Shown here one piece after another: positions 1 to 64,000 of a stretch of DNA of 64,000 bases; position 1 is the stretch's first letter; every line of letters starts with the position of its first letter. Source of the stretch: Candidatus Pacearchaeota archaeon (GTDB taxonomy: Archaea; Nanobdellota; Nanobdellia; Pacearchaeales; GW2011-AR1). The DNA lies in contig JAFCDB010000001.1 of the NCBI GenBank assembly GCA_017609885.1, forward strand, positions 6,732-70,731, given 5' to 3'. The notes under the pieces were generated by a model that did not search any database, had not been told where the DNA came from, and worked only from the letters and a program-made list of their open reading frames with translations. The position numbers and the translations under genes were made by a program.

Positions 1-495
1 AGCGATTCCAAGCCCTGCTAACAGCGGCCCAATTTGAATCCCCCACAAACTCATGATATATAGTAAAGAAATAATAATTAAACCAATATTCAGAACGCTT
101 CTGAACAGAGAGATTAAGGAGTCGTCGACATTTGATTTTGTCTTTGAAGTTAATTTTTTCAGGGCGGTGATTAAAATTACATCAACTATAATATAAATCA
201 TAAAAGCAATTGTTAAAACAATTATGGAATAAATTAAATTATTTAAAATGTTGTTGAGTAATTCTGAGAAATTTAGTTCTGTGAGTGTGATTTTTAGACT
301 GATTAATAATGCGAGTAAAGTAAGAGGTTTTGAGGTTTTTTTAAGTAATTTATCGTCTAAATCTGTTTTTGTTTTGCTTGTCAATTTCAAAGCCACTTTT
401 CCAAAGATATAAATTATGATTCTTAAAATTAGGAATAGGGCTATGAAAATTGCGAGTGCTCTTAAATAATTGTTTGGGATGTATTGTTCTAACAT
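1..495 (-). CDS. MscS-family mechanosensitive channel, N-terminal part; CDS runs off the window start so it is absent from the ORF track
   Basis: My translation of the minus strand from ATG (complement of 493-495): MLEQYIPNNYLRALAIFIALF...SLWGIQIGPLLAGLGIA; TM helices plus the MscS-like GPLLAGLGI motif. Confidence 0.45.
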   Translation of the reverse strand, partial: MLEQYIPNNYLRALAIFIALFLILRIIIYIFGKVALKLTSKTKTDLDDKLLKKTSKPLTLLALLISLKITLTELNFSELLNNILNNLIYSIIVLTIAFMIYIIVDVILITALKKLTSKTKSNVDDSLISLFRSVLNIGLIIISLLYIMSLWGIQIGPLLAGLGIA

Positions 496-541
496 AATTT
501 TTAGAGGGAATTGGGGTTTTTATTTGTTTTGGAATTTGGTA

Positions 542-556
542 GAAAAATTTAAAAAG
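542..556 (+). promoter_or_regulatory. Archaeal BRE/TATA-like element (GAAAAATTTAAAAAG) about 26 nt upstream of the ATG at 577; implies a leaderless transcript
   Basis: Purine-rich BRE abutting TTTAAAAA; spacing to the start codon matches the archaeal TATA-to-TSS distance. Confidence 0.35.
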
Positions 557-576
557 TATACCTTCGTATACTTAAC

Positions 577-816
577 ATGGAAACAACAATTAAACTTCAG
601 CAAAACACAAAATCTGAATTAGATAATTTTAGACAATACAAAAATGAAAGCTATAATGATTTAGTTAGAAAAATTTTGTATTTATTAAATGTTTGCAGAA
701 CTCAGCCAAAAATGACTCAAAAAACTATCATGGATATTGAAGAAGCACGAAAGCAAATTAAGCGAGGAGAGTTTTATACTGAAGAAGAAGCGAAGAAGAT
801 TTTGAAGATAACTTAA
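577..816 (+). CDS. Putative antitoxin partner of the downstream RelE-like toxin
   Basis: 79-aa ORF ending 32 nt before the RelE-like gene, same strand; small acidic C-terminus. Confidence 0.4.
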   Translation: METTIKLQQNTKSELDNFRQYKNESYNDLVRKILYLLNVCRTQPKMTQKTIMDIEEARKQIKRGEFYTEEEAKKILKIT

Positions 817-847
817 AATCCTTAAACTATAGGTTCCTATAATTTTT

Positions 848-1099
848 ATGTATAAGTTGATTTTTAGCAAGCGTGCAATCTATGAATTTAATCAACTTGA
901 AAAATTAATTAAAAGTAGAATTTGGAATAAACTTCAATTATGTAAGGAAAATCCATTTAAATATTTTGAAAAATTGAGAGGGATTAATTCTTTTAAATTA
1001 AGGGTTGGAAATTATAGGGTTGTGGCAGATATTAGTAAGGGCAAATTAATAATTTTAGTTTTGAAGGTGGGACATCGGAAAAAAGTTTATTACAAATAA
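848..1099 (+). CDS. relE: RelE/ParE-family type II toxin (mRNA interferase)
   Basis: 83 aa; C-terminal ...KLRVGNYRVVADISKGKLIILVLKVGHRKKVY matches the RelE/StbE signature (R..YR..Y.i.....v.vl.i.HRk.vY). Confidence 0.7.
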   Translation: MYKLIFSKRAIYEFNQLEKLIKSRIWNKLQLCKENPFKYFEKLRGINSFKLRVGNYRVVADISKGKLIILVLKVGHRKKVYYK

Positions 1100-1248
1100 T
1101 TTCTTGTTTTAAACATTATAATATAAAATATAAATCTTTAAATATATTAAGATAATGCAGATATTATGAAAATCAGGAAATCTTTGAGATTAAAACTTCT
1201 CCACTATATGCTGATAATTTCTTAAGTGAAGACGAGTGAATATTTAAG

Positions 1249-1863
1249 TTACTTCCCCCTCCCCGCCACCCAAATTCCTACAAAAAGAATTCCTAATGCA
1301 ATTGCCAAAGCAGCACCCTGCCAAACAATTGAAATTCCTCCGGCATAAGAAAAAGCAATTGAAAACGGTGTAATTCCAATTATCGTCGCTAAAATATATG
1401 TTTTAAAAGAAATTCTGCTAAAAAGCCCAAATAAATAACTCAGTCCGTCAACAGGAACAGTCATTCTTAAAAAAACAATTGTTAGGAAGATATTTTTTTT
1501 AGGAATTCTTTTTTCAAATTCCTCAATTTCATTAAGGGAAACAATTTTTTTAATTAATTTTTTTCCATATTTTCGCGCAATTCCAAAGGCAATCGCAGCT
1601 CCAATTGTCCAGCCAACAATAGAAAGAAGCGCAGTTATCTGCCATCCCCAAAGCCCCGAGGCCAATGGCATCAAAGGCATCACTGCAACAGGTGCAAAAA
1701 CAATTGAAGCAATTACAATTAAAGTGTAAAGCAACATTCCCCAAATTCCAAAATCAATATTCTCCCTGACAAAATCAATATTCTCCTGCACAAGATACGA
1801 CATTAATACAAATAGAAAAATAACAATTATAATTCCGAGAATTGCTTTCGTTCTTTGGTTCAT
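1249..1863 (-). CDS. DedA/TVP38/TMEM64-family membrane protein
   Basis: 204 aa polytopic; motifs VFAPVAV..PLMPLASGL and GITPFSIAFSYAGG typical of the SNARE-associated/DedA family. Confidence 0.55.
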   Translation of the reverse strand: MNQRTKAILGIIIVIFLFVLMSYLVQENIDFVRENIDFGIWGMLLYTLIVIASIVFAPVAVMPLMPLASGLWGWQITALLSIVGWTIGAAIAFGIARKYGKKLIKKIVSLNEIEEFEKRIPKKNIFLTIVFLRMTVPVDGLSYLFGLFSRISFKTYILATIIGITPFSIAFSYAGGISIVWQGAALAIALGILFVGIWVAGRGK

Positions 1864-2086
1864 AGTAGTAAAAGAATAAGGGATTTTAAGTATTTTTGCT
1901 TATGTAAAGTAAACTCATTAACTTAACATCCTTACACTTATTTTTTGTTCATTAATCATAAAAATATCAAAAATTACATAAGGATAACAGATATGGCAAT
2001 CAATTATCGAAAGAAAATAATGTTAAGTTATGAAGTGGACTTAACAGCTTAGAAGGATTTTTATAGATTATTTCTTTAATTCAATT

Positions 2087-2980
2087 ATGGGATGGAATTC
2101 AATAGATGAAGAGACGAGAATATCTATAACAAAAAAAGCGCATGAATACATCAAGATTTGTAAAGGAAAAAATAAAATTAGTGAAGATGCTGACCTAAGA
2201 TCGTCCCGAGAAATTCAGTTAGTTAATGAAATCGTAGAAGCTGTTCAGCCATATCTAAGAGAAACAGCCTCAACTTATCTTAACGGGGCAGTTCGTGTAG
2301 AATTTGCAAACAGACGAACATTAGAATTATCAGGTATTAATGCCCGAAATTTTTTTACAGTCGATGATCTTGTCAATCAAGCATCTCTAACTCTAATTCA
2401 AAAATTACATCAATATAATCCAAAATTTTGTTTTTCAACTTTTCTTTGTAAAACTGTTCCCTCAAGAATGCATAAATATGTAAAAAGGTATTCTTCAGGA
2501 ATCTCATATTTGCCGCACAGGAAGATTGAAAGAGCAAGAAAACAATCAAATGGTTCAATAATAAAAACTTTGGTAAAAAATTCTGGACTGAACTATGAAC
2601 AAGCAGAACTAATCGCCTTAGCAATTCTTGAAGATCATTTTCAGATAAACCATCAGGCTCATAGCTATGAGAGAAAGGATAACAATAGAAAAAAAGTAAT
2701 CCTTGACTATTATTTAAGAAACAAACTCTCCAATTCAAGCATAAGAAGAACAGTTGATTTATTGATATTAGAAGAAGAAATGAAAAAGTTAATTAAAAAT
2801 TTAGAAAATGATGAACAAGAAGTTATTAATTGTCGGTTTTTTTGTGAAATGAGTTTAAAAGAAACAGGAAAGAGAATTGGAAAATGGAAATCAGGAGTCA
2901 TGAGAATTCAAAACAGAGCATTAAAAAAACTTCGACAAAATCTTGTTTTTGATCAAGGATTAGTTGATTTTATTTACTAA
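2087..2980 (+). CDS. Sigma-70-family-like protein (region 2 and region 4 HTH recognisable), bacterial-type, in an archaeal context
   Basis: DLVNQASLTLIQKLHQYNPKFCFSTFLCKTVPSRMHKYVKRY...ISYLPHRKIERARK parallels sigma70 region 2 (DLIQEGNIGLMKAVDKFD..GYKFSTYATWWIRQAI...IRIPVHMVE.INK); C-terminus EQEVINCRFFCEMSLKETGKRIGKWKSGVMRIQNRALKKLRQ parallels region 4.2. Confidence 0.55.
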   Translation: MGWNSIDEETRISITKKAHEYIKICKGKNKISEDADLRSSREIQLVNEIVEAVQPYLRETASTYLNGAVRVEFANRRTLELSGINARNFFTVDDLVNQASLTLIQKLHQYNPKFCFSTFLCKTVPSRMHKYVKRYSSGISYLPHRKIERARKQSNGSIIKTLVKNSGLNYEQAELIALAILEDHFQINHQAHSYERKDNNRKKVILDYYLRNKLSNSSIRRTVDLLILEEEMKKLIKNLENDEQEVINCRFFCEMSLKETGKRIGKWKSGVMRIQNRALKKLRQNLVFDQGLVDFIY

Positions 2981-3038
2981 TCCCATTTTCATAAGGCACA
3001 AATACAAAAAAAATTATTCCAACTATGATTTTCTATTT

Positions 3039-3623
3039 TCATTTTTTCAACCCTCTCCCATATCTCCACAACCCAATTAATAAAACAATTTCCAAAAACA
3101 GTGGAACAATTAAAAAAATTAATTTTGAATTTTTCTTTTCTGAAACATTTCCTACTAAAAGATTAAGTCCGAGCGAGCCTCCGGTTATTGGGCCTGGATT
3201 ATTGCTTATTGTAATTCCGCTGTTTCCATTATTGTTATTTCCATCCTCATTTCCATCATCTTTATTTCCTTCATCATCTTCATCTTCTGGATTATCAGGG
3301 TTATTAGTGTTATCTGGGGGTTCTTCAGGAGGGTTTTCTGGAGGATTATCTGGAATAGTCCCGGGCTCTTCATTCAAGTAAGTGCATGAAAAACCTTCAT
3401 CATTACATCTGTTAATATGCTGCGGGCAAAAAACTCCTGGAGAAGTTTCATCAACACAAAACTGGCATCCTGACGAACTTTCGCATTCGCGGTCAGGTAT
3501 AGACGGATTGCATAGGGAAAACTCTAAGATTCCTCCTTCATCTAAACAGACCAACTGCAGCTCTGCAAATACAAAAGGAAAACTAATCAAAATCAACAAC
3601 AAAATAATTATCATACTTTTCAT
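3039..3623 (-). CDS. Cys-rich secreted, membrane-anchored protein with acidic P/N/E/D low-complexity linker and C-terminal TM helix
   Basis: N-terminal signal MKSMIIILLLILISFPFVFA, more than 12 Cys in the first 90 aa, PPENPPEEPPDNTNNPDNPEDEDDEG linker, C-terminal hydrophobic helix. Confidence 0.5.
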   Translation of the reverse strand: MKSMIIILLLILISFPFVFAELQLVCLDEGGILEFSLCNPSIPDRECESSSGCQFCVDETSPGVFCPQHINRCNDEGFSCTYLNEEPGTIPDNPPENPPEEPPDNTNNPDNPEDEDDEGNKDDGNEDGNNNNGNSGITISNNPGPITGGSLGLNLLVGNVSEKKNSKLIFLIVPLFLEIVLLIGLWRYGRGLKK

Positions 3624-3773
3624 AGAAAATGTATTTAAAATGACTTTTTAAAAATTGTTGTGCTAAATTTATTTAACTCAAGATATAGTATGATTGAGAT
3701 GATAATTATTGGACACGCTTAGTTGATTATCAGTGCACAGAACTTTTATAAATCCTAAGAACTTGGTTTAATC

Positions 3774-4901
3774 ATGGTGAGTGTAAATCCTTGGAAAGTT
3801 AAAGGCGAAGTTGATTATAACAAACTGGTAAAGGAGTTTGGACTGACGCCGATGAAAAAACTTCCGGAGATTTTTAATAAAAATTTACTTTTTAGAAGAA
3901 AAATTGTTTTTGCAAATCGAGATATTGCCCGTATTTTAGATGCAGTAAAAAATAAAAAGAAATTTGTTGTTATGACTGGATTGATGCCGACAGGCAAATT
4001 GCATATTGGACATCTCTTATTAATTAATCAATTAATATTCTGGCAAAAGTTAGGAGCAAAACTTTACATTGCTGTTGCAGACCTTGAGGCGTACAATGCG
4101 CGCGGACAGAGCTTGGAAGAAAGCAGAAAAATTGCAATTGAACAATATCTTTTGAATTATATTGCGTTAGGACTTTCACCAAAAAACTGCGATTTTTATT
4201 TTCAGAGCGAAAGATCTAAAGATGCTGAAAAATCAAATGCTTACTATAGGCTTGCTTCAAATTTTTCGCGATATGCAACATTCAATGAGTTTAAAGCTGT
4301 TTACGGCGAAATTTCTCCAGGCAAAATGAATGCCTCACTTATTCAAGCTGCAGATATGTTCCACCCCCAGCTCCCAGAATTTGAAGGAAAACCCCTCCCT
4401 GTTTTAGTTCCTGTAGGAATTGACCAAGACCCGCACTTGAGAATTGCAAGAGACATAAGCCAAAGATACAAAGATTACAAATTCATTCAGCTAAGTTCAA
4501 CTTATCATCTTTTTTCTCCTGGTTTGAAAGGAGACAAAATGTCTGCTTCAGATTCTTCTTCATATATTTCTTTGACAGACACACCAGCAGAAATAAAAAG
4601 AAAAATAAATAAATATGCATTTTCAGGTGGGGGAGAAACAACAGAAGAGCATAGGAAAAAAGGGGGAAATCCAGATGTTGATGTTTCATTTCAGTATTTG
4701 AAAATGTTTTTTGAGGAAGATGATTTGAAATTGGCAGAGATTGAGAAAGATTATCGAAGTGGAAAGTTGTTAACTGGAGAATTAAAGAAAATCTTAATTG
4801 AGAAGATAAATTCTTTTTTGAAAGTGCATCAAGGAAAACGCGAGAAGGCGCGAAAGATGGTGGATAAATTTGTTTACAAAGATGTTACTACTTCTAAATA
4901 A
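3774..4901 (+). CDS. trpS: Tryptophanyl-tRNA synthetase (archaeal/eukaryotic type class I)
   Basis: HIGH motif in TGLMPTGKLHIGHLL; KMSAS motif (KMSASDSSS), which distinguishes TrpRS from TyrRS (KMSKS); 375 aa. Confidence 0.85.
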   Translation: MVSVNPWKVKGEVDYNKLVKEFGLTPMKKLPEIFNKNLLFRRKIVFANRDIARILDAVKNKKKFVVMTGLMPTGKLHIGHLLLINQLIFWQKLGAKLYIAVADLEAYNARGQSLEESRKIAIEQYLLNYIALGLSPKNCDFYFQSERSKDAEKSNAYYRLASNFSRYATFNEFKAVYGEISPGKMNASLIQAADMFHPQLPEFEGKPLPVLVPVGIDQDPHLRIARDISQRYKDYKFIQLSSTYHLFSPGLKGDKMSASDSSSYISLTDTPAEIKRKINKYAFSGGGETTEEHRKKGGNPDVDVSFQYLKMFFEEDDLKLAEIEKDYRSGKLLTGELKKILIEKINSFLKVHQGKREKARKMVDKFVYKDVTTSK

Positions 4902-4939
4902 CGCCAATAGAAAGGTTTATAAAAGGTGGATTCTATGAT

Positions 4940-5401
4940 GTGTTGATTAAAATGAGTAAATATCCAATAATGATTTATGGAGTGAATTTATTTGAAATTC
5001 CTAGAGAACGAAAGAATTTGCCAGATGAAATTGATAGAGCTATAGGAATTAATGTGGAAAAATTAGAAGAAAGAGTTGAAGATTGCAGATTAGTATTACA
5101 TATTAAAGATAATTATTTAGAAAATGACAATGTAGATGAAGAATCAGTCCATATTGGAGAGATGATTAATGATAATTATGCAACTTTTTATCAAGGCGAC
5201 ACTTTTGAAGATGATTTTAAAGATGATTTTTGTGAAACTAAGAGAGAACATAGAGGTTTTTTAGAATGCCCAAGCTACGATATTGAACAAATAATTCAAT
5301 TAAAAAATGATTCCTCTGAACTAATTAGAAAATTAAAACTATTGGGATTAAATGTTGAACCAGAAGATCTTAGACTTTATGGTTGTGTGGAGGATGATTA
5401 A
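4940..5401 (+). CDS. Hypothetical acidic protein
   Basis: 153-aa ORF, D/E-rich, no recognisable motif. Confidence 0.35.
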   Translation: MLIKMSKYPIMIYGVNLFEIPRERKNLPDEIDRAIGINVEKLEERVEDCRLVLHIKDNYLENDNVDEESVHIGEMINDNYATFYQGDTFEDDFKDDFCETKREHRGFLECPSYDIEQIIQLKNDSSELIRKLKLLGLNVEPEDLRLYGCVEDD

Positions 5402-5402
5402 A

Positions 5403-5744
5403 ATGTTACAAAGAATAAAAGATTTATTTTCAAAACAAGAAGAAGAAGATTACTCTTGTGTGGAGGGAGATGTATTTGCGATTGGAGATTGTATTGAACC
5501 AGAATTCAAAGTTATTGATGTTAATCGTGATGGTTGGACTTATTCATTTAAAGTTCCAAAATTAATGGATATTCATATGGAAGATAATGTAAAGATTTAT
5601 GGAGAAAATCTTAGAGAATATAGAAATCAAGAAGTTGTTAGATTTACTAATTATGGAAAATCAAATTTTGAAAAAATAAAATGGGATTTTAATCCAAAAG
5701 GATTATTTGAAAACAGGGAAGTTAGATTGGGCAATATTGCTTAA
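5403..5744 (+). CDS. Hypothetical protein; start placed at the ATG preceded by GGAGGA
   Basis: ORF-track ORF 5352..5744; internal ATG at 5403 sits 9 nt after a GGAGG Shine-Dalgarno-like motif and immediately after the stop of the upstream ORF. Confidence 0.35.
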   Translation: MLQRIKDLFSKQEEEDYSCVEGDVFAIGDCIEPEFKVIDVNRDGWTYSFKVPKLMDIHMEDNVKIYGENLREYRNQEVVRFTNYGKSNFEKIKWDFNPKGLFENREVRLGNIA

Positions 5745-5751
5745 GTTTTTC

Positions 5752-6036
5752 TTAAAGATTTACAAGTTGTCTGTCTATATGTCCAAGTGAAATTTGCCCA
5801 CCATTTAGTCTTTTTACGCTTTCTTTAATTAATTCTTCTGCTTCTTCTGAAACTTCAGTATACATTCTTAAAACATCATCAATTTTATTATAAAACAATG
5901 CCAGTTGTGAAGCATGTTCTTGATATTCAGAGGGATTAAGTAAAAGTACTTTATATTTATTATCTTTAATTCCTATAAAAACTTTGTGACCCCTTTAAAT
6001 TCTTCTTTTACAGCATCTTTAAATTCTCTTATCATG
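5752..6036 (-). pseudogene. Small gene interrupted by a frameshift (MIREFKDAVKEEFKGVTKFL* then IGIKDNKYKVLLLNPSEY...GHIDRQLVNL in another frame)
   Basis: My translation of the minus strand: 20-aa reading frame from the ATG at 6036 terminates, and an open 74-aa frame continues offset by +2; neither piece reaches the ORF-track threshold. Confidence 0.2.
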
Positions 6037-6125
6037 TCTTATTTCAAACTTCTCTATTTTTAAGTTTTATTGCACTTAAGTTTTTTTGTCTAAAGTTTTA
6101 AATATCCTGTTTCTTTGTCTTTGAT

Positions 6126-7421
6126 ATGAAAGAAGATGCAGAGCACAAAGAACTTTTGAAAAAAATGTCAAAGGTAAAAATGAGTGCGCCAAAAGGTAAA
6201 AATAATTTGAAAAGCAATGTTGAACTTGGTAGAGATTTGGATTTGTATATAGTTAGCGAGATTGTCGGCGGTGGTTTGCCGTTGTTTACTCCAAAAGGGG
6301 CTGTGATAAAAAGAGAGATTGAGAGATTTGCAACAGATGAAGAAATTAAAAGAGATTATCTTCATACTTCAACGCCTTTTATGGCTAAATCAGATTTATA
6401 CAAAGTTTCAGGACACTGGCAACATTATCAGAAAGATATGTTTTGTTTGAATGTGGGAAAAGAAATTTTTGCCTTGCGTCCGATGACTTGCCCTTTTCAT
6501 TTTGTTTTATACAAAAGGAAGCCAAGGAGTTACAAGGAACTTCCTTTGAAATATGCTGAAGTTTCTACAATGTTCCGAAATGAACAATCTGGGGAATTAA
6601 GAGGATTGACAAGAGTGAGGCAAATGACATTGACAGATGCGCATATTATCTGCACGCCTGAGCAATTAGAAAAAGAATTTGAGAAAGTTTTGGATTTATT
6701 AAAATATACAATGGACAAACTTGGAGTTAAAGATATTTGGTACAGATTTTCAAGGTGGGACCCTAAAAACAAGGGAAAATATATTGATAATCCTCGGGCT
6801 TGGAAAGATTCTGAAGAAAAAATGAAGAAAATTTTAAATAAATTAAAAGTAAAATACAAAGAAGCAAAAGATGAGGCAGCGTTTTACGGCCCTAAATTAG
6901 ATTTGCAATATGAAGATGTTTATGGAAAAGAAGATACATTGTTAACTGTTCAAATTGATTTTGCACTTCCTGAGAGATTTGACCTAACTTACAAAGACAA
7001 AAAAGATAAATTGCAACATCCGATTATTATTCATCATTCTTCAACAGGCACTACAGAAAGAATGATTGCATATCTTTTGGAAAAAAATCAGGGGACGCTT
7101 CCAATGTGGCTTTCCCCAATCCAAATTAGAGTGATAAATTTTACTGATAGGAATAATAAATATGCAGAGATGGTTGTTGAGAAGATTAAGGCAGGAATTC
7201 CTGATGTGAGAATTGATGTTGATTTTGATACTGTTCCTTTAAGAGGGAAAATTCGAAATGCAGGAATGCAAAAAATTCCTTATATTATTGTTGTTGGGGA
7301 TAAGGAGGAAAAAGCAAAAACAATTGCTGTTAGAAAAAGAGGGGATAAGAAAATTAATTCAGAAAGTGTAGAAAAGTTTATTAAAGAAATTAAATTAGAA
7401 ATTGAGGAGAGGAAATGTTAA
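6126..7421 (+). CDS. thrS: Threonyl-tRNA synthetase, catalytic plus anticodon-binding domains only (no N-terminal editing domain)
   Basis: Class II motif 2 region FALRPMTCPFHFVLYKRKPRSYKELPLKYAEVSTMFRNEQSGELRGLTRVRQMTLTDAHIIC matches ThrRS (RPMNCPGH...SYRELPLR...E.SG.L.GL.RVR.F.QDDAHIF); 431 aa. Confidence 0.8.
   Translation: MKEDAEHKELLKKMSKVKMSAPKGKNNLKSNVELGRDLDLYIVSEIVGGGLPLFTPKGAVIKREIERFATDEEIKRDYLHTSTPFMAKSDLYKVSGHWQHYQKDMFCLNVGKEIFALRPMTCPFHFVLYKRKPRSYKELPLKYAEVSTMFRNEQSGELRGLTRVRQMTLTDAHIICTPEQLEKEFEKVLDLLKYTMDKLGVKDIWYRFSRWDPKNKGKYIDNPRAWKDSEEKMKKILNKLKVKYKEAKDEAAFYGPKLDLQYEDVYGKEDTLLTVQIDFALPERFDLTYKDKKDKLQHPIIIHHSSTGTTERMIAYLLEKNQGTLPMWLSPIQIRVINFTDRNNKYAEMVVEKIKAGIPDVRIDVDFDTVPLRGKIRNAGMQKIPYIIVVGDKEEKAKTIAVRKRGDKKINSESVEKFIKEIKLEIEERKC
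7365..7417. repeat. 53-bp perfect direct repeat, copy 1 (last 53 nt of thrS including its stop region)
   Basis: AGTGTAGAAAAGTTTATTAAAGAAATTAAATTAGAAATTGAGGAGAGGAAATG is identical at 7365-7417 and 8006-8058. Confidence 0.9.
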
Positions 7422-7472
7422 TAGAAAAATATTTAAACTCTAATTCACTTACTTGTAAGTGATATAACTTAC

Positions 7473-7685
7473 ATGGAATTATTAATGAGCAAGCACGCAC
7501 ATGAACAAGCACGTGAGAGGGGCGTTAGCATTAATGAGATAAAAGAAGCTATCCAAAGAGGATCAAAATTTCTCCAAGGAAATAAAGTAGTTTCAAATTA
7601 TAGGCATATTAAAATAGTATTTAAAAAAATGAAAAATAAATTTTTTGTTGTAACAGTCATGATAAGGAAAGAAAATGAAAGATAA
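7473..7685 (+). CDS. DUF4258-family small protein (putative toxin of a two-gene module)
   Basis: 70 aa; N-terminus MSKHAHEQARERGVSINEIKEAIQRG fits the DUF4258 pattern (sKHA..rm.eRgIs..ei.eai..G); 11-nt overlap with the downstream gene. Confidence 0.5.
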   Translation: MELLMSKHAHEQARERGVSINEIKEAIQRGSKFLQGNKVVSNYRHIKIVFKKMKNKFFVVTVMIRKENER

Positions 7686-8007
7686 ATGTGTTTTATGCGG
7701 TGGAACTTTGAAAAAGAAGTTAGTCAACTATGAAATTTATGGAAAAAGTATAGGAAAATTTTCTGCATTAGTATGTGATTCTTGTGGAGAACAGTGGTTT
7801 GATGAGAAAACATCTAAAAAAATACAAGAAGTTGAAAAGAAAAAAGGACTTTTTGGACTTTCAGTAGAAACAAAAGTTAGTTATTCAGGCAATTCACTTA
7901 TAATTAGAGTTCCAAAAAATTTAGCAGAATTTATGAATATTAAAAAAGAAACAAGAGTAACTTTATATCCTGAAAATAAAGACAAGATTTGTGTGATGAT
8001 AAAATAG
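7675..8007 (+). CDS. YgiT/MqsA-type zinc-ribbon protein with C-terminal swapped-hairpin (AbrB/SpoVT-like) segment; putative antitoxin
   Basis: CVLCGG...18 aa...CDSCGEQWFD zinc-ribbon at the N-terminus; C-terminal IIRVPKNLAEFMNIKKETRV resembles an AbrB-type DNA-binding hairpin. Confidence 0.5.
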   Translation: MKDKCVLCGGTLKKKLVNYEIYGKSIGKFSALVCDSCGEQWFDEKTSKKIQEVEKKKGLFGLSVETKVSYSGNSLIIRVPKNLAEFMNIKKETRVTLYPENKDKICVMIK

Positions 8008-8058
8008 TGTAGAAAAGTTTATTAAAGAAATTAAATTAGAAATTGAGGAGAGGAAATG
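8006..8058. repeat. 53-bp perfect direct repeat, copy 2 (ATG at its end now starts ORF 8056..8550)
   Basis: Identical to 7365-7417. Confidence 0.9.
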
Positions 8059-8550
8059 AAAATACAACCATACTTTGAAAAATTAAATGAATCAAAAAAG
8101 TTTCAGAACTTTAAATCAAAAAATCCAAAAGCATTTTTTTCAGCAGGATTTTTTGTCCTGGATTTTGTAGAAAAGAAAAACCTTCATCAGTTGGATTATT
8201 ATCTTCCTGAAGAAAAAAAAATGACGACATTTATGCTTGATGGAAATGTTGAGATGAAAAAAAGCGAGATTTCTGGAAAAGGAACTCCAAAGGAAATTCA
8301 GGGAGATATTAAATTAGATTTAGATATTTTAAAAGGAATTGTCGAAGATGAAATGAAAAATCACACAATTACTCATAAACTTCATAAGATAGTTGCAATT
8401 ATTCAAAACCTCAACGGGAAATTAATTTGGAATTTAAACTGCATTACAAGCGACATGGGAATTATAAAAGTTCATATTGATGATGCAACTCATTCTGTTT
8501 TGAAATTTGAGCCGTTGAATTTGTTTGATATTGTAAAGAAGTTGAAGTGA
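8056..8550 (+). CDS. Hypothetical protein
   Basis: 164-aa ORF, no recognisable motifs. Confidence 0.4.
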   Translation: MKIQPYFEKLNESKKFQNFKSKNPKAFFSAGFFVLDFVEKKNLHQLDYYLPEEKKMTTFMLDGNVEMKKSEISGKGTPKEIQGDIKLDLDILKGIVEDEMKNHTITHKLHKIVAIIQNLNGKLIWNLNCITSDMGIIKVHIDDATHSVLKFEPLNLFDIVKKLK

Positions 8551-8564
8551 GAGTTACTCAAAAA

Positions 8565-8775
8565 AATTTGCTCCTGAATCGACTTTCAGCACGATTCTCC
8601 GCAGAAGAATTCCGCAAATCTTTGGAACAATATTTACTATGATTATAATTTCATTACTCAACTTTTAGAAAACCAAATCTGCAAATCGTTATTGAATTTT
8701 TAGCATTAACTTATTTCCCCAAAATTTTTCCCGAACTCTGAAGGAAAAATTCTTCCTCTTCCCCCAATTCCTACC
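8565..8775. repeat. Intergenic repeat element, copy A (about 75-80% identical to 43495-43775)
   Basis: Shared blocks AATTTGCTCC, TGGAACAATATTTA, AAATCTGCAAATC, TTACTTATTTCCC.AAAATTTTT, AAAAATTCTTCC in the same order in both copies. Confidence 0.5.
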
Positions 8776-8815
8776 AAGTAACAAAATTTATAAATCCTCT
8801 TCCAATCTTATTTTT

Positions 8816-9256
8816 ATGCAAGAAAAATACCGCAAAGCAGTTTTTTTAATTGTTTATCACATTGAAAACAACAAACCAAAATACCTCCTCTTAAAAAGAA
8901 ACCTGCACTGGAAAGGCTGGGAATTTCCAAAAGGCGGAATTGAAAAATCCGAAGATAAAAAACAGGCAATTGTCCGAGAGCTAAAAGAAGAAACTGGTTT
9001 AGTGCCAGTTAGAATTGAAAAACACAAAAAATCAGGAAAATACAAATATGATTTTAAAACAATGCAGGACAGAGATGGACTTGCAGGACAAACCTTCGAC
9101 CTTTATTCTGTTGAAGTAAAAAAAGGAAAAGTTCATATTAATTTAAAGGAGCATAGTGGTTTTCGGTGGGTTAATTTTAGCAAGGCAGTAAAAATGCTGA
9201 CATGGAAAAATCAAGAAAATTGTTTGAAGTTAGTTGATAGTAAATTAAGAAAATAA
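8816..9256 (+). CDS. NUDIX hydrolase
   Basis: Nudix box GGIEKSEDKKQAIVRELKEETGL (GX5EX7REUXEEXGU). Confidence 0.75.
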   Translation: MQEKYRKAVFLIVYHIENNKPKYLLLKRNLHWKGWEFPKGGIEKSEDKKQAIVRELKEETGLVPVRIEKHKKSGKYKYDFKTMQDRDGLAGQTFDLYSVEVKKGKVHINLKEHSGFRWVNFSKAVKMLTWKNQENCLKLVDSKLRK

Positions 9257-9850
9257 TCACTTCCCAACAACCACAATAATATTTGCTCTTGTTTCAATTC
9301 TCTTTAAAATTTTAAAACCTGTTTTTTCTAAAATATTTTTAAATTCTTCATAATCATATAAATAATAATCTCGATAAATTTTTTCATTGTTAATTGTCCA
9401 AGGAACCTTGATATTTTTTGATTTGTTTCTGAATCGTCTTGCTTCTTTGTCCCAAACAGAAATTAATGCCTGGGATTTTGGTTTCAAAACTCTGTATAAT
9501 TCTCTAATTGCTTTTTCTCTTTTTGATTTTTCTTTTATACAGTGGAATGTTGCTATTGAAATTGCAGCGTCGAAAAAATTGTCTTTAAAAGGTAGTTTTA
9601 TTGCATTTGCTTTTATTAGTTTAATATTTAATTTTTCTGCTTTTTCTTTTGCTTGGTCAAGCATTTTTTGTGAAAAATCAACTGCTATAATTTGTCCGTT
9701 TGTTTTTGTGAAATTTCTTCCTGAGCCACAGCCGTGGTCGAGGATTTTTCCAATTTTGTTTTTTAGAAATTTTTTTATGAATTCTGGAGATTGTGTTTTA
9801 TATTTCTGCCATTGTGGTGAAATTTCATCCCAAATTTTTTCTTGGTTCAT
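9257..9850 (-). CDS. Class I SAM-dependent methyltransferase
   Basis: Motif I ILDHGCGSGRNF followed by acidic motif II region (IIAVDFSQKML). Confidence 0.7.
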   Translation of the reverse strand: MNQEKIWDEISPQWQKYKTQSPEFIKKFLKNKIGKILDHGCGSGRNFTKTNGQIIAVDFSQKMLDQAKEKAEKLNIKLIKANAIKLPFKDNFFDAAISIATFHCIKEKSKREKAIRELYRVLKPKSQALISVWDKEARRFRNKSKNIKVPWTINNEKIYRDYYLYDYEEFKNILEKTGFKILKRIETRANIIVVVGK

Positions 9851-9942
9851 TTTTTTAAAAGAAATGGGAGATTAATAAATTGTTCTGTTTATACAATTAG
9901 TATATAGTCACTAAAAAAACTCGTTCATATTTTAGAATGGAT

Positions 9943-10446
9943 TTAATGTATCTCATCCCGAATTGGTCTTGCAACAAAATTTCTCCCATCCAATTCAATA
10001 TACGCTCTTTCTTTTACTTCCTCAGGTTCCAATTTCCATTCAATCAAATTCGCTCGATATAAAACATTTCCCCCTCCATTATTGTTATTTGTAATTGGAT
10101 AATTTTCTATTAATTGAGCTGAACATTCTTCTAAAGTTGTCGGGTAATGCAAGTATGCCTTTTGTGTAAACAAAAAACCATGTTTTTGCCATAATTCCTG
10201 GTAGAATCCTTGAAACCAAAATCTTTTATCAATATTAAACAACTTATTATTTTCTGTAAACATCCACTTTTTAGGAAAACTATTAATATGATTTATACAA
10301 TCAATTAGCTGAAATCTTTTCCCCAAAGGAATTAAGGAATTTTTAGGATGCAAACAAAGATTTCCTAAATCAGAAGTCTTGATTTCTAGTCTAAATTTTG
10401 GAACTCCATATTTTCCTACAAATTTCTTTAAATTAGTTCTTATCAT
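9943..10446 (-). CDS. Hypothetical protein
   Basis: 167-aa ORF; no motif recognised. Confidence 0.35.
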   Translation of the reverse strand: MIRTNLKKFVGKYGVPKFRLEIKTSDLGNLCLHPKNSLIPLGKRFQLIDCINHINSFPKKWMFTENNKLFNIDKRFWFQGFYQELWQKHGFLFTQKAYLHYPTTLEECSAQLIENYPITNNNNGGGNVLYRANLIEWKLEPEEVKERAYIELDGRNFVARPIRDEIH

Positions 10447-10506
10447 TTATTTTTTAGATTACATTAGTTTAAAAGAATTTTTATACTCTTATTTTCCTGT
10501 TTATTT

Positions 10507-11907
10507 ATGCTATTGCCAAAAAAACACGAAGTTCGGAAGCCGACAAAAACACTGTCAGGTGTGACTCCCATAGCTGTAATGGTTTATCCTCGGAAATGTC
10601 CTCATGGCGCCTGCACATACTGTCCAAGTTTAAATGTCCCACAATCCTACACTCCAAAGTCGCCTCCTGTTATCAGAGCAGAAATCTTAAAATACAATCC
10701 AGAAAAACAAGTTAAATCAAGATTAAAAGCTTTCAAATTAATGAATCACCCTACAGACAAAATTGAATTAATTATAATGGGAGGAACATTTCTTTCATAT
10801 CCATTAAAATATCAAAAGAATTTTGTGAAGAAATGTTATGATGCTTTAAATGGACAAGATTCTAGAAATTTAGAACAGGCGAAAAGATTAAATGAAAAAG
10901 CAAAGCATCGATGTGTTGCTCTCTGCATTGAAACCCGCCCGGATTTTGCAAGTGAAAAACATATTAAGAATTGTTTGGAATTTGGAGCAACCCGTGTAGA
11001 ATTAGGAGTGCAGGCAATTGATGATGAAATTTATAAGAAAGTAAATCGAGGGCATACTGTAAAAGATGTCATTGAAGCAACAAAGCGGCTGAAAAATGCA
11101 GGATTTAAAGTCGGCTACCATATGATGCCAGGACTTCCTGGAAGTAGCATGAAAAAAGATTTGGCAATGTTTAAAGAAATATTTTCAAATCTTGATTTTA
11201 AGCCAGACCAATTAAAAATTTATCCTTGCCAAGTTATTAAGGGTTCAAAATTAGAAAAAGATTTTAAGAAAAATAAATTCCATCCCTACACTCAGGAAAA
11301 AATCCTAAAACTACTCATTGAAATTTTTAAAATTATTCCAGAATATTGCAGGGTGATGAGAATTATGAGAGAGCTGCCTCCGGAATTTATAATTGCAGGA
11401 ACAACAAGAATAAGTTTAAGAAAAGATTTAGATGAATTTCTAAGAAAAAACAAATCCTCAATAAAAGAAATAAGATTCAGGGAAATTGGATTTGCATTGC
11501 AAAGAAGAAAAAAAATAAATCCAAAATATAAAATAAAAATTTTAAGATACAATGCATTAGGAGGAAAAGAATTTTTCATTCAGGCAGTTAACAAAGAAAA
11601 TATTTTATTTGGACTTTTGCGATTGAGAATTCCTGAAAAAACTTTTATTCCTGAGCTGAAAAACTGCGCTTTAATCAGAGAATTGCATGTTTATGGACAG
11701 GCTCTTGCGTTGGGTAAAAGAGGAAAAGGAATTGGACAGCATCGAGGAATTGGGAAGGAGTTAATGGAGGTTGCTGAGGAAATTATTGAAAAGGAAGACA
11801 GAGAAAAAATTGCTGTTATTTCTGGAGTAGGTGCAAGAAATTATTATAGAAAGTTGGGATATAAATTAAGTGGAAACTATATGATAAAAAAATTAAAGAA
11901 AAAGTAA
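10507..11907 (+). CDS. elp3: Elp3-like tRNA uridine(34) carboxymethyl/acetyltransferase (radical SAM plus GNAT)
   Basis: N-terminal SGVTPIAVMVYPRKCPHGACTYCPS radical-SAM cluster region; C-terminal LIRELHVYGQALALG...IAVISGVGARNYYRKLGYKLSGNYMIK matches the Elp3 KAT domain. Confidence 0.8.
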   Translation: MLLPKKHEVRKPTKTLSGVTPIAVMVYPRKCPHGACTYCPSLNVPQSYTPKSPPVIRAEILKYNPEKQVKSRLKAFKLMNHPTDKIELIIMGGTFLSYPLKYQKNFVKKCYDALNGQDSRNLEQAKRLNEKAKHRCVALCIETRPDFASEKHIKNCLEFGATRVELGVQAIDDEIYKKVNRGHTVKDVIEATKRLKNAGFKVGYHMMPGLPGSSMKKDLAMFKEIFSNLDFKPDQLKIYPCQVIKGSKLEKDFKKNKFHPYTQEKILKLLIEIFKIIPEYCRVMRIMRELPPEFIIAGTTRISLRKDLDEFLRKNKSSIKEIRFREIGFALQRRKKINPKYKIKILRYNALGGKEFFIQAVNKENILFGLLRLRIPEKTFIPELKNCALIRELHVYGQALALGKRGKGIGQHRGIGKELMEVAEEIIEKEDREKIAVISGVGARNYYRKLGYKLSGNYMIKKLKKK

Positions 11908-11916
11908 GGTAAAAAA

Positions 11917-12435
11917 TTAAGGTGTTATTTCTTCAATCATTGAGTCAGCTATTGGGCATTCGTTTCCATCAATTATAGGGTATATCTCTATTAAATATTG
12001 TCCTGTTTGGAAATTGATACAATTTCCAGTAGTGCAATCAGGGTCCTGAGTGTTGTCAGCATTTAAGTCTGTATTAAATCGGATTTTCTCCATTTTCTTT
12101 GTCTCTCCAACATTTGGGATATTTGAACTTTCTAATCTTGTTCCTATAATTGTTCCATCTGTATCTTTTGCTCTAAATAATATTGAATTTACTGTGGAAT
12201 CTCCTGATGTTTTCTTTAGACTAAATTCTAATCTATATGGGCCATTACTTTCAATTCCTTCAATAGTAAATCGATTATTAATACAAGCTAATGGATCTTC
12301 ATCTTCTGGAACACTGTTCTTGATATAATTAAGAACTATTCCTCCCAAGATTATAATTGCTGCAATGACTATAACAATCATAAGAACTGTAGCAATTATA
12401 CTTGACACTCCTCTTTTATCTTTTTTCATTTTCAC
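11917..12435 (-). CDS. Archaeal type IV pilin-like protein (class III signal peptide)
   Basis: N-terminus MKMKKDKRGVSSIIATVLMIVIVIAAIIIL is a canonical archaeal prepilin (KRG/VSS cleavage context followed by a hydrophobic helix). Confidence 0.6.
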   Translation of the reverse strand: MKMKKDKRGVSSIIATVLMIVIVIAAIIILGGIVLNYIKNSVPEDEDPLACINNRFTIEGIESNGPYRLEFSLKKTSGDSTVNSILFRAKDTDGTIIGTRLESSNIPNVGETKKMEKIRFNTDLNADNTQDPDCTTGNCINFQTGQYLIEIYPIIDGNECPIADSMIEEITP

Positions 12436-12505
12436 CCCCTTTCATTTGTATAATAGGAAATTTATTCCTTAACAACTATTAGATTTTTAATTATTTAAAT
12501 GTTTC

Positions 12506-14164
12506 TTACTCATGCGCAAACCAAAAAATATATTGGCCCTTGTTTTTTCCATCGAATTTGCAAAATCCAAATCTTTCAAATTGTATAATTTCTCCTTTCT
12601 TCAATTCTTTAATACTTTCCTCTGCAAATCCCTCGCTCCAGTTCCCATCAGGCATTAAAATTCTCGCATTTACTTTTTTAGATACCCAGTGAATTTTCTG
12701 TATTTTTGAATTAATTTCATGCGAAGTAAAAACTGAATTCTTATCTAATTTCAAATTATACAAATGCATCAATCGAATTTCTTTTCCCTTAAATTTATTG
12801 AAATCTTTCAAAGCAACAAAAATTTCTTTTCTTAATTTCAATTCCTTGAGTTCGTCACTTTCTGGCAAAACTCTGACAAATTTTTCTTTTATTTCTGGCG
12901 CATTTTCAATTTGTATTTCTACAGGATTTTCAACAAAGAAAAATCTTTTCGCAACTTTATCTAATTTTCTCCTGTTAATTGCATACAAATCATCAATTGG
13001 AATAGTTATATCTTTTTGAGTCAATCCAATTTTTTCAACAAATTTTCTAATTGAAGAAGTTAAAATCCCTCTTCTTGCTAAACTCTGCACACTCCAAGTC
13101 CGAGGGTCATCCCACCCCAAATATTTTCCGCTTTTCACTTCTTTCTGTGATTTGCTCTTTGCTAATTTCCCAACTCCTCCAACTTTCATCATTCCATTGT
13201 AAATAAACTGCGGCTTTTTCCATTTGAAAATATCCCAAATATATTCCTGCATTTTTCCTTCAATCATTAAATCCTTTCCCCTAATAATGTGCGTTACACC
13301 AAGTAGGTGATCATCAATTGCCCAGGAAAATTCCAACAACGGCCAAACACGGTATTTCCTTTTTTTTCTTGGGTGTGGACGGTCAGAAATTCTTAGTAAA
13401 ACTCTGTCTCTAAAAGCAGGGTCAGGGTCCTGCATTGAAGTTTTAATTCTTAAAGTGTAATCTCCAGGTTTTGCCTTGAACATCTTCTTCCATTTTTTCA
13501 ATTGCTCTTTAACATTAAACTGCCGGCAAGAACATTCTCGTCTTTTCAATCTGTTTTCTCTTATTTCTTTTTGACTGCAAGAACAAACATACGCTACATC
13601 TTTTTTTATTAGTTGCTTTGCATATTTGTAATAAATTTCTAATCTGTCAGATTTGTAAATGATGGGTTTTTTGTATTTTATGTCGAGATAATTAAATGCT
13701 TCGGGGATTAGTTTGTATGCTTCTTTAACAATTTGTTTTTCTTCACTGCCAATTGTATCATCGATAACAAGTAAAATTTTTCCCTTGTATTTTTCAGCAT
13801 AAAGGACATTTAGCAAAAACGTCCGCGCGTTTCCAATATGAATACTCCCTGAAGGAAAAGGCGACAGGCGAAAAACAGGTTTTCCACTTACTTTTGAGAG
13901 GTCTTTTAGTCCTAATTCTTCTTTTTTGTGCTCTTTTACAAATTTTTTATATTTTTCAAACATTTGCATTTTCTCTTCTTTAGAAAGTGAATTAACTTTT
14001 TCAACTATTTCATTTACCTTCGGCATAATTTCAGGAATACTTTCTTTTTCCAAATCGTGCTGAAAAAGTTTTGGCAAGACAACTGATGGTTTTGCCTCAC
14101 CAAATGTAATTGCATTTTCCAAAGAATATGCATAAATTTCATTTTCAAATAATTTTTTTGACAT
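12506..14164 (-). CDS. gltX: Glutamyl-tRNA synthetase (archaeal non-discriminating type)
   Basis: FRLSPFPSGSIHIGNARTFLLN (HIGH variant HIGN), 552 aa, class I Glx-RS architecture. Confidence 0.8.
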   Translation of the reverse strand: MSKKLFENEIYAYSLENAITFGEAKPSVVLPKLFQHDLEKESIPEIMPKVNEIVEKVNSLSKEEKMQMFEKYKKFVKEHKKEELGLKDLSKVSGKPVFRLSPFPSGSIHIGNARTFLLNVLYAEKYKGKILLVIDDTIGSEEKQIVKEAYKLIPEAFNYLDIKYKKPIIYKSDRLEIYYKYAKQLIKKDVAYVCSCSQKEIRENRLKRRECSCRQFNVKEQLKKWKKMFKAKPGDYTLRIKTSMQDPDPAFRDRVLLRISDRPHPRKKRKYRVWPLLEFSWAIDDHLLGVTHIIRGKDLMIEGKMQEYIWDIFKWKKPQFIYNGMMKVGGVGKLAKSKSQKEVKSGKYLGWDDPRTWSVQSLARRGILTSSIRKFVEKIGLTQKDITIPIDDLYAINRRKLDKVAKRFFFVENPVEIQIENAPEIKEKFVRVLPESDELKELKLRKEIFVALKDFNKFKGKEIRLMHLYNLKLDKNSVFTSHEINSKIQKIHWVSKKVNARILMPDGNWSEGFAEESIKELKKGEIIQFERFGFCKFDGKNKGQYIFWFAHE

Positions 14165-14319
14165 AATATTTACAAGAGAAGACTATTAATAAATGTTAGG
14201 ATTATTGTTTTCAACAACATCTAAATGCAAAATCATAAATTATCTGTCGCCACAAATCTTTTTTATAAATACTAATTAAAGACTCAAAATGATTTTTAGA
14301 ATATTTTCTTTTAATGTTT

Positions 14320-14514
14320 TTATTTCCCAAGTTTCACGCCAAGTTCTTCAAGTCTTTTTCCATGCGCTTGCATTATCTGTTCAACAAGCTGAATCATTTT
14401 AACTAACTCGTTTCTTTCATTTACCAGTGTATTAATTGCGCCCTTATGAAATCCAATTTCTTCTTCCTTTGGCATTTGAGGTTGTTCTGATTTTTTAGTT
14501 GCCATATTTTTCAT
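14320..14514 (-). CDS. Small hypothetical coiled-coil protein
   Basis: 64-aa ORF, helical heptad-like C-terminal half; co-directional with 14538..14933. Confidence 0.3.
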   Translation of the reverse strand: MKNMATKKSEQPQMPKEEEIGFHKGAINTLVNERNELVKMIQLVEQIMQAHGKRLEELGVKLGK

Positions 14515-14537
14515 AGAATAAGTAAGTTAATAAACTT

Positions 14538-14933
14538 TTATATCCCACGATTCTCGAATCTATCAATCTTCTTTTCCAAAAGCTCAATCCTTTGTATTAA
14601 TCTATAAATCTCATTTGCATTTTCCTCAATTTTGCCTGTAACTCCGCGCATTTTAGTTTTCAGCTCAGAAATTTCACTTACCTGTGTCACAACATTTGTT
14701 GATGGAGAAGTTGAAGTTGAGGGCTTTGAAAGAAAGTCAAGCATTCCATCTGAACTTGCAGGTTTTACAGATTGAAGATTTGCATTTGACAAATCTACTG
14801 TGTCACTTTGGGGCATTTTTTCACCCCGCAAATCAACAGCATCTCCTATCACTCTAAAATCTCTTTTTGGAATAACTGCATTCGGCATTTTCGTAAAATC
14901 AACTGTTCTCTGCCTCTTTTTGAATAATTTCAT
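14538..14933 (-). CDS. Hypothetical protein with S/T-rich linker and C-terminal coiled coil
   Basis: 131 aa; ...SEISELKTKMRGVTGKIEENANEIYRLIQRIELLEKKIDRFENRGI. Confidence 0.4.
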   Translation of the reverse strand: MKLFKKRQRTVDFTKMPNAVIPKRDFRVIGDAVDLRGEKMPQSDTVDLSNANLQSVKPASSDGMLDFLSKPSTSTSPSTNVVTQVSEISELKTKMRGVTGKIEENANEIYRLIQRIELLEKKIDRFENRGI

Positions 14934-14948
14934 GATTTAATCAAGTTA

Positions 14949-15251
14949 ATGGAACTTTTAAGTTTTTTGATGATAAAAAATAGCATAAAAATTTATAACT
15001 ATAAAAATCAATATAAGATTATGAGAAGAGTCAGAGTAGTCACAAGGAAAAACCCAATTAATAACGAAGAAGTTATTGGAACTCTTTATCATGGAAAACT
15101 ATTCCTGAAAGAAGTTGATAGAGGAGATTTAGAAGCAGGCAGAGTTAACAGCAATGTAATAAAATTAAGAGACCAAATCGCAGATTACCACCTCTTTATG
15201 TTTTGCAGAAACATTTCTTTAAGTGAAATCTCTACAACAACCAAATATTAA
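14949..15251 (+). CDS. Hypothetical small protein (true start possibly the internal MRRVRVV...)
   Basis: 100-aa ORF overlapping the start of 15223..16695 by 29 nt. Confidence 0.25.
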   Translation: MELLSFLMIKNSIKIYNYKNQYKIMRRVRVVTRKNPINNEEVIGTLYHGKLFLKEVDRGDLEAGRVNSNVIKLRDQIADYHLFMFCRNISLSEISTTTKY

Positions 15252-16695
15252 AAGCGAAACTTTAAATAATTCCCCAACCATCTATCTAAGTAAAATGGCA
15301 GAGGAAATTAAAACAATTATAGAAGATGTTCTGAAAAAGACAAATAAAGGGGATTGGCCTGCTCAAAGCCACGAGCTTGTCTACGACTCTTCTTCAGAAA
15401 CTCTTGAACCTGTGTATTTCTGGGTGTTGGATATGGCAAATAGTTTATTTGGTGGCAAGGTTGAAAAACTTGTTGATAATTTTACTTCAAGTCCTGGAAG
15501 CGGACATTTTGCAGAATTTGGGCAGAGAAAATCAATCATGCAAAAAAATGTCACAGAATCAATGGGGACGATAAACACTGTTTTGAAAAGTATTATCAAC
15601 TTAATTTATGACTTGAAAGATTTTGAAATTCGATTAGGACATTATGATGCTGTAAAATCTGAAAATAAGGAAGAAAAAGAAGCTGGGTTGTTGGCATTGA
15701 AACAAATTTGGATGGATAATGTTGATATTAAGCGAGGAAGAGGTTCTATAAACATGATGGCTCAGGATTTGAATTTTGTTACTCTCAGAGATGGATTTAT
15801 GTATGCTAATTCGATAAAAGATATTGATGAGATGGATTTGAATGACAGGGTGAAACGGGTTTTGAAGCCGCGGCTTGATGAATTTTTGTATTGGAAAGAT
15901 TCAAGTGAGGCAGAGTTGAGAAAAAGATTTGCAATTGAGAAAAATTATCTTCGTTCTCAGGTAAATTCTTTGCAATTATATTCACGGTGGGTAAAACCTT
16001 ACTTAAAATCAGCATCTGAACTTGAAATGGAAGAGCAGGGAAGAAATCCAGAACTTGTAAAAACATTTAATACGATTCTTTTGCAATTAACCTTAATTGG
16101 AAAAGATGAATTTGATGTTAAGGAAGCAACAAGAACAGCTGAACTTCCAACAGAGCTGAAAATTCCAAAAAGAAAATACTACTCAGTTGTTTTAATTGAT
16201 TTTAGATTTCGGGGAATTCCAATAAAACAAGGGCAGCACTTTCTTTTAGGAGGAAAAGCAACTGTTAATTTTAATGCTTATGCTTTAAATGAAGAAGAAC
16301 TAAAAATTCTTGAGCAGAATTTGAAAAAATCAGATGTCGAAGATGCGTTGAAATTAATTGAAGGTGCAACAACAGAAAGCTTGGATGAATTGAAAAAGGA
16401 TTTGGACCATTACTTAGAAGATGATAAGGAAGCAAATGAAGAGGAGAAAAAGAAAAAAAAGTCTGAGGACACAAATCCATTCAGCGCTTTGTTTGGTTCT
16501 TTATTTAAGAAAAAAGAAGAGAAAGATAAAAAAGAAGAGAAAGAAATTGAGCTGAAGAAAATTAAAAAAGATAATTATGCTGAGAGGCTTGTCAGGGCGC
16601 TTGCAGCTGCAGATGCTGCTAATAAATGCTTCACAATTTATGATGTTTACAAAAAAGCGCATGGCATGGCATCGCATGACAATCCTTTTGAATAA
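15223..16695 (+). CDS. Large hypothetical protein with K/E-rich C-terminal region
   Basis: 490-aa ORF; no recognisable catalytic motif; C-terminal EEKKKKKSEDTNPFSALFGSLFKKKEEKDKKEEKEIELKK. Confidence 0.45.
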   Translation: MKSLQQPNIKSETLNNSPTIYLSKMAEEIKTIIEDVLKKTNKGDWPAQSHELVYDSSSETLEPVYFWVLDMANSLFGGKVEKLVDNFTSSPGSGHFAEFGQRKSIMQKNVTESMGTINTVLKSIINLIYDLKDFEIRLGHYDAVKSENKEEKEAGLLALKQIWMDNVDIKRGRGSINMMAQDLNFVTLRDGFMYANSIKDIDEMDLNDRVKRVLKPRLDEFLYWKDSSEAELRKRFAIEKNYLRSQVNSLQLYSRWVKPYLKSASELEMEEQGRNPELVKTFNTILLQLTLIGKDEFDVKEATRTAELPTELKIPKRKYYSVVLIDFRFRGIPIKQGQHFLLGGKATVNFNAYALNEEELKILEQNLKKSDVEDALKLIEGATTESLDELKKDLDHYLEDDKEANEEEKKKKKSEDTNPFSALFGSLFKKKEEKDKKEEKEIELKKIKKDNYAERLVRALAAADAANKCFTIYDVYKKAHGMASHDNPFE

Positions 16696-16734
16696 TACAA
16701 AAACATTTTTATAACTAATTATCTTAAATGATTC

Positions 16735-17130
16735 ATGGAAGAGGCAATAGAACAATACCTTGGTTCTTTGAAGTGGACATTTTTCCTTATTGGAATTTTC
16801 GCAACAATAGCTTACAGAATAATCATCGTCCTTAACTTCTATAGTCCTCTCTGGGTGAAAATTGCTTGGTACACAGGAACAATCGGCTTTGTCCTTTACT
16901 TCGGCTACCTTTACACACTCCAATCTCGCAGATCAACTTTAGCAATAGAAAACAATCTTCTCGAAGCTGTCAAAAAAACAAAAGATATAAAAGGAAAACA
17001 AAAACATGCCCTTGAGTACATTATAAAATCAAACGCAACATCAAAAGCAAAATACAATTCTGCAGTAATCTTTGTCTTATCAGTACTTGCCTTATTAGTA
17101 GGGATTGTTTTAGATTTATTAGGAATTTAA
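16735..17130 (+). CDS. Hypothetical membrane protein (3-4 TM helices)
   Basis: 131 aa, hydrophobic segments FFLIGIFATIAY, IGFVLYFGYLY, VIFVLSVLALLVGIVL. Confidence 0.4.
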   Translation: MEEAIEQYLGSLKWTFFLIGIFATIAYRIIIVLNFYSPLWVKIAWYTGTIGFVLYFGYLYTLQSRRSTLAIENNLLEAVKKTKDIKGKQKHALEYIIKSNATSKAKYNSAVIFVLSVLALLVGIVLDLLGI

Positions 17131-17672
17131 TTGCAACACTCGCAGTTTTCATCAAAACACATGCACTCAGGTTCGTAATATTCCCTTGCATGTTTGCAAC
17201 TTGGACAAACTGCCGGAGGTTCAGTTCCCTCGTGAATATAACCGCACTTTGAACATTTCCATTTTATGGGCTTATCTCTTTTCCATACAGTTCTTTTTTC
17301 AACCATTTCCAAAAGTTTCTTATATCTTTCTTCATGGTTTTTTTCAACTTCTGCAATTTCTTTAAACAATTTCACAGCCTCATGATTTCCTTCTTCTTCT
17401 GCATCTTTTTGCATCTGTGGATACATTTCTGTGTTTTCATAATGCTCGCCTTCAATCGCCGCCTTTAAATTTTCTTTTGTGCCACCAATTCCTTTCAAAA
17501 ACTTGAACTCATCTTTTGCATGCTGCTTTTCATTTTCTGCTGTTTCTTCAAAAATTTTCGCAATGTAATGAAACCCCTGCTTTCGCGCAACTTTTGCAAA
17601 ATAATCATACTTATTCCTTGCCTGCGACTCTCCTGAAAACGCAGTTTTTAAATTTTCCTCTGTTTTTGTCAT
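17127..17672 (-). CDS. rbr: Rubrerythrin
   Basis: Ferritin-like E..H repeats (EKQHAKDE..., EVEKNHEERY) plus C-terminal rubredoxin-like CSKCGYIHEG...CPSCKH. Confidence 0.8.
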   Translation of the reverse strand: MTKTEENLKTAFSGESQARNKYDYFAKVARKQGFHYIAKIFEETAENEKQHAKDEFKFLKGIGGTKENLKAAIEGEHYENTEMYPQMQKDAEEEGNHEAVKLFKEIAEVEKNHEERYKKLLEMVEKRTVWKRDKPIKWKCSKCGYIHEGTEPPAVCPSCKHAREYYEPECMCFDENCECCN

Positions 17673-17698
17673 TTTATTTTTTTATTTAAAATTTCAGA

Positions 17699-17914
17699 TT
17701 ATTTTTCTTTTCCTTTAAATTCTGTATATCTACAGTTTCCGCAATATAATCTGTCCTTGATGTCCATTAAGAAAATTCCTGGGCCGCATCTTGGACAGGT
17801 TTTCCCTCGGATAATTTTATCTCCTTCAATTTGATATTTTGTATATTTCCTGCTGGTTGGTTTATTTTTGTGAGGTTTTTTTCCTTTTTTCTCAGTTTTC
17901 TTTTTCTTTACCAT
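17699..17914 (-). CDS. rps27ae: Ribosomal protein S27ae (eS31)
   Basis: 71 aa basic; C4 zinc knuckle CPRCGPGIFLMDIKDRLYCGNC; immediately downstream of S24e, as in the conserved archaeal operon. Confidence 0.75.
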   Translation of the reverse strand: MVKKKKTEKKGKKPHKNKPTSRKYTKYQIEGDKIIRGKTCPRCGPGIFLMDIKDRLYCGNCRYTEFKGKEK

Positions 17915-17915
17915 T

Positions 17916-18143
17916 TTATCTTTGTCCTAAGTAAATCGCAGCTTCTCGCAATGCATTAACCCTTTCATCACCTTGATAATATATTTCTTCAAATCTTGCT
18001 CTTTGTTCTTGCTGAACTTCTGCAGACGGGGCATCTCTATTTTCAAAAGCATTCCAACAATAGCAGCTTGAAATTCCGACTGCTAAAAATATTGTGATAA
18101 GTCCGGCAATTGACAAATAATCTTTAGAAATTCTTTCATTCAT
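17916..18143 (-). CDS. Small membrane protein; start taken at the ATG preceded by GGAGGT
   Basis: ORF-track ORF 17916..18236; internal start MNERISKDYLSIAGLITIFLAVGI has a GGAGGT SD 8 nt upstream and overlaps the S24e stop in ATGAATGA. Confidence 0.35.
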   Translation of the reverse strand: MNERISKDYLSIAGLITIFLAVGISSCYCWNAFENRDAPSAEVQQEQRARFEEIYYQGDERVNALREAAIYLGQR

Positions 18144-18579
18144 TTTTACTAACCTCCTCTGTTTTAGGTTCTTTATCAGGATTTGCTTTTTCTTCAATTT
18201 CTTTTTCAGGTTCTTTTGGTTCTTGGATATTTTCATCAGCAGTTTTTTTAGTTTCTTCAGCTTCTGATTTTTTTGCTTCAGATTTTGTTTTTGCTTTTTC
18301 TTCTGCTTCTTTCAAACGTTTCTTCCGTTCTTTTTTCGAAACAGTTTCATATTTTCTCAAACTCTCTGCATCATCATAAATTTTAGCTGAAATTTCAAAG
18401 ATTCTTGAGCCAAATTTTCCTTTAATTGTTTCTACAACAATTTGCTCCTCTGGTTTTTTAAATTTTTCTGTCAGCATTTCTCTAACTTTTTGTTCTGAAG
18501 GAGTTGATTCAGCTTCGAGAGTCGCGACTATTTCTTTTCTGTGCAAAAGTTTGTTGTCAAATTCTTTTGTGATGTTCAT
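18136..18579 (-). CDS. rps24e: Ribosomal protein S24e (eS24) with K/E-rich C-terminal extension
   Basis: MNITKEFDNKLLHRKEIVATLEAESTPSEQKVREMLTEKF...IVVETIKGKFGSRIFEISAKIYDDAESLRKYE matches the S24e family. Confidence 0.75.
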   Translation of the reverse strand: MNITKEFDNKLLHRKEIVATLEAESTPSEQKVREMLTEKFKKPEEQIVVETIKGKFGSRIFEISAKIYDDAESLRKYETVSKKERKKRLKEAEEKAKTKSEAKKSEAEETKKTADENIQEPKEPEKEIEEKANPDKEPKTEEVSKNE

Positions 18580-18833
18580 GTTTTCTCCTCAATAGGAATT
18601 TTTACAATTAGTGAATGATATTGATTATCAAAATTTAGAGTATTTGACCTTAAATCAAATTCAATTTTCTTTGCTTCCTGTTTTGTAAAAGTTCCTGCAT
18701 TTTCTAAATCTCCAAACCAAGGGACAATTGTATTATTACTTCCTTCTTCTGCAAAATCCTTGTAAAGGGGTTTAGATTGAGTAATTCTAATAACTTTATG
18801 AATTTTTCTTGCCATTTTATTTTTTCTTAACAT
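18576..18833 (-). CDS. Hypothetical protein in the rpoE-S24e operon
   Basis: 85-aa ORF, position conserved between RNAP subunit E-prime and S24e; no Zn-ribbon, so not Spt4. Confidence 0.3.
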   Translation of the reverse strand: MLRKNKMARKIHKVIRITQSKPLYKDFAEEGSNNTIVPWFGDLENAGTFTKQEAKKIEFDLRSNTLNFDNQYHSLIVKIPIEEKT

Positions 18834-19068
18834 AATTTGCTTTTTTATTTAGATTTAAATTTTTTGCAAATTCTGATTGTTCTGGATTTAATATAACCAC
18901 TCTACCTCTTAACTTCGCCATTTGAATTTTTTCAAGTTCTTCTAATTTTTTCTTTGGTTTTTTTTCAGGTTTTTCATCAACTTTTTCTTTAACATCTTTT
19001 TCCTTTAATTCTTGCTCTATTTTACTTTCTTCTTCCTGTTTTCCAGTTTCTTTTTCTTCTTTGTTCAT
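18817..19068 (-). CDS. Hypothetical K/E-rich small protein
   Basis: 83-aa ORF; low-complexity N-terminal half. Confidence 0.25.
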   Translation of the reverse strand: MNKEEKETGKQEEESKIEQELKEKDVKEKVDEKPEKKPKKKLEELEKIQMAKLRGRVVILNPEQSEFAKNLNLNKKANYVKKK

Positions 19069-19069
19069 T

Positions 19070-19678
19070 TTATTTTTTCTTCGCCTCCTTTTTACTTTCT
19101 TTCTTTGATTCTTCTTTTAATGTTTTTTCTGTTTCTTTTTTCTCTTTTATTTTGTCTTCTTCAATCCATTCTATTTTTCCAAGTCCTGGCTGTCTCATTG
19201 TTAAGCCGATTTTTGGCTCGCCCAGTTTGTAACTGACTGCTACAATTCTTGCAGCACAGGCGTCTCCTTTTTTCAGGCTTCGTTTTTTTGTTTTTCCTAT
19301 CAATGTATTTGTTTTTGAGAAGCTTACATAGTCATCCATTGTCTGGCTAATGTGAATCATTCCTTGTATTGCCCCCATGTCGATAAATGCCCCGAAATTT
19401 GTTATTTCGCTGATGATTCCGTGGACTAATTCCTGAATTTCAGGTTTCCAAACAACGAGTTCGAAGTTTGATTTGTAATATGCTGCGCCATCGCCGGGAA
19501 TGATGATTCCCTCTTCAATTCCTTTTACACCTGCAACAGCTATGACACTTCCAAGTTCCTTATCAAAATGCCCAATGTAGCTATTTTTCAACTGCTCTTC
19601 AACAGCCTCACTAGTAGGCAGACCAAAAAGCCTCGGTTCTACTCTTATAAAATCCTCCACGTCAATTAAATAGAACAT
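19070..19678 (-). CDS. rpoE: DNA-directed RNA polymerase subunit E-prime (Rpo7/RpoE)
   Basis: N-terminal RNP-like domain MFYLIDVEDFIRVEPRLFG...GSVIAVAGVKGIEEGIIIPGDGAAYYKSNFELVVWKPEIQELVHGII plus S1 domain GAFIDMGAIQGMIHISQ...GDACAARIVAVS; K/E-rich tail. Confidence 0.75.
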   Translation of the reverse strand: MFYLIDVEDFIRVEPRLFGLPTSEAVEEQLKNSYIGHFDKELGSVIAVAGVKGIEEGIIIPGDGAAYYKSNFELVVWKPEIQELVHGIISEITNFGAFIDMGAIQGMIHISQTMDDYVSFSKTNTLIGKTKKRSLKKGDACAARIVAVSYKLGEPKIGLTMRQPGLGKIEWIEEDKIKEKKETEKTLKEESKKESKKEAKKK

Positions 19679-19845
19679 TTTCTTATATTAAGTGGTAAAT
19701 GAAGGTTTATAAAATTTGCTACTTGTTTGTTTTTGCAGAAGCAACCTATATATCAGTTGTTAACTGAAATTAGTTTCAAGAAGTTTAGTATTTAAAATTT
19801 TGTGAGAAAAAAGGCGTTATTAGATTAAATAATTATTACACCAAA

Positions 19846-20397
19846 TTAGCTTATTGATAGCCCAAGATTTCCTGTTTCAGTACTTTGCAGTTCAACCATT
19901 GTTGGACAAATTGGACCTTGTGTTCGGCCGATGCAAACATCCTGGCAGCAAAATTCGAAAGTTGTTGTATTTAATGCATAATCTCCAATAGAATACGGAT
20001 AAATTAGTTCCCTTGTAGGGGAGTATTTATTGAGTTGGAATTTGTTTTCAAACGAAGATATAGCTGAGTTATCTATGTAAATTTTAGCTTCACAATCTAT
20101 ATAATCTTTTCCTGGAGGGAGTCTTGCGCTGACTTTGTAAGTAAGATCAAGGTCGCAATCTCCAGGATGTTTATTGCAATGTTCACAACCTAAACTCTGG
20201 CATTTTTCTTTTCCAAGATAACAATAACCATTACAACTGATATTGAGATCATCAATAGTTAAATCATAAGTGGATAGTTCTATTATAACTTCTGGATTCT
20301 TGAATTTATTTTTAAAAAGAACAAAGACTAATAAGACAAAAGCTATCATAATTAATATAGTAATTATCACCGCAGTTTTTTGAGCTTTCTTATTCAT
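19846..20397 (-). CDS. Cys-rich secreted protein with N-terminal signal anchor (start trimmed to internal MNKK to avoid overlap with taw1)
   Basis: MNKKAQKTAVIITILIMIAFVLLVFVLF anchor, then 14 Cys (CNGYCYLGKEKCQSLGCEHCNKHPGDCDLD...FCCQDVCIGRTQGPICP). Confidence 0.45.
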   Translation of the reverse strand: MNKKAQKTAVIITILIMIAFVLLVFVLFKNKFKNPEVIIELSTYDLTIDDLNISCNGYCYLGKEKCQSLGCEHCNKHPGDCDLDLTYKVSARLPPGKDYIDCEAKIYIDNSAISSFENKFQLNKYSPTRELIYPYSIGDYALNTTTFEFCCQDVCIGRTQGPICPTMVELQSTETGNLGLSIS

Positions 20398-20428
20398 AGA
20401 TATAGAAAGAATTTGAAATTTAAAAACT

Positions 20429-21445
20429 TCACTGTTTACCCGCATCTGCATCTTCTTTCCTGCGCAAGGAGAGTTCGGAAAAATCAATTTCCTCCTGTCC
20501 CTTTTTATTCTTCCTCACCAGTAACATCGTCCTCGACGGCACATGCTCATCAGCAATTTCATAATGTTCTAAAAATTTCAATAATTCTTTGCCAAAATTT
20601 CTAACATCATCCATTAGTGGCATATTCTCCACACTATAAAAATCCTGACTTGCTCCAACCCACATATAACTTTTCAGCTCAATAAACCACGGCATCCCGA
20701 TTTTTATCAGCTCGGCATAATTCTCAGGTTCAACCATATTTTCATTTTTAATCAAACTCAACCTTATTGCAGTCCTATATTTTCGCGTCTTTAGAATTTT
20801 CAAACTCTCCAACATCCGCTCCCAATAATCTTTAAACAACGGCCTGTCAATTTTCTTCATCAATTCTTTATTTGGCGCATCAATACTCAAATACAATTGT
20901 GTAACATTTTTAATTTTTTTAATTTCATTTGGATACTGCGCATTTGTCACAATAAAAGTTGAAATCTCCTGTTTATGAAATTCCTGTAAAAGTTCATTTA
21001 TCCTTGGATAAGTTATCGGTTCTCCTGTTAAAGACAAAGCAACGTGCTTTACATTTTTCATTTCATTTATTAATTTTTTATCAGCTCCTTTCAAACCCCC
21101 GAAACCTATCAACAATTTTGCATGTTGTTTTAAAGAATCGTTAATTATTTTTTTAGGACTGTCAACAACCCCATACCATTTTTCGCTTACAGGCGCTTTT
21201 TGCCCCCGCCAACAAAATTTGCATCGCGAAGCGCAAAACATCGAAGTTGTCATCTGCATGCATTGATGACTTTGAATCCCATAAAATTTATGTTTATAAC
21301 ATTTCCCTTTCCCACGCAGGCAATTCTTTGTCCATCCGCAAACTTTTACAGCTGAATGAGCTCCGACTACTCGATACTGCTGCTTTTTTAATTTTTTTTT
21401 GTAAGTTTCTGGAATTTGTTTTTTCATTATCTTAATACACAACAT
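20429..21445 (-). CDS. taw1: tRNA 4-demethylwyosine synthase Taw1/TYW1 (radical SAM)
   Basis: HSAVKVCGWTKNCLRGKGKCYKHKFYGIQSHQCMQMTTSMFCASRCKFCWR matches the TYW1 signature, including the auxiliary-cluster Cys and the CxxxCxxC site. Confidence 0.8.
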   Translation of the reverse strand: MLCIKIMKKQIPETYKKKLKKQQYRVVGAHSAVKVCGWTKNCLRGKGKCYKHKFYGIQSHQCMQMTTSMFCASRCKFCWRGQKAPVSEKWYGVVDSPKKIINDSLKQHAKLLIGFGGLKGADKKLINEMKNVKHVALSLTGEPITYPRINELLQEFHKQEISTFIVTNAQYPNEIKKIKNVTQLYLSIDAPNKELMKKIDRPLFKDYWERMLESLKILKTRKYRTAIRLSLIKNENMVEPENYAELIKIGMPWFIELKSYMWVGASQDFYSVENMPLMDDVRNFGKELLKFLEHYEIADEHVPSRTMLLVRKNKKGQEEIDFSELSLRRKEDADAGKQ

Positions 21446-21479
21446 TAATCTTTAAAAACTTGCTTTTCTAATTTCAGGC

Positions 21480-21749
21480 ATGGAAAAAGACATTGGCAAG
21501 ATAAAAAAGAATGAAACAACAGAAATTGTTGTGAGAATCGACGACTTTAGCGGAAAAACAGGTGTCACAATTCGGGAGTTTGTCACAAGCGACAGATACA
21601 CAGGATTTACAAAAGCAGGAACAAGAATTCCCGCAGATAAATTTTTAGAATTCAGGGAGCTCGTAAATACAATCAACATCGAAGACCTTAGCAATTTAAA
21701 GACAGAATCAAAAGAAGAAATCAAAGAAGAAAAAGAAACAGCGAATTAA
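21480..21749 (+). CDS. PC4/p15-like ssDNA-binding protein (YdbC-type)
   Basis: 89 aa; TTEIVVRIDDFSGKTGVTIREFVTSDRYTGFTKAGTRIP...FLEFRELVNTI fits the bacterial/archaeal PC4-like fold pattern. Confidence 0.45.
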   Translation: MEKDIGKIKKNETTEIVVRIDDFSGKTGVTIREFVTSDRYTGFTKAGTRIPADKFLEFRELVNTINIEDLSNLKTESKEEIKEEKETAN

Positions 21750-21794
21750 TTAATCTCTCAAAAAACTTATAAACCCCCCTCCCCTTCACAGATT

Positions 21795-22484
21795 ATGAAA
21801 AAGCAGGTGGCAAAATCAGATTCAATTGCAGGTTATTTTTCTAAACTTTGGAAACTTTATTTTTACCCAAAAGAATTTTTCAAAAGCGTTGAAAAAGAAG
21901 AAGATTATTTTCCAATACTAAAAATATTTATATTTTTTTATCTTCTCTCGTTCATTGTTTCAATCAGCGTCGCGTTTTTCTTTATTTCAAATGATTTTGG
22001 AATTTATGATTTTATCTTTGCATTTATCACAGCGATAATCTTTTCTTTTTTGTACCCATTTGCAATTTCAGGAATTTTTCATATAGGAACTAAAATTTTC
22101 AAAACTAAAAAAGAATTTTTCAAAACTTTCAAGCCAGTTACTTATGCTTTAATTGTAGGAGCTGTTTATACAATTTTAACTTCAATTTTAATTATATTTT
22201 TTCCAATTGATAATAGTATTTTATATTCGGCTCAGCAAACACAGGACATGGAAATACTTAAACAGACATATATAGAATATTTTTCTCAACCTGGAGCAAT
22301 TATTGATGTTGTACTAACTGCTGTTGCTTTAATCCATATTTTTGCACTCTCGATTTTTGGAATCTCAAAGTTTCATAAGATCACAAAATCCAAAGCTGCA
22401 GCTGCGATTGTTATTTCGTCCTTGTTGTTTTTCGTGGCAATTACTTTAATCTCTATGGTTTATTATCTTGCAAATGCTTCATAA
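21795..22484 (+). CDS. Polytopic membrane protein (Yip1-like topology)
   Basis: 229 aa, five predicted TM helices. Confidence 0.4.
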   Translation: MKKQVAKSDSIAGYFSKLWKLYFYPKEFFKSVEKEEDYFPILKIFIFFYLLSFIVSISVAFFFISNDFGIYDFIFAFITAIIFSFLYPFAISGIFHIGTKIFKTKKEFFKTFKPVTYALIVGAVYTILTSILIIFFPIDNSILYSAQQTQDMEILKQTYIEYFSQPGAIIDVVLTAVALIHIFALSIFGISKFHKITKSKAAAAIVISSLLFFVAITLISMVYYLANAS

Positions 22485-22521
22485 CCATAGATTTATTAAA
22501 TAATCATTTCCTTAATTTTAT

Positions 22522-22797
22522 ATGAAGAAAGCAGTGAAAATTACCATTAAAGGAACTGTTCAGGGTGTTTTTTTCAGAAATTTCGTCAAAGAAAACGCTG
22601 AAAAATTAAAGTTAAAAGGCTTTGTGAGAAATTTAGAAAACAGCAAAGTAGAAGTTTTTGCAGAGGGAGACATCGACAATGTTGACAAGCTTTTTGAAAT
22701 TTGCAAAAAAGGCCCAAAACATGCAGTGATAAAAGATATTCAGATTCAGGAACAGCCGTTTCAGGATTTCAAAGAATTTAAGGTTTTAAGAATCTAA
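22522..22797 (+). CDS. acyP: Acylphosphatase
   Basis: VQGVFFRNFVKENAEKLKLKGFVRNLENSKVEVFAEG matches the acylphosphatase signatures (V.G.VQGV.FR ... G.V.N...G.V). Confidence 0.8.
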   Translation: MKKAVKITIKGTVQGVFFRNFVKENAEKLKLKGFVRNLENSKVEVFAEGDIDNVDKLFEICKKGPKHAVIKDIQIQEQPFQDFKEFKVLRI

Positions 22798-22812
22798 AAA
22801 ATAAAAAAGAAA

Positions 22813-23604
22813 ATGACAGAGAAAAGCATGAAAAAAGAGAATAAGAAAAAAAATTATTGGACTTTTGCAGTTGTCATTGTCTTAGTTTTAGTAGGAGTTT
22901 TAATATATCAAAACCGGAATAGCGAGATTGTAGATTTAACTGACATCGGTCCTGAACCCTTTTTAATCTCCCCCCAATTAGCAGAAGTTGCTGCTGAAGA
23001 TTATCTCTTGAAATACTCTCCAGGAAATTATCAAAACCTTGGATACTTTCCAGCATATAATCTTGACGGAGAAATAGAGGCATATTATTTTATATTCGTT
23101 TCAGAAGAATTTGAATTTGACAGTTTTGAAAAAATTGAGGAAATGGTTAGAACTATTGAAAATGAAGAAGACAGATATTATTATGACGATGTTCGAACAA
23201 TTATAGCAGGTGCTTGGACTACCCAGCGCCCAGTTGACAGGATTTTTGTTGGCCTTCCGCCTTTTATTGTTAAAAAATTCGACCTGCAAGAAACTTTAGA
23301 AGAGAATTTTATATTCGGAAGATTAATTCATTTAAATGTTATAGATGCCCGCTATGAAGTTGCAAGAGAGCCAGACATTATACTTGGAGAACCTCTTTTA
23401 GATGAATCTTATTTAATGGATGTTAAAAATGAGGAGTTGTCTGAAACTGCAGGAGAAGCCAGAGAAAGAATTAAAGAAGAAATAAAAGCAAGCAATAAAG
23501 AAATAATGGAAATGACTCCTGAAACCAGAGAGAATCATCTTGAGGGAATTATCAATCTAAAAGAAATGCATGTCGCAGAATGGAGAATGTATCAAACTTT
23601 ATAA
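22813..23604 (+). CDS. Hypothetical membrane-anchored protein
   Basis: 263 aa; N-terminal TM WTFAVVIVLVLVGVLIY; acidic ectodomain. Confidence 0.4.
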   Translation: MTEKSMKKENKKKNYWTFAVVIVLVLVGVLIYQNRNSEIVDLTDIGPEPFLISPQLAEVAAEDYLLKYSPGNYQNLGYFPAYNLDGEIEAYYFIFVSEEFEFDSFEKIEEMVRTIENEEDRYYYDDVRTIIAGAWTTQRPVDRIFVGLPPFIVKKFDLQETLEENFIFGRLIHLNVIDARYEVAREPDIILGEPLLDESYLMDVKNEELSETAGEARERIKEEIKASNKEIMEMTPETRENHLEGIINLKEMHVAEWRMYQTL

Positions 23605-23626
23605 ATCATAGTTGTCTTGATTTAGA

Positions 23627-25099
23627 ATGAGCCGAGAAAAACAAATTATCGAAAACAGATTAAGAAAAATAAAAGAGTTGAGAGAGCAGGGCATAAATCC
23701 CTATCCTCATAAGTATAACAAAAAATTCAAAATTGAGGAGTGCTTGAAATTCAAACTTGGAACAAAAGTAAAAACTGCTGGACGGATTATGACAAAGAGA
23801 AATCTCGGAAAAATATTTTTTGCAACCCTGCAAGATGGGTCAGGAAAAATACAGCTTGTTTTACAAAAAGATAAAACTCCTCAAAAACAATTTGAATTTT
23901 TTAAAAAATATATTGACAACGGAGATTTTATTGGGGTTGAAGGAAAAATAATAAAAACAAAGACAAAACAAATTTCAATCCTCGTCGACAAAGTAGAACT
24001 TTTATCAAAGGCAGTTTTGCCTCTGCCTGAAAAATTCCACGGATTAAAAGAAAAGGAAGACAGATATAGAAAAAGATACTTGGATTTGATTATGAATCCG
24101 GAAGTTAAAGATGTTTTTTTGAAAAGGGAAATAATCATTGATAGCATTCGAGAATTTCTAAAGGAAGAAGGATTTGTAGAGGTTGAAACTCCTACTTTGC
24201 AAACTATTTACGGGGGTGCTTCATCAAAACCATTCAAAACTCATTTAAATGCTTTAGATATTGAGTTGTTTTTATCTATTTCTCCTGAATTGTATTTGAA
24301 AAGATTAATTGTTGGAGGATTTGAAAGAGTTTTTACTGTATGTAAAAATTTTAGAAATGAAGGAATTGATGCATTCCATAACCCAGAATTTACTATGATG
24401 GAATATTATGTCGCCTATAAAAATTATGAATATCATATTAAGATGGCAGAAAAATTCTTTGACAAAATCAGGAAAAAATTAAAACTTGGAGATAAGATTG
24501 AATATCAAGGAAAACAAATTAATTTAAAAACCCCTTTCAAGAGAATTAAATTTAGAGATTTAATTTTTAAGGAAACTAAGATAGATATTGATAAAGCAGA
24601 TAACTTTGAAAAACTTGAAAAGGAAATTAAATTTAAAAAAATTAAAAATGTCGATATAAAAAATTGCCATCATTATGGATCTTTACTTGATGAGTTATAT
24701 AAAAAAGTTGCAAGACCAAAAATAATTCAACCAACTTTTCTAACTCATTATCCTGTTGAAATGATTGCTTTGGCAAAAAGAAATGAAGAAGATAAAAGAA
24801 AAATAAATTCTGTTCAGCTAATAATTGACGGAGCAGAAATTGTAAAAGCATATGACGAATTAAACGATCCCATTGACCAAGATAATAGATTAAAAGAACA
24901 GGCAAAACTTTTGAAAAAAGGAGACAATGAAGCTATGCCTATGGACGAAGACTTTGTAAATGCATTAAAGGTAGGAATGCCTCCAACTGCTGGATATGGA
25001 ATGGGAATCGATAGATTAGTAATGCTACTCACAAATCAACCTTCAATCCGCGATGTTATTTTATTTCCATTTATGAAACCAAAGGAGGAAATAAAATGA
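23627..25099 (+). CDS. lysS: Lysyl-tRNA synthetase, class II
   Basis: OB-fold N-terminus then class II motifs FRNEG (motif 2) and GMGIDRLVMLLTN (motif 3); 490 aa. Confidence 0.85.
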   Translation: MSREKQIIENRLRKIKELREQGINPYPHKYNKKFKIEECLKFKLGTKVKTAGRIMTKRNLGKIFFATLQDGSGKIQLVLQKDKTPQKQFEFFKKYIDNGDFIGVEGKIIKTKTKQISILVDKVELLSKAVLPLPEKFHGLKEKEDRYRKRYLDLIMNPEVKDVFLKREIIIDSIREFLKEEGFVEVETPTLQTIYGGASSKPFKTHLNALDIELFLSISPELYLKRLIVGGFERVFTVCKNFRNEGIDAFHNPEFTMMEYYVAYKNYEYHIKMAEKFFDKIRKKLKLGDKIEYQGKQINLKTPFKRIKFRDLIFKETKIDIDKADNFEKLEKEIKFKKIKNVDIKNCHHYGSLLDELYKKVARPKIIQPTFLTHYPVEMIALAKRNEEDKRKINSVQLIIDGAEIVKAYDELNDPIDQDNRLKEQAKLLKKGDNEAMPMDEDFVNALKVGMPPTAGYGMGIDRLVMLLTNQPSIRDVILFPFMKPKEEIK

Positions 25100-25198
25100 A
25101 CAAAAAAATCCTTAGAATCCTAGATTGGATTACCGTCAGCGTTGGAATAATCGCAGCAGTTGCTTTGTTGTATGGGATAGTTATATTAATCAAATAAA

Positions 25199-25387
25199 AT
25201 GCCAAACCTAATAAAACAAAATAACATTAAGAAAATTGTAAAAGAAATTGACAAGGAAAACAAAGTCAGGAATATTGCCGGCGATGTATCTTTGGAGCTT
25301 GAGAAAAAAACAATTGAAGTTTTAGAAAAAGCAATTAAGCGCGCAAAAGAAAATAACCGAAGAACATTATTTGGAAGGGATTTATGA
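25199..25387 (+). CDS. Archaeal histone-fold protein (HMf-like), tentative
   Basis: 62 aa; IKKIVKEIDKENKVRNIAGDVSLELEKKTIEVLEKAIKRAKENNRRTLFGRDL aligns to HMfB [52 protein letters not shown]. Confidence 0.45.
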   Translation: MPNLIKQNNIKKIVKEIDKENKVRNIAGDVSLELEKKTIEVLEKAIKRAKENNRRTLFGRDL

Positions 25388-25992
25388 TGAAATTAAAAAA
25401 TGGTGAATGGGTGCTTGTAATTTTTAATTTGATTTACATAGCAGCGTTCTCAATTTATTATCTCTCTATAGGAAATTTAGAATTTTTAATTTATGTTGGA
25501 GTTATGATTTTCTTTTTTACCTTGATTTTTTCAACTCTAAGAAAAACAAATTTTGATTATCTTATTTTGTGGGGACTTTCAATATGGGGCTTTTTGCATA
25601 TGGCAGGTGGTGGAATAAGAATCGGCGACGGCGTTTTATACAGTGTAATTTTAATCCCTTTAATTAATTCCGGAGAATTTGTTTTATTTAAATTCGACCA
25701 ATTTGTTCATGCATTTGGATTTGGAGTTGCGACTCTTGTGGGCTGGCACTTGTTAAAACCCTATCTAAAAAAAGACATAAATTGCAAAGTTATTTATTTC
25801 CTGATTATCCTCATTGGAATGGGATTCGGAGCTTTAAATGAAATTGTTGAATTTATTGCAGTAATTGTACTCCCAGAAACCGGCGTAGGAGGATATTATA
25901 ACACTTCTTTGGATTTAGTTTTCAACACTTTGGGTGCGACTATCGCAGTGGGAATAATTCATTTAAGGAGGAAAATTATTGAAAAAAATTAA
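25384..25992 (+). CDS. Polytopic membrane protein
   Basis: 202 aa, about 6 TM helices. Confidence 0.4.
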   Translation: MMKLKNGEWVLVIFNLIYIAAFSIYYLSIGNLEFLIYVGVMIFFFTLIFSTLRKTNFDYLILWGLSIWGFLHMAGGGIRIGDGVLYSVILIPLINSGEFVLFKFDQFVHAFGFGVATLVGWHLLKPYLKKDINCKVIYFLIILIGMGFGALNEIVEFIAVIVLPETGVGGYYNTSLDLVFNTLGATIAVGIIHLRRKIIEKN

Positions 25993-26311
25993 AATGGAAG
26001 AAGTGCCTATAGAGATTTTGGCAATGTCGAGAGTCAAACATAAAAAATGGATGAAAGGGGGAAAGGCAGATGTAGTAGTGTGCTCAAATTTTGATTCTGG
26101 TTTCTCAAAAAAAATAAAATGTGATGAATGTGGAGAAGTTTGCTTCTATACTGAAGGCGAAAATTTAGACATGAAAAAAGAAAACATTAAAAAAATATGC
26201 AACAAATGTTGTTTATCTAAATATAAAGAGCACATGCATCCGGAGCAAATTGCTTTGATTGAATTGGCAATGAAAGTTGATGAGGAGGAAAAATATGGAG
26301 AAAATTCCTGA
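25979..26311 (+). CDS. Small Cys-rich protein (putative zinc ribbons)
   Basis: 110 aa; CSNFDSGFSKKIKCDECGEVC and CNKCC pairs. Confidence 0.35.
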   Translation: MKKIKMEEVPIEILAMSRVKHKKWMKGGKADVVVCSNFDSGFSKKIKCDECGEVCFYTEGENLDMKKENIKKICNKCCLSKYKEHMHPEQIALIELAMKVDEEEKYGENS

Positions 26312-26780
26312 ACATAAAGCAACATTTAATGAAAAAGGCAAAGTAGTTTTAAAAAAAAGATCTGAAATAAAAAAAGGAAAATTATCAAGGGCAAGAGGTG
26401 CAAGATTTGAGTTAAAAGCAAGAGAATATTGGGAGAGCAGGGGATGGGCTGTTGATAAATGGACAAACAATGTTGATTTAGTTGGAAGCAAATTAATTAA
26501 AGCAAAAAGAAAATACAATCCGTTTAAGAAACTGCTTGTTGTTGGAACAGGATTCCCTGATTTTATTGTTATGAAACATCTTCATGAAGAAAAACATACT
26601 GTTGTTGGAATGGAGGTTAAAATAAATGGATTGCTTAGCAAAGAAGAAAAACAAAAATGCCAGTGGTTACTTGAGAATAATATTTTTAGTCAAATATTAA
26701 TAGCAAAAAAAGGAAATAAGCGCGGACAAATTGAGTTTATAGATTTTAAAGAAAAATGGGGAAAGAACATTCACGAATAA
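26295..26780 (+). CDS. hjc: Hjc-like Holliday-junction resolvase / PD-(D/E)xK nuclease; start at the ATG preceded by GAGGAGG
   Basis: RARGARFELKAREYWESRGWAV parallels Hjc KGSAVERNIVSRLRDKGFAV; GFPDFIVMK...VVGMEVK parallels PIPDIIAL...ILIEMKSRK (D...E.K catalytic core); SD GGAGG 7 nt upstream of the ATG at 26295. Confidence 0.5.
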   Translation: MEKIPEHKATFNEKGKVVLKKRSEIKKGKLSRARGARFELKAREYWESRGWAVDKWTNNVDLVGSKLIKAKRKYNPFKKLLVVGTGFPDFIVMKHLHEEKHTVVGMEVKINGLLSKEEKQKCQWLLENNIFSQILIAKKGNKRGQIEFIDFKEKWGKNIHE

Positions 26781-26782
26781 AT

Positions 26783-27907
26783 TCACTTAATTCCTCTCTC
26801 AATTTCCATCAATCTTTTTAATTTTTCTTTTCTTCCTTTTCCTAAAATTCCTGTTTTAATAAAATCCCCCTGAAATCCAAAACATAAATCTGCTAAGATA
26901 TTGTCGGAAGTTTCACCACTTCTATGCGAAAAAATCATCACTATTCTTTTCTTCTTGCAAAACTCAACAATTTTTTCAACTTCAATAAGTGAACCATTTT
27001 GGTTGGGTTTTATAATAATTGCATTAATTGCTTTTTTCTTAATAGCCAATTTTATCCTCGACAAATTCGTAACAGTTAAGTCATCTCCAACAATCAGCCC
27101 TTTTGATTTAATTTTCGAAAAACCCTGAAAATCATTTTCCTCCAATGGATCTTCAAGATAATAAAATTTCTCTTTAATTTTTTTCATAAATTTTATCTGC
27201 TGTTCTTTTGTTAATTTTCTTTTGTAATTTTTATAATGATATTTTTTATTTTTATAAAATTCCGACGCTGCAATATCAATTCCAACTCTTGCATTAAATT
27301 TTTTTCCAATATTTTGCATAATTTTCATAATCTCTTCATTTGAAAAATCTGTCTGCCATGCATTTTCATCATTTGTTTTTTTTGATTTCAAAATCTTTTT
27401 GCAACTTTTCCAGGATTTTTTATTTATTTTTATTGCTTCTCTGAATTTTTTTGTTTTAGGGATAAAAAGAAATTCCTGAAAATCTGGACGCTTGCCAGAA
27501 CTGTGACTTCCTCCTCCAATTGCATTTCCTGCAGGAATTGGGATTTTTTTTGCATTTGAATTAATTAACTGCCATACTTGCTTCTTTTGTTCTTTTGCCA
27601 AAGCTTTGAGAAAAACATACTCTAAAGCAACCATTGTATTAGCTCCAATTTTTTTCCTGAAGATTTTCTCTAATTTTTTTAAGTCATCAAATTTCTCAAA
27701 TTTGATTTCTTTTAATTTAAAACTATTTATAACTGAAATATCTCTTGATAGACTCTTCTTCCACGGCTTTGCTTCAAACTTCCCCCGTGATTTTCCATTT
27801 GGTGCACTTGCTTTAAATTTTCCAAAGTGATTGTTTAGTTCTACTTGGATTGTTGGATCACCACGCGTATCTCTAATTTTTCTTGCAATTAACCTCTTTA
27901 TTTTCAT
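26783..27907 (-). CDS. eno: Enolase (divergent, short)
   Basis: N-terminal IRDTRGDPTIQVEL...GKFKASAPNGKSRGKFEA; C-terminal SHRSGETSDNILADLCFGFQGDFIKTGILGKGRKEKLKRLMEIE matches the enolase signature SHRSGETED..IADLAV...IKTG...R.ER.AKYNQLLRIEE. Confidence 0.7.
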   Translation of the reverse strand: MKIKRLIARKIRDTRGDPTIQVELNNHFGKFKASAPNGKSRGKFEAKPWKKSLSRDISVINSFKLKEIKFEKFDDLKKLEKIFRKKIGANTMVALEYVFLKALAKEQKKQVWQLINSNAKKIPIPAGNAIGGGSHSSGKRPDFQEFLFIPKTKKFREAIKINKKSWKSCKKILKSKKTNDENAWQTDFSNEEIMKIMQNIGKKFNARVGIDIAASEFYKNKKYHYKNYKRKLTKEQQIKFMKKIKEKFYYLEDPLEENDFQGFSKIKSKGLIVGDDLTVTNLSRIKLAIKKKAINAIIIKPNQNGSLIEVEKIVEFCKKKRIVMIFSHRSGETSDNILADLCFGFQGDFIKTGILGKGRKEKLKRLMEIERGIK

Positions 27908-27939
27908 AAAATAAAAAAGAAATTAAGGTTTATTAAAGT

Positions 27940-28326
27940 TTAGAATTCCCAAGTTTCTAACAAAGTTCGCAAACACTCTCCATCTTTTCTTTGATCTCCT
28001 TTTGAGCCATAATTATCAAAATAATCAATTGTCCTTTTTGTAAATACTTTAACAATCCCTTCGCGAACTTGTCCCTTATTCAACCCTATCTTACGCGCCA
28101 TACTAATTCTCTTATTTGTCTCATGATCCAAATACCTTTCAAAAGCATACATCCTCGGTTCCTTACCATATCTGGGTGTATCATCCTGCATCCACTCTAT
28201 ATTAATTCTTTTTATAATCCATCCTAAAAAATCATCAAAATCACATTTAAGTTTGTCAAAATTCTCTTGCTCAAAAGTTTCCTTCATTAAATCCAAATCA
28301 TTCCTATAGACGTGCATTACAATCAT
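27940..28326 (-). CDS. Hypothetical protein
   Basis: 128-aa ORF. Confidence 0.35.
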   Translation of the reverse strand: MIVMHVYRNDLDLMKETFEQENFDKLKCDFDDFLGWIIKRINIEWMQDDTPRYGKEPRMYAFERYLDHETNKRISMARKIGLNKGQVREGIVKVFTKRTIDYFDNYGSKGDQRKDGECLRTLLETWEF

Positions 28327-28381
28327 TAAAAAATTATAAACTTAAACTATAAAAATATTTGTATAATAAGAAACAACACAA

Positions 28382-28768
28382 CTATTCAATTTCTCCCTTT
28401 CCACTCTCTGTCCCCTCCCCTTCCTCATCCCGAGGATTAGCAAGCTCCATAATTTCTCCTTCCTCTGCAATTTCCTTTTCCTCCTCAATTTCTTTTTCAA
28501 TTATTTCTTTGTCTTTATTTTTAGGTTCTGCAGTTTTCTTAATCTTCACACTTTTCTTAGCAGGCATTGGCTGTTTAACTGTAATTGGCAAAACATCATT
28601 TTCAAATTCAACTTTAGCAATTTCCATAGGATCATAATTCAATTTTTCTAATTTGCTTTTTTCAATTTTTTTCAAAAGCGGAGCATCCATTGCAATCTGT
28701 AAAGCCCTGGCTCCTAAAACCCGCGTCTTCTCATACTTTGTTAACTCATGTGCTTTTGGTTCTGCCAT
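28382..28768 (-). CDS. rpoK: DNA-directed RNA polymerase subunit K (Rpo6/RpoK) with acidic C-terminal extension
   Basis: LTKYEKTRVLGARALQIAMDAPLL...DPMEIAKVEFENDVLPITVKQ matches the RPB6/omega-like core. Confidence 0.7.
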   Translation of the reverse strand: MAEPKAHELTKYEKTRVLGARALQIAMDAPLLKKIEKSKLEKLNYDPMEIAKVEFENDVLPITVKQPMPAKKSVKIKKTAEPKNKDKEIIEKEIEEEKEIAEEGEIMELANPRDEEGEGTESGKGEIE

Positions 28769-28819
28769 TATGTAAATTCCCCCAGGAATTTATATCTTGA
28801 AAATTTCCTTATTTTCATT

Positions 28820-29236
28820 TTAATATGCTGCAAATTTTCCTTCTTCATCTTTTGCAATATGATAACCAAATAATTCTTCAACAAATTCTCCATTTTCATC
28901 AACTTGTTCTGCAACTACATATAAATTTGTTCCACCAAAATAATCTGAAAATTCGGTTATAATTTCAATAAGATTTTTAATAGGTGCTCCTAACTGAAGA
29001 GCATGTCTTTCTTTGTGCACTTCAAAATTTAAATTTCCTTCGCCAACAAGATTCCAAAAATCATTTGTTTTATAACCTTTAAATTCTCCTTCACCTACAT
29101 ATACTGCAAATCTAATAGGAATTTTTCCATTATTAATAATTAGTTTTGTTGAATTTTTCAAAATCATTGAACTCATTTGATTATGAAGTCTTTCTTTTTT
29201 AATCTTCCCCTCTTCAAATACAATTAAACTTTCCAT
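28820..29236 (-). CDS. Hypothetical protein downstream of rrp42
   Basis: 138-aa ORF in the exosome operon; no assignment. Confidence 0.35.
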   Translation of the reverse strand: MESLIVFEEGKIKKERLHNQMSSMILKNSTKLIINNGKIPIRFAVYVGEGEFKGYKTNDFWNLVGEGNLNFEVHKERHALQLGAPIKNLIEIITEFSDYFGGTNLYVVAEQVDENGEFVEELFGYHIAKDEEGKFAAY

Positions 29237-30067
29237 TTACTTCAACTCCTTGATTGCTTTATCTATCTTATTATTTATTTCACCTATAAAAGTTTTATGC
29301 TTTTTTTCAATCAAATCAAGCATCTCGCCGAATTTCTCAGGGCTAATTTCCATTGTATCTCCTTTCTGCATACTACAAATCCTGATTGGCTTTTCAGGAA
29401 TAATCCCTACAGTTAACTTCCCCTCACTAGCTGTTTCTTCTTCAATGCTTGGATCTAAAAAAATTACCTCTCCTGCTTTGTAAACATTAAAATTAATTGG
29501 CAAATTCTTAGTCAGCGGAATTGGTTTAGTTCCTTTCTTGTCATAATTTATTTTTTCTTCCTTTGCATCATAAACTGGCATCTTAGCACTTTTCAAAGCT
29601 GCAAGCGCCCCAATAAAAGACGCATCAAGCAAATTGCCGTCGTCATTTATAGAATAAACATCAATAAAAACCCCCCAGACTTTTTCCCCTGCTTTAATGC
29701 AAAGTTTGTCAAAATCAATATATCCTGATTCTCTTATTCCTCTGTCAACCAATCTTCCAAGCTCAATTGCAAGAAATTTTGGGGGTCCAAGTTCATATTT
29801 TGGGTGACTCATTGGAGTTACCTCTGCAGTTACCATCAAATTACCTTTGTCAGGTGAATCGTCGTAAGGTTCTACAACCAGCATTTTCACGCCCACTAAA
29901 ACTTTTGTTTTTCCGATTTGGACTTCTGCACTTCCTTCTGCTTTTTTTGAAATTCCACACTCAATTTTAATTTCTCTGAACTCATCAAGTTTTCTTCCAT
30001 CAAACCTTTTTCCTTTTGCAAGGTATTCTTTAATTCTTTTGCTTGTTAAGTTTGATATGTTAATCAT
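29237..30067 (-). CDS. rrp42: Exosome complex component Rrp42 (RNase PH-like, inactive subunit)
   Basis: RFDGRKLDEFREIKIECGISKKAEGSAEVQIGKTKVLVGVK... RNase PH-domain pattern; directly downstream of rrp41 with 4-nt overlap. Confidence 0.75.
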   Translation of the reverse strand: MINISNLTSKRIKEYLAKGKRFDGRKLDEFREIKIECGISKKAEGSAEVQIGKTKVLVGVKMLVVEPYDDSPDKGNLMVTAEVTPMSHPKYELGPPKFLAIELGRLVDRGIRESGYIDFDKLCIKAGEKVWGVFIDVYSINDDGNLLDASFIGALAALKSAKMPVYDAKEEKINYDKKGTKPIPLTKNLPINFNVYKAGEVIFLDPSIEEETASEGKLTVGIIPEKPIRICSMQKGDTMEISPEKFGEMLDLIEKKHKTFIGEINNKIDKAIKELK

Positions 30068-30771
30068 CTGCTTCCCTCCACTGCTTGTTTCAAAGCTTTT
30101 TTTTGAATTTCATAGATTTTCTTTGTAGCTTCTCGTCCTAACTTAACTGCTTCTTTTAATTCTTTAGTTGAAATCTTTCCGTCTAACTGAATATGTGAAA
30201 TCTCATCGATACTATTCAAGAATGTCAAAGCAATATCTGTAGGGCCTTCGCCTCCTTCATAATCCTCCTCTGCCTTGTCAACATCAACAACTAATGTTTT
30301 GTCTATCTTTCCTATTGAAACGCTGGTTGCAATATCCCTCATTGGAATTCCTGCGTGAGCAAGTGCCATTGAAGCTGCGTTAATTCCTGCGCAACGAGTT
30401 GAAGCATCTGCCTGCGGAATCATAATATGAACATCAATAACAGTATTAGGAAATTCGTCAATCATAACACTTTTATTCAAAGCCCATTCAGTAATCTTTG
30501 AAATTTCAGTAGACCTTTTTGACGGTCCAGGACGAATTCTATCACTAACAGAAAAACTCATCATATTATAATTGCATCTTAATATCCCTTTTTCAGGATT
30601 TTGTAGGTGTTGTGGGTGAAGTTGATGAGGGCCGTAAACAGCAGCAATTGCAACTGTATCTCCAAATGAAAACATCGCACTTCCGTCTGCATTTGGAACT
30701 ACGCCGACTTTTGCTTTTATTTCACGCGCCTGTTCAAATTTCCGTCCGTCGCTTCGTTTTGTGTATGCCAT
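30064..30771 (-). CDS. rrp41: Exosome complex exonuclease Rrp41 (RNase PH)
   Basis: RSDGRKFEQAREIKAKVGVVPNADGSAMFSFGDTVAIAAVYGP... and C-terminal PH domain. Confidence 0.8.
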   Translation of the reverse strand: MAYTKRSDGRKFEQAREIKAKVGVVPNADGSAMFSFGDTVAIAAVYGPHQLHPQHLQNPEKGILRCNYNMMSFSVSDRIRPGPSKRSTEISKITEWALNKSVMIDEFPNTVIDVHIMIPQADASTRCAGINAASMALAHAGIPMRDIATSVSIGKIDKTLVVDVDKAEEDYEGGEGPTDIALTFLNSIDEISHIQLDGKISTKELKEAVKLGREATKKIYEIQKKALKQAVEGSR

Positions 30772-30822
30772 TATGTAAATTGTTCCTGGAATTTATATCT
30801 TAAAAAGTTTCTTTTTTTCATT

Positions 30823-31005
30823 TTAATGTTTTGTTTCTCCTCCATATTCATATCTATCCCTTTCTTTATCATTTAAACTTTTCCACCAATTATTGGCATT
30901 TTTTTCTCCCTGCTCTTTTTTTATTCTTTCATATTTTGCTAATATTCCTTCATTTATTTTTCTAGGTGTTCTGCTAAATTTTTCTAATAAACCTTCTAAT
31001 ATCAT
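30823..31005 (-). CDS. Small hypothetical ORF between rrp4 and rrp41
   Basis: 60-aa ORF overlapping the rrp4 stop by 4 nt. Confidence 0.2.
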   Translation of the reverse strand: MILEGLLEKFSRTPRKINEGILAKYERIKKEQGEKNANNWWKSLNDKERDRYEYGGETKH

Positions 31006-31676
31006 CCCCCCACCCCCCTCAAAAATTCCTGAACTTTATTTGTCAAACCATTAATTAAAGTTTTCTTAGTCACAAATTCAATAGCTTTTCTTGCCTTAAT
31101 TTCATTTTCAATTTTATCTCCTTTAATCCACACAAGTCCATTTTGTCCTACAGTAATTCTGCAATCTGTCTCATCTTTTATAATTTTAATCATGCTTCCT
31201 TCCTTGCCAATTACTCTTGGAACTTTATTAGGATTAATTATAAAAGTCATTCCCCCATCTAATCTTCCAAGTCCTCTGCCTTCTAAAGTTAAATCAATTC
31301 CTTTTGACTTCACACTTTTTATTTTGGCAGTAAAAAAATCGCCAATATCTAAAAACTCTGCTAAATTGTTTTTGTCTAAATATTTTGGAACATCTGCAAC
31401 AGGCAAAAACGAATTGTTTGCTATTCCAATGTCTGCGAGCCATCCGTTGAAAGTTATATCAGAAACTTGCGCAATAATTACATTTCCCCTTCTCGGGGCA
31501 AAGATTCCTGAAAGTGGAATTATTTTAACTAACTTGCCGGATTTTTCAACAATACCATATCTCTGCGCAAGGATATTATCTTTTTGTCTAATAGTATTGT
31601 CTCCAGGAAGATGCTCACTGCCAGTCGCAACTACTTCACCTGGAATTACTATCTCGCGCTTTTCTTTGTCTGTCAT
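31002..31676 (-). CDS. rrp4: Exosome RNA-binding subunit Rrp4 (S1 plus KH)
   Basis: S1 region GNVIIAQVSDITFNGWLADIG and KH region IGKEGSMIKIIKDETDCRITVGQNGLVWIKG. Confidence 0.75.
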   Translation of the reverse strand: MTDKEKREIVIPGEVVATGSEHLPGDNTIRQKDNILAQRYGIVEKSGKLVKIIPLSGIFAPRRGNVIIAQVSDITFNGWLADIGIANNSFLPVADVPKYLDKNNLAEFLDIGDFFTAKIKSVKSKGIDLTLEGRGLGRLDGGMTFIINPNKVPRVIGKEGSMIKIIKDETDCRITVGQNGLVWIKGDKIENEIKARKAIEFVTKKTLINGLTNKVQEFLRGVGG

Positions 31677-31997
31677 TTAATTTTTTGCTCCTTCTATTAA
31701 TTTTTTACATTCACTCCATTCTGGTTCTATTCCTGATAAATATCTAATACTTTTCCCTTTTTCATCTACCTTAATTAATCCTTTATCTTTCCTTAACTTA
31801 TCTCTCTCTATTTCTCTAACAGCAATAACTTGTTCACCAAAAGTAGAATTCTCAGTTCCAGGACATATATAAGCAAATTTAGCTTTTCCTTCTGATTCTC
31901 CTGCATAAGTTGCTGGTCCTGTCCCCTCTAATCTGCAATCTTCTCCAATTTTTAATAATAATTCTCCTTGATTTATCATTTTCCTATATCTCCACAT
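31677..31997 (-). CDS. Hypothetical protein upstream of rrp4
   Basis: 106-aa ORF abutting the rrp4 start. Confidence 0.35.
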   Translation of the reverse strand: MWRYRKMINQGELLLKIGEDCRLEGTGPATYAGESEGKAKFAYICPGTENSTFGEQVIAVREIERDKLRKDKGLIKVDEKGKSIRYLSGIEPEWSECKKLIEGAKN

Positions 31998-32023
31998 TTA
32001 ACTTGGTTTAAAAAACCTTCGGA

Positions 32024-32181
32024 TTTCATTTTTCTTCCTCACTATATCTTCGAACTAATTCTTCAGCTTTTTTTTCCATTGCTCTTTTAATTACAAGATA
32101 ATCTTCTATTTTCATTACAGGAGCAAAACCACTATTAATTTCTCCTTTTTTATTAAAATATCTTAAATTATTAAGCTCCAT
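32024..32181 (-). CDS. Small ORF (52 aa) overlapping the SBDS stop by 11 nt; not in the ORF track (below 60 aa)
   Basis: My translation: MELNNLRYFNKKGEINSGFAPVMKIEDYLVIKRAMEKKAEELVRRYSEEEK. Confidence 0.2.
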
Positions 32182-32866
32182 CTTCTTTCTCCGCAACTTC
32201 TTCACTTACAGCACTTCCATGAGTTAGAGAATTTAATTTATCATAAAATTCCATTTGAAAGCCAATAGGAACATTCAACACAACTTTCAAATCCCCATTT
32301 CCCAACCACTCCTCGGATTCCTTGTAAATCTGAACAAGTCCATAAGCAACCCCTGTGTATTGAGCAGGAATTGTTATTATGAGTTTTTTTGTTTCAATTT
32401 TTATAGGGATAATTAATGAGAGTTTTTCGACAATTTCTTTGATCTGCGCTTCAATTGGCTTGTTTGTAATATTAACTCCAGCTTCCTTTAAAGCAGTTTC
32501 AATTCTATCACTTGTATATGGTCTATCAGATTGAGGGTCAACTGCATTTTTAACAAGAAAATCAACAACTTGTTTTCCTTTTTCACCTAATTCTATTTTT
32601 TTATATTCCACAGGAATTTGCACCTCGCCTTTTTTCACAATTGTTTCTGCGATGTGATTTACATTTGTTGTTTGAAATGCTACTTGGAGGTCTGCTGTTG
32701 CTGCATGCTCGCCTTTTTTTGAATCTGAAAATATTGCGTCTATTGCAAGAAATTCTGAAACACTTCCCTTGCCTGTTTTTTTAAAAGCCAACGCCTTGTC
32801 TATGTCATCAATCATAATTTCAAAATGCTTGCCATTAATTTTAATTCGTGCTATTGTGTTTGTCAT
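32171..32866 (-). CDS. sdo1: SBDS/Sdo1 ribosome-maturation protein homolog
   Basis: ARIKINGKHFEIMIDDIDKALAFKKTGKG...LAIDAIFSDSKKGEHAATADL matches the SBDS N-terminal domain; position in the superoperon. Confidence 0.75.
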   Translation of the reverse strand: MTNTIARIKINGKHFEIMIDDIDKALAFKKTGKGSVSEFLAIDAIFSDSKKGEHAATADLQVAFQTTNVNHIAETIVKKGEVQIPVEYKKIELGEKGKQVVDFLVKNAVDPQSDRPYTSDRIETALKEAGVNITNKPIEAQIKEIVEKLSLIIPIKIETKKLIITIPAQYTGVAYGLVQIYKESEEWLGNGDLKVVLNVPIGFQMEFYDKLNSLTHGSAVSEEVAEKEDGA

Positions 32867-33202
32867 TTAATTATTTTCTCCAATTTTATTTCTCTCATGA
32901 TACTCTCCAAAAGGTAATTTTTCAAATCTTTCAACTTCTAAATTAAATAAGGGAATGTCAGTCGCTCGTTTTACACTATCTGCATTTAAAATCCAATTTG
33001 GCATCCCTATTTTTAAAAAACTTTCCCGGGAATTTTTCATTTCTAATCTAAGCTCTTTAGCTTTTTGAGGGAATTTACTGCTATTTTTTAATTTTTTAAG
33101 TCTCATAATTCCCCTGTGGAAATATTCTATAAATTCTCTTTGATGATATTCTATAATCCTTTGATGATGCTCAATTATTTTCTCAAAATTATCATATAAC
33201 AT
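32867..33202 (-). CDS. Hypothetical His-rich small protein
   Basis: 111-aa ORF between psmA and SBDS. Confidence 0.3.
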   Translation of the reverse strand: MLYDNFEKIIEHHQRIIEYHQREFIEYFHRGIMRLKKLKNSSKFPQKAKELRLEMKNSRESFLKIGMPNWILNADSVKRATDIPLFNLEVERFEKLPFGEYHERNKIGENN

Positions 33203-33203
33203 T

Positions 33204-33926
33204 TTATGTAAATTTCTTCAAAGAATTCTCATCTAATCTTTCAACTTTGCCTTTGCTCTTCTTAACACAGGCAATATCAAATCGCTTTAACTCAAAGTTT
33301 TTTCCAAGGATTCCCTTAAAGATTTCTAATGCAAGTTTAATCCCTCCATCTATATTTAATTTTTCGTTGTATTTTAATCTCAGCATCTCTTTTATTTTTT
33401 CATCATTCTCACCAATGACAATTGCCTTGTATGAAAAGTAATTCCCCGTAATATCAGATGAAAAAACACAAGGCTCTCCCTGATCAATTCCAGCAACAAT
33501 AATTGCAACTCCGAACGGCCTGGCACCTCCGTATTGAGTGAACATCTGCTTTGTGTTTGCAATTTCTCTGATAATTGTTTCAACTTCAATAGGAGAATCA
33601 TATGTAACTCTATTCTGCTGTGCAATCACCCTCGCCTTGTCAATCAAAATCCGCGCATCACTTAAAATTCCTGCAGCTCCTGCAATTATATGTTCGTCAA
33701 TTTCATGCACTTTGTTTGCTGAGCCAGCAATAATTAAATTATCATTAACTCTTTTGTCAGAAATTATCACAACACCGTCGCTGCATTTAATTCCAATAAT
33801 TGTGCTCCCTAATCGAACAGTCTTCTCAGCATATTCAACCTGCAAAAGATGCCCGTCTGGCGAAAACATAGTTGCAGTCCTATCATAACCCATTGCTTGA
33901 TGTTGAATTTCTGTTGGCATATCCAT
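33204..33926 (-). CDS. psmA: Proteasome subunit alpha
   Basis: N-terminal YDRTATMFSPDGHLLQVEYA alpha-subunit signature; 240 aa. Confidence 0.85.
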   Translation of the reverse strand: MDMPTEIQHQAMGYDRTATMFSPDGHLLQVEYAEKTVRLGSTIIGIKCSDGVVIISDKRVNDNLIIAGSANKVHEIDEHIIAGAAGILSDARILIDKARVIAQQNRVTYDSPIEVETIIREIANTKQMFTQYGGARPFGVAIIVAGIDQGEPCVFSSDITGNYFSYKAIVIGENDEKIKEMLRLKYNEKLNIDGGIKLALEIFKGILGKNFELKRFDIACVKKSKGKVERLDENSLKKFT

Positions 33927-34000
33927 TTTATCTGAAGAATATCATATAATTCAAATTTATCTATTTCTTCTCCTTCTCTTTTCCAAAGTATAAAGAGTTT

Positions 34001-34276
34001 TTAAATTTTTCTCCTATGCCCTCTTAGCCCTTTCAAAGTTCCGCTCACCTTTTCCACCTGAACATTATTTGTTAAAACAAAACTTGCCCTCACTTTGTTA
34101 AGTTCTTTTCGATTCACAGCTAAAATCTTCGGTGAAATCCAAATCATTCCTGCCTTTGAAAATCCTAAAATTCCAATATATTTTAAAATCATATCCTCAA
34201 CTTGCTTTTTTGTAAATTTGCCTTTAAGCAAAATATACCTTTTTTTGTCGCGCATGCTCGGTTTTAAAATTTTCAT
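34001..34276 (-). CDS. RNase P protein subunit Pop5-like (tentative, short)
   Basis: N-terminus MKILKPSMRDKKRYILLKG resembles the Pop5 start (lrpk.RYilfei); adjacent to psmA as in the archaeal superoperon. Confidence 0.35.
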   Translation of the reverse strand: MKILKPSMRDKKRYILLKGKFTKKQVEDMILKYIGILGFSKAGMIWISPKILAVNRKELNKVRASFVLTNNVQVEKVSGTLKGLRGHRRKI

Positions 34277-34279
34277 TTT

Positions 34280-34627
34280 CTAATAACGAAACCTCCTTTC
34301 ATAATCTTTGTGGTTGAACCATTCAATTAAAATATTAAGTATGGAAATCTCGTCTTCTTTAATTGTGTAAATTAATCTCCATGAATTAGGAAGATTGTAT
34401 TTCCAGAGATTTTTTATAGAATATTTTTTGATATACTCTTTTGGCCATAATTTTTTTGAAATAAGAACTCCGCAAAACGGGTTCTTTTTTATATCTTCAA
34501 TCGCCCTGCTGATAAACTCTCTTAATTGTTCATCTTCAAATTTTCCCTTTTCTAATTTTTCAAAGTTTTTTTTGAGATTTTCATCTACAAAACTGACATA
34601 TCTTTTTTTAGCAGATCTTGGCATCAT
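34280..34627 (-). CDS. RelE/ParE-family type II toxin
   Basis: 115 aa; C-terminal NLWKYNLPNSWRLIYTIKEDEISILNILIEWFNHKDYERRF fits the ParE/RelE fold signature. Confidence 0.5.
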   Translation of the reverse strand: MMPRSAKKRYVSFVDENLKKNFEKLEKGKFEDEQLREFISRAIEDIKKNPFCGVLISKKLWPKEYIKKYSIKNLWKYNLPNSWRLIYTIKEDEISILNILIEWFNHKDYERRFRY

Positions 34628-34911
34628 TTTATAATCAATCCTTTCTTTAAATATTTCTTAATTCCTTTTGGATCCCATGTCCAAATAATTGTTCCATTTC
34701 CATTAACATAAATTTTCCCCATTTCCTCAAGATAATTAATTATTAAACAAAAAGTTTGATACATTACCTTTTTTGGCAGTTTTTTCCAGAGCTCTGTTTT
34801 TGTAGGATAAAAATTTAATTTTTGTATAGTTTCCTCTACCATAATCATTGTGTCAAGCCTTGGATAATGCAAAATTTGGTTTTTTTTCATTATATAAATA
34901 TATATAACCAT
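34624..34911 (-). CDS. Putative antitoxin (small protein upstream of and overlapping the toxin by 4 nt)
   Basis: 95-aa ORF; ATGA overlap with the downstream toxin gene. Confidence 0.3.
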   Translation of the reverse strand: MVIYIYIMKKNQILHYPRLDTMIMVEETIQKLNFYPTKTELWKKLPKKVMYQTFCLIINYLEEMGKIYVNGNGTIIWTWDPKGIKKYLKKGLIIK

Positions 34912-34967
34912 ATTATTTAAACCTTTCGAACAACAAATCTTATTAACACTAATTTCATTTAATTTTC

Positions 34968-35690
34968 ATGGAAAATCTTAAAGTTCCAACAGGGAGTGAA
35001 GATTTAAACCGCTGGTTGTCTGGAGGCTATGACAAAGATATAATCACCACTATCTACGGCCCTGCAGGAAGCGGCAAAACAAACATTTGCATGATGGCTG
35101 CAGTTTCACAAGCAAAAAATTCAAAAGTAATTTTTATAGATACAGAAGGAGGATTTTCAATTGATAGATTCAAACAGCTTGCTGGAGAAAATTACAAAGA
35201 ACTTTTGAAAAATGTCTTGCTGTTAAAACCAACTTCTTTTGACGAACAAAAAAAAGATTTTCAAACTTTGTTAAATCAAATTAAATTAAACTCAAAAATT
35301 TCTCTGATTGTTGTTGATGGAATGACAATGCTCTATAGATTAGAATTTGCTGATTCTATAAAAGATGAATCAAAAACTTTTCTTACGAACAAAGAACTCG
35401 CGCGACAGCTTCGAATCCTTGCTGAAATCGCGCGCAAAAAAAACATCCCAGTGATAATGACAAATCAAGTCTATTATGATTTTATAAAAAACCAGGATTT
35501 TTCTCAAAAAGAAAAAAACGCCAACATGGTCGGCGGAGATCTGCTAAAATACTGGAGCAAATGTCTTGTAGAACTCAAATTTTTTGGACAAAAGCGAGTG
35601 GCAATTTTAAAAAAACACCGGAGTCTGCCTGAAAAAGAATTCGCATTTACTTTAGTAGATTCTGGAATAAGAAAAAAAGGATTGTTTTAG
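34968..35690 (+). CDS. radB: RadB (archaeal RecA/Rad51 paralog without N-terminal HhH domain)
   Basis: Walker A IYGPAGSGKTNICMMAA; Walker B LIVVDGMT; 240 aa. Confidence 0.7.
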   Translation: MENLKVPTGSEDLNRWLSGGYDKDIITTIYGPAGSGKTNICMMAAVSQAKNSKVIFIDTEGGFSIDRFKQLAGENYKELLKNVLLLKPTSFDEQKKDFQTLLNQIKLNSKISLIVVDGMTMLYRLEFADSIKDESKTFLTNKELARQLRILAEIARKKNIPVIMTNQVYYDFIKNQDFSQKEKNANMVGGDLLKYWSKCLVELKFFGQKRVAILKKHRSLPEKEFAFTLVDSGIRKKGLF

Positions 35691-35725
35691 GAAACATTTA
35701 TAAAATACTTTAACTATGATTATAT

Positions 35726-36340
35726 ATGAATAAAAAAAGAGTCGCAGCAATAACTATAGGATTAGTAGCTGTCTTATTAGTGACTTTATTTCTTAATTCT
35801 TATTCGCCGCTTACTGGAAATGCAGTTGAAGGAGGTGAATGCTTTGTTCAAGGAGAAGATGACTGCCAGGGCGAGGATGTTTTAATTTGTATTAATGAAA
35901 AATGGGAAAATTTCGGAAAAGTTCCAGGGCAATGCGGATATCAGGACGACTCAGGATCAATGTCTGAATGTATGAGTAATGATGACTGCTATGGAGACGA
36001 GACCTGCAGAAACGGATTCTGCGTCGCTGATGATGGAAACTCATCAACACTAATGTGGTCAATTGTCATAATTCTTGTTATATTAATCCTTGGAGTGATA
36101 GGTTTTATAATCTATCTCATAATAAAAAAAGACAACTCAAAAAGAAATAATACTCCTGGAAAAATGTTTACAAAAAAACCTCCAATAAAACCTATGGGTA
36201 AACCTTCTGTTAAACCTTTGATGAAACCTACTAATCCAATTTCTAAACCTGCTCCTATAAAACCAAGCATAACAAAAACCCTTCCAATAAACCCTGTTGT
36301 CTCGCCTGCGATTAAACCTTCAATAAAACTCAAGAGATGA
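35726..36340 (+). CDS. Cys-rich type-I-like membrane protein with K/P-rich tail (KPxxKP repeats)
   Basis: Signal anchor, 12 Cys (ECFVQGEDDCQGEDVLICINEKW...CGYQDD...ECMSNDDCYGDETCRNGFC), TM WSIVIILVILILGVIGFIIYLII, tail KPPIKPMGKPSVKPLMKPTNPISKPAPIKPSITK. Confidence 0.45.
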   Translation: MNKKRVAAITIGLVAVLLVTLFLNSYSPLTGNAVEGGECFVQGEDDCQGEDVLICINEKWENFGKVPGQCGYQDDSGSMSECMSNDDCYGDETCRNGFCVADDGNSSTLMWSIVIILVILILGVIGFIIYLIIKKDNSKRNNTPGKMFTKKPPIKPMGKPSVKPLMKPTNPISKPAPIKPSITKTLPINPVVSPAIKPSIKLKR

Positions 36341-38632
36341 TTAATTTTCTTTTTTAATTTTGCACTCAGGATTAAAACAAAAAATCCAAGGTTTCTTTCT
36401 TTTTTTCAAAGACATCACCATTGGAAATTCGCATTCGCAGATTTTATCTGTTTTTTTAATAAAACAATTTGGCGGCAAACTATAAGTTGTTTTGCAATCA
36501 GGATAAGCATCACATGCAACAAAATACCTTTTAGATAATTTATTATATTTAATTACCAACTTTCCTTTTTTGCATTTAGGACAAATACAAAGTTCATTGT
36601 CTTTTTTTTCCTCTTCATACAATTTTTCTGTTGCTTTAACTAAATCATTTCCTATTTTTTCTCTGTTTTTATCAAAATGCTCGCCAACTTTATACAAAAC
36701 TTTTTTTGTATCATCCAAAATTTTTTCTTCTTCTTTAATATAATCTTTTGAATTTCTAATATTCTCCAGTTTCTGCTCGATTTCTTTTGTTAGATTCTCA
36801 TCAACAATAACTGGGCAATTTTCTTTTAAACTATCTATCAATGAAGTTCCTAAACTCGTCGCCTTAATGTTTTGTTCTTTAATATATCCTCGGTTATACA
36901 GAGTTTCTAAAATTGAAGACCTTGTTGCTTTTGTCCCAAGATTTTTTTTCTCAAGCAAAGAAATTATCGATGCAGGAGAGTATCTTTTAGGTGGCTGCGT
37001 CATTTTTTCTTCAGTTTTAACATCTTTAATCTCCACTTCTCCCTCCATATCTGGAATTTCCACCTCGTCAATTTTATGAGGATAAACTTTTATCCATCCT
37101 TTCTCATTGATAGAAGTTCCTTTTGCAGTAAATTTCAAACCCTCAACTAAAACATTGATTTTCTTATTGTCTAAAACAGCTTGGTCGCAAAAACAGCTTA
37201 CAAATCGTTTAACAATCAAATCGTAAATCTTTTCATCTTCCTCTTTCAAGTCATGAAATTCTCCAGTTGGATAAATTGATGGGTGTGCAGAATCTTTTTT
37301 CTTCCCTTCAATAGGCTCTTTCCTTGAAATATATTTTGCAAAACCAAATTTCTCACTTATTCGTTTTAATATTTTATCATAGCCAATTTCTTTTGGGATT
37401 TTCTGGCTGCTGGTTCGCGGATATGAAATTACCCCTGCCAAATACAGCCTCTGTGCAATTTGCAATGTTTTAGAAGGAATTATTTTATATAACTTATATG
37501 CCTCTGTCTGCAAATTTGTTAAGTTAAATGGAGCAGGAGGAGAAATTTTCCTCTGCGACTTTTCAGTTTTCGCTTCTCCTTTTTCTCCTTTTAGTTTTTT
37601 AAATTTCTCCAGTTCTTTTTTAGTTACAATATTTTTCACATGCTGAACTTTGATTAAATTTATCTCGTCACTGATATCTAAAAAAATTTGCCAGTATTTT
37701 TCTGATTTAAAATTTTCTATTTCGTGCTCTTTTTTAACAATTATATCTAATGTGGGCCCTTGTACTCTTCCAATTGACATCAGTTTGAATTTTCCGACGG
37801 AACTTATTGCATTCATCAAGGCTCTTGATAAATTTATCCCATAAATCCAATCTAAAAAATGTCTTGTTTCTCCGGCAATTCCCTGTTTCCAATCCAGATT
37901 TTTTGAACGATTTTCATAAGCGTCTTGAATTTCCTTAGCTGTCAGCGTCGAAAACTTCATTCTCTCAGCATCTTTTTGATTGCAAATATATCTAACAACA
38001 TTCACCCCAATAACTTCCCCTTCAATATCATAGTCAGTTGCAACAATAATTTCGGAAGCATTTTTGCAAAGTTTTACGATTACATCATAATACTTTTTTG
38101 TGAAGTCATTTTTTCTCACAAGATAATTCGGAGCCCATGCAATATCAAATGTCGGCCACTTATTTTTCGGGCGGATTTGTGCAACACTAAATAAATGCCC
38201 AACAGCACAAACTACTTGGATAAATTTTTTATCTCTTGTTAATTCATAATATGGAACTTTCTCCGAAGATCTTTTAACAGATTTTCCATCTGCAAGAGCA
38301 TCGGCAATTTTTTGCGCTGCCTGCGGTTTTTCAGTTATAATCAAAACAGGCCCGTCTTTTTTTAATTTTGCAGGACCAGGAATCTTGAAATTTTCATACC
38401 AGTTATTTTTTGTGATTTTTTTCTTAGTTATTTTTCTCTTTTTCTTAACAGTCTTTTTCTCAACTTTTTTCCCAACTTTCTCGATTTCTTCAATCTTTGG
38501 ACTTTCTTTAACAGGTACATTTACAGCTCTTTCAGCATCTTTCTCATCGATAGGAACGAAATTTTCTTTAATCTCTTTCTCACTATATCTTTTAACTAAA
38601 TCCTCGTTTTCCTTTTTCTTCATAATTGCCAT
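36341..38632 (-). CDS. topA: DNA topoisomerase I (type IA) with K-rich N-terminal extension and C-terminal zinc ribbons
   Basis: Toprim start VLIITEKPQAAQKIADAL; active-site region LAGVISYPRTSSQKIP (GxISYPRT-S); C4 ribbons CICPKCKKG...CDAYPDC and CECEF...CFNPEC; no helicase domain. Confidence 0.85.
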   Translation of the reverse strand: MAIMKKKENEDLVKRYSEKEIKENFVPIDEKDAERAVNVPVKESPKIEEIEKVGKKVEKKTVKKKRKITKKKITKNNWYENFKIPGPAKLKKDGPVLIITEKPQAAQKIADALADGKSVKRSSEKVPYYELTRDKKFIQVVCAVGHLFSVAQIRPKNKWPTFDIAWAPNYLVRKNDFTKKYYDVIVKLCKNASEIIVATDYDIEGEVIGVNVVRYICNQKDAERMKFSTLTAKEIQDAYENRSKNLDWKQGIAGETRHFLDWIYGINLSRALMNAISSVGKFKLMSIGRVQGPTLDIIVKKEHEIENFKSEKYWQIFLDISDEINLIKVQHVKNIVTKKELEKFKKLKGEKGEAKTEKSQRKISPPAPFNLTNLQTEAYKLYKIIPSKTLQIAQRLYLAGVISYPRTSSQKIPKEIGYDKILKRISEKFGFAKYISRKEPIEGKKKDSAHPSIYPTGEFHDLKEEDEKIYDLIVKRFVSCFCDQAVLDNKKINVLVEGLKFTAKGTSINEKGWIKVYPHKIDEVEIPDMEGEVEIKDVKTEEKMTQPPKRYSPASIISLLEKKNLGTKATRSSILETLYNRGYIKEQNIKATSLGTSLIDSLKENCPVIVDENLTKEIEQKLENIRNSKDYIKEEEKILDDTKKVLYKVGEHFDKNREKIGNDLVKATEKLYEEEKKDNELCICPKCKKGKLVIKYNKLSKRYFVACDAYPDCKTTYSLPPNCFIKKTDKICECEFPMVMSLKKRKKPWIFCFNPECKIKKEN

Positions 38633-38705
38633 TTTATTTTAGTAATTACAGATTATAAAAAGTTTTGGATGAAGAGGGTGCTGCCAAAAAATGATATAAG
38701 TTAAT

Positions 38706-39107
38706 TTAATTAAACAAATTACCGCAAACTATTTTTTTTCCTCGAATTTCCAAGAAGTTTACTTTAAATTTTTTTTCTTTGATTTTTTTCTTTAATTCTC
38801 TGTCCAAAGTTGCAACAAATAGATTTTCTTTATTTTTTAGATATGTTAGGATTCCTGCGTCAACGAGTTTTTTGTCGAATTTGACTTTTTCTATTTTGCT
38901 TCTCTTCAGAATTCCCAGGGAAATATCAGCTGCCTGCCTTTCTTTGATTTTAAGTTTCTTATTTTTTGCAAGTTTTTTTAATTCCTCAATTACTTGCTCT
39001 CCGACAAGCAGTTTGTAAGCTCCAAAAATTCTTTTTAAATTTCCAAATAAGTCAATCTTTTCTTTTACGCAAGTCACAATAAAATTCGTGTCAATTATTA
39101 TTTTCAT
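38706..39107 (-). CDS. PIN-domain protein
   Basis: MKIIIDTNFIV (first acidic residue), ...ATLDREL; 133 aa. Confidence 0.55.
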   Translation of the reverse strand: MKIIIDTNFIVTCVKEKIDLFGNLKRIFGAYKLLVGEQVIEELKKLAKNKKLKIKERQAADISLGILKRSKIEKVKFDKKLVDAGILTYLKNKENLFVATLDRELKKKIKEKKFKVNFLEIRGKKIVCGNLFN

Positions 39108-39157
39108 AAAAAGATTAGTATGCCAATGTTTAAATATCCTTTCTTCCTCAAAGTTTT

Positions 39158-39715
39158 ATGAAAGAGTGTGAACATATTATCCAAATTCTTGAGCAGGCGA
39201 AAGTTGCTGCGAAAAAAGAGGATTCCATCAAGCTGAAAGAGTTAAGTGATGAATCAATTCACTCAACAACTATTTATAATGACGAAGATAATGCGCTTGT
39301 CGCAGTAATAATTTATACTTTAAGTAAAATAGTTGAAAGAGGGAAAAGATACTACAAGGAAAATTATAAAAATTATTTAAATAAATATATAGAGATAATT
39401 GATGACGCGTTGAGGCACTTAAAAAAAGGCGACAACAAAAAATTTAGAAAGAATATAATTTCTATGATAAAAGCAAAAGGAATTTCAAATGACATAAAAA
39501 AACATTTGGAGGATCTCTTTAGAAAAGCAAAAATCAATAAAGCATCAAGAGTTTATGAACACGGAGTTTCAATGGAAAAAACTGCAAAGCTCCTTGGAAT
39601 TTCTCAGTGGGAGCTTGCAGAGTATACAGGACAAACAAGAATCTCTGAAATGAAGCAGGGAAAAACAATTGATGTAAAAGAAAGAATTAAATTAGCAATG
39701 GAGATATTTGGATGA
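39158..39715 (+). CDS. Hypothetical protein with C-terminal HTH
   Basis: 185 aa; MEKTAKLLGISQWELAEYTGQT helix-turn-helix-like. Confidence 0.35.
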   Translation: MKECEHIIQILEQAKVAAKKEDSIKLKELSDESIHSTTIYNDEDNALVAVIIYTLSKIVERGKRYYKENYKNYLNKYIEIIDDALRHLKKGDNKKFRKNIISMIKAKGISNDIKKHLEDLFRKAKINKASRVYEHGVSMEKTAKLLGISQWELAEYTGQTRISEMKQGKTIDVKERIKLAMEIFG

Positions 39716-39921
39716 AAGTAACAAAAAGCGAAAAAAGAAAATATGTTCTTAAAGAAAAGAAAGATTTTTTAATCCTATCTAAAATAAAAGAATTGGAAAA
39801 ATGTAAATTAAATAAGCAAGATGAAAAGATTGTTAAATTAATTAGAACACAATTAGAGGAGAATTGGAGGACTCCCTTAATTAAATTTCTTAATAAATTA
39901 TTGGTAAAATATGAAAAATGA
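39712..39921 (+). CDS. Small hypothetical protein, 4-nt overlap with the upstream gene
   Basis: 69-aa ORF. Confidence 0.25.
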   Translation: MKVTKSEKRKYVLKEKKDFLILSKIKELEKCKLNKQDEKIVKLIRTQLEENWRTPLIKFLNKLLVKYEK

Positions 39922-40018
39922 AAAAAAGTCACCTAATGGTATGGCATAAGGTCGTCGCAAATCTTAATATTTATAATAGCTTGAACTATTTAAATGTTTT
40001 TGATTTGGAGGTCCAAAA

Positions 40019-40699
40019 ATGAAAACCCAAAAAGCGATTGTCTTTGACACAGGAACTTTGATAACTTTTTCAATGAACTGTCTGCTGGATATTCTAAGAG
40101 ATTTGAAAAAACAATTTAATGGGAAATTTATAATTACGGATAATGTAAAATATGAAATGATAACTCGGCCGATGAATATAAAAAAGTATAAACTTGGTGC
40201 CTTGAGATTAAAAGCTTTGTATGATGAAAAAATTGTAGAAGGTCCGACTTGTTTTGGAATAAATCAGGATGAAATAAATAAACAAACAAAAGATTTTTTG
40301 AAATTGGCGAATTCTGTTTTTTACAAAGATAAAAATCCAATTCATCTCATTGATCAAGGAGAAGCGCAGTGTCTCGCACTTAGTTCAATCTTATCAGAAA
40401 AAGGAATTAAAAATGTTATTGCAATTGACGAGAGAACAACAAGAATGCTTTGCGAGAGACCTGAAAATTTGAGAAAATTAATGGAAAAAAAACTTCACAC
40501 AAAAATAATCTCAAAATCTATAGATAAAAAATTGAAAAAATTCAAATTTATTCGTTCAAGCGAACTTGTTTTTGTTGCCTATAAAAAAGGCCTTGTTAAA
40601 AAAGATGCAGAAATTTTAGATGCGATGTTGTATGGGGTGAAGTTCAAAGGGTGCGCGATTTCAGGAGATGAAATAAAAATCATGGAAAAGATTATGTAA
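40019..40699 (+). CDS. Hypothetical protein, PIN-like N-terminus
   Basis: 226 aa; IVFDTGTLI ... DQGEAQCLAL ... IAIDERTTRML spaced acidic residues. Confidence 0.3.
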   Translation: MKTQKAIVFDTGTLITFSMNCLLDILRDLKKQFNGKFIITDNVKYEMITRPMNIKKYKLGALRLKALYDEKIVEGPTCFGINQDEINKQTKDFLKLANSVFYKDKNPIHLIDQGEAQCLALSSILSEKGIKNVIAIDERTTRMLCERPENLRKLMEKKLHTKIISKSIDKKLKKFKFIRSSELVFVAYKKGLVKKDAEILDAMLYGVKFKGCAISGDEIKIMEKIM

Positions 40700-40734
40700 G
40701 AAATATTTATAAATACAAGATTCCATTAAATAAC

Positions 40735-41565
40735 ATGAGAGGAAAGATAATAATCTCAATTTTTGTGCTGACAATGGCTTTGTCATTAGTGGTTGCGCAG
40801 GATTTGAAAGTGCATGTAAAAACTATGCCGACCCATGATGTTTATACATCTATTTTAACTCCAAGCGAGGGATTTAATTCAGTTCAAACATTAAAACAAT
40901 ATTCTGGATATGAGGGAATTGCAAATTTTGATTTCTCTTTTGAAAACACTTTGAATAAATTTGATGTTTATGTTGTTGTGAAGGAAGATGATTTAAGGGT
41001 AGCAATAAAGAGATTTGAAGACCAGCCAGCAGGAAAAGAACTTTATGTTGAAATCATGGACGAAGACACAGCTTTGATTAGCACAGAGGCGTTCGGGGGA
41101 ATGGGAGAAGAAATTGAAATGCTTGAAGGAAATGAAACAGTAGGGAATTTAACAGGCAATGAAACTGAACTTTTAAGTGATGAAGAAACTGAGGAGGCTG
41201 AAGAAGAGAGAGAAGGGCAGCCAATAACTGGATTGATAGTTTCAAACTTGAAAAATGCATTTTCTAAATTTAAGTATTATCTTTTGGGAATTATTGTTAT
41301 TGCAGGAATTCTTTTATTAGTTGTGTTTGGAAGAAATAAACTGACAAAGACAATTTCTTTTGAAAACAGTAAGCCACCAATAATTTTTGAGGGAAATAAA
41401 CTTAGAGATGCAGAAAGAAAATTAAAGGAAGCTCGTGCAGAATTAAAAGAAATGGAAGATGAAATTAACAAAGTGAAAAACAAAAAAGGACGAGTTGCTG
41501 AACTAAAAAGAAAGATGGCAGAAGAAGCAGAGGAGTTAAAAAGATTGGGCGGGGACAAGGATTGA
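40735..41565 (+). CDS. Secreted/membrane-anchored acidic protein with C-terminal TM and coiled-coil tail
   Basis: Signal peptide IISIFVLTMALSLVVA, E-rich region, TM YYLLGIIVIAGILLLVVF. Confidence 0.4.
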   Translation: MRGKIIISIFVLTMALSLVVAQDLKVHVKTMPTHDVYTSILTPSEGFNSVQTLKQYSGYEGIANFDFSFENTLNKFDVYVVVKEDDLRVAIKRFEDQPAGKELYVEIMDEDTALISTEAFGGMGEEIEMLEGNETVGNLTGNETELLSDEETEEAEEEREGQPITGLIVSNLKNAFSKFKYYLLGIIVIAGILLLVVFGRNKLTKTISFENSKPPIIFEGNKLRDAERKLKEARAELKEMEDEINKVKNKKGRVAELKRKMAEEAEELKRLGGDKD

Positions 41566-41609
41566 TTCTATAGTTATACTTATAAATACTGATATTTTAG
41601 AATTTTTAA

Positions 41610-41680
41610 GGGTCCATAGTTTAGTGGTAAAATGGCCGGCTCCAGCCCGGCAGCTGGGGGTTCGATTCCTCCTGGGCCCA
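41610..41680 (+). tRNA. tRNA-Trp (anticodon CCA)
   Basis: Hand-folded: acceptor GGGTCCA/TGGGCCC, anticodon stem GCCGG/CCGGC with loop CTCCAGC, T-arm GGGGG-TTCGATT-CCTCC, discriminator A. Confidence 0.7.
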
Positions 41681-41703
41681 TCAAACAATAAATTTTATAA
41701 AAA

Positions 41704-42270
41704 ATGCCACGAAACCAATTCCAATTTAGAAAACAAAATCAGCTAAAAAAATCAGATAAATCTCTCAAACAAAACTGGGATAAAAAAATAGTAGAACTCT
41801 GCAAAAAAATTAACAAGAGTGAAAATTATTATACAACTTCTTCATGTAGTGGAAGAGTTTTACTTTTGGTGAATTCGAGGGAGAAGCGCGACAATCTTTT
41901 TATAAAAGTTTGGCATGATAAAATTTCATTTGAGAAATTGAAAAAAAGTTTGGAAGAAATTAATTCAGAAGAATTAATTTATTTTAAGCAAGAACCGTGT
42001 ATTATGCATGTTGCTACTGAGAGTTTGGAAGATGCGCAGGAGATTCATGATTTAGGAAAGGAAGCAGGATGGAAGCGGTGCGGGATAATAGCGTCGAGAA
42101 ATAGGTTTGTTGTTGAATTAAATGCAACTGGAAAATTAGAATTTCCAATATTTTATAAAAAAATCTTAGTTAATGACAAATTTTTGAAAATTGTTGTTGA
42201 AGAAGCGAATAAAAAGTTGGAAGATTCGTGGAGTTGTATTGAGAAATTAACTAACACTCTTACCACTTAA
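41704..42270 (+). CDS. taw3: tRNA wybutosine/wyosine biosynthesis methyltransferase Taw3/TYW3
   Basis: TYW3 signature YYTTSSCSGRV; 188 aa. Confidence 0.7.
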   Translation: MPRNQFQFRKQNQLKKSDKSLKQNWDKKIVELCKKINKSENYYTTSSCSGRVLLLVNSREKRDNLFIKVWHDKISFEKLKKSLEEINSEELIYFKQEPCIMHVATESLEDAQEIHDLGKEAGWKRCGIIASRNRFVVELNATGKLEFPIFYKKILVNDKFLKIVVEEANKKLEDSWSCIEKLTNTLTT

Positions 42271-43287
42271 AATCTGGTCCCGCAAATAATGAATCTCCTC
42301 CCGAACTGATTCAGCATCTTCTTTCAACAAATTCTTAAATTCCTCAGGAGTTGCCTTAAACAGCCTCTCAAGATTTTTAAATTTCTTTACAATCTGCGAA
42401 ATAATTGCTTCATCTAAATTTAAATTTGACAAAAACCGATAACCCCGCGTAGAAATATTTTCTTCAACTGGTCCTCCAATCATTAATTTTGCCATTATTT
42501 CTCTATCAACTAAACTATCAAAATTAAATGTTTCAAGAAGAGCCCTGGATTTTTTCAACGGCAAACGGCTGTAGTCTCTCATCACCTCGTCCTGAGTTTT
42601 TTCAACGCCACGTATCAACTCTTTGTATCTAATATTCATAATTGTTCCAATATTTCCCAGCTCGGTAAAATATCTTTTTATCATCTCTGCGATTCGCAAA
42701 ATCATTTCAGATCTTTGCATAAGATTGCAAACATCGCTGATTGTCACAAGATTTGACATTTCTAAAATATCAAGTTTTTCTTTATATTCATTAAATAGTT
42801 CCCTTTGTTTTTCCAAAAGTTGCAAATTACTACTGACTTCTCCGAGAAGTTTTGTTGTATTTTTGAGAAAATATTTTGCGCTTCCAAGATAAAGAGTTGT
42901 TTTTATTTTTCTTTCTGAAACTGCAATGACAAAAGTGTTTGCTTGCTTTGCGATTCTTTCAGCTGCTCTGTGTCTTGTTCCTGTTTCAATTGAATCGATT
43001 GTATGGTCTGGATTAAGCACAATATTCGCATAGACGATTTTTTTTAAATCAGGTGAAACAACAACAGCGCCATCCATTTTGCAAAGTTCAAATAATTTGT
43101 TGGAGGTAAATTTGCAGTTAACTTTAAATCCTCCTTCGATTAAACTTTGAAGTTCGACACTATCAAAAACTATCAGCGCCCCCATGTTCGCATTCATCAA
43201 ATCATCTACCACAGTTCTCAGCGAATTTCCAGGCGAAACTTTCTTTAAATATTCTGTAAATTTTGATTCTTTTTCTGTCATGAGCAA
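42247..43287 (-). CDS. disA: DisA-like diadenylate cyclase (DAC domain N-terminal, helical linker, HhH-like C-terminus)
   Basis: DAC motifs GALIVFD, DGAVVVSPD, GTRHRAAERIAKQANTFVIAVSE; 346 aa. Confidence 0.7.
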   Translation of the reverse strand: MLMTEKESKFTEYLKKVSPGNSLRTVVDDLMNANMGALIVFDSVELQSLIEGGFKVNCKFTSNKLFELCKMDGAVVVSPDLKKIVYANIVLNPDHTIDSIETGTRHRAAERIAKQANTFVIAVSERKIKTTLYLGSAKYFLKNTTKLLGEVSSNLQLLEKQRELFNEYKEKLDILEMSNLVTISDVCNLMQRSEMILRIAEMIKRYFTELGNIGTIMNIRYKELIRGVEKTQDEVMRDYSRLPLKKSRALLETFNFDSLVDREIMAKLMIGGPVEENISTRGYRFLSNLNLDEAIISQIVKKFKNLERLFKATPEEFKNLLKEDAESVREEIHYLRDQILSGKSVS

Positions 43288-43494
43288 CTAAGAAATGCTT
43301 GGAGTTTAAATGTTTTTGGGTTGATGCTGGATATAATTTTATAAATCCCCTTCTTCACACATTTATATAAAACTAATCCAATTTAAATATTTGCTAGTTG
43401 AATAAAATGGTGGAAGAGATTAGAGAAGTTTTGGTGGAGAAGGGAATTGGAGATGAGAAAATTATTTATGAGAAGTATGGTTAGGGGAGGGGGA

Positions 43495-43775
43495 ATTTGC
43501 TCCCGAATTGGGCTTCGCCACAATTCTCTACGGGAAATACTGCTAATCTCTGGAACAATATTTATTACGATTTAGATTAACTTATTCAGATATATTTTAG
43601 AAAATCAAATCTGCAAATCTTTGAAGAATTTTATGAATTTACTTATTTCCCTAAAATTTTTTTCCTCCTAATCTCGCTCGCCTTGTTTCATCCTCTTTTC
43701 TCTCCTACTAGCGAAATTGCTCGCGAACCCCGAGACAAAAATTCTTCCCCTTCCCTCAAAAATTCATAGTGTTCT
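43495..43775. repeat. Intergenic repeat element, copy B (carries a ~60-nt insertion relative to copy A)
   Basis: See copy A; extra segment CCTCCTAATCTCGCTCGCC...ACTAGCGAAATTGCTCGCGAA is shared with the partial copy at 63902-64000. Confidence 0.5.
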
Positions 43776-43790
43776 AGAAACTCCTGTTAC

Positions 43791-45848
43791 CTAAACACGA
43801 AACTCATCCAGCTTTTTATATTCTTGATTCCTCTTCAAAAATCCATCAATAAATTTCTTATTATTACTTCTGTCAAGAAGTTTTTTAACTGAAAAAGTTT
43901 TTAATCCAAATTTCGCAACATAAGGTGCTAATTTTGCTTTCGATGTAACTTCCTTAGATGTAGATTCTCCAAGCAAAACACAGTTGTCAGCAATTTCTGA
44001 AATTTTCTTTGCATCTGAAAGTCCATTTCCAAGAGAAGTGAAAAGTAATTTGTTATTTTGTTTTTTTGCAACAATATCTCCCGAATTAATTCCGATTCCA
44101 AAATTTATTTTTTGGGTAAACCTTGAATTATGTTCTCTTAATTTGCCTGAAATCTCTTCTGCTAATTTTAATGTATTAAATGAGTTGTTGAAAGTTTTTG
44201 TTATGCTCGGCGTGAAAATTCCAACTATGTAGTTTTCTGTTTTATAGATTTTTCCGTTGTTTTCTGAAATTAAATTCACTGCGTTTTGCAAATCTTCTCC
44301 AGCATTTGATTTTGATTTTTTTATGTCGTCCATGTTTTTTATTTTCAGTGCGAGAATTGAAGATTTTTGCTTTTCACCGTCGATTACAAGAGAGTGGCTT
44401 GCATCTGTGTTTCCTAAAATTTCAGGTTTTGAAGTTTTAGTGTGAGGAGTTATTTTTACAACACCTCCCTCATAAGGCGACTTTTTTTTGAAATTAATTT
44501 TATTTTTTATTCTATTTTTAAAGTTTAATTTTTTTGAAAGTTTTTCAGGTAATATTGATTTTTTGTCTATAACCCTTTTTGATGCAACAAAAACAAAAAT
44601 TCCCAAAATTAAGATTACAAAAAGCCAGGCGAAAAATCCCTTGCTCATCATTTCTAAAGTTGATTTTTTTCCCTTGATTGAAATTGCGCTTCCGGTTAAT
44701 AATGCGCTTCCTTCAATTTCCTGGGTGTCGTCTTTGACTTTTATGTTATATTCTCCGTCAGGAGCTTTGAGTTCGAATTCTAATGATTTTCCAACAGATA
44801 TGTTGATGTCCTTTATTTCAGTGTGGTTTCCAATTGAAATTTCCACAAATTTATCATAGGGCACGTTTCCAATGTTTTTTATTGCGAGAGTGTCATTTAT
44901 CAATTCGAAGATTGCCTCTTTGTTTGACCCGACATAAATTTGCATTTGTTCTGTAATTTCTTTTGATTCTGCACTAAGATTTATATATCCCAAAGGGTTA
45001 TTTTTTTTAACTTTATAAATAGTTGACTCACCTGTTGTTGTTAAGATGTTGAATATTTCTTCTCCTTGAGAATTTGTTAAGATAAATAAAACCTGCTCGC
45101 CTTCGATAGTGTGTTCTGCCTGGTCATAAAGAATTGCTTTGATTTCCAAATCGCCCCCTGCTTTTACTTCCTCTAAACATGAAAGTTCTAAGCTCCTTGG
45201 CTTTTGCAAGATTGTAATTGTGAAATTTCTCAAGCCATTATTTGTTATTTCCTCTTCTTCTTTTTCATATGCAAAAACATTTAATGTATAAACTCCTGAT
45301 GCAAGATTTTCCGGCAGGATTAATTCTCCATTGAATTTGTTTTTTTCAATTGGTGTTATAATTTCTAATTCTGTTTTATCTAATGAAACTTCTGCAAATC
45401 CGGTTACAGTTTCTCTGTTTGGTTTGTTTGTCGTTCCTTCAAATTTAATTGTTGTGTTTGGCTCGAATTCCATTGTATTAAAAGTCATGTCAATGCCAAT
45501 ATCGTCTGCAATTTTAAAGTCCATGCTTTTTTTTGAGATTTCATTAAAAGTTAAAAGCAGATGGCAGTTGCCGCTCATTCCTCTTAAGAAATTCAGTGTT
45601 AGCGGAAAGACAAGTTCTTTTTTTGTGTCTTTTTCTCCAAAGTGGTTGAAAAACAAAAGTTTTGTTTGGTTGTTGCAGACTAAATCGAGATTTGCCCATC
45701 CTACTTCTCTGTCAGTTCCTATGGTTACTTTAAGTTCTTCGCCGAGAGTGTAAAGGTCGTTTGGCTGCTTTGACAAAAAAACTTCTGCGCTTGCCACAGA
45801 AATTAAAAAAATTGCAATTAGTCCAAATGTCACCAATCTTTTCATCAT
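43791..45848 (-). CDS. Large membrane protein: signal peptide, beta-rich extracellular region, single TM, cytoplasmic domain resembling a degenerate class-III nucleotidyl-cyclase fold
   Basis: 685 aa; TM GFFAWLFVILILGIFVFVA; cytoplasmic SILALKIKNMDD...KIYKTENYIVGIFTP...INFGIGINSGDIVAK...FTSLGNGLSDAKKI follows the CHD beta-alpha pattern (VLFADI..., IGDA.MAVFG, LRIGIHTGPVVAG, IGD.VN.ASRLE) but lacks the metal-binding Asp pair. Confidence 0.4.
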   Translation of the reverse strand: MMKRLVTFGLIAIFLISVASAEVFLSKQPNDLYTLGEELKVTIGTDREVGWANLDLVCNNQTKLLFFNHFGEKDTKKELVFPLTLNFLRGMSGNCHLLLTFNEISKKSMDFKIADDIGIDMTFNTMEFEPNTTIKFEGTTNKPNRETVTGFAEVSLDKTELEIITPIEKNKFNGELILPENLASGVYTLNVFAYEKEEEEITNNGLRNFTITILQKPRSLELSCLEEVKAGGDLEIKAILYDQAEHTIEGEQVLFILTNSQGEEIFNILTTTGESTIYKVKKNNPLGYINLSAESKEITEQMQIYVGSNKEAIFELINDTLAIKNIGNVPYDKFVEISIGNHTEIKDINISVGKSLEFELKAPDGEYNIKVKDDTQEIEGSALLTGSAISIKGKKSTLEMMSKGFFAWLFVILILGIFVFVASKRVIDKKSILPEKLSKKLNFKNRIKNKINFKKKSPYEGGVVKITPHTKTSKPEILGNTDASHSLVIDGEKQKSSILALKIKNMDDIKKSKSNAGEDLQNAVNLISENNGKIYKTENYIVGIFTPSITKTFNNSFNTLKLAEEISGKLREHNSRFTQKINFGIGINSGDIVAKKQNNKLLFTSLGNGLSDAKKISEIADNCVLLGESTSKEVTSKAKLAPYVAKFGLKTFSVKKLLDRSNNKKFIDGFLKRNQEYKKLDEFRV

Positions 45849-45893
45849 ATTATATAGAAAATATAGGGATATTTAAATCTTGTTGCAGGGCAG

Positions 45894-46619
45894 TTAAAGC
45901 CAGCCCATAACCATTGCCAGCCCAAGGGCAAGTAAAATAATTCCTGCGACCAAGTGCATTATCCTAATGTGCCGGTCTTTCCATTGCTGTGCGTTTTCAA
46001 CAGTTGTGTATCCAAAATAAATTAGGAAAGTAATTGCAAGCATTGGCAGGATAAAAATTAAATTGTAGATAAATAAGAAAGGGAAAACATCAAGGATGAT
46101 TTCAAGTTTTTGACTGATATTAAATGCCTGGCTGATTAAACTTCCAAAGATTAAATAAGGGCCTATTGTGCATGGAAGCAGGAAGAGCGTGACAAAAATT
46201 CCTGTTGTGAAAGCACCTTTTACCGAAGTAACTTTCGAAATTATTCTTTTGACTTTTGGACGCAGCATCAGAGGCATTTCAGTTCCGAAAGTTCCTGGGC
46301 TGTATATCAAATAATCTTTAATTCCAAGAAGTCCAAAGAAAATTGCCAAGAATCCAAATCCTTTGTAAAGGTAAGTTGAAATGCTTGTCAAGAGATTATT
46401 TAACCCGCTAAAAATAGTGATGATAATTGTGCCGTAAATTAGATACATGATGAAAACTGCTGAAACAAACGCCAGTCCTGCTTTGAAAACTTTGGATTTT
46501 TTATTGGGATTATAAATCATAATTGAAATTAAAATCATAAATAAAACCGCAAGTGCACATGGATTTACTGAATCTGCAATTGCAAGTCCAATAACTGCAG
46601 GCCAAGTTAGTTCTGTCAT
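45894..46619 (-). CDS. ccdA: Cytochrome-c-biogenesis/DsbD-type transmembrane thiol-disulfide electron transporter (CcdA family)
   Basis: AIADSVNPCALAVLFMIL first conserved Cys helix and later LLPCTIGPYL second Cys; 6+ TM. Confidence 0.7.
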   Translation of the reverse strand: MTELTWPAVIGLAIADSVNPCALAVLFMILISIMIYNPNKKSKVFKAGLAFVSAVFIMYLIYGTIIITIFSGLNNLLTSISTYLYKGFGFLAIFFGLLGIKDYLIYSPGTFGTEMPLMLRPKVKRIISKVTSVKGAFTTGIFVTLFLLPCTIGPYLIFGSLISQAFNISQKLEIILDVFPFLFIYNLIFILPMLAITFLIYFGYTTVENAQQWKDRHIRIMHLVAGIILLALGLAMVMGWL

Positions 46620-46620
46620 T

Positions 46621-46965
46621 TTAGCATCCTGTTAATTCTTTTAATTTATTAATTGTTTGAACGCCGGCGTATTTTTCTCCTTTAATAATCCAAGATGGCG
46701 TGTGAGTTATTTCGTCTTCTAAGCATTTTTGTCCTTCAAATGTGCAGTCAACAATTGTTAAATAATTTATGTTTTCTCCAAACATTTCCTTCTGCCGTTC
46801 ACATGCTGTGCATCCCAACTGCATATACAAAACAGAGTTTTCTCCAATGCAAATTGCGTCTTGCTCGTTTATAGTTCCTTTATCATAGATGAAAACAAAA
46901 TATGCAATTGAAATTAAAATTAATAATATTGCAATGTTAATTATTACTCCTTTTTTTAATTCCAT
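46621..46965 (-). CDS. Membrane-anchored thioredoxin-like protein (CxxC)
   Basis: N-terminal TM, then LGCTACERQKEMF with CxxC; operonic with ccdA (2-nt gap). Confidence 0.55.
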   Translation of the reverse strand: MELKKGVIINIAILLILISIAYFVFIYDKGTINEQDAICIGENSVLYMQLGCTACERQKEMFGENINYLTIVDCTFEGQKCLEDEITHTPSWIIKGEKYAGVQTINKLKELTGC

Positions 46966-47126
46966 GATTTAGCATAGAAAATTTAATTTTTAAATCTTTA
47001 GGCAAGGTGGGTTGCGATTCAATAAATTTAAAAACACAAATCGTCTTTTCTTGTTATCAATGATAGCTGTTAAGACTCCTGTACTAACCCCTCAAATGTG
47101 ATGATGCGTACAGATAGTTAACTGAT

Positions 47127-47201
47127 GGCTCCGTAGCTCAGTCTGGTTAGAGCACTGGCCTTTTAAGCCAGGTGTCGGGGGTTCAAATCCCTCCGGGGCC
47201 A
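47127..47201 (+). tRNA. tRNA-Lys (anticodon TTT)
   Basis: Hand-folded: acceptor GGCTCCG/CGGGGCC, D-arm GCTC-AGTCTGGTTA-GAGC, anticodon stem CTGGC/GCCAG with loop CTTTTAA, T-arm GGGGG-TTCAAAT-CCCTC. Confidence 0.8.
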
Positions 47202-47320
47202 TTTTTTTGCAATATGTATGTTCTTGAATTTCAACTCGCATGTATTATGGGGGGGTCGAGTGATTTCGCGAGAGGTGTTAGAGATTAGTGAGGTGAGAAA
47301 GGTAAGTCAGGTCATGAGCA

Positions 47321-47335
47321 AAATCCCTCCGGGGC
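47321..47335 (+). repeat. 15-nt exact duplicate of the tRNA-Lys 3' end (AAATCCCTCCGGGGC); att-like scar
   Basis: Identical to 47185-47199, same orientation, 120 bp downstream of the tRNA. Confidence 0.6.
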
Positions 47336-47541
47336 TATGATAACTTTCATTTCGGTGTATGTAATAAAAAAATTAAACAAAGGTTTTTGAAATGATAATT
47401 TATTAAAAATAAAATGGGGGGGAAAGAATTTTTAAAACCAGATAGGCATAAAATTATATTAGCATTATTGTTTCCAATTTCCTTTTTCACTTTTGAGTTT
47501 CTTGATGATTTTTTTATAAATATTTATTTGACATTCATGGA

Positions 47542-47760
47542 TTGGTGGGCGGTGTTTTCATGTTATTATATGCTCCTGTCATAATATTTTATGTATTATT
47601 TGTTTACCTAAACATCTTTTCTATGGGCCCTCTTTTTTTTGGAAATAGTAGAAGTAAGGGATTTCTGGGAAATATGACTACATCAATAATAACCTACATA
47701 ATTATGATATTATACACTTATATTTTATCTTGTTTTATTGTTGGATTATTAGAAAAATAA
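47542..47760 (+). CDS. Small hydrophobic ORF (doubtful)
   Basis: 72-aa ORF, two hydrophobic stretches; very AT-rich region. Confidence 0.2.
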   Translation: MVGGVFMLLYAPVIIFYVLFVYLNIFSMGPLFFGNSRSKGFLGNMTTSIITYIIMILYTYILSCFIVGLLEK

Positions 47761-47882
47761 AAAATAGAAAAATGAATAATATTCAACAATCAGACGTTTA
47801 AAATTAGCCTCTATAGTATAACTCAAACCACCACAATTTCCCAACCTCAAAATATATTTCCCAGAATATATTAATTTTTAAA

Positions 47883-48932
47883 GTGATGAGTTTTGGAAAT
47901 GAGATGGAAGTTAAACAAAAAGAGTTGAGAGGTAATGGGAAACTTCGTTCTATTAATATTGAAGCTGAAAATCTTGCCGAAGCAACTCATAAAACTATCA
48001 TCGCTTGTTATGATGCGGGTGCAAGAGTTGAAACCCCTAAACAAAGACCAGACATGACTTTGGGATATGATTCTCCAATTGAAATTACAATTTTAAATCC
48101 AAATAGTGAGCCAAAAATTTACAATCCTGCAAATTTAGATTTTCCCAAAGGAAACTTAGAATACTGTTACGCTGTAACTCACGGAATTCACAATCACAGA
48201 AAAAAATGTGAAGAACATCCAGAATGGTGGGGTTATACTTACAATGAAAGATTTGTTGACCAGATGCCTTTTGTTTTTCAGAGAATAAAAGCAGATTGGG
48301 ATGAAAAAGGAAGAATGACTGGAAGAGATTATTTTTTTACAATCTGGCGTGCAGGCGATGATATTGTCTTGGAACAACCAGATCCGCCTTGCTGGCAATC
48401 AGGACAAATCAGATTTTTACATAATGAGGAAGGAAATATTGTTATGAATTATCTCACTCATTGGAGAAGTAGAGATTTATTTAAAGCATGGAATCAAAAC
48501 ATTTTAGCTCAAATTGAATTAATGAAATTAATAAGAGACAAAACTTCAAACTTAATTGGAGAACAAATTGAACTTGGAAGTTACATTGACCATTCAAGTT
48601 CATTACATCTTTATGGATTATATGTTGACAGAGATGGATTAGATAATACAATAAAATTAATGAAAAAAATTCCATATGAACAAATGTCTTGGAGTTTTGA
48701 AGATTCTCTTGAACAAATGAGTGAGATGGGAAGCAAAGATGCTACATTAAGATTAATTGCAGCTCAACTTGATGCAGAACATAAAGGACATGGACTTCAA
48801 CAATCAAGAGAAACCTTAAAGAATTTAGAATATGATGTAGAAAATTTCGATTATCCTAAAGAATGGGATACATGGCCAGAATCATGGGATGCTGAACCTG
48901 ATGTTAGTAAATTGGCGAGAGTTGTAAAATGA
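47883..48932 (+). CDS. thyA: Thymidylate synthase ThyA-like (divergent; could be a pyrimidine hydroxymethylase of the same fold)
   Basis: Catalytic Cys context PDPPCWQSGQIRF (cf. PPCH.F.QF) followed by HWRSRD (cf. YQRSxD) and later SSSLHLYG (cf. NIASY/HIY). Confidence 0.6.
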   Translation: MMSFGNEMEVKQKELRGNGKLRSINIEAENLAEATHKTIIACYDAGARVETPKQRPDMTLGYDSPIEITILNPNSEPKIYNPANLDFPKGNLEYCYAVTHGIHNHRKKCEEHPEWWGYTYNERFVDQMPFVFQRIKADWDEKGRMTGRDYFFTIWRAGDDIVLEQPDPPCWQSGQIRFLHNEEGNIVMNYLTHWRSRDLFKAWNQNILAQIELMKLIRDKTSNLIGEQIELGSYIDHSSSLHLYGLYVDRDGLDNTIKLMKKIPYEQMSWSFEDSLEQMSEMGSKDATLRLIAAQLDAEHKGHGLQQSRETLKNLEYDVENFDYPKEWDTWPESWDAEPDVSKLARVVK

Positions 48933-49402
48933 CACTAAGAATCCCTTTAATCTATGAACCATCAATAACAAAAATTGAAACTGAACAAGATATTGTTGAG
49001 TTATTAAAAGATGTTAGAAAGGATATTAGAACTTCAAATTCTAAACTTGTGCTGCGCAGATTAAGAGAGGTTCTTATTCATGTTGAGGAGGGCAAGTATA
49101 TTCACAATGGAGAATCAAGGATAGAAACTGAAATTGATTTATCAAAAGCAACTTTCTTAGTTAATGAATATAAACAGAAATCTGCGCGGAATTGCATAGT
49201 GTGCAATAATAGAGAAATTAAATCAACAGAAGATATAGGAGATTATAATGTTTGGTGTTCTTTAACTGAAATAGAATCTGATGTTGACAGTAGACAAGGG
49301 CATTCGCCGAGAATAAAAGAATATTATGAAAAGGGTTGCGATGATTATCATTCTAATTTTAGGTCTTTAGAACAAGTTTTAGCAGAAGCAGAATTAACCT
49401 GA
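48929..49402 (+). CDS. Hypothetical protein, 4-nt overlap with thyA-like
   Basis: 157-aa ORF. Confidence 0.35.
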   Translation: MTLRIPLIYEPSITKIETEQDIVELLKDVRKDIRTSNSKLVLRRLREVLIHVEEGKYIHNGESRIETEIDLSKATFLVNEYKQKSARNCIVCNNREIKSTEDIGDYNVWCSLTEIESDVDSRQGHSPRIKEYYEKGCDDYHSNFRSLEQVLAEAELT

Positions 49403-49861
49403 ACTCCCAAATCCCCCTTCTCCCCTTTCACTCTCTACCAATTCCTTAACTTCTTCAATCTCTACATTTTCAATCTTATTAATAACTGCCTGTGCAATTT
49501 TGTCTCCTTGCTTTATTTCAAAATTTTCATCTCCGTGATTAATTAAAATTACCCCTACTTCTCCCCGATAACCCGAGTCAATTGTTCCAGGAGAATTTAC
49601 AAGTGAAATTCCTTTTTTTATTGCAAGTCCGCTTCTTGGACGAATTTGCATTTCATATCCAGGAGGAATTTCAAAAATTAAACCGCTTTTTACAAGGCAT
49701 CTTTCACCAGGTTTTAGGAAATGTTCACTTGTTGAAAATAAATCCATTCCTGCATCGCCAGGATTTGCATAAATTGGGGTTTGCGCTTTTTCATGTATTT
49801 TTTTTATTTTTAGTTTCATTATCCGCATCCGCCTCCTTGAATTTCTCCGCAATCTGTACAT
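49394..49861 (-). CDS. dut: dUTP diphosphatase (trimeric dUTPase)
   Basis: ANPGDAGMDLFS (motif I), RSGLAIKKGISLVNSPGTIDSGYRGEV (motifs II-III). Confidence 0.75.
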   Translation of the reverse strand: MYRLRRNSRRRMRIMKLKIKKIHEKAQTPIYANPGDAGMDLFSTSEHFLKPGERCLVKSGLIFEIPPGYEMQIRPRSGLAIKKGISLVNSPGTIDSGYRGEVGVILINHGDENFEIKQGDKIAQAVINKIENVEIEEVKELVESERGEGGFGSSG

Positions 49862-52584
49862 TTAGGATGATTGCATCCTGCCTCGAAAGTATATTCTTCA
49901 TTTCCGCATGCCTCACACACAAACGCCTTATCTAATTTTCCATGATTTCCACTAACCAACAACTCTTCATCAGAACTTGTAACCCTAACTTGCGACAATA
50001 AAGACATATACTCGTCAGTTCCTTCCTCAACCTTGCGTAGCTCAGACTTATGCACAAGATTAATCAGCCTCCCATTATCATCATTTCCAACAATTCCATT
50101 TTTTAATAAACAATCTTCTAATACAACCCCTGCTGCATGTTCAATTGATTTAATCTTTCTTGGTCCCAACCCTTCTTCTTCATTTGAAGAAGCAGACTGC
50201 AATCTCCCAATAAGTTCAGCATAATTTGGATTAGGTTGCCTCAATATCTCAGTCCTATCCATTCCTGATTGAGCAAAGCTCACACTTGTTGCATGTCCTA
50301 AAGGAGCCCGAGTCTGAAAAATTTCATCGGGAATAAAATACGCTTTCCCTCCCTCATCATCAACATAAATATTACTTGTAATAGTTATATGTAAACTATC
50401 TCCATTATTTGGCCTTTTAACTTTGTACTTCAATGCCTGAGCTTTAAGATTAACAATCTCATGCGGAGAAACATTATTCTGCACAAGAAGAGTTCTTTTT
50501 TCTAACCCACTTAAAACCCCCTTCTTGGAATTATCTCTAAAAATCGTAATTCCCACACAACCTTCATCATAAGCCATTTTGTAAGTATTTAATACATCTT
50601 CAACTGTTGCATCTTCTGGCAAGTTAACTGTTTTAGAAACTGCATTATCTACTCCAACTCCATTACCAACCTGAAAAGCTGCCTGCATTCGAACATGCCA
50701 TTCTGGAGCAATATCATGAGAAGTAGCATAAATTCTTTGAATTTCCTCAGGGATCACATCCATTTCTCTGACACTGCCAATTTTCTCAATTGTTTTAATA
50801 ATTCCTTCTAATTTAACCTTATCAAATTGCTCATATAAATCTCCCTCAAGTAAAGGATTCCTGTAAATTAATTCCTTGCCATCCATGCAAGTTTTTTTAA
50901 ATGCAAGTCTAAAAAAAGGTTCTACTCCACCAGAAACATTGCATATCATTCCTGTTGTCCCATTTGGAGCAATTGTGGTAACAGTTGCGTTTCTAACTCT
51001 CAGCCCCTCCTTCTCCCATACACTCCCTTCCCAATATGGAAAGACTCCCCTCTCCTCAGCAATTTCCACAGACTTTTTTCTTGCTGTTTCAGTAACATAA
51101 TCACTTACACCTTTCGCAAGTTCAACAGCTTCCTCACTATCATATGCCATGCCTAATTGCGCAAGCATTTCAGCCCATCCCATCATTCCAAGTCCAATCT
51201 TTCTCGTACCATGAACTTTCCCATAAATTTTTTGAAAGGGAAACTTGCTCATATCAATCACATTATCTAAAAAATGAACAGCAGTTCCAATTCTATTCTC
51301 AAGTTCAGAATAATCTACTGAAGAATCATTTACACAGTTCGCTAAATTTATCCCACCCAAATTACATGCTTCAAATGGAAGAAGAGGTTGCTCTCCACAA
51401 GGATTTGTTGATTCAATTCTTCCAACATGTGGAACAGTATTTCTTTGTTCTAATCTATCTAAAAAAACAATTCCAGGACAACCTGTTTTCCACGCACATT
51501 CAGATATATAATCAAATAGAGAATGTGCGTTAATCAAAAGAGTTTCATCATCAGCAACTTTCCCAATTTCTTCTCCACTATAAATATTAATTACTTTCCC
51601 CTCATCAACAATCAATGACGGATTTAACTCTCCAAATAATTCATCATATTTTCTAGTTCCTTTTTCCAAAACATTCTCCTTTTTCCATACTCTTTCCTCT
51701 AAAGGGACATCAGATTCTCTTTTTGGATTTACTAACCTAAAATAACCTTCATCTTTTACTAATTGCATAAACTTATCATCAATTCCCACTGACAAATTAA
51801 AATTAACCAAAGTTCCATTTGTTTTTTCATTAATAAATTCTAGAATATCTGGGTGAGTATAATTTAATATCGCCATGTTTGCCCCTCTTCTAAATCCTCC
51901 TTGATTAACTGCATCAGTTGAAGAATCAAAAACCTTGATAAATGGAACTGGACCGCTTGATGAACCAAATGTAGTTGAAATCATATCTGAGCGAGGCCTT
52001 AAATGTGAAAAATTGAATCCTGTACCTCCACCGCTTTTGTGAATCATTGCCATATATCTTAAAACATCATAAATTCCATTTCCTTGTTTTTCAGCATCTT
52101 CGCCAATATCATCTGTAGCCATATAATCTTCAACAGGTAAAACAAAACAAGCAGAAAGTTGTTGCAAGGCCCGTCCAGCATTGCATAAAGTTGGAGTATT
52201 TGGCATGAATCTTTGGTACAACATTGACTCTAAGAATTCATCAGCAACAGATTTAATATCCTTATCTGAATTATATTTCAAATCAGCTTCTGCAATATTA
52301 ACTGCAACTCTTGCAAATAAATCTAAAGCGTTTTCAATAACTTCTTTATTCTCATTTTTTTCAAGATACCTTGTCTCAAGAGTTAATCTTGCGTTTGGGA
52401 CAAAATAAATATCTTCCTCTCTCTCATTATCATGAATTTTATATCCTGTTCCTTCTTCTCTAACATAGTCTGTTATTGCATATCTCTCTTTAACTAGTGA
52501 TTCAAGAGCTCTTCTCTCACTTTCTGTTTGTCCGACAAATGGTCTGCTCTTCTCAAGATCTCTAACTAAATCCTCTTCCATCAC
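49819..52584 (-). CDS. nrdJ: Ribonucleotide reductase class II (adenosylcobalamin-dependent, NrdJ) with C-terminal zinc ribbon
   Basis: 921 aa; active-site region STNPCGEQPL, TAPNGTTG; C-terminal CEACGNEEYTFEAGCNHPKCTDCGEIQGGGCG. Confidence 0.85.
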   Translation of the reverse strand: MMEEDLVRDLEKSRPFVGQTESERRALESLVKERYAITDYVREEGTGYKIHDNEREEDIYFVPNARLTLETRYLEKNENKEVIENALDLFARVAVNIAEADLKYNSDKDIKSVADEFLESMLYQRFMPNTPTLCNAGRALQQLSACFVLPVEDYMATDDIGEDAEKQGNGIYDVLRYMAMIHKSGGGTGFNFSHLRPRSDMISTTFGSSSGPVPFIKVFDSSTDAVNQGGFRRGANMAILNYTHPDILEFINEKTNGTLVNFNLSVGIDDKFMQLVKDEGYFRLVNPKRESDVPLEERVWKKENVLEKGTRKYDELFGELNPSLIVDEGKVINIYSGEEIGKVADDETLLINAHSLFDYISECAWKTGCPGIVFLDRLEQRNTVPHVGRIESTNPCGEQPLLPFEACNLGGINLANCVNDSSVDYSELENRIGTAVHFLDNVIDMSKFPFQKIYGKVHGTRKIGLGMMGWAEMLAQLGMAYDSEEAVELAKGVSDYVTETARKKSVEIAEERGVFPYWEGSVWEKEGLRVRNATVTTIAPNGTTGMICNVSGGVEPFFRLAFKKTCMDGKELIYRNPLLEGDLYEQFDKVKLEGIIKTIEKIGSVREMDVIPEEIQRIYATSHDIAPEWHVRMQAAFQVGNGVGVDNAVSKTVNLPEDATVEDVLNTYKMAYDEGCVGITIFRDNSKKGVLSGLEKRTLLVQNNVSPHEIVNLKAQALKYKVKRPNNGDSLHITITSNIYVDDEGGKAYFIPDEIFQTRAPLGHATSVSFAQSGMDRTEILRQPNPNYAELIGRLQSASSNEEEGLGPRKIKSIEHAAGVVLEDCLLKNGIVGNDDNGRLINLVHKSELRKVEEGTDEYMSLLSQVRVTSSDEELLVSGNHGKLDKAFVCEACGNEEYTFEAGCNHPKCTDCGEIQGGGCG

Positions 52585-53030
52585 AACCCCCTCAACTCTT
52601 TTTTAAAATCTTTAACATCCCCAAAATCCAGATATACCGACGCAAATCTAATATACGCAACTTTGTCCAGTTTTTTTAATTTTTTCATTATATCTTCTCC
52701 TATTTTTTTTGTTGGGATTTCTTTATTTTTCAGCAGAATTTTTTCTTCAATTTCATTGACAATTTTTTCTGCTTGTTCATGGGAGATATTTCGTTTTTCA
52801 CATGCTTTGATTATTCCAAGGAAAATTTTATCTCTATCAAATCTTTCTCGCCTGCTGTCCTTTTTCACAACATACCTTTCAATTGGCTCTGTTTTTTCAT
52901 AGGTTGTAAATCTTTTCCCACATTTCAAGCATTCACGCCTCCTCCGAGTTAATTCATGCGAATCCCGTTTATTTGTAACTTTTGTTTCAGAGTGTTTGCA
53001 AAATGGACATATCATTTTAATTATATACAA
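52581..53030 (-). CDS. nrdR: NrdR transcriptional repressor (zinc ribbon plus ATP-cone)
   Basis: MICPFCKHSETKVTNKRDSHELTRRRRECLKCGKRFTTYEKTE then ATP-cone; overlaps the nrdJ start by 4 nt. Confidence 0.8.
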   Translation of the reverse strand: MYIIKMICPFCKHSETKVTNKRDSHELTRRRRECLKCGKRFTTYEKTEPIERYVVKKDSRRERFDRDKIFLGIIKACEKRNISHEQAEKIVNEIEEKILLKNKEIPTKKIGEDIMKKLKKLDKVAYIRFASVYLDFGDVKDFKKELRGL

Positions 53031-53124
53031 TATGTTGTATCTAACTCTTTTTTATTCACCACTTATTGTATGTTGCATTATGATTAAGATTAATGTCTAT
53101 ATAAATATTTCTGTGCTTAAGTTG

Positions 53125-53733
53125 TTATTTTTCGCTGAAAAATTTGTTTAACGAAAAATTTGTCAAAAAAATCATTGAAAAGTAAATTCCAAACCAAATT
53201 AGCGGATACAACATCTGCACCTGATAATCGCCGCAGAATTCAAAGACACAGTTGAGATTTCTCTCTATTGGCGTGAAAAAATAAATTAGGAAGTAAAAAA
53301 TTGTGGCTTGGAGAAAGCTGATTTGCCATGAATTTTTTGTTTTTAATTTTATTAAATGAAGTGCTACTAATGACAAAGGAATTGTGTAGAGGTGCTGGGT
53401 TGTTACGAGCTTTGAAATGATAGGACCTTGTTCGAAAAAATAATTTGAAATTCCCCAAAGAATTCCGCCTGTTAGAAAAACATAAATAAAATCAATTGTC
53501 CAAATTAGCATTGGAATTGCAAGAATGTTTAATTGACTTACAATGAGCCAATCTTTTCTTAACAAAATTCCTAGTCCGATTAGCAAAAGGCCGAGATAGC
53601 AAAACCAGATAATGCTAAAAATATCATATTCGTAAAGGGCGTTGATTACAGCAATTGTTCCGAGGATTAGGAAAAAGATTCCAAGTAGGTTTAGGAAAAT
53701 ATTTTTTTTATTCATTGATTGTTTTTTCTTCAT
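53125..53733 (-). CDS. Polytopic membrane protein
   Basis: 202 aa, about 6 TM. Confidence 0.4.
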   Translation of the reverse strand: MKKKQSMNKKNIFLNLLGIFFLILGTIAVINALYEYDIFSIIWFCYLGLLLIGLGILLRKDWLIVSQLNILAIPMLIWTIDFIYVFLTGGILWGISNYFFEQGPIISKLVTTQHLYTIPLSLVALHLIKLKTKNSWQISFLQATIFYFLIYFFTPIERNLNCVFEFCGDYQVQMLYPLIWFGIYFSMIFLTNFSLNKFFSEK

Positions 53734-53778
53734 GTGTATAGTAAGAGTTTTTAAATTTAAAAATCATTGGGTTTTTAT

Positions 53779-53869
53779 GTCCCTGTAGTTCAGTCAGGAT
53801 AGAACATGACCTTGCGGTGAGTTTGCTCGCGAATAGGTCAAGACCGCGGTTCAAATCCGTGCAGGGGCG
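53779..53869 (+). tRNA. tRNA-Arg (anticodon GCG) with a ~17-nt intron in the anticodon loop
   Basis: Hand-folded: acceptor GTCCCTG/CAGGGGC, D-arm GTTC...GAAC, anticodon stem TGACC...GGTCA separated by TTGCGG plus TGAGTTTGCTCGCGAAT(A); T-arm CGCGG-TTCAAAT-CCGTG. Confidence 0.55.
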
Positions 53870-53887
53870 TTTTTGCGGGAGCAAACA

Positions 53888-53996
53888 GGCTTTGGTGAAA
53901 TCATAGGATATATAACATTTTTCTCAATTTAAAATCTACATTGCGAGACAAATCACGTCGAGCAATGCTGGGCGGGCGGGTAGGGAATTGAGAAAA
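53888..53996. repeat. 109-bp perfect direct repeat, copy 1 (contains internal inverted repeat TTTTCTCAATT...AATTGAGAAAA)
   Basis: Identical to 57189-57297. Confidence 0.9.
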
Positions 53997-54058
53997 TTGA
54001 AATTTATTAATTATTATAACTTAGGTGCAGATAAGTTTTGTTTGTTCTTAAGTTATTT

Positions 54059-54274
54059 CCCCTCATAGCTCAGTGGTTAGAGCGCTTGGCTGTAGAAATA
54101 AAGGGGACCTAAGGTTCACCTTTATCAAACCCTCCTAAAAGAGGACAACCTTCGGTTGTCTTATAAGGAGAGTTGCGATTAGGGCGGACGTTCCATTGGA
54201 TTAGAATGAAACCTGATTAGCCGAAAGTTCGTGCAGAACCCGAGAGATCCCCGGTTCGAATCCGGGTGGGGGGA
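54059..54274 (+). tRNA. tRNA-Tyr-like (anticodon GTA) with an unusually long (~144 nt) intron
   Basis: 5' exon CCCCTCA-TA-GCTCAGTGGTTAGAGC-G-CTTGG-CTGTAG...; 3' exon C-CCGAG-AGATC-CCCGG-TTCGAAT-CCGGG-TGGGGGG-A pairs with it (acceptor, anticodon and T stems all consistent). Confidence 0.5.
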
Positions 54275-54282
54275 TTTATCTT

Positions 54283-54298
54283 CCAAAAAATTTAAAAA
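54283..54298 (+). promoter_or_regulatory. BRE/TATA motif CCAAAAAATTTAAAAA, 26 nt upstream of the ATG at 54320 (leaderless)
   Basis: Same 16-mer (one mismatch) recurs at 54846 and 55631. Confidence 0.4.
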
Positions 54299-54319
54299 TC
54301 TTCTTTTTCATGTAAGAAT

Positions 54320-54517
54320 ATGGAAATTCAAACAAAGGACATAATGGATGAACTTAGGCAGATAAGAATTGATATTGAAATAATCAAGGATAATATGCCT
54401 GATAAAGAAATGTTCTTGACAGCAGATGAAGAAGTCTTATTTGAAAGAAGTTTTGAAAATGAGAAAAATGATGAGCTTATTTCTTCTGAAGAATTAAAAA
54501 AAGAGTTGGAGATATGA
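54320..54517 (+). CDS. Putative antitoxin of the RelE-like module
   Basis: 65-aa acidic ORF overlapping the toxin start by 4 nt. Confidence 0.4.
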   Translation: MEIQTKDIMDELRQIRIDIEIIKDNMPDKEMFLTADEEVLFERSFENEKNDELISSEELKKELEI

Positions 54518-54771
54518 AATTTTCCATTGATTATGATAAACAACCAATTAAGTTTCTTAAAAATCAAAATAAATTTATAACAAAAAGGATTATTGAAAAA
54601 ATAGATTCATTATTAGTAAATCCAGTTCTCAGCAATGCAAAACCGATTGTTGAGAAACACAATTGTTTTAGAATAAGAATAGGAAATTATCGCGCTTTGT
54701 ATAGGATTAATTATAAAACTAAAATCATTATAGTATTCAAATTAGATAAGAGGGAGAAAGTTTATAATTAA
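54514..54771 (+). CDS. relE: RelE/ParE-family type II toxin
   Basis: KHNCFRIRIGNYRALYRINYKTKIIIVFKLDKREKVY matches the RelE C-terminal signature. Confidence 0.65.
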   Translation: MKFSIDYDKQPIKFLKNQNKFITKRIIEKIDSLLVNPVLSNAKPIVEKHNCFRIRIGNYRALYRINYKTKIIIVFKLDKREKVYN

Positions 54772-54845
54772 TAAATGATTTACTAATAATAAATCCCTAT
54801 AAGAAACAAACTAATAATTCTGTTATGGGCAGAGGATTGAATGTT

Positions 54846-54861
54846 CCAAAAAACTTAAAAA
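54846..54861 (+). promoter_or_regulatory. BRE/TATA motif CCAAAAAACTTAAAAA, 26 nt upstream of the ATG at 54883 (leaderless)
   Basis: Motif recurrence and spacing. Confidence 0.4.
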
Positions 54862-54882
54862 CACCCAACCACTGAATTAATC

Positions 54883-55227
54883 ATGGCGAAAGAATGCGAA
54901 TTTATGTACGATGATTTTTCAGACAGACTTTTTATTTCTTGTAAAAAAGATTCTGATATGATTGCTGGAAGCGTAAGGTTGCTGAATTTAGTTGTGGACT
55001 TTACAACAGATAATAAGGTTGTTAATGTTGAAATTATTGGGGCTTCTGATTATTTAGAATCAATCGGGTTTGATTCTTCTATTTTAAATAAGTTAATTTC
55101 TGTTGATTTGGTTTTTCAGCAAAAAAGAAATGGATATATGATTTATTTTATTCTTCATAGTGAATCTCAAACTCAGAGAATTCCTTATAATTTAATAACT
55201 GAAAATCCTTCGATGATTAACGCTTAA
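54883..55227 (+). CDS. Hypothetical protein
   Basis: 114-aa ORF. Confidence 0.35.
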   Translation: MAKECEFMYDDFSDRLFISCKKDSDMIAGSVRLLNLVVDFTTDNKVVNVEIIGASDYLESIGFDSSILNKLISVDLVFQQKRNGYMIYFILHSESQTQRIPYNLITENPSMINA

Positions 55228-55549
55228 ATCTTTTTTCTAAACTTCTTTTATATTCTATTGCATGTATGATTAAAACTTTGTTGTTTTTTGGACAGGTCGC
55301 TATTGAAAAATAAATGTTGTTACTTAATTTGTAAAATAATTCGTATCCTAAATCTCCATATTTTAATCTTTCTTTTTCTATTTCATATACTTTTTCAAAT
55401 TGCGGGAAAATTTCCAAAACTTTCTGATGTTCTATTCCTTTTTTAAGAATTCCAAATTTATAATATTCTGTAAATATCAATCTTTTCCCTTTAATTTTTT
55501 CAGTTATTATTTTATCAATTTCTTTTTTGTCTGTGATTAATTCAACCAT
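55217..55549 (-). CDS. Hypothetical protein
   Basis: 110-aa ORF, convergent with 54883..55227. Confidence 0.35.
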   Translation of the reverse strand: MVELITDKKEIDKIITEKIKGKRLIFTEYYKFGILKKGIEHQKVLEIFPQFEKVYEIEKERLKYGDLGYELFYKLSNNIYFSIATCPKNNKVLIIHAIEYKRSLEKRFKR

Positions 55550-55630
55550 AATTGTTTTAATATTTTAATATATTTAATTGTTTTTGATTCGGGAATTTAG
55601 GAGATTTAATTATGGGGAATGAGGAATTTT

Positions 55631-55646
55631 CCAAAAAACTTAAAAA
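55631..55646 (+). promoter_or_regulatory. Third copy of the CCAAAAAACTTAAAAA motif, with no ORF at the predicted TSS
   Basis: Identical to the 54846 copy; predicted TSS near 55668 lies in non-coding sequence. Confidence 0.3.
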
Positions 55647-55832
55647 TATTATTAATTCAACCTCAAAATAAAAAACATTAAAATAATTTCAAAACGCGAT
55701 ATTATTTTAAAGAATTTTTTAGTTTAAATATTTTTCTACAGATTTTTTATTTTAATCGGCTATAAAAAAGTTTAAAAAGGGAATATATTTATGAAAGATA
55801 TTAATCAAATAGATTAAACAAAGAGGTTTACA

Positions 55833-55943
55833 ATGTCAGAAATTGAATTAGAACAATTTAATGAGGAAATGGACGATGAAGAACTTTTAAAAGGTGGTAC
55901 AGAAGAGGTTGAGGATTTTCTTGATTTTGATGATGACGAATAA
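55833..55943 (+). CDS. Small (36 aa) extremely acidic ORF, doubtful
   Basis: My translation: MSEIELEQFNEEMDDEELLKGGTEEVEDFLDFDDDE. Confidence 0.2.
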   Translation: MSEIELEQFNEEMDDEELLKGGTEEVEDFLDFDDDE

Positions 55944-56008
55944 TTTTTTCTTTTTCTTTGTTTTTTTATTTACATTAATTATATAAATAATCTTTTTTTT
56001 GAAAAGAT

Positions 56009-57184
56009 ATGTTAATTGGATTAATTGGAAGGCCGAATGCAGGGAAGTCAACGTTTTTCAAGGCTGTAACTATGGCAGATGTTTTGATTGCGAATTATCC
56101 TTTTGCGACGATTAAGCCGAACACCGGAGTTGCTTATGTTAAAATTCCTGATTTGGCTGCGGAGTTTGGGAAAGTATCTGAACCTCGGGAAGGTTATGTA
56201 AAAAATAAGTGGAGGTTTGTTGGTTTTGAATTGATGGATGTTGCAGGATTAGTGGAAGGAGCTAGTGAGGGCAAAGGATTAGGAAATGAATTTCTAAATG
56301 ATTTGGCAAATGCAAATGCATTTATTCACGTTGTTGATATGTCTGGGGAAAGTGACGGGGAAGGCAAACCTACAGAAAATTATGATCCTTGTTTGGATAT
56401 TAAAATTATTGAAAGAGAATTGGATTTATGGTATCTTGGAATTTTTAAAAAAGTGTGGAGAACTTTTTCGCGGACAGTTGAAGCTAAGAAAAAAAATTTT
56501 GCCGAGGCTGTTGCGCGGCAATTTTCTGGATTAAAAGTTAGTGAAGGAGATGTAAAGGAAGTTGTTTTGAAAAGTGGGTTAGATGTTGAGCATCCAGCGA
56601 AGTGGAGAGAAGATGAAATACTGAAGTTTGCGTCTATGTTAAGGAAAATTTCAAAGCCAATGATAATTGCGGCGAACAAAGTTGATCGTCCTAATGGAAA
56701 GGAAAATTTTGAAAAGGTGAAAGAAGAATTTGATTACCCTATTGTTGCGTGTTTTGCAGAGGGGGAATTGGCTTTGAAAGAGGCTGATAAGCATGGGTTG
56801 ATAAATTATGTTCCTGGAGAAAAAGATTTTAAAGTTTTGAAAAAGGGGAGTGAAAAACAGTCGGAGGGGTTGAAAGTGATTAAAAAAGTTATGAGGGAGT
56901 TTAAGGGAACCGGGGTGCAATCAGTTCTTGATAAAGTTGTATTTGATGTTTTAAATTATATTACTGTTTATCCTGCTGGTTCTAAACTTGTTGATTCGCA
57001 GGGACGGGTTTTGCCTGATTGTTTTTTAATGCCTTCTGGTTCGACTGCGTTAGATTTTGCTTTTAGATTGCATAGTGACATTGGGAATGGTTTTGTTAAA
57101 GCAATTGATATTAAGACGAAAAGAGCTGTGGGCAAGGATTATGTTTTGAAGCAAGGGGATGGTTTAGAGATTATGGTGAGATGA
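56009..57184 (+). CDS. ychF: YchF/Ola1-type Obg-family GTPase/ATPase with C-terminal TGS domain
   Basis: G1 GLIGRPNAGKSTFF, then ANYPFATIKPNTGVAYV (YchF-specific), DVAGLVEGASEGKGLGNEFL (G3), helical insertion, C-terminal TGS. Confidence 0.7.
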   Translation: MLIGLIGRPNAGKSTFFKAVTMADVLIANYPFATIKPNTGVAYVKIPDLAAEFGKVSEPREGYVKNKWRFVGFELMDVAGLVEGASEGKGLGNEFLNDLANANAFIHVVDMSGESDGEGKPTENYDPCLDIKIIERELDLWYLGIFKKVWRTFSRTVEAKKKNFAEAVARQFSGLKVSEGDVKEVVLKSGLDVEHPAKWREDEILKFASMLRKISKPMIIAANKVDRPNGKENFEKVKEEFDYPIVACFAEGELALKEADKHGLINYVPGEKDFKVLKKGSEKQSEGLKVIKKVMREFKGTGVQSVLDKVVFDVLNYITVYPAGSKLVDSQGRVLPDCFLMPSGSTALDFAFRLHSDIGNGFVKAIDIKTKRAVGKDYVLKQGDGLEIMVR

Positions 57185-57188
57185 AAAG

Positions 57189-57297
57189 GGCTTTGGTGAA
57201 ATCATAGGATATATAACATTTTTCTCAATTTAAAATCTACATTGCGAGACAAATCACGTCGAGCAATGCTGGGCGGGCGGGTAGGGAATTGAGAAAA
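57189..57297. repeat. 109-bp perfect direct repeat, copy 2 (starts 4 nt after the ychF stop)
   Basis: Identical to 53888-53996. Confidence 0.9.
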
Positions 57298-57356
57298 ATG
57301 TCCAAAGCCATGAAAAGAAGCATATAAATATTTAAAAAAGTTCTTTTAGTAGATTT

Positions 57357-57788
57357 TTGATGTTAAGGAAACGGATTGGTGAGAAAGAAACTGCTGAAGA
57401 TTTAGATTTGATTAAGAGACTTTATGATGCTATTGTAAGAGAAGGTCTTAATCCTTGTTCGGAAGTTTCGGAGATAGTTGATAGTTTGAAGGAAAAGCGA
57501 TGTTTTCATGAGAAATGTAAGACTCTGCATTTGCCAATGGGTGATGGAATGGCAGCTATTAAGCTTTCGAGATATGTATATTATGATCTTGGGGGAAATG
57601 CAGAGAATTTAAATGAAAAAATTCATATGTCGCTTTCAGGTATGACTTTTGGAGAGAGGCAAAGAATGGAGAAAGTGGTGGGAAAAGGGAAATTTTATTT
57701 ACCTGATACAAGAAAGGCTAATTGGGAGTGCGCGGTTATTGATATGGTAGATAAAGTGAACTATCATTATGGAAACTCTTTGGAATAA
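57357..57788 (+). CDS. Hypothetical protein
   Basis: 143-aa ORF. Confidence 0.35.
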   Translation: MMLRKRIGEKETAEDLDLIKRLYDAIVREGLNPCSEVSEIVDSLKEKRCFHEKCKTLHLPMGDGMAAIKLSRYVYYDLGGNAENLNEKIHMSLSGMTFGERQRMEKVVGKGKFYLPDTRKANWECAVIDMVDKVNYHYGNSLE

Positions 57789-57822
57789 TTATGTTTAAAT
57801 AATCTTAATTTTTTAATTTGTA

Positions 57823-58224
57823 ATGCCAATAAAATATCAACATGCCCCAGATTTAAATGAAAAAGCACGCGAGATTTGCAAAGTTCTTTTTCCACATGTT
57901 CGCGTTGATTCAATTTCGTGCATTCGAAGTTTTGGGAGTAAGTCGAGGAGAACAATTGCGCGGTGCCATGCGCTTGGGAAGGTGATGCAACTTGGAATGG
58001 GAACAAAGGCGTTTTATACAATTGAGTTTTTGTCTGAAAGATTTGATAAAATGTCTGAAGAGGAACAATTGAAGGTGATTATTCATGAGCTGATGCATAT
58101 TCCGAAAAGTTTTGGAGGTGGGTTTAAGCATCATGATTTTGTGAATGATAAAAATATTGAAGCGCATTATAAAACTTATTTGAGGTTGAAGGATGGAAAT
58201 AAAAATTGGTTTGAAAAAAATTGA
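57823..58224 (+). CDS. SprT/WLM-like zinc metallopeptidase (HExxH)
   Basis: QLKVIIHELMHIP HExxH motif in a ~130-aa protein. Confidence 0.45.
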   Translation: MPIKYQHAPDLNEKAREICKVLFPHVRVDSISCIRSFGSKSRRTIARCHALGKVMQLGMGTKAFYTIEFLSERFDKMSEEEQLKVIIHELMHIPKSFGGGFKHHDFVNDKNIEAHYKTYLRLKDGNKNWFEKN

Positions 58225-58501
58225 ATTTAATGTAAAAAAATCCCGCGGGATAAAAGGACTGATGTTTTGTCAAAGGGAAAATGCTGATGCTTTAGTTTTT
58301 AAAAGTCAAGGAGCTATTCATTCTTGTTTTGTTTTTTTTGATTTTTTGGTTTTGTGGTTGGACTCGGAGAATCGGGTTGTGGATTATAAGATTGTTAAGC
58401 CATGGAATCTGTGTGAGAAGAGTGGGAAAAAATTTGATAAAATTTTAGAGATTCCCATTAATCAACGGTATGAAGAGGTTATTGGGGAAATTTTGTCGTA
58501 G
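58193..58501 (+). CDS. DUF192-family protein
   Basis: RGIKGLMFCQRENADALVF...FFDFLVLWLDSENRVVDYKIVKPW fits DUF192 (GLMgR ... flD..fld.dg.Vv). Confidence 0.45.
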   Translation: MEIKIGLKKIEFNVKKSRGIKGLMFCQRENADALVFKSQGAIHSCFVFFDFLVLWLDSENRVVDYKIVKPWNLCEKSGKKFDKILEIPINQRYEEVIGEILS

Positions 58502-58579
58502 AAAGGACGTTTACCGACGGGAGAAAAGTTTAAAAAGAAAGATGCCGTCGATATTGGATAATTAAAAGGAGGTAAGCAA

Positions 58580-58768
58580 ATGGGAAAAATTGTAAAGAAA
58601 AATGTTGTGAAGAGAAAGCCTGGTCACCTTTACTATGTCGACGGTAAGGGAAATGTTTGCGAGGCTAAGATGGCTCGCGGCGGACGAAAGAAAAAGAAAG
58701 CGGCAAAGAAAAAGCCAGCAAAGAAAAAGCCAGCAAAGAAAAAGCCAGCAAAGAAAAAGAAAAGATAA
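58580..58768 (+). CDS. Small basic protein with (AKKKP)x3 tail; possible nucleoid/RNA-binding protein
   Basis: 62 aa; GGAGG SD 6 nt upstream; tail encoded by a 15-nt tandem DNA repeat (AAAGAAAAAGCCAGC ×3, 58705-58749). Confidence 0.4.
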   Translation: MGKIVKKNVVKRKPGHLYYVDGKGNVCEAKMARGGRKKKKAAKKKPAKKKPAKKKPAKKKKR

Positions 58769-58805
58769 TTTTTTATTTTTAATTTAGTTTTTCTTTTTTC
58801 TTTTT

Positions 58806-59168
58806 TTATTCCCATTCTCCCCTATTTCTTTCGTTGAATAATCTTCCGCAAACAAGTTCGTTTTCAAGGTCGCGAAGTTTCAGTCTTAATTGAATTCTTT
58901 TTTTGATTTTAAGGTCGCTGTAAACTTGAAACCAAGTTTTTAGTTCAGTGTAGAAAATTGTTCGAGAATTTTGCATGTTAATAAGTTGACTTAAGTCTCC
59001 GAAAACATAGGCGCGACTTTTATTTCCATCAGGGATGGGTTCCCCCCATCGAATGTATGTCCTTTTATGACTTGTAATAATTTTGAATGAATATTTTAAA
59101 ATCTTCTGTTCTTTGTCTGATGCTGTTTGAATGATAGGAGTCTTTAACAGTATCTGCTGCTTTTTCAA
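58806..59168 (-). CDS. Hypothetical protein (third gene of a three-ORF overlapping mini-operon)
   Basis: 120-aa ORF overlapping the upstream 80-aa ORF by 104 nt; true start uncertain. Confidence 0.3.
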   Translation of the reverse strand: MKKQQILLKTPIIQTASDKEQKILKYSFKIITSHKRTYIRWGEPIPDGNKSRAYVFGDLSQLINMQNSRTIFYTELKTWFQVYSDLKIKKRIQLRLKLRDLENELVCGRLFNERNRGEWE

Positions 59169-59307
59169 AGTCCTGTGCTAATTGTTCAAGTTGTTCTCGA
59201 GTAAATGATTCTGGTAGTGATTTGTTTTCTAGATTGAGTTTTCGCATTTCTCTTAATAATAGAGTGGTCGTTACATCGTCACTAAGATAAAAAGAATGAT
59301 TATCCAT
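59065..59307 (-). CDS. Hypothetical small protein
   Basis: 80-aa ORF; its ATG overlaps the stop of a 49-aa upstream ORF in TAATG. Confidence 0.3.
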   Translation of the reverse strand: MDNHSFYLSDDVTTTLLLREMRKLNLENKSLPESFTREQLEQLAQDFEKAADTVKDSYHSNSIRQRTEDFKIFIQNYYKS

Positions 59308-59453
59308 TAAATCTCTCCTGAATTTTTGTCTAATTTTTCAAAGTCTTCGTAAAATCTTTTAATATGAACTTTAGCTGTAGATTCATATTTTGAAATTTTT
59401 TCTGTATTTGATTGAGCGTAGGTTCTTTGTTTTTTTCTTAATAATCCTATCAT
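59308..59453 (-). CDS. Small ORF (49 aa), translationally coupled to the 80-aa ORF; below the ORF-track threshold
   Basis: My translation: MIGLLRKKQRTYAQSNTEKISKYESTAKVHIKRFYEDFEKLDKNSGEI. Confidence 0.2.
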
Positions 59454-59480
59454 TATTTTTTTAATGAAAACTTATTTATA

Positions 59481-60482
59481 ATGTTTATTGTAGTATATTT
59501 TATGGCAACAATATTAGGAATTGAAAGCACAGCTCATACTTTTGGAGTTGGTGTTGTGAAAAATGGAAAAGTCTTGTCGAATGTTCGAGATAGTTTTACA
59601 ACTAAAAAAGGCGGTTTGATTCCAATTGAAGTTGCGAAACATCATCATGAAGTTTGTGATTCTGTATTAGATAATGCTTTGAAAGAGGCAGGGATTTCTT
59701 TGGAGGAAATTGAGGGAGTTGCATTTTCGCAGGGGCCTGGACTTGCGCCTTGTTTGAAAGAAGGAATGAAATTTGCAAAAAAATTAGCTGGGAAATTGAA
59801 AGTTCCTTTAATTTCTGTGAATCATTGTGTTGCGCATTTGGAAATTGGGAAAATTGTTGGGGCGCAGGATCCTGTTATGCTTTATGCGTCTGGGGCAAAT
59901 ACACAAGTAATTGCTTATGCTGCTGGGAAGTATCGGGTTTTTGGGGAAACTTTGGATTTGGGGGTTGGGAATTTTATTGATACTTTTGCGCGGTTTGCAA
60001 GATTGGGTTTTCCTGGGGGACCAAAGATTGCAGAGTTGGCTGAGAAGTCAAAGAATTATATTGAATTACCTTATTCTATTAAGGGAATGGATATTAGTTT
60101 TTCTGGAATGCAAACAAAGCTTCGGCAGCTTTTGGATAAGGGAGAGAAATTAGAAGATTTGAGTTTTAGTTTGCAGGAGACAACTTTTGCAATGCTGGTG
60201 GAGGCAGTTGAGCGGGCTATGGCGCATACTGAGAAAAAAGAATTGTTAATAGGGGGTGGTGTAAGTTGCAATACGCGGTTGAAGGAAATGTGCGAGATAA
60301 TGTGTAGGGAAAGAGGGGCAAAGTTTTTTTGTCCTGAAAATTCGTTGCTTGTGGATAATGGGGCAATGATTGCTTATCTTGGAGAAATAATGTTTGAAAA
60401 AAAGATTTTTGAAAAAGATTTTGAGAAAGTTGATTTTTTGCCGAGGCAGAGAACTGATGATGTTGAAGTTAGGTGGAAATAA
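59481..60482 (+). CDS. kae1: Kae1 (tRNA N6-adenosine threonylcarbamoyltransferase, KEOPS catalytic subunit), not fused to Bud32
   Basis: ILGIESTAHTFGVGVV N-terminus, HH..VC metal-site (HHHEVCD), 333 aa. Confidence 0.85.
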   Translation: MFIVVYFMATILGIESTAHTFGVGVVKNGKVLSNVRDSFTTKKGGLIPIEVAKHHHEVCDSVLDNALKEAGISLEEIEGVAFSQGPGLAPCLKEGMKFAKKLAGKLKVPLISVNHCVAHLEIGKIVGAQDPVMLYASGANTQVIAYAAGKYRVFGETLDLGVGNFIDTFARFARLGFPGGPKIAELAEKSKNYIELPYSIKGMDISFSGMQTKLRQLLDKGEKLEDLSFSLQETTFAMLVEAVERAMAHTEKKELLIGGGVSCNTRLKEMCEIMCRERGAKFFCPENSLLVDNGAMIAYLGEIMFEKKIFEKDFEKVDFLPRQRTDDVEVRWK

Positions 60483-60485
60483 ATA

Positions 60486-61040
60486 TTAAAATTCAACATC
60501 CGGCATCTTTCTTTCTGCCTCTTTTATTTCCAAATAAGGACGGGTCTTTATTCCATACAAGCTCGCAAACAATTTCCCAGGGAAAACTTTTCTTGAATTA
60601 TTATACGACAAAATACTATCATTGTAAAATTGTCTTGAATATGCAACTTTGTCTTCGATTGCTGAAAGTTCCTGTTGTAAATGCAGAAAGTTTTGATTCG
60701 CTTTTAAATCAGGATAATTTTCCGCAAGTGCAAAAATTGATTTCAAGGCATTTTGTAACTGGTCTCCTGCCTTCACCTTTGCAGAAAGATTTTTCGCAGA
60801 AAGCATTTCCTTTCTTGCCTTTGTAACATCTGCAATAATTTCCTTCTCGTGTTTTGCATATGCTTTAACTGTTTTTACCAAATTCGGCACAAGGTCTGCC
60901 CGCTTTTTCAACTGAACATCAATCTGCGCCAGGGAATTGTCAATCCGGTTCCCCAAAACAATAAATTTGTTGTAATAAAAAATAAACGCAATCCCAATTA
61001 CCGCTACAATTACTATCGCCAAAACTATCAGCCACATCAT
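60486..61040 (-). CDS. lemA: LemA-family membrane protein
   Basis: N-terminal TM then YNKFIVLGNRIDNSLAQIDVQLKKRADLVPNLV LemA signature. Confidence 0.75.
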   Translation of the reverse strand: MMWLIVLAIVIVAVIGIAFIFYYNKFIVLGNRIDNSLAQIDVQLKKRADLVPNLVKTVKAYAKHEKEIIADVTKARKEMLSAKNLSAKVKAGDQLQNALKSIFALAENYPDLKANQNFLHLQQELSAIEDKVAYSRQFYNDSILSYNNSRKVFPGKLFASLYGIKTRPYLEIKEAERKMPDVEF

Positions 61041-61079
61041 GAATTTCTTAGGATAATTGGTTTTTTAAATTTATTGATT

Positions 61080-62492
61080 TTAAAAATCCTCTTCAATTTT
61101 TCTCTTCCTCTCCTCAGGTTCATTAATGAAAAAAACTTTGTTTGATTTTGCCTTATTAATTTTTCCCTGAATTTCATAAATCCCTGTTGCAGAAGGAAGC
61201 TCAAATTTTCCAATCACCTTTAGTTTTGAATAAAAAAGATAATTCAGAATTCTTTCTTCTCCCTGAGCCAGATGCGGAAAGTCCCATCTTAATCTTCCTG
61301 TATTTTCCTCAATTTCCGTCGGCTCCTGCCCATACTGCTTGTAAAGTTTTGCCATTGCAGGAAGCCTATCATAAACACTTACTTTTTCCATAAATTTTTT
61401 CGCTCTAATTTTTATTCTAACTTTCAGGGCAAAATCTCCTGATTTCGTTTTCATAAAAGAAACGCTTTTCTTCACAACAAGATGTTGTGTGTAGTATTTA
61501 TTAATTAAAAAAACAATTACAACAATTGCCAAAACCAAAAGAAAAGGAAAAATCCAATTTGTTGTTGCTGTCACCTCAAGGGATTGGCTTGGACTCAGCT
61601 CTCTTTGCCAGGAATATGTTACAAAAATTCCATTTCTCTCGATTTTCTGTGGCTCAACTGAAAAAGTTGTAAACAATCTTGAGATAATATTTTTCTTCAA
61701 GCTTATGTCTGCAACCATCGGCACATTTCCCTGGTTTATTTTTTCCAAAATTGTTTTTCTAATGAATATTCCTTTTTTATCTTCTATAAATGACAATCCT
61801 GTTTTCTCAACAATTCGGACAATCCCTTTAATTGTAATTTCTTTTTCATTTAATCTAAGTTTCGCAGAAATTTCATAATCTCCGAAGACAAGTTCCTTTA
61901 ATTTGTCATTCAGAGGAATTTCAAAACTTTTCTTTTCATACGGCTCCAAAGCAAACTCTCTTTGATAATCATCGAAAAAACTTGATGAAAAAATTACTTC
62001 AATATTTTCATATTCAATATTTTCAAGATTATAGAAATTTACTTTCGCAAATTCAGAATTTAGAGTTACGCTTTCTGCCCCAACACTAAACGCACTTTCA
62101 AAACTAATCACCTCAACATCAATTTCAGCTTCCTGAGTTTCTGCACTATCTTTAACCCTAAAAAACACCGGGACAAATACATGCCCATCATTTTCCCTCA
62201 TTGAATCAATTGGCAAAAACTCTATTCTAAAAGTTTCTGTTTCTCCCTTAGATAAACTAAATTCCTCAACTGAAATTTCAAATCTCTCAAAAATATAAAT
62301 CTCAAAATCCCCTGAATCTTGGTTGTTTGTCACAGTAAATTCAAAAATCGCAGGAATATCATGATTGTTAATAATTGTATCAACAATTGGCTGAGGGGTT
62401 ATTGTAAGATTTATAGCAGAGCTAAATTGAATTAAAAATACAATTAAGAAAAACAAAACTCCAGGGAATAGTCCTCTTTTCAAATTCATCAA
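61080..62492 (-). CDS. Secreted, C-terminally TM-anchored hypothetical protein (co-directional with lemA)
   Basis: 470 aa; signal peptide LFPGVLFFLIVFLIQFSSA; TM WIFPFLLVLAIVVIVFLI near residue 330. Confidence 0.45.
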   Translation of the reverse strand: MMNLKRGLFPGVLFFLIVFLIQFSSAINLTITPQPIVDTIINNHDIPAIFEFTVTNNQDSGDFEIYIFERFEISVEEFSLSKGETETFRIEFLPIDSMRENDGHVFVPVFFRVKDSAETQEAEIDVEVISFESAFSVGAESVTLNSEFAKVNFYNLENIEYENIEVIFSSSFFDDYQREFALEPYEKKSFEIPLNDKLKELVFGDYEISAKLRLNEKEITIKGIVRIVEKTGLSFIEDKKGIFIRKTILEKINQGNVPMVADISLKKNIISRLFTTFSVEPQKIERNGIFVTYSWQRELSPSQSLEVTATTNWIFPFLLVLAIVVIVFLINKYYTQHLVVKKSVSFMKTKSGDFALKVRIKIRAKKFMEKVSVYDRLPAMAKLYKQYGQEPTEIEENTGRLRWDFPHLAQGEERILNYLFYSKLKVIGKFELPSATGIYEIQGKINKAKSNKVFFINEPEERKRKIEEDF

Positions 62493-62534
62493 AAAGTAAA
62501 ACCCGTTGCATATATAAAGATTTTGATGATTAAG

Positions 62535-63056
62535 TTATTTCATCCCCTCAATTGTTAAAAAAGCTTTGATTTGTTCAGCCAAATCCTCCATATCTCCAAA
62601 AAGTTTCGTTTCATAACCTTCCCAAGTCCCTTTAATTATATACCTGTCATAAACTCCCCTTAAAAATTTCATCATTGGACTCTTATCCCACTTCCCTTGA
62701 TAATCTCGAATAAGACTCCCATCAATTTTAACCTCAAAACTTCCATCATTCATTTTTTCCCGCTTACCATTTTTCTCAACCTCAACATTCTTCAGACCAA
62801 GAATCCTCCAACCCAATTTCATCTCATTCTTAAAATAATCAGAAACTTCCTTCGTCGCCTTCCACTTAATTTCAATATCTTTAGATTCTCCCTTAACTGT
62901 CTCAATATACTTTAACTCCTCAACATCATAATTTTCCTCTGTTAACCAACGGTAAATAAATTGATAAGTATCTTTGAAGTTAAAAATTCCCGATCTCTTT
63001 ACTTTTTCAGTTGTGATTTTATCCTTTTCAGCCATGATATAATCAAATAACAACAA
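62535..63056 (-). CDS. Hypothetical protein
   Basis: 173-aa ORF. Confidence 0.4.
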   Translation of the reverse strand: MLLFDYIMAEKDKITTEKVKRSGIFNFKDTYQFIYRWLTEENYDVEELKYIETVKGESKDIEIKWKATKEVSDYFKNEMKLGWRILGLKNVEVEKNGKREKMNDGSFEVKIDGSLIRDYQGKWDKSPMMKFLRGVYDRYIIKGTWEGYETKLFGDMEDLAEQIKAFLTIEGMK

Positions 63057-63143
63057 TATTTAAATATTACTAAAACTTCAAAAATCAAATACTCCTCAAG
63101 AGTTAATAGAAGTATATTTAAATAATTCGAACCTAAAAATAAA

Positions 63144-63707
63144 ATGACAGAAAAGATAAGAGTCGGGGATGTGATGACGCGGAATTTTATTAATTTGAAA
63201 TCTGATTGTTCGATAATTGATTGCGCAAGGACGATGATAAAAAAAAGAGTTGGAAGTATTGTTATTAAAGAGGGCGACGAAATAAAAGGAATTCTTACTG
63301 AAAAAGATATTGTTTGGGCTTTGTCAAAGAAAAAAGGCAGGGACCTAAATGAAATACAAGCAAAAGACATTGCAACAAAAAAAATAATATCAATCCGCCC
63401 AGAAGCAAGTCTTGATGAAGCATTCCAAAAAATGAAAAAGAAAAAAGTGAGAAGACTGCCTGTAATGTCAAATAAGAAAATAATTGGCTATATTACCCAA
63501 AAAGATATGCTGAGATTTAGGCCTGCATTGCTTGAATCAATTAAAGAATCTGGAAGAATTAGAGAGGAATGGGGAAAGATAAAAAGGAGCAAGTCGGCGA
63601 TAAAAGGAGAATTTATAGAAGCGCCTTGCGAAGACTGTGGTAATTTTGATATTCTTGAGGAAATTGACGGGCAAATGCTTTGTGAGCCTTGCAAGGAGGC
63701 AATGTAA
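63144..63707 (+). CDS. CBS-domain pair protein with C-terminal zinc ribbon
   Basis: Two CBS repeats (VGDVMTRNFINL..., PVMSNKKIIGYITQKDML) and CEDCGNFDILEEIDGQMLCEPC. Confidence 0.7.
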   Translation: MTEKIRVGDVMTRNFINLKSDCSIIDCARTMIKKRVGSIVIKEGDEIKGILTEKDIVWALSKKKGRDLNEIQAKDIATKKIISIRPEASLDEAFQKMKKKKVRRLPVMSNKKIIGYITQKDMLRFRPALLESIKESGRIREEWGKIKRSKSAIKGEFIEAPCEDCGNFDILEEIDGQMLCEPCKEAM

Positions 63708-63901
63708 TGGCAATCAAAATAATCATTGCAACAATTGCAGTGCTTGCATTACTTGAGGGGTTATTTGCAATAGTTGCTCCTAACCAAATAAAAATTATGT
63801 TAAAATTTTTTACAAAAAAGAAAATATCTTATTTTAGGAAAGTTGGTTTAATTGAGCTGATTATTGCAGCTGTTGTTTTAGTTATTGTTTATTTTGTTTA
63901 G
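63689..63901 (+). CDS. Small two-TM membrane protein
   Basis: 70-aa hydrophobic ORF overlapping the upstream gene by 19 nt. Confidence 0.3.
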   Translation: MQGGNVMAIKIIIATIAVLALLEGLFAIVAPNQIKIMLKFFTKKKISYFRKVGLIELIIAAVVLVIVYFV

Positions 63902-64000
63902 ATGCGCGGGCCGGTGCTCCCAATTCCGCTCGCCTCTTTAAACCATTGTGACTCCCACTCGCGAAATTGCTCATCGTTGGTCACTTTGTTCTCCGTCGTC
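63902..64000. repeat. Partial third copy (C) of the intergenic repeat family, running off the window
   Basis: TGCTCCCAATTCCGCTCGCC and ACTCGCGAAATTGCTC blocks match copy B; noticeably GC-richer than the flanks. Confidence 0.4.

Follow-up and report, generated by a model that had tools for sequence, protein, structure and literature searches.

The end of the threonyl-tRNA synthetase gene (thrS) of a Candidatus Pacearchaeota archaeon is present twice, as direct repeats that bracket a small toxin-antitoxin (TA) module, and the second copy runs into the start of the next gene. This locus raises the question of whether such perfect repeats date the insertion, as a sequence-only reading of the DNA had held, and of how a module could settle between two tightly joined genes with both of them left intact. 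The analysis was centered on a stretch of 64,000 nt from contig JAFCDB010000001.1 (the window) and extended to loci of relatives, which are cited by handle (L001 and so on) where they must be told apart.

Two copies of the thrS tail around a two-gene module

The window contained the 53-mer AGTGTAGAAAAGTTTATTAAAGAAATTAAATTAGAAATTGAGGAGAGGAAATG at two places and no others, 7365-7417 and 8006-8058; all 53 positions agreed, with no mismatches (Table 1), and none of 100 dinucleotide-preserving shuffles gave a match. Identity did not extend further on either side: the bases at 7364/8005, to the left, were A and T, and those at 7418/8059, to the right, were T and A. Copy 1 comprised the last 17 codons of thrS, which then ended in ...EERKC-TAA; copy 2, if read as thrS, would end in ...EERK-TGA, and its ATG at 8056 started the downstream gene. 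That the terminal ATG of copy 2 serves as this start was supported by the homologues, which aligned from residue 1 with an invariant M1, and both flanking reading frames were intact, as the sequence-only reading had stated. The module between the copies measured 588 nt (7418-8005) and held the DUF4258 and YgiT-type open reading frames that had been described there (7473-7685 and 7675-8007, overlapping); the last two bases of the antitoxin stop codon, TAG, were the first two bases of copy 2. No composition anomaly was seen across the cassette. Elsewhere in the window, a second repeat-bracketed island of 3.3 kb, which carried a RelE-like gene, adjoined a tRNA gene.

Table 1. Features of the thrS locus, numbered from the first nucleotide of the window
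Feature	Positions	Strand	Description
thrS	6126..7421	+	Short-form threonyl-tRNA synthetase, 431 aa, no editing domain; TIGR00418, 472 bits; Pfam tRNA-synt_2b and HGTP_anticodon
Repeat copy 1	7365..7417	+	Functional thrS tail, final 53 nt of coding sequence before terminal TGT-TAA
Putative cassette promoter	7423..7437	+	Purine-rich BRE-like AGAAAAA, then TATA box TATTTAAA; ~40 nt before toxin ATG
Palindrome	7445..7462	.	TCACTTAC-TT-GTAAGTGA, between TATA box and start codon
Extra half-site	7467-7472		ACTTAC
Predicted toxin gene	7473..7685	+	70 aa, DUF4258, RelE/BECR fold; 11-nt overlap with antitoxin start
Predicted antitoxin gene	7675..8007	+	110 aa; N-half, four-cysteine YgiT/MqsA-type zinc ribbon; C-half, AbrB/MazE/SpoVT-type DNA-binding domain
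Repeat copy 2	8006..8058	+	Displaced thrS tail (relic); also matched by thrS-tail profile
BRE/TATA-like element in copy 2	8013-8027		GAAAAGTTTATTAAA
Downstream gene	8056..8550	+	164 aa, conserved Pacearchaeota protein of unknown function; 155 homologues
Occupied left junction			...GAGAGGAAATG / TTAATAGAAAAATA
Unoccupied site, as for window			CAGAA + 53-mer + AAAATACAACC; also written AATTCAGAA + 53-mer + AAAATACAACCATAC
Hypothetical circle junction			...GTGATGATAAAAT + 53-mer + TTAATAGAAAAATA

The downstream protein had no Pfam or NCBIfam match. Its gene lay on the same strand as thrS, with thrS upstream, in 58 of 70 species loci, and comparison of the loci indicates that it is the ancestral neighbor of thrS. 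The gap between the two genes was at most 60 nt in 17 of these 58 loci, and in L002, L005, and L016 the thrS stop overlapped the downstream start (ATGA). This empty thrS-ATGA-downstream state bore out the proposal that the module was inserted at the thrS 3' end, although the empty sites in relatives could equally be secondary losses. In the window, copy 2 held not only the BRE/TATA-like element but also a purine-rich stretch, GGAGAGG, and the downstream gene's ATG; since the distance from TATA to ATG (~38 nt) is like that of the cassette promoter, copy 2 is suggested to carry putative promoter and ribosome-binding signals of the downstream gene.

Three properties of the repeat segment were considered and rejected. 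The last 53 nt of thrS were not specially conserved, their mean pairwise identity being 72% versus 61 to 78% in neighboring segments. The 53-mer did not form an attC-like hairpin (-0.5 kcal/mol; z = 0.03 versus shuffles). The window thrS, whose shortness was judged by length comparison with relatives, was a mosaic in its identity profile, with residues 1 to 330 from one lineage and 331 to 431 from another; the mosaic is real, but its breakpoint at about residue 330 lies far upstream of the repeat, and a thrS tail from a lineage other than that of the thrS body was therefore discarded as the cause of the repeat.

The toxin-antitoxin cassette

The first protein of the module matched PF14076 over residues 5 to 63 (35.5 bits; cutoff, 25), and all 107 of its 107 homologues carried this domain. 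Its structural model (pLDDT 93.4) had as top PDB matches nearly exclusively RelE/YoeB/YafQ/ParE/HigB toxins (TM 0.55 to 0.71; Foldseek probability of ~1), yet with E values of only 3e-3 or weaker. In the literature, DUF4258 figures as a BECR-fold TA toxin family whose target is listed as unknown, with recorded DUF4258-MqsA fusions (PMC11980606), and the family is assigned to the colicin-like branch in a 2026 preprint. We predict that this protein, which has a RelE-like modeled fold, is toxic.

The second protein proved to be composite. It matched the YgiT finger model TIGR03831 above the cutoff (27.1 versus 20.2 bits), C5, C8, C34, and C37 were invariant across 41 homologues, and the N-domain of its model matched the MqsA N-domain structures 3ga8, 3hi2, and 3gn5. 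The C-half of the model matched the MazE/VapB structures 1ub4, 2mru, 1mvf, and 5l6l, with a sequence match to MazE_antitoxin below the cutoff (21.9 versus 24.7 bits), while the full-length MqsA model TIGR03830 scored 16.7 bits against a cutoff of 61.8 and no XRE-type helix-turn-helix domain was found in the protein. The module had been read as a DUF4258 plus YgiT/MqsA pair; the DUF4258 and YgiT assignments both stood, but the antitoxin was not MqsA-like throughout. The module resembles DUF4258/MqsA type II modules in its toxin-first gene order, as in mqsRA, and in the N-domain of the antitoxin, which corresponds to the toxin-binding zinc ribbon of MqsA; the antitoxin differs from MqsA, which has a C-terminal XRE helix-turn-helix, in its AbrB/MazE/SpoVT-type C-domain. 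A sequence search of solved structures gave nothing meaningful, the matches having come from the fold search, and PADLOC defense models matched neither the toxin, the antitoxin, nor the downstream protein.

Toxin and antitoxin genes were adjacent in more than 50 loci; orphan antitoxins occurred, but no orphan toxin was seen. Cassette relatives with a source name were found only in DPANN archaea. Upstream of the toxin gene, the BRE/TATA element recurred at equal distance in ~45 distinct cassettes and is a putative cassette promoter. The palindrome was likewise kept in ~45 cassettes and its arms covaried (TCACTTAC/GTAAGTGA versus TAACTTAC/GTAAGTTA); the palindrome region TCACTTACTTGTAAGTGA may be the operator for the AbrB-type antitoxin.

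The duplicated arrangement is shared by related lineages

The sequence-only reading had taken perfect repeat identity to imply a recent insertion. This was not supported, because the same duplicated arrangement was present in related genomes, a finding that the reading itself had named as counting against it. At least five lineages belonging to the same clade as the window carried the cassette followed by a thrS-tail relic, with repeat identity ranging from ~55% to 91%. The relic came right after the antitoxin in the window, L071/L150-154, L077, L051, L078, L081, L001/L080, and L075, and all relics began at one same profile position. The downstream genes of L001, L051, L078/L081, and L150/L071 were 62 to 75% identical to that of the window, placing these loci in its clade, and the antitoxins of L001, L051, L078, and L150 were 71 to 76% identical to the window's; cassette and host genes have therefore diverged to a similar extent. 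The best match overall to the window's antitoxin was 77% and that to its toxin 84%; among cassettes with known context, the closest antitoxin was 76 to 78% identical, which likewise counts against a recent insertion. The thrS-site cassettes formed one clade in the antitoxin tree. Repeat identity was 52/57 in L071, 46/52 behind trpS in L076, and 20/20 at a tRNA gene in L113.

The antitoxins of L001 and L078 were 88% identical and those of the window and L001 only 71%, although the window and L001 are the closer pair by the downstream gene, which hints at horizontal exchange. A congruence test that correlated the pairwise identities of the antitoxin or the toxin with those of the downstream gene gave no information, in that the control, thrS C-domain versus downstream gene, was equally weak (Spearman, 0.39). 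The cassette was missing from ~12 lineages of the same clade (L002-L016), so a model of long residence needs many losses or repeated transfers.

How repeat copies can become identical was seen in a sister population. L150 and L151 were identical over 2,955 nt except for 15 differences, all of which fell at 2195-2222, in the functional thrS tail. There, a 28-nt tract of L151 was the sequence of the relic 661 nt downstream, and L153 and L154 retained the unconverted form of the thrS tail. The L151 tract is a gene conversion between the relic and the functional thrS copy. As conversion can make copies identical, the 53/53 identity in the window does not date the insertion. Gene conversion between the copies is the most likely source of that identity, and re-acquisition from a near-identical relative is less likely. 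This conversion, the only one documented, spanned ~28 to 37 nt; an identity of 53/53 requires a tract covering every position that differed earlier.

A second comparison showed that the two copies need not share an origin. The thrS gene of L051 was 82 to 92% identical to that of L011, its unoccupied counterpart, up to TATAGAAAAGTT, and only ~57 to 65% identical beyond it, whereas the L051 relic was identical to the functional L011 tail at 50 of 50 positions. The term "target duplication" used in the sequence-only reading was therefore too simple: the repeats are indeed made of the target's tail, but in L051 the copy that completes thrS carries a foreign tail, and the original tail has been displaced to the distal position. 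For the window itself, the downstream-gene, antitoxin, and ThrRS proteins each formed a cluster of one, the translation of the toxin from 7473 was absent from the protein collection, an exact look-up of contigs with the downstream protein gave no record, and the nearest relative of the downstream gene was 75% identical; with no close relative of this genome in the databases, neither conversion nor a recent insertion is demonstrable in the window as such. Taken with its relatives, the locus is best explained by an old insertion and not a fresh one.

Origin of the arrangement and known systems

The junction between thrS and the downstream gene was a hypervariable hotspot that also hosted other TA pairs and a LAGLIDADG endonuclease (PF14528, 56.8 bits), whose gene abutted the thrS stop and was followed by a displaced thrS tail in L001, L027, L036, and L046. 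The endonuclease relics measured 104 nt in L001 (BLAST) and 71 to 72 nt in L027/L036 (profile), with a weaker 51-nt match in L046. Compared with L078, the last 77 nt of L001 thrS were foreign, so that the endonuclease element brings its own thrS tail, and L001 had two thrS relics, one from this element and one from the TA cassette. The cassette family also lay behind trpS (L076, 52-nt repeat) and behind an intron-containing tRNA gene (L113, 20-nt repeat), the latter found by Rfam (5' truncated, with intron) and missed by ARAGORN. No dual-function argument explains the 20-nt repeat at the L113 tRNA. The view of the sequence-only reading that no integrase accompanies the cassette was supported: no integrase, transposase, or other recombinase was present among the tested or Pfam-annotated genes at ~50 cassette loci and in the hotspot gaps, where the large open reading frames encoded radical SAM, phosphorylase/PRTase, serpin, Fic, peptidase, and similar proteins.

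We consider it somewhat more probable than not that an old, widespread Pacearchaeota TA cassette resides at the thrS-downstream junction, with the dual-function tail present twice and made identical by conversion. Ancestrally, thrS and the downstream gene would have overlapped (ATGA), and the last ~53 nt of thrS would have done double duty as the ThrRS C terminus and as the start signals of the downstream gene (TATA-like box, purine-rich stretch, and ATG). An insertion at such a junction would be viable only with the tail segment present twice, the proximal copy finishing thrS and the distal relic driving the downstream gene. The cassette would be self-sufficient, with its own BRE/TATA promoter, palindromic operator, RelE-fold toxin, and antitoxin; the operator would presumably be bound by the AbrB-type half, and the zinc ribbon would presumably neutralize the toxin, as in MqsA. 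Were the cassette lost, as could happen if the two copies recombined, stable toxin would be freed, and we infer that such addiction could explain its persistence. Relatives may have exchanged the cassette through ordinary recombination via thrS and the relic, or it may have excised and then re-integrated across the repeats.

It is conceivable, if doubtful, that the cassette is instead a mini integrative element, a CIME-like satellite that is still mobile. The 53-mers would be attL and attR, and the perfect repeats would mean that it had integrated recently, from a donor of near-identical sequence. Excision would yield a 641-nt circle bearing a single copy of the thrS tail, which would enter the thrS tail of a different cell; both steps would depend on short-homology recombination or on a recombinase encoded elsewhere. 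Direct repeats of a target gene's 3' end, here 20 to 57 nt, are the classical mark of site-specific integration, and they were found at three targets, thrS, trpS, and the intron-containing tRNA. The L051 junction lay exactly at a 13-nt core, where thrS had acquired a foreign (L078-like) tail and the tail native to the host had been displaced; cassette length was nearly constant (588 to 590 nt in the window, L076, and L113); unoccupied sites existed in relatives; and cassette and host genes could be incongruent, as between L087 and L076 (antitoxin, 83%; toxin, 86%; downstream gene, 29%). Against this stand the lack of any integrase, transposase, or recombinase at the loci surveyed and the failure to find the cassette, or antitoxin relatives, on viral contigs. 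The spacers varied, from 5 to 40 nt between target stop and TATA and from 0 to 25 nt between antitoxin stop and relic, so that the cassette ends look like functional limits and not like a fixed recombination site. Furthermore, the site tracks cassette phylogeny, which makes site switches rare, and conversion is able to produce the repeat identity. A broader proposal, that this is an undescribed minimal archaeal mobile cassette of ~590 nt that lacks a recombinase, sits behind translation-apparatus genes (thrS, trpS, and tRNA), and makes or carries a 20-to-57-nt duplicate of the target 3' end by neither classical transposition nor known integrase-encoded integration, seems rather improbable to us.

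A true target-site duplication, in which a transposase-like or repair process inserted a linear cassette of ~590 nt at staggered nicks 20 to 57 nt apart and the overhangs were filled, is unlikely. Target-derived repeats at three unrelated targets and the near-constant cassette length would fit it, as would the 2-nt overlap between antitoxin stop and repeat in the window (TAG/AG), L076 (TAA/AA), and L113 (TGA/GA), which resembles microhomology joining. However, neither terminal inverted repeats (at 7418 and 8005) nor a transposase was present, the repeats varied in length, and a duplication of 20 to 57 nt is far beyond the range known for transposases. Moreover, the copies in L150, L051, and L078 differed like orthologous functional tails of different lineages, the relic kept an intact thrS-like frame, unlike decaying copies of one sequence, and mismatches in L071 and L076 were polar and not uniform. 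We give as little credence to the idea that the cassette is all that is left of a larger plasmid or virus, which used its own integrase to enter the thrS tail and later lost everything except the addictive TA pair. Integrative elements often carry TA pairs, which are the hardest part for them to lose (PMC5704250), the repeat geometry fits attL and attR, and the RelE-bearing island next to the tRNA in the window would be in keeping with it, but elements decaying independently would not end up as one and the same minimal unit at thrS, trpS, and tRNA, and no larger integrase-bearing intermediate appeared in ~50 loci. An assembly artifact, that is, a spurious duplication from repeat collapse or mixed strains, is hardly credible. 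Only one contig carries the exact sequence and the repeat is short and perfect, but the junctions at 7417/7418 and 8005/8006 both need spanning reads, and the independent assemblies L071/L151, L150, L051, L078, L081, L001, L077, and L076 show the same architecture with nonidentical repeats, which cannot arise from k-mer collapse.

The cassette at the thrS junction shares features with several known systems. In having no integration genes, and in that successive arrivals leave displaced target ends (two relics in L001), it resembles CIMEs as defined previously (PMC5704250) and tandem accretion at a target 3' end in bacterial integrative elements; it differs in that it has no known integrase-bearing counterpart, measures only ~590 nt, and resides in archaea without known conjugation. 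Integron cassettes are likewise small, promoter proximal, often TA pairs, and gathered at one chromosomal site, but here there is no IntI, the cassette has its own promoter, and the repeats come from the target gene. Free-standing homing endonuclease genes insert at the 3' end of host genes and bring a surrogate C-terminal segment, as in organelle genes such as atp6 of Allomyces. The foreign-tail/original-tail asymmetry of the TA cassette in L051 is of this kind, and LAGLIDADG genes occupy the same locus in relatives; however, the window has no endonuclease gene, and the fold of the toxin is that of RNases rather than of DNA endonucleases. Literature searches yielded the CIME definition and the DUF4258 classification; neither this locus nor TA cassettes with duplicated gene tails in DPANN archaea were found described there.

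DPANN genomes are tiny and so tightly packed that neighboring genes share sequence, and this locus shows how selfish genes enter and stay in them: a second copy of the shared segment comes with the inserted pair, leaving the essential synthetase and its neighbor unharmed, and a homing endonuclease uses the same trick at the same place. The locus also carries a warning, since identical flanking repeats are routinely taken as a sign of recent insertion and a sister population shows conversion creating such identity. Gene flow and accessory-gene turnover in Pacearchaeota might be tracked with the thrS-downstream junction as a marker locus, and the conserved, compact promoter-operator-TA unit offers a candidate tool as well as a test case for archaeal TA biology, a subject hardly studied in DPANN.

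The repeat and the cassette between its copies

The 53-nt repeat at the 3' end of thrS occurs exactly twice in the window, with no mismatch in 53 positions; its identity ends sharply at both the left and the right border, and dinucleotide-preserving shuffles of the window contained no match to it. This upheld the exact duplication described in the sequence-only reading. Past copy 1, thrS continues with TGT-TAA, so that the protein ends ...EERKC*; copy 2 reads ...EERK-TGA. The ATG at 8056, inside copy 2, had been proposed as the start of the downstream gene (the conserved Pacearchaeota gene next after thrS), and this was borne out, since alignments of its homologues begin at residue 1. The copies enclose 588 nt with two overlapping ORFs, here called the cassette.

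Coordinates of features in the window and in loci of relatives (L numbers)
Feature	Sequence	Position	Remarks
thrS	window	6126-7421	TIGR00418, 472 bits; ends with copy 1
Repeat, copy 1	window	7365-7417	
Repeat, copy 2	window	8006-8058	
Purine-rich stretch and TATA box	window	7423-7437	5' of toxin ORF
Palindrome, 8+8	window	7445-7462	5' of toxin ORF
Toxin ORF	window	7473-7685	DUF4258, 35.5 bits (cut-off 25)
Antitoxin ORF	window	7675-8007	YgiT zinc-finger model, 27.1 bits (cut-off 20.2)
Downstream gene	window	8056-8550	164 aa
Possible broken gene	window	5752-6036	minus strand; 48-aa ORF at 5752-5898
95-nt direct repeat	window	28754-28848; 30757-30851	
Second island	window	53779-57300	
Intron-containing tRNA gene	window	53779-53869	
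Island repeat copies	window	53889-53998; 57190-57299	
RelE/ParE-like ORF	window	54514-54771	85 aa
LAGLIDADG endonuclease gene with displaced thrS tail	L001	1626-2925	all four: opposite strand, overlaps thrS stop; 375-377 aa
	L027	1129-2400	
	L036	1331-2609	
	L046	2480-3786	
58-85-aa protein family	L001	3324-4004	
	L051	3460-3880	
	L150	2904-3116	
	L007, L010, L011, L012, L015, L050		

The structure model of the toxin (pLDDT 93) superposes on the RelE, YoeB, YafQ and ParE toxins. DUF4258 has been classed as a BECR-fold toxin-antitoxin (TA) toxin with its target listed as unknown, and fusions with MqsA-type antitoxins are on record (PMC11980606); its status as a BECR-fold TA toxin is also treated in a 2026 preprint. 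The assignment of the pair as DUF4258 plus a YgiT/MqsA-like antitoxin stood for the toxin and for the zinc finger of the antitoxin, whose four cysteines are invariant among 41 homologues, and did not extend to the full MqsA model, which fell below its cut-off (16.7 versus 61.8 bits). In the antitoxin structure model, the first half resembles the MqsA N-domain and the second half resembles MazE, AbrB and VapB. Together, the profile scores and models point to a RelE-fold toxin with a hybrid antitoxin, predicted to bind the toxin through an MqsA-like ribbon and DNA through an AbrB-type domain. The upstream layout of purine-rich stretch, TATA box and palindrome was found in about 45 distinct cassettes of other contigs. 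The palindrome, with arms that change together (TCACTTAC/GTAAGTGA versus TAACTTAC/GTAAGTTA), looks like a putative operator for a dimeric repressor.

The ThrRS of the window has a mosaic make-up. Over residues 1-330 it shares 67-85% identity with L042, L050 and L054 and 18-55% with other relatives; the anticodon-binding domain (residues 331-431) has its best matches in L008, L015 and L006 (60-80%). At 431 aa, it lacks the N-terminal editing domain found in most relatives (560-580 aa), and the L054 enzyme is likewise short (435 aa). Between a 130-aa ORF and thrS, a minus-strand stretch resembles a small frameshift-broken gene and may be what is left of a further small module 5' of thrS. Farther along lie a direct repeat of 95 nt, its two copies 77% identical and spaced by 2003 nt, and a second island bracketed by a direct repeat of about 108 nt without mismatch (spacing, 3301 nt); copy 1 of the latter repeat starts about 20 nt past an intron-containing tRNA. 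As read from the sequence, the island interior would hold, besides two small ORFs, a RelE/ParE-like ORF and a gene for a YchF/OLA1-like GTPase, with the stop of the GTPase gene abutting copy 2.

The junction between thrS and the downstream gene

Alignment of the downstream protein yielded 70 species-level loci from Pacearchaeota and related DPANN archaea, and thrS lay upstream on the same strand in 58 of them. Between the thrS stop and the start of the downstream gene, the spacing ranged from -4 nt (an ATGA overlap in L002, L005 and L016) to more than 3000 nt and was 60 nt or less in 17 loci. These results indicated that the adjacency is ancestral and that the junction is a hypervariable hotspot. 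Its gaps hold TA pairs of the HicAB and VapBC types, a serpin, genes for a GNAT and a Fic protein, and tandemly arranged members of one family of 60-85-aa proteins. Four loci have a LAGLIDADG endonuclease gene that adjoins the thrS stop. None of the gaps yielded an integrase or a transposase.

Proteins of 58-85 aa starting MxxH(I/L)Rx(I/V), a family with no Pfam match, are encoded singly or in tandem between thrS, or its displaced tail, and the downstream gene. Orphan antitoxins without a toxin are common, as thrS-ATGA-antitoxin (L088 and L140-L149) or antitoxin-ATGA-downstream gene (L049, L072 and L090), with L001 also listed among such loci; one variant was indexed in 37 blocks of the collection, and 24 contigs were read. 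Gene junctions recurrently take the form RAAAATGAAA, and junction duplications of 11-13 nt (L003, AGAGAAAATGAAA; L006, ATAAAATGAAA) suggest that this start context may offer microhomology for deletions and insertions.

Displaced tails, conversion and age

Immediately 3' of thrS, homologues of the TA pair (antitoxins 62-78% identical) were present at four species loci and at 16 or more metagenome loci, often with the downstream gene next. With a thrS-tail profile, displaced, nonfunctional tails (relics) were detected immediately 3' of the antitoxin in the window, L071/L150-L154, L077, L051, L078, L081 and L001/L080, all with a common starting point some 53 nt upstream of the stop. The window's own clade includes L001, L051, L078 and L150 (downstream gene 62-75% and antitoxin 71-76% identical to the window's), and in the antitoxin tree the cassettes at the thrS site group into a single large clade, the window's lying beside the L150 family and L072. 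Thus, the duplicated arrangement is shared and old, a finding that the sequence-only reading had itself specified as refuting a recent insertion. Base composition shows no anomaly across the cassette, and the nearest cassette with known context has an antitoxin at most 76-78% identical (best toxin match overall, 84%), which is compatible with long residence without proving it.

The thrS genes of L051 and its unoccupied counterpart, L011, are 82-92% identical up to TATAGAAAAGTT. Beyond it, the functional tail of L051 is about 57-65% identical to that of L011 and resembles the L078 tail, and the L051 relic matches the functional L011 tail at 50/50 positions. The copy on the thrS side can therefore be of foreign origin, and it is the distal one that represents the displaced original. 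The same holds for the endonuclease element. In L001, whose pre-endonuclease state is L078, thrS ends in 77 nt with no relation to the corresponding end of the L078 gene, and BLAST placed the former tail behind the endonuclease gene as a 104-nt relic; the element thus brings a surrogate gene end. Displaced tails of 71-72 nt (by profile) follow the endonuclease gene in L027 and L036, with a weaker 51-nt match in L046.

Over 2955 nt, L150 and L151, which stem from different samples, differ at only 15 positions, all at 2195-2222 in the functional thrS tail. There, a 28-nt tract of L151 has the sequence of the relic that lies 661 nt further downstream; in L153 and L154 the tract is as in L150, and one extra base, 2222, matches neither parent. 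The tract reflects gene conversion over a short patch, with the relic as donor and the functional copy as recipient, or recombination of equal effect, and the pair is a clean natural example of such conversion in a DPANN population. Repeats with only a 10-nt identical start before diverging thereby became 52/57 identical; the polar mismatches in the L071 and L076 repeats are compatible with conversion tracts. Therefore, the 53/53 identity in the window can be secondary, and perfect identity, earlier taken as a sign of recency, loses that meaning.

Travel and maintenance of the cassette

Over long times, the cassette does travel. A sister clade lies behind trpS (L074, L076, L089, L093 and L155-L157), in L076 with flanking 52-nt copies of the trpS tail (46/52 identical); a more distant member, L113, lies 3 nt after an intron-containing tRNA gene (repeat, 20/20); and others follow co-oriented epimerase, radical-SAM, PfkB, DHH and AAA-ATPase genes, where repeats were not detectable. 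Some pairs are at odds with their host genes, as between L087 and L076 (antitoxin, 83%; toxin, 86%; downstream gene, 29% identity). All named sources of TA-pair homologues are Pacearchaeota or Nanoarchaeota, and no antitoxin relatives were found on viral contigs.

The 53-mer contains GAAAAGTTTATTAAA about 38 nt before the ATG, followed by a purine-rich stretch and the start codon; this element is like the BRE/TATA elements of this organism's promoters, in the geometry of the cassette's own promoter. We infer that the thrS tail may also serve as the signal for expressing the gene that follows. If so, only insertions keeping two copies of the tail would survive, and trimming of the relic down to that signal could produce the common left boundary. 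The 20-nt repeat at the tRNA gene in L113 falls outside this account.

We lean towards an addictive cassette of long standing, placed at a gene junction with a dual use, a cassette which toxin addiction would maintain, which homologous recombination or repeat-mediated excision and integration would exchange, and whose repeats conversion would re-homogenise. A satellite still mobile without an integrase seems rather doubtful. A true long target-site duplication is improbable, as is, to the same degree, a decayed larger element; an assembly artefact is very hard to credit for an arrangement that relatives share. The TA type of the cassette is already known, and its integrative logic at thrS resembles that of cis-mobilizable elements (CIMEs), which are integrative elements without integration genes, and of endonuclease cassettes. 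Apparently undescribed are the DPANN hotspot between thrS and the downstream gene, the documented conversion event and the way in which two kinds of selfish element share a reliance on gene-tail duplication.

Follow-up and report, generated by a model that had tools for sequence, protein, structure and literature searches.

A DisA-type diadenylate cyclase gene and a surface receptor gene carrying a degenerate class III cyclase domain: two neighbouring and probably independent genes of a DPANN archaeon

Introduction

A gene encoding a c-di-AMP synthase and a gene encoding a receptor-like membrane protein with a cyclase-like cytoplasmic domain lie next to each other on the same strand, and this locus raises the question of whether they work together. 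The preliminary description read them as a possible module leading from surface sensing to a second messenger. The portion of the genome analyzed is the window, i.e. the whole stretch of DNA of 64 kb, and homologous loci from other genomes were compared with it. The locus comprises:

42247..43287, minus strand: ORF of a DisA-type diadenylate cyclase, 346 aa from a TTG codon
43288..43790, no strand: intergenic gap of 503 bp, a synteny breakpoint according to the comparison with relatives
43791..45848, minus strand: gene of a type I membrane protein of 685 aa, supported by its homologs and a full-length AF2 model

The DisA Protein and Its Distribution in Archaea

The 346-aa ORF scores 319 bits (cutoff 201) with the DisA equivalog model of NCBIfam (NF010009), over its residues 5-341 and positions 4-353 of the 357 of the model, and only 23 bits with the DacZ model. 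It matches DisA of T. maritima (PDB 3c1y) with E = 1.2e-56. Translation probably starts at the ATG of codon 3 (43281), which gene callers choose, giving a protein of 344 aa (P0029). Three domains can be delimited:

42889..43209, minus strand: DAC catalytic domain, residues 27-133 (Pfam PF02457, 3.4e-24)
42484..42867, minus strand: DisA helical linker domain, residues 141-268 (Pfam PF10635, 1.4e-24)
42250..42441, minus strand: DisA C-terminal HhH-like domain, residues 283-346 (alignment to domain 3 of 3c1y)

These matches bear out the initial assignment to a DisA-like synthase with a canonical DAC domain. The segments DGAVVVSPD and GTRHRAAERIA line up with the catalytic motifs of 3c1y, and this alignment finds both the DGA and the RHR residues intact. 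Among 120 members of the DisA clade, DGA is retained in 107 and DGA[IV] in 103; the RHR position is mostly RHK across these members and RHR in the protein of the window. The DAC domain is thus predicted to condense two ATP into c-di-AMP. The HhH-like domain shows a three-residue gap at GIG compared to domain 3 of 3c1y and this region matches Pfam HHH_2 weakly (E = 0.048); the canonical second G-h-G hairpin is missing from it as well as from 116 of the 120 clade members. Since this domain is modified, DNA sensing is uncertain.

It had also been stated that DisA is unusual in archaea. This holds for the literature (PMC6741144, PMC12699388), in which archaeal c-di-AMP signalling is considered as restricted to Euryarchaeota and as relying on DacZ (PMC12699388), but not for the sequence databases, which hold 53 loci of this clade among DPANN-type species representatives, as well as at least 120 protein clusters at 53% identity or more. 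DisA is common in MAGs of Woese-, Pace- and Nanoarchaeota, a frequency that conflicts with the view limited to Euryarchaeota and DacZ (PMC12699388), and a gene encoding a DHH/DHHA1 phosphoesterase usually lies directly downstream. The 64-kb window harbors no such phosphoesterase gene, and radA was not seen as a neighbor of DisA. NCBI already gives the archaeal protein the name DisA. Judged by its sequence, the gene 42247..43287 is a normal member of a DisA clade widespread in DPANN, that is, an already annotated member of a known family.

The Membrane Protein and Its Family

A signal peptide, a beta-rich ectodomain, a single transmembrane helix and a cytoplasmic domain of about 200 aa had been proposed for the 685-aa protein, and the sequence and the full-length AF2 model (pLDDT 82.7) agree with this architecture. 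Downstream of the hydrophobic N-terminal signal sequence (residues 1-21), it consists of:

44649..45785, minus strand: all-beta ectodomain, residues 22-400, about four macroglobulin-like beta-sandwich domains
44568..44648, minus strand: transmembrane helix, residues about 401-427 (AF2 helix; Kyte-Doolittle mean >1.6)
44406..44567, minus strand: disordered Lys-rich juxtamembrane linker, residues 428-481 (pLDDT <50 at 428-479)
43878..44405, minus strand: degenerate class III cyclase homology domain (CHD), residues 482-657 (Foldseek, family profile and hhalign)
43797..43871, minus strand: conserved C-terminal helix, residues 660-684 (AF2), with near-invariant F666 and F670

Foldseek matches the fold of the ectodomain with those of complement C3/C4/C5, A2M, TEP1 and CD109 (E~1e-12), and Pfam MG2 reaches a sub-threshold score of 20 bits. 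The ectodomain carries seven N-x-S/T sequons and two conserved cysteines (Cys58 and Cys95); neither a thioester domain nor a CGEQ motif was found in the sequence or the AF2 model of the protein. Nine of the 23 residues directly following the transmembrane helix are K or R. The four macroglobulin-like beta-sandwich domains, secreted and probably glycosylated, would form an outward-facing array that may bind ligands, and the helix and the flexible Lys-rich linker would join this array to the degenerate CHD in the cytoplasm. Besides 28 homologs, the family includes 494 clusters at 50% identity (E<=1e-30); it is a large and uncharacterized family of single-pass surface receptors of DPANN. The PADLOC models of Pycsar and cyclase anti-phage defence match neither the 685-aa protein, nor DisA, nor their neighbors at E<=0.01.

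The Cyclase Homology Domain

The fold of the cytoplasmic domain had been compared to that of class III cyclases, and structure prediction upholds this comparison: the AF2 model of the CHD has a pLDDT of 87, and its top 50 Foldseek matches in the PDB are all class III adenylate or guanylate cyclases (best E = 7.6e-12, TM 0.63-0.72). At the sequence level, PF00211 does not match the window protein alone at E<=10 and matches nine of 25 members of its family (best 4.4e-6), the family profile finds PDB 2w01 at 5.6e-6 and hhalign relates the degenerate CHD family to canonical relatives with a probability of 95%.

The absence of the catalytic Asp pair, on which the term pseudo-cyclase was based, is confirmed and extends further. 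In the window protein, Asp1 is replaced by K502 (K504 in an alternative register), Asp2 by N539, the transition-state Asn by S611 and the Arg by K615, and the call holds because all four residues are gone. Family-wide, 23 of 25 and 108 of 144 sequences (131/169) have Lys at the Asp1 position, this Lys being part of a conserved LKIKN motif, and none of the 169 has Asp there. The Asn is retained in 1/25 and 20/144 sequences. Asp2 is kept in 13 of 25 members, which do not include the window protein, and the window CHD keeps Lys (K536) and Thr (T604) at substrate positions; some nucleotide binding may therefore persist. The residues present suggest that the window CHD is most likely unable to make cAMP or cGMP.

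The Junction Between the Two Genes

The following features lie in the gap or just upstream of the 685-aa gene:

43494..43755 (about), no strand: dispersed intergenic repeat, with a second copy at 8564-8763 (plus to plus)
43302..43311, minus strand: TATA/BRE-like box (ATTTAAACTC) preceding the DisA ATG by 21-30 nt
45871..45879, minus strand: TATA-like box (GATTTAAAT) preceding the ATG of the 685-aa gene by 23-31 nt, read from the sequence
43737..43762, minus strand: two T5 runs, 29-54 nt past the stop of the 685-aa gene, read from the sequence

A repeat element had been noticed in a gap of about 500 bp. The repeat and the gap (503 bp) are real, but the word element is not justified, as we saw no sign of mobility or structure. 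The two copies, both intergenic, match in three collinear pieces with 85-95% identity (blastn) and have a mean column identity of 78% when aligned (MAFFT); their folding z-scores (-1.05 and -0.90) give no structure signal, and the 25-mer of the repeat core was not found in 90 related loci or in the metagenome collection. The region 43250-43850 has no Rfam match at E<=1, whether with a repeat family or with the ydaO c-di-AMP riboswitch that had been suggested as worth seeking, and the whole window yields only tRNAs at gathering thresholds. The ATTTAAACTC and GATTTAAAT boxes may act as separate promoters of DisA and of the 685-aa gene, respectively. The former lies at an equal distance from DisA in two relatives (L007 and L009) despite a different upstream gene. 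The two T5 runs are possible archaeal terminator signals. Read-through transcription from the 685-aa gene into DisA may nevertheless occur, since the two genes share a strand and are only 503 bp apart.

The two genes are unlinked in the other loci compared. DisA is absent within 5 kb of the pseudo-cyclase homologs in all 84 loci examined (0/4 and 0/80) and, reciprocally, no homolog of the CHD or of the 685-aa family lies near the DisA homologs of 80 loci. In GCA_964467035.1, the homologs of the two genes are carried by different contigs (3 and 8). In relatives, the gene order is a 466-aa gene, DisA and TYW3, the first gene (465 or 466 aa) ending 38-64 bp upstream of DisA; in the window, the ortholog of this gene occupies 15295-16692, and relative to this ortholog the DisA block is inverted.

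Discussion

We consider it probable that the two genes of this locus, which belongs to a DPANN archaeon of the Woese-/Nanoarchaeota type, are functionally independent and were brought together by a lineage-specific rearrangement, the CHD being non-catalytic. This domain most likely serves as a dimerization, scaffold or nucleotide-binding output of a receptor or adhesin. It would descend from active receptor cyclases such as P0027 and P0028. These two proteins have the same architecture as the 685-aa protein, including its macroglobulin-like ectodomain, carry all catalytic motifs (3r5g, E = 1.6e-27) and are still encoded within cNMP cassettes: their genes are followed by a GAF-SpoIIE gene, to which the P0027 locus adds a gene encoding a PDEase_II protein. 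The CHD of this DPANN surface receptor family appears to be purposely inactivated.

A bolder reading, which we hold to be unlikely, is that the LKIKN-type CHD is a new kind of pseudo-enzyme output of archaeal receptors, in which the former catalytic site, through the Lys in place of the metal-binding Asp, would have become a nucleotide pocket that needs no metal. The ligand would be ATP, a cNMP or conceivably the c-di-AMP that DisA synthesizes. If this reading were true, it would couple the nucleotide signalling state of DPANN to contacts made by the ectodomain, for example with the surface of a host cell.

Class III cyclases work only as dimers, and well-known cases are asymmetric, with one of the sites dead; such structures are among the fold matches of the CHD (1azs, 3uvj and 9oxn). 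The degenerate CHD might be the regulatory pseudo-site half of a heterodimeric cyclase whose competent partner is encoded elsewhere. In favor of this, contigs similar in composition carry canonical relatives that share the ectodomain, and the family often retains Thr at the substrate position and either Arg or Lys at that of the Arg. However, the 64-kb window contains no second CHD; canonical CHD, GAF-SpoIIE and PDE genes are absent from all 84 loci of the degenerate family (the latter two also from the window), and the change of Asp1 into Lys reverses the charge instead of being a neutral replacement. This makes a heterodimer quite improbable.

The module of the preliminary description, in which the pseudo-cyclase of a surface-sensing protein regulates the neighboring DisA or binds c-di-AMP, draws on the adjacency of the two genes on one strand and on the origin of both domains in enzyme families of nucleotide second messengers. 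It also has precedents, since degenerate GGDEF/EAL proteins contain cyclase-type domains that have lost catalysis and serve as receptors. Nevertheless, it does not hold up, as only the window shows the adjacency and all 164 homologous loci lack it. Furthermore, the junction coincides with a synteny break and a 503-bp spacer containing a repeat, the two genes have their own TATA-like boxes, that of DisA (ATTTAAACTC) being conserved whatever the upstream gene, and the usual partner of DisA in the clade is a DHH/DHHA1 protein and not a CHD protein. Functional coupling of DisA and of the 685-aa protein is possible even without gene linkage, but the module as such is very unlikely.

Also very unlikely is a CHD still active through non-canonical or migrated residues, as reported for some pseudoenzymes (review PMC10211241): despite an Asp2 present in about half of the family and one member named "class 3 adenylate cyclase" by JGI, none of the 169 sequences has an acidic residue at the Asp1 position, and all four of Asp1, Asp2, Asn and Arg are missing from the window protein. 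Nor is there a conserved acidic residue in the vicinity, since the MDD that comes after LKIKN in the window is not conserved, and the cNMP effector and PDE genes of the canonical relatives are missing.

As the proposed module is not real, the finding as first stated is ordinary. Two side results are of some value. The conserved pseudo-cyclase family of about 500 clusters, together with its active sisters in cNMP cassettes, offers a clean natural system for the change from a cyclase to a pseudo-enzyme, and its members are candidate host-contact proteins of episymbiotic archaea. The other is the frequency of DisA in Woese-, Pace- and Nanoarchaeota.

Comparison with Known Systems

The DisA of the window shares with those of T. 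maritima (TM0200, PDB 3c1y) and B. subtilis the order of the DAC, helical linker and C-terminal domains as well as the conserved DGA, RHR and SER motifs, the last containing the catalytic Ser. It differs from bacterial DisA by its DPANN host and by the deletion of the second G-h-G hairpin of the HhH; no radA neighbor was seen, and the window lacks the DHH/DHHA1 gene that is the usual neighbor in the clade.

Like receptor-type class III cyclases (GC-A, PDB 9bcv; P0027 and P0028), the 685-aa protein combines an ectodomain, one transmembrane helix and a CHD of similar fold (TM 0.6-0.7). However, the four catalytic positions (Asp1, Asp2, Asn and Arg) now hold K, N, S and K, kinase-homology and HAMP domains are lacking, and no gene encoding a cNMP effector or a phosphodiesterase lies nearby. 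The pseudo-site of mammalian adenylate cyclase C1/C2 and soluble guanylyl cyclase alpha/beta are also incomplete CHDs kept under selection. To our knowledge, the degenerate halves of these enzymes always pair with a competent half of the same protein or operon, whereas no competent partner was seen for the 685-aa protein in the window or in the 84 loci, and Asp1 has been lost family-wide, mostly to Lys.

The tandem macroglobulin-type beta-sandwiches of the ectodomain recall the arrays of A2M and complement C3 and of bacterial ECAM (PDB 4ziq). Compared to these arrays, the 685-aa protein has only about four domains, lacks the thioester domain, the CGEQ motif and the bait region, and possesses a C-terminal transmembrane anchor and a cytoplasmic domain. 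Finally, LapD, PelD and FimX, with their degenerate GGDEF/EAL domains, are functional analogs only: a dead cyclase-type domain is kept in a membrane protein in these cases too, but the CHD belongs to another fold family related to another messenger, and its ligand binding is putative.

The DisA gene and its upstream neighbor

The arrangement given in the preliminary description for the DisA gene, the membrane protein gene and the gap between them was confirmed; it is listed here together with the adjoining TYW3 gene:

41704..42270, convergent with the DisA ORF and overlapping its 3′ end: TYW3/Taw3, an archaeal marker
42247..43287, minus strand: DisA ORF, 346 aa counted from TTG
43791..45848, minus strand: ORF of the 685-aa membrane protein, 503 bp from the DisA ORF

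The database form of this DisA (P0029, 344 aa) begins at an ATG two codons inside the TTG-start ORF. The initial DisA assignment is borne out: the protein matches the Pfam DAC (3.4e-24) and DisA-linker (1.4e-24) models, scores 319 bits over nearly its full length with the NCBIfam DisA equivalog model (cutoff 201) compared to only 23 bits with the DacZ model, and finds T. maritima DisA (3c1y) with E = 1.2e-56, in an alignment that preserves the catalytic DGA and RHR motifs of the DAC domain. Judged by its sequence, it fits the DisA family in every respect except the C-terminal helix-hairpin-helix (HhH) domain: its C-terminus (window 42250-42441) aligns to this domain but lacks its second G-h-G hairpin. 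This hairpin is absent in 116 of the 120 database homologs closest to the window DisA (P0029-P0148), and most of the DPANN DisA clade has RHK at the position where the window protein has RHR. DNA binding by these hairpin-less DPANN proteins may be altered. Overall, the window DisA is a routine and already annotated member of its family.

The full-length AlphaFold2 model of the 685-aa protein, obtained from a 28-sequence alignment (pLDDT 82.7), agrees with the signal, beta-rich ectodomain, single transmembrane (TM) segment and cytoplasmic domain recognized initially:

N-terminus: signal helix
Residues 24-393: all-beta region of about four sandwiches
Residues 401-427: TM helix
Residues 428-479: disordered stretch
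Residues 482-657: compact alpha/beta domain
Residues 660-684: terminal helix

With a signal helix, a TM helix followed by nine K/R residues, a biased distribution of N-x-S/T sequons (seven in the ectodomain, one in the cytoplasmic part) and a pair of near-invariant cysteines in the first sandwich of the ectodomain (Cys58 and Cys95), this protein has the topology of type I surface proteins. Curated family models give no match other than MG2 below threshold. Two same-strand genes lie directly upstream (window 45894-46619 and 46621-46965, both on the minus strand); they encode a 241-aa multi-pass membrane protein with weak SfLAP/ArsG matches and a 114-aa TM protein with a thioredoxin-like CTAC (CxxC) motif. 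Set beside the two near-invariant cysteines of the receptor, these proteins may be a disulfide-handling pair; their adjacency to the 685-aa gene is not conserved at other pseudo-cyclase loci.

A degenerate cyclase homology domain

The cytoplasmic domain is identified by sequence and predicted fold as a class III cyclase homology domain (CHD), since four independent lines (annotation, profile, fold and hhalign) agree: (i) precomputed PF00211 matches are present on two distant family members, P0027 and P0028, and JGI calls a third one 'class 3 adenylate cyclase'; (ii) 25 family C-termini, P0027 and P0028 not among them, yield a profile that matches solved class III cyclases (2w01 at 5.6e-6, 6fht at 6e-5), and nine of these 25 match PF00211 individually (best 4.4e-6); (iii) the top 50 PDB matches of the AlphaFold2 model of residues 479-685 (pLDDT 87) are all class III adenylyl/guanylyl cyclase catalytic domains (best E = 7.6e-12; TM 0.63-0.72), as the cyclase-like topology noticed initially had suggested; (iv) hhalign, run between the degenerate family and the canonical pair, returns a 148-column match with a probability of 95% and E = 3e-8. 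The window protein alone is below PF00211 detection, so that the homology holds at the level of the family and of the fold.

The canonical relative P0027 keeps all canonical motifs (FTDIRGF, KFIGDAVMAIF and YTAIGEPVNIAFRL) and matches CyaB (3r5g) at 1.6e-27. In the degenerate family, LKIKN stands opposite FTDIRGF, and a Lys occupies the position of the first metal-binding Asp in both registers (K502 by hhalign, K504 by MAFFT). The window protein also has N539 at the second Asp, S611 at the transition-state Asn and K615 at the Arg. Residues were counted in 25 family sequences and then in 144 further ones: the first Asp position is Lys in 23/25 and 108/144 and Asp in none, while the Lys adjacent to it is kept in 22/25 and 126/144. 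The second Asp is kept in about half of the sequences and the transition-state Asn in 1/25 and 20/144; the Arg position is K or R. The cytoplasmic domain is CATALYTICALLY degenerate, in keeping with the pseudo-cyclase proposed initially, and the pattern of residue loss is a conserved state under selection, not decay. Class III cyclases use an established two-metal chemistry, and we infer from it that the CHD has lost its catalytic activity.

Genomic contexts of the two genes

The proposal that the membrane protein and DisA constitute a surface-sensing to second-messenger module did not survive: they do not form a module, and their functional linkage is unsupported. DisA was not found within 5 kb of a pseudo-cyclase gene at any of 84 locations, i.e., four long contigs and 80 metagenome loci (of which 49 span 6 kb or more, in a scan built on the 10 closest sequences), and no homolog of either the 685-aa protein or its CHD is encoded at any of 80 DisA loci. 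Both genes are present in GCA_964467035.1, on contigs 3 and 8. The commonest neighbor of the pseudo-cyclase, found at 45 of the 80 metagenome loci (L095-L174), is a class Ib tRNA synthetase gene (PF00579; TrpRS or TyrRS) in divergent orientation. A defence-system reading was rejected, PADLOC giving no match.

Furthermore, synteny is broken at the gap. At the loci of the closest DisA relatives (L007 and L009, 67-69% identity), a 465/466-aa gene, a gap of 38-64 bp, DisA and a convergent TYW3 follow one another. The 465/466-aa gene is located at:

Window 15295-16695, plus strand
L007:3095-4495
L009:4565-5962

Sequence searches of Pfam, NCBIfam, PADLOC and PDB found no match for the 466-aa protein. 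The TYW3 side is collinear in the window (TYW3, 276, 226, 185, PIN). The window 466-aa ortholog adjoins GlxRS, about 27 kb from DisA, across the apparent inversion, and Rpb7 and S24e, at 18.1-19.7 kb, have an inverted orientation. Because of this displacement, this inverted orientation and this collinearity, the gene order fits an inversion with one breakpoint inside the 503-bp gap. The class Ib tRNA synthetase of the window (3774-4901) lies about 40 kb from the pseudo-cyclase gene, a further sign of a rearranged genome. The window, L007 and L009 share a ATTTAAACTC box 21-30 nt 5′ of the DisA ATG even though the genes upstream differ. In front of the 685-aa gene, GATTTAAAT occupies -31 to -23, and two T5 runs come after the stop of this gene. 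These features resemble distinct promoter and terminator signals of archaea.

The repeat that had been noticed in the gap does have a second copy: a stretch of about 170-260 nt inside the gap (43494-43755) matches window 8564-8763, plus to plus, with about 80% identity. Both copies are intergenic and oppositely placed relative to their flanking genes. Blastn found no third copy in the window, and none was found in 90 related loci or in the metagenome collection. Recombination between copies as the source of the inversion was rejected, since the second copy lies near 8.6 kb, away from the other breakpoint at 16.7-18.1 kb; an RNA or known element was also rejected, given the lack of Rfam match and folding signal and the absence of the core elsewhere. 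It is a genome-specific dispersed repeat that marks the junction but is missing from the other breakpoint. Elsewhere in the window (about 31% GC), the highest-scoring tandem repeat is a perfect array at 58703-58759 (15-nt unit GCAAAGAAAAAGCCA, 3.8 copies, 100% match). A 93-nt tRNA at 53778-53870 (plus strand; Rfam tRNA 48.6 bits; irregular anticodon loop by ARAGORN) is probably an intron-containing archaeal tRNA.

DisA and its conserved partner in DPANN

DisA has been treated as bacterial, DacV-DacZ being given for archaea (PMC6741144), and a 2025 study found dacZ missing from DPANN and inferred a restriction of the messenger to Euryarchaeota (PMC12699388). The initial remark that DisA is unusual in archaea holds for this literature but not for the sequence record. 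A word-indexed search with the window DisA retrieved 3302 relatives (E ≤ 1e-10); in the top 120 clusters, identity is 53-100% and length 339-367 aa, and several carry the NCBI name 'DNA integrity scanning diadenylate cyclase DisA' (Nanoarchaeota, Pacearchaeota and unclassified archaeal MAGs). With one genome scanned per species, 53 DPANN-type DisA loci were found (record titles archaeal for 52, Patescibacteria for one), bacterial DisA ranking next with 31-37% identity. Named homologs of both DisA and the 685-aa protein come from Nanoarchaeota, Woesearchaeota and Pacearchaeota MAGs, which makes the source of the window a DPANN archaeon.

At 47 of these 53 loci (L012-L061, e.g. L012:6075-7118), the gene for a protein of about 344 aa comes directly after DisA in the same orientation, mostly with a few to about 45 bases between them. 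This protein matches Pfam DHH (3.2e-8) and DHHA1 (5.9e-8), with a weak likeness to RecJ; its candidate functions are those of a DhhP/NrnA-type phosphodiesterase acting on c-di-AMP/pApA and of a RecJ-like nuclease. The pair looks like a conserved disA-dhh operon, and the DHH/DHHA1 protein, not the CHD protein, is the real conserved partner of DPANN DisA. Its gene is absent beside DisA in the window and in the closest relatives, and from the whole 64 kb, where tblastn and purpose-built HMMs also detected no c-di-AMP phosphodiesterase. DPANN-type DisA (48-57% identity) also occur under Patescibacteria, Methanococcoides sp. SA1 and Proteobacteria titles (L057 on JBNMFJ010000005.1, P0109 and P0128), the DHH neighbor being present at L057; mis-binning or mislabelling of DPANN sequences is the likely explanation, with transfer as the alternative.

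The receptor family and its origin

An exhaustive HMM search covering 1.84 billion representatives put the receptor family at 494 clusters with a cutoff of E ≤ 1e-30 and at 613 with E ≤ 1e-10. The majority have a length of 640-700 aa and the cyclase domain at about 470-670, the same architecture as the window protein. The novelty lies in the size and conservation of this degenerate-cyclase receptor family.

The canonical relatives P0027 and P0028 are probably also from DPANN, because their contigs have about 31% GC and over-long tRNAs. A GAF-SpoIIE phosphatase gene lies 3′ of canonical relatives on the same strand (L093:4052-8188; L094; L091:6001-9499), and at the P0027 locus, a PDEase_II/Apyc1-like metallo-beta-lactamase hydrolase is also encoded downstream. 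Such a locus would hold a complete cassette for making, sensing and degrading cNMP, on contigs that are probably DPANN; the available literature hardly documents class III cyclase signalling for this group. GAF-SpoIIE and PDEase_II partners were found neither in the window nor beside any degenerate member examined, and tblastn and purpose-built HMMs detected no second CHD in the window. In the simplest history, an active receptor cyclase would have lost its catalysis and cNMP partners while the receptor itself was retained.

The ectodomain of the 685-aa protein has no thioester motif, and its global TM to macroglobulin arrays is low, as expected for flexible arrays. It resembles the macroglobulin-domain arrays of complement C3/C4/C5, alpha-2-macroglobulins, TEP1 and CD109 (E~1e-12).

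What the first reader, a model, noticed from the sequence alone, without database searches (positions are those of the whole stretch)
47127..53869. tRNA-Lys with a 15-nt 3'-end duplicate, bordering a bacterial-style nrdR-nrdJ-dut-thyA block that ends at tRNA-Arg
An exact 15-nt copy of the tRNA-Lys 3' end (AAATCCCTCCGGGGC) lies 120 bp downstream in the same orientation. This is the typical scar of integrase-mediated insertion/excision at a tRNA gene. The ~6.4 kb between tRNA-Lys and tRNA-Arg encodes NrdR, class II RNR, dUTPase and a ThyA-like enzyme. NrdR is a characteristically bacterial repressor, here translationally coupled to nrdJ. Together this is a compact dNTP-supply module bounded by two tRNA genes, and it is plausibly horizontally acquired. 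Virus-derived dNTP modules are common in archaeal mobilomes.
Basis: partly seen in the sequence, partly recalled or inferred. Interest (0 to 1): 0.55.

Follow-up and report, generated by a model that had tools for sequence, protein, structure and literature searches.

The report
Native archaeal dNTP cluster, small tRNA-Lys scar
The repeat after tRNA-Lys is real, but it encloses only a 121-bp insert; the neighbouring dNTP-supply genes are a native, conserved gene cluster of this tiny archaeon (Pacearchaeota) under an NrdR repressor, not an imported island.

Summary
tRNA-Lys(UUU) lies at 47127-47202. Its 3' end is copied exactly (15 nt; 17 of 18 if extended) at 47321-47335, far beyond chance. 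The genes are as described: nrdR-nrdJ-dut on the minus strand and a divergent ThyA-fold gene plus a 157-aa partner on the plus strand, ending at an intron-bearing tRNA-Arg(GCG).

The island reading is not supported.
- ThyA-like, NrdR and Dut are 56-78% identical to Pacearchaeota/Nanoarchaeota homologues.
- The layout is syntenic in other DPANN genomes, including across tRNA-Lys and up to tRNA-Arg.
- No further repeat copy, and no integrase among the ORFs checked, bounds the 6.4 kb.
- Synonymous codon usage is native.

nrdR is preceded by tandem NrdR boxes (ATACAAYATRTTGTAT, 31 bp apart) behind a TATA-like element. The same arrangement occurs in 13 related loci, so this is a working NrdR regulon.

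The repeat delimits only a 121-bp non-coding insert. In my sample, 19 of 114 DPANN tRNA-Lys genes carry similar short 3'-end duplications. Some enclose toxin-antitoxin cassettes, and one has a tyrosine integrase 49 nt after the tRNA. The repeat is therefore most likely a small site-specific recombination scar. Overall: ordinary, with a modest lineage-level curiosity.

The parts
47127..47202 (+). tRNA-Lys(UUU), intact cloverleaf, followed by a T7 run
   Evidence: ARAGORN; Rfam 72.3 bits
47185..47199 (+). Direct repeat copy 1, inside the tRNA (positions ~57-71: end of T-loop, T-stem 3' strand, acceptor 3' strand)
47203..47320 (+). Non-coding filling of the mini-insert between the repeat copies. 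No stable RNA fold, no Rfam family, and no demonstrable homology to inserts in other genomes
   Evidence: fold z=+1.68; Rfam E-value scan found only the tRNA; leave-one-out nhmmer gave no hit
47321..47335 (+). Direct repeat copy 2 (15/15; 17/18 through 47338). Proposed attR-like junction
47886..48932 (+). Divergent ThyA-fold enzyme (348 aa) of a Pacearchaeota-wide family. It keeps DPPC (catalytic Cys169), R194-S-R-D197, N205 and H241/Y243. Probable thymidylate synthase, function unproven
48929..49402 (+). 157-aa protein of unknown function. Its start overlaps the thyA-like stop (ATGA). It is conserved next to ThyA-like in L002, L020 and L023
49394..49819 (-). dut (trimeric dUTPase, 141 aa from the ATG that overlaps the nrdJ stop)
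49819..52584 (-). nrdJ, class II (B12) ribonucleotide reductase, ~920 aa, with a Cys-rich C-terminal tail
52581..53015 (-). nrdR (Zn-ribbon + ATP-cone repressor, 144 aa from ATG 53015)
53025..53040 (-). NrdR box 2, ATACAACATATTGTAT. It matches the lineage consensus 16/16 and the bacterial consensus 13/16, and is the only full-score site in 64 kb
53056..53071 (-). NrdR box 1, ATACAATAAGTGGTGA (weaker half), starting 31 bp upstream of box 2
53098..53105 (-). TATA-like element TTTATATA within GAAATATTTATATAG. The same motif is seen upstream of box 1 in related loci (inferred promoter)
   Evidence: sequence; inference
53125..53733 (-). 202-aa membrane protein of unknown function. It is syntenic in L004/L017 (44% identity), so part of the conserved neighbourhood
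53779..53870 (+). tRNA-Arg(GCG) with a 17-nt intron. tRNA-Arg(GCG) sits at the same position in L004/L017 (116-nt intron)

Best explanation
The region holds two separate things.

(1) A native, vertically inherited dNTP-supply gene cluster of a Pacearchaeota (DPANN) archaeon. It consists of a translationally coupled nrdR-nrdJ-dut operon, convergent with a thyA-like/157-aa operon. NrdR most likely represses its own operon. It would bind two 16-bp palindromic boxes that start 31 bp apart, just downstream of an archaeal TATA-type promoter, when dATP is high. That step is inferred from the bacterial mechanism. tRNA-Lys and tRNA-Arg are long-standing neighbours of this cluster, not island borders. 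Across the lineage, the RNR gene behind nrdR varies (class II NrdJ or class III NrdDG), and so does the thymidylate synthase type (ThyA, ThyA-like, ThyX).

(2) A 121-bp non-coding insert immediately 3' of tRNA-Lys, bracketed by a 15-18-nt duplicate of the tRNA 3' end. It is most likely the footprint of tyrosine-integrase-type site-specific recombination at the tRNA-Lys 3' end: either a cargo-less or decayed mini-element, or a cassette remnant. It has nothing to do with the origin of the dNTP genes.
For: Cluster is native:
- ThyA-like has about 180 homologues at 50-64% identity, and the named ones are Pacearchaeota.
- The best 120 NrdR hits are 62-78% identical and all but one of the named ones are Pacearchaeota/Nanoarchaeota (the exception is labelled Paceibacterota bacterium).
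- tblastn synteny: NrdR, Dut, ThyA-like and an RNR co-localise in most of ~20 Pacearchaeota loci. The left-flank genes SfLAP and the 114-aa gene are conserved across tRNA-Lys in L004 and L009. mem202 and tRNA-Arg(GCG) are conserved at the right end in L004.
- L127 (nrdJ-dut-thyA-trx-tRNA-Lys-rpoH; no nrdR detected) and L128 (nrdR-nrdJ-dut-thyA-DHFR-trx-tRNA-Lys-rpoH) have window-type NrdJ at 62-67% identity. L195 has NrdJ-ThyA-tRNA-Lys.
- nrdJ codon usage is native: chi/n 0.097, GC3 0.218.

Regulon:
- Tandem boxes spaced 31-32 bp lie upstream of nrdR in the window and 13 other loci. A score of 13 or more occurred in only 24 of 2000 random 200-nt windows. There is a single full-score site in the 64-kb window.
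- Stop/start overlaps link the genes.

Scar:
- The repeat is non-random and has a sharp boundary.
- 3'-end repeats of 12 nt or more within 400 nt occur in 19/114 distinct DPANN tRNA-Lys loci, against 1/26 other tRNAs.
- L195 has two toxin-antitoxin cassettes, each ending in the tRNA 3' core, inserted between tRNA-Lys and rpoH. L222 has the same insert ends but DJ-1/PfpI cargo. L134 has HicB-like antitoxin with a putative HicA (no Pfam hit) plus an HhH-GPD protein.
- L201 has a 364-aa Phage_integrase protein (41.9 bits, above cutoff) starting 49 nt after tRNA-Lys.
- L143 and L144 differ in copy number of a 69-nt unit.
Against: - No integrase was found in the window, and no empty-site or occupied-site polymorphism could be found for this species. 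The only twin contig, L001, is identical.
- The window's insert has no significant similarity to inserts elsewhere, so its link to the cassette-bearing cases is by position and architecture only.
- No attP-bearing virus or plasmid was found.
- The tRNA-Lys versus other-tRNA contrast rests on a sample selected through tRNA-Lys, with only 26 control tRNAs.
- The window's NrdJ is only 27-41% identical to the NrdJ of other ThyA-like-bearing Pacearchaeota. An old intra-DPANN replacement of the RNR gene is therefore not excluded.
- NrdR binding and repression on an archaeal promoter are untested.
Confidence: 0.75

Rival explanations
1. One reading: the whole 6.4-kb nrdR-nrdJ-dut-thyA block is a horizontally acquired, possibly virus-derived, island. 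It integrated at tRNA-Lys and ends at tRNA-Arg.
For: - A tRNA 3'-end repeat is present.
- NrdR is rare in archaea (PMC9110341).
- The tri- and tetranucleotide profile over 48-52.5 kb is the strongest outlier in the window, z~3.
- Generic PHROG hits exist for RNR, dUTPase and TS.
Against: - The repeat encloses 121 bp, not the block. There is no further copy up to tRNA-Arg.
- No integrase was found.
- Synteny is conserved, including across both tRNAs.
- The closest homologues are DPANN.
- Synonymous codon usage is native. The outlier comes from high GC at codon positions 1 and 2 in nrdJ.
Confidence: 0.04
2. The block is native, but the RNR gene itself (nrdJ, perhaps with nrdR and dut) replaced an ancestral class III nrdDG in situ. 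The donor would be another DPANN lineage from the same habitat.
For: - Syntenic Pacearchaeota L002 and L004 carry NrdD and NrdG behind NrdR.
- The window's NrdJ is 27-41% identical to the NrdJ of L011, L016, L021 and L024, but 57-70% identical to ~35 proteins of ~920 aa. These include L127 and L128, from the same or a sister sample.
Against: - Dut of L127 is 70% identical to the window's, as close as Pacearchaeota L004 (73%). L127-type genomes may simply be close relatives, with NrdJ inherited vertically.
- Codon usage is native.
- No tree was built.
Confidence: 0.3
3. The insert plus the 3'-end copy is a functional element rather than a scar. Examples: a small RNA ending in a tRNA-Lys-like 3' end, a displaced tRNA 3' part with a T-arm insertion, or a processing or termination signal.
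For: - Such duplications recur in about 17% of DPANN tRNA-Lys loci, and copy 2 always matches its own tRNA's lineage-specific 3' end.
- An inverse T-loop motif, GGATTTGAAC, recurs after tRNA-Lys.
- In L165 and L221 the inserts share long blocks and a closing helix with some compensatory pairs.
- 5'-end partial copies also occur upstream in 20/116 loci, and one hairpin shows a compensatory change.
Against: - The window's insert folds worse than shuffled sequence (z=+1.68 and +0.78), has no Rfam match, and has no detectable homology to the other inserts.
- Insert sizes and sequences are very heterogeneous.
- Some inserts carry ordinary mobile cargo.
Confidence: 0.12
4. The repeat is a chance match, or a product of replication slippage or tandem duplication with no recombinase involved.
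For: - The repeat is short (15 nt) and only 136 bp from its source.
- L143 shows tandem 69-nt units.
Against: - 0.03 matches are expected and 0 of 100 shuffles reached 2.
- The sequence between the copies is not a duplicate of the tRNA or of its trailer, so this is an insertion flanked by repeats, not a tandem duplication.
Confidence: 0.06

Closest known systems
Bacterial NrdR regulon (Zn-ribbon/ATP-cone repressor binding two 16-bp NrdR boxes with a 15-16-bp linker; PMC9110341, PMC13584703)
   Same: - Same domain architecture, above the NCBIfam equivalog cutoff.
- Two palindromic 16-bp boxes starting 31-32 bp apart, directly upstream of an RNR operon that begins with nrdR itself.
- Box sequence 13/16 to ACACWATATATWGTGT.
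   Different: - The host is a DPANN archaeon. The boxes sit behind a TATA-type archaeal promoter rather than a sigma-70 promoter.
- The lineage consensus is ATACAAYATRTTGTAT.
- The operon also carries dut.
Haloarchaeal nrdR-nrdAB operons acquired from bacteria (PMC3019208)
   Same: Archaeal genomes with nrdR placed first in an RNR operon.
   Different: Those are class I RNRs with clear bacterial neighbours, some on plasmids. Here the RNR is class II (class III in relatives), and NrdR is widespread and syntenic within one archaeal lineage.
Partial tRNA gene copies left by integrated elements in archaea (e.g. PYG1 in Pyrococcus yayanosii, 44-bp repeats around 21 kb; PMC9897764)
   Same: A same-orientation duplicate of the tRNA 3' end downstream of an intact tRNA gene. 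An integrase lies next to the same tRNA species in a related genome (L201).
   Different: The enclosed DNA is 121 bp with no genes, instead of 9-23 kb with an integrase. The repeat is only 15-18 nt.
Integrons and CALINs, including archaeal integrons (PMC9668308)
   Same: In related loci (L195, L222), small promoter-less cassettes, often toxin-antitoxin, are arrayed head-to-tail at one site. Each ends in a conserved ~30-nt element plus a short core repeat.
   Different: No IntI and no attC-type hairpin with RYYYAAC/GTTRRRY cores was found. The attachment core is the tRNA-Lys 3' end. The window itself has a single cargo-less unit.
Thymidylate synthase ThyA superfamily (TS, dCMP/CMP hydroxymethylases, phage dCMP hydroxylase AfhB)
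   Same: - Predicted fold matches TS-family structures: Foldseek probability 1.0, E 6e-9 to 3e-7.
- Catalytic Cys, the RSxD motif and the Asn equivalent to E. coli N177 are invariant in the family.
- The gene sits where canonical thyA sits in L127 and L128.
   Different: - Only 12-18% identity to solved structures.
- Below Pfam and TIGR cutoffs, and no PDB hit with a sequence profile.
- It has a ~90-aa C-terminal extension and a conserved 157-aa partner.
- It co-occurs with ThyX in L004.

Membership tests
NrdR repressor / NrdR regulon | N-terminal Zn-ribbon followed by an ATP-cone | tested here: met
   PF22811 (2.7e-15) and PF03477 (1.9e-19); TIGR00244 165.4 bits against a cutoff of 124.65
NrdR repressor / NrdR regulon | Two 16-bp palindromic NrdR boxes, 15-16-bp linker, upstream of an RNR operon | tested here: met
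   Boxes at 53025-53040 and 53056-53071, starts 31 bp apart. The same arrangement occurs in 13 related loci. It is rare in random windows
NrdR repressor / NrdR regulon | ATP/dATP-dependent DNA binding and repression | not testable with these tools
   Needs EMSA or reporter assays
Class II ribonucleotide reductase (NrdJ) | RNR barrel and all-alpha domains, NrdJ equivalog score | tested here: met
   PF02867 2.2e-118 and PF00317; TIGR02504 621 bits against a cutoff of 400. The Cys-rich C-terminal tail is read directly from the translation
Trimeric dUTPase | dUTPase domain above the equivalog cutoff | tested here: met
   NF001862 188 bits against 103; TIGR00576 178 bits against 102.55
Thymidylate synthase ThyA (PF00303) | Sequence match above the family threshold | tested here: not met
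   Pfam 18.8 bits against a cutoff of 24.3; TIGR03283 34 bits against 174.55; no PDB hit with the profile
Thymidylate synthase ThyA (PF00303) | TS fold with catalytic Cys, RSxD and substrate Asn | tested here: met
   AF2 pLDDT 87.7; Foldseek probability 1.0 to TS-family structures; invariant C169, R194-S195-R196-D197, N205, H241, Y243. Residue equivalence to E. coli C146/R166/D169/N177 was judged by motif spacing, not by structural superposition
Thymidylate synthase ThyA (PF00303) | dUMP to dTMP activity | not testable with these tools
   The top structural hits also include dCMP hydroxylase and CMP hydroxymethylase, so chemistry is open
tRNA-integrated genomic island (for the 6.4-kb block) | Direct repeats of the tRNA end at both island borders | tested here: not met
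   The second copy is 118 nt after the tRNA. There is no other copy (up to 4 mismatches) from 47336 to 54100 except the tRNA-Arg T-arm
tRNA-integrated genomic island (for the 6.4-kb block) | Integrase or other mobility genes inside | tested here: not met
   All ORFs of the block were scanned. No homologue of the L201 or L247 integrases is in the window
tRNA-integrated genomic island (for the 6.4-kb block) | Absent or non-syntenic in related genomes; foreign composition | tested here: not met
   Synteny is conserved. Codon usage is native. The k-mer outlier is explained by GC12
att-type recombination scar (for the 121-bp insert) | Same-orientation duplicate covering the tRNA 3' end, with a sharp boundary | tested here: met
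att-type recombination scar (for the 121-bp insert) | Cognate integrase, or occupied/empty alleles | tested here: inconclusive
   None in the window or for this species. Related genomes show an integrase at tRNA-Lys (L201) and variable cargo or copy number (L195/L222, L143/L144)
Integron / attC cassette array | IntI next to attI; attC hairpins with conserved cores | not tested
   No IntI was seen. attC models were not run. Resemblance is architectural only

The most novel reading that the evidence does not exclude
In Pacearchaeota and related DPANN archaea, the 3' end of tRNA-Lys(UUU) may act as a chromosomal cassette-acquisition site. Short units bounded by a copy of the tRNA 3' end are inserted head-to-tail by a tyrosine recombinase acting in trans. 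The units range from cargo-less inserts of 40-170 bp to toxin-antitoxin or single-gene cassettes of 0.6-1.7 kb. This would be an integron-like platform that uses a tRNA end as its attachment core. The window's 121-bp insert would be a minimal member. The mirror-image 5'-end partial copies seen upstream of tRNA-Lys in other genomes could belong to the same process.
Probability: 0.25. Interest if true: 0.6.

Novelty: new member of a known kind. Interest (0 to 1): 0.3.

Why it matters
For the finding as posed, the outcome is corrective. A tRNA-flanked block that looks bacterial (NrdR, class II RNR, dUTPase, ThyA-like) in a DPANN genome should not be read as a recent island. It is a lineage-conserved dNTP-supply neighbourhood.

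Three points have modest value beyond that.
- A bacterial-type nucleotide-sensing repressor, with canonical tandem boxes, is embedded behind archaeal TATA-type promoters across a whole archaeal lineage. This gives a clean system for asking how NrdR represses an archaeal RNA polymerase.
- The RNR class and the thymidylate synthase type are swapped in situ within one conserved locus.
- tRNA-Lys in these ultrasmall archaea is a recurrent site of tiny repeat-bounded insertions and small toxin-antitoxin cassettes. This hints at how genomes with few mobile elements still acquire accessory genes.

Tried and rejected
- Exact-protein lookup with the GTG start of ThyA-like failed. The true start is the next ATG.
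- Search for an attP donor. A viral-contig scan with the 15-mer gave 41 hits, all unrelated (GC 0.30-0.70; ordinary tRNAs or a phage terminator-like AAAATCCCTCCGGGGCTATTTTT). Scans with the tRNA-Lys core and with an L165/L221-type insert end gave nothing.
- Structured-RNA reading of the window's insert. Folding is no better than shuffles and there is no Rfam match.
- I first thought the window's insert was homologous to inserts in L189, L165, L221 and L175 (MAFFT; RNAalifold). I rejected this for the window. A leave-one-out profile of the four others does not find 47203-47320 at E up to 100. An nhmmer profile that included the window only recovered its own members.
- Empty-site search. No locus closer than ~72% DNA identity to the window's flanks is available.
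- Casposon-type target duplication (14-15 bp) was considered and dropped. Repeat lengths across loci vary from 12 to 45 nt, and no terminal inverted repeats are visible by eye at the insert ends (sequence; repeat lengths); no tool was run to look for them.
- Composition as an HGT signal. The k-mer outlier was traced to amino-acid composition.
- A PDB sequence search with the ThyA-like profile and with p157 gave nothing useful.
- p157 structure prediction was not attempted, because its homologues could not be submitted as an alignment.
Full report
**The observation**

ARAGORN and Rfam place tRNA-Lys(UUU) at 47127-47202. The 15-mer AAATCCCTCCGGGGC occurs exactly twice in the 64-kb window. One copy is at 47185-47199, covering the end of the T-loop, the T-stem 3' strand and the acceptor 3' strand. 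The other is at 47321-47335, in the same orientation. At up to 2 mismatches, 0.03 matches are expected, and none of 100 shuffles reached two.

A local alignment extends the repeat to 17 of 18 positions, through the discriminator base. Similarity upstream of it is not significant (p=0.14), so the left edge is sharp.

- NrdR: Zn-ribbon plus ATP-cone, TIGR00244 above cutoff.
- NrdJ: TIGR02504, 621 bits.
- Trimeric dUTPase.
- A weak ThyA-like protein.
- tRNA-Arg(GCG) with a 17-nt intron at 53779-53870.

Stop/start overlaps link nrdR-nrdJ (TGATG), nrdJ-dut (TAATG) and thyA-like/p157 (ATGA).

**Is the 6.4-kb block an island?**

No. The evidence is as follows.
- The ThyA-like protein has about 180 homologues at 50-64% identity, and the named ones are Candidatus Pacearchaeota.
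- The best 120 NrdR relatives are 62-78% identical, and all but one of the named ones are Pacearchaeota or Nanoarchaeota (the exception is labelled Paceibacterota bacterium).
- In a 480-kb Pacearchaeota contig (L004/L017) the order is SfLAP, 113-aa gene, tRNA-Lys, ThyA-like..., Dut..., NrdG, NrdD, NrdR, 200-aa membrane protein, tRNA-Arg(GCG). This matches the window's left-flank genes across tRNA-Lys, its right-flank membrane gene and the same tRNA-Arg.
- Across about 20 Pacearchaeota loci from GTDB genomes, NrdR (57-76% identity), Dut, ThyA-like and an RNR co-localise in most. tRNA-Lys lies within 10 kb in nine.
- Other DPANN contigs show the same neighbourhood. L127 (no nrdR detected) and L128 have (nrdR-)nrdJ-dut-thyA-(DHFR)-trx-tRNA-Lys-rpoH-rpoB, and L195 has NrdJ-ThyA-tRNA-Lys. 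The adjacency of tRNA-Lys to dNTP genes is therefore old.
- No third copy of the repeat (up to 4 mismatches) exists up to tRNA-Arg.
- No integrase was found in the block or among ten other mid-size ORFs of the window. Those ORFs are housekeeping genes: aminoacyl-tRNA synthetases, enolase, exosome subunit, Kae1, Tyw1.

**Composition**

Tri- and tetranucleotide profiles peak over 48-52.5 kb with z~3. However, nrdJ's synonymous codon usage is typical (chi/n 0.097; GC3 0.218). Its GC at codon positions 1 and 2 is among the highest in the window (0.427). The signal therefore reflects protein composition, not foreign DNA.

**What varies within the cluster**

Behind nrdR, relatives carry either class III NrdDG (L002, L004) or NrdJ. 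The window's NrdJ is only 27-41% identical to the NrdJ of other ThyA-like-bearing loci. It is 57-70% identical to a set of ~920-aa NrdJ proteins, including those of L127 and L128. An old in-situ replacement of the RNR gene within DPANN is possible, at about 0.3. It is not required, because L127's Dut is as close to the window's (70%) as that of bona fide Pacearchaeota.

The thymidylate synthase slot also varies:
- Canonical ThyA in L127, L128 and L195.
- The divergent ThyA-like plus a 157-aa partner in Pacearchaeota.
- An additional ThyX in L004.

**Regulation**

The 109-bp gap upstream of nrdR contains ATACAACATATTGTAT (53025-53040). A weaker ATACAATAAGTGGTGA starts 31 bp upstream of it (53056-53071). 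Both are preceded by GAAATATTTATATAG.

The same tandem arrangement, with 31-32 bp spacing and consensus ATACAAYATRTTGTAT, occurs upstream of nrdR in 13 other DPANN loci. Often the same TATA-like motif precedes it. Scores of 13/16 or better to the bacterial consensus occur in only 24 of 2000 random 200-nt windows, and the window has a single full-score site.

This matches the published definition of NrdR sites: two 16-bp boxes with a 15-16-bp linker (abstract of PMC13584703). The literature already states that NrdR occurs in 'some archaea' and controls 'a few archaeal RNRs'. Earlier archaeal examples are haloarchaeal class I operons of bacterial origin. So this is a new lineage-level member of a known regulon. 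Repression itself is inferred, not shown.

**The ThyA-like protein**

It fails the Pfam and TIGR thresholds, and a family profile finds no PDB sequence. An AlphaFold model (pLDDT 87.7, pTM 0.88) matches thymidylate-synthase-fold structures with Foldseek probability 1.0 at 12-18% identity. The matches include a phage dCMP hydroxylase, bacterial and human TS, and MilA.

The family keeps an invariant DPPC cysteine, an RSRD motif, an Asn eight residues after the Asp, and an H..Y pair. These fit the ThyA catalytic set by motif spacing. Thymidylate synthase is the likeliest function, but the chemistry is unproven.

**What the repeat is**

It brackets 121 bp of non-coding DNA. That DNA does not fold better than shuffles and has no Rfam match.

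I scanned metagenomes for the conserved tRNA-Lys core and obtained 120 loci. Adding the genome loci gave the following.
- 19 of 114 distinct tRNA-Lys genes carry a duplicate of 12 nt or more of their own 3' end within 400 nt downstream. The figure for other tRNAs is 1 of 26.
- Most inserts are 40-170 bp. The second copy always carries the lineage-specific acceptor and T-stem bases of its own tRNA.

Larger cases are informative:
- L195 has two toxin-antitoxin cassettes (VapB/ParE-type) inserted between tRNA-Lys and rpoH. Each ends in a conserved ~30-nt element plus the core CATCGGGGCCAT.
- L222 has the same insert ends but a DJ-1/PfpI gene.
- L134 carries a HicB-like antitoxin with a putative HicA (no Pfam hit) plus an HhH-GPD protein.
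- L201 has a 364-aa tyrosine recombinase (Pfam 41.9 bits) starting 49 nt after tRNA-Lys.
- L247 and L171 have weaker integrase homologues nearby.
- L143 and L144 differ in copy number of a 69-nt unit.

Taken together, tRNA-Lys is a recombination hot spot in these archaea. The window's repeat is best read as a small att-type scar.

**Caveats on the scar reading**

- My initial impression that the window's insert is homologous to others did not survive a leave-one-out profile test.
- No empty allele, donor element or integrase is available for this species.
- The control set of other tRNAs is small and not independently sampled.
- A functional-RNA reading keeps about 0.12. It rests on a recurrent inverse T-loop motif (GGATTTGAAC) after tRNA-Lys, on partial compensatory pairing in the L165/L221 inserts, and on mirror-image 5' partial copies upstream of tRNA-Lys in 20 of 116 loci.

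**Verdict**

The locus is a native, NrdR-controlled dNTP-supply cluster with ordinary components. The only mildly novel aspect lies outside this window's own evidence: the lineage-wide pattern of tiny repeat-bounded inserts and cassettes at tRNA-Lys.

Noticed in passing
window 54059-54275 (+): tRNA-Tyr(GUA) with a 143-nt intron at the canonical 37/38 position. Default ARAGORN and Rfam miss it, and ARAGORN -i miscalls it as Ile(GAT). In-silico splicing gives a clean 73-nt tRNA-Tyr. No Rfam family matches the intron.
   Followed up: yes
window 54320-55549: Directly after tRNA-Tyr there is a ParE/RelE-type toxin (54514-54771) with an upstream 65-aa partner. It is followed by a DUF2283 protein (54883-55227) and a convergent 110-aa ORF, in the most AT-rich stretch of the window (GC 0.224 at 55-56 kb). 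This resembles the toxin-antitoxin cassettes seen after tRNA-Lys in L195, but no repeat of the tRNA-Tyr 3' end (10 nt or more) lies within 8 kb.
   Followed up: partly
L148, L139, L179, L171 and 16 other loci (upstream of tRNA-Lys): Partial copies of the tRNA-Lys 5' end (13-28 nt, exact) lie 60-95 nt upstream of the gene in 20/116 loci. Some are tandem (L148 x2, L139 x2). In L139 the two spacers differ by a compensatory change in a hairpin (GCGAT..ATCGC vs GAGAT..ATCTC). Unexplained.
   Followed up: partly
L004 9819-9843, L165, L225, L202, L215, L009 etc.; degenerate in window ~47225-47236: The motif GGATTTGAAC, the reverse complement of the T-loop GTTCAAATCC, recurs 3-40 nt after the tRNA-Lys 3' end. 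It often forms a near-perfect palindrome with an adjacent GTTCAAATC, and it also occurs after the second repeat copy and in loci without any repeat. It could be a recombinase or other protein-binding site. Not tested.
   Followed up: no
window 47886-49402; L002, L020, L023; L004: The ThyA-like gene is followed by a conserved 157-aa protein of unknown function with a CxxC motif (25-32% identity between lineages), overlapping by ATGA. In L004 the ThyA-like gene co-occurs with ThyX and dCMP deaminase, so its role as the sole thymidylate synthase is uncertain.
   Followed up: partly
L024 1945-5343; proteins P0156, P0217: NrdJ of L024 is interrupted by ~1.1 kb at residue ~396. Two NrdJ homologues carry intein/LAGLIDADG Pfam domains (PF14528, PF14890). 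These are probably inteins in DPANN class II RNRs.
   Followed up: no
window 47336-47885: A ~550-bp AT-rich stretch lies between the second repeat copy and thyA-like. It has only small ORFs (56 aa; 72 aa, hydrophobic), no gene call in the twin JGI contig, and no similarity in any related locus. In L004 the equivalent gap is ~75 bp. It is possibly older inserted DNA.
   Followed up: partly
L087, L100, L101, L103, L107, L124 (IMG/VR contigs, GC 0.49-0.56): Several related viral contigs carry AAAATCCCTCCGGGGCTAT(T)TTT, in four of them 10 nt from the end of the fetched stretch. They share 19 nt with the window's second repeat copy including its flanking bases (A before, TAT after), which differ from the tRNA. 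It looks like a terminator hairpin in unrelated phages and is probably coincidence.
   Followed up: partly
L013 tRNA-Asp(GUC) 553-626: A 26-nt duplicate of the tRNA-Asp 3' end (TTCGACTCCCGGTCGGGGCGTTTTTT) lies 155 nt downstream, so the short-insert phenomenon is not strictly limited to tRNA-Lys.
   Followed up: no
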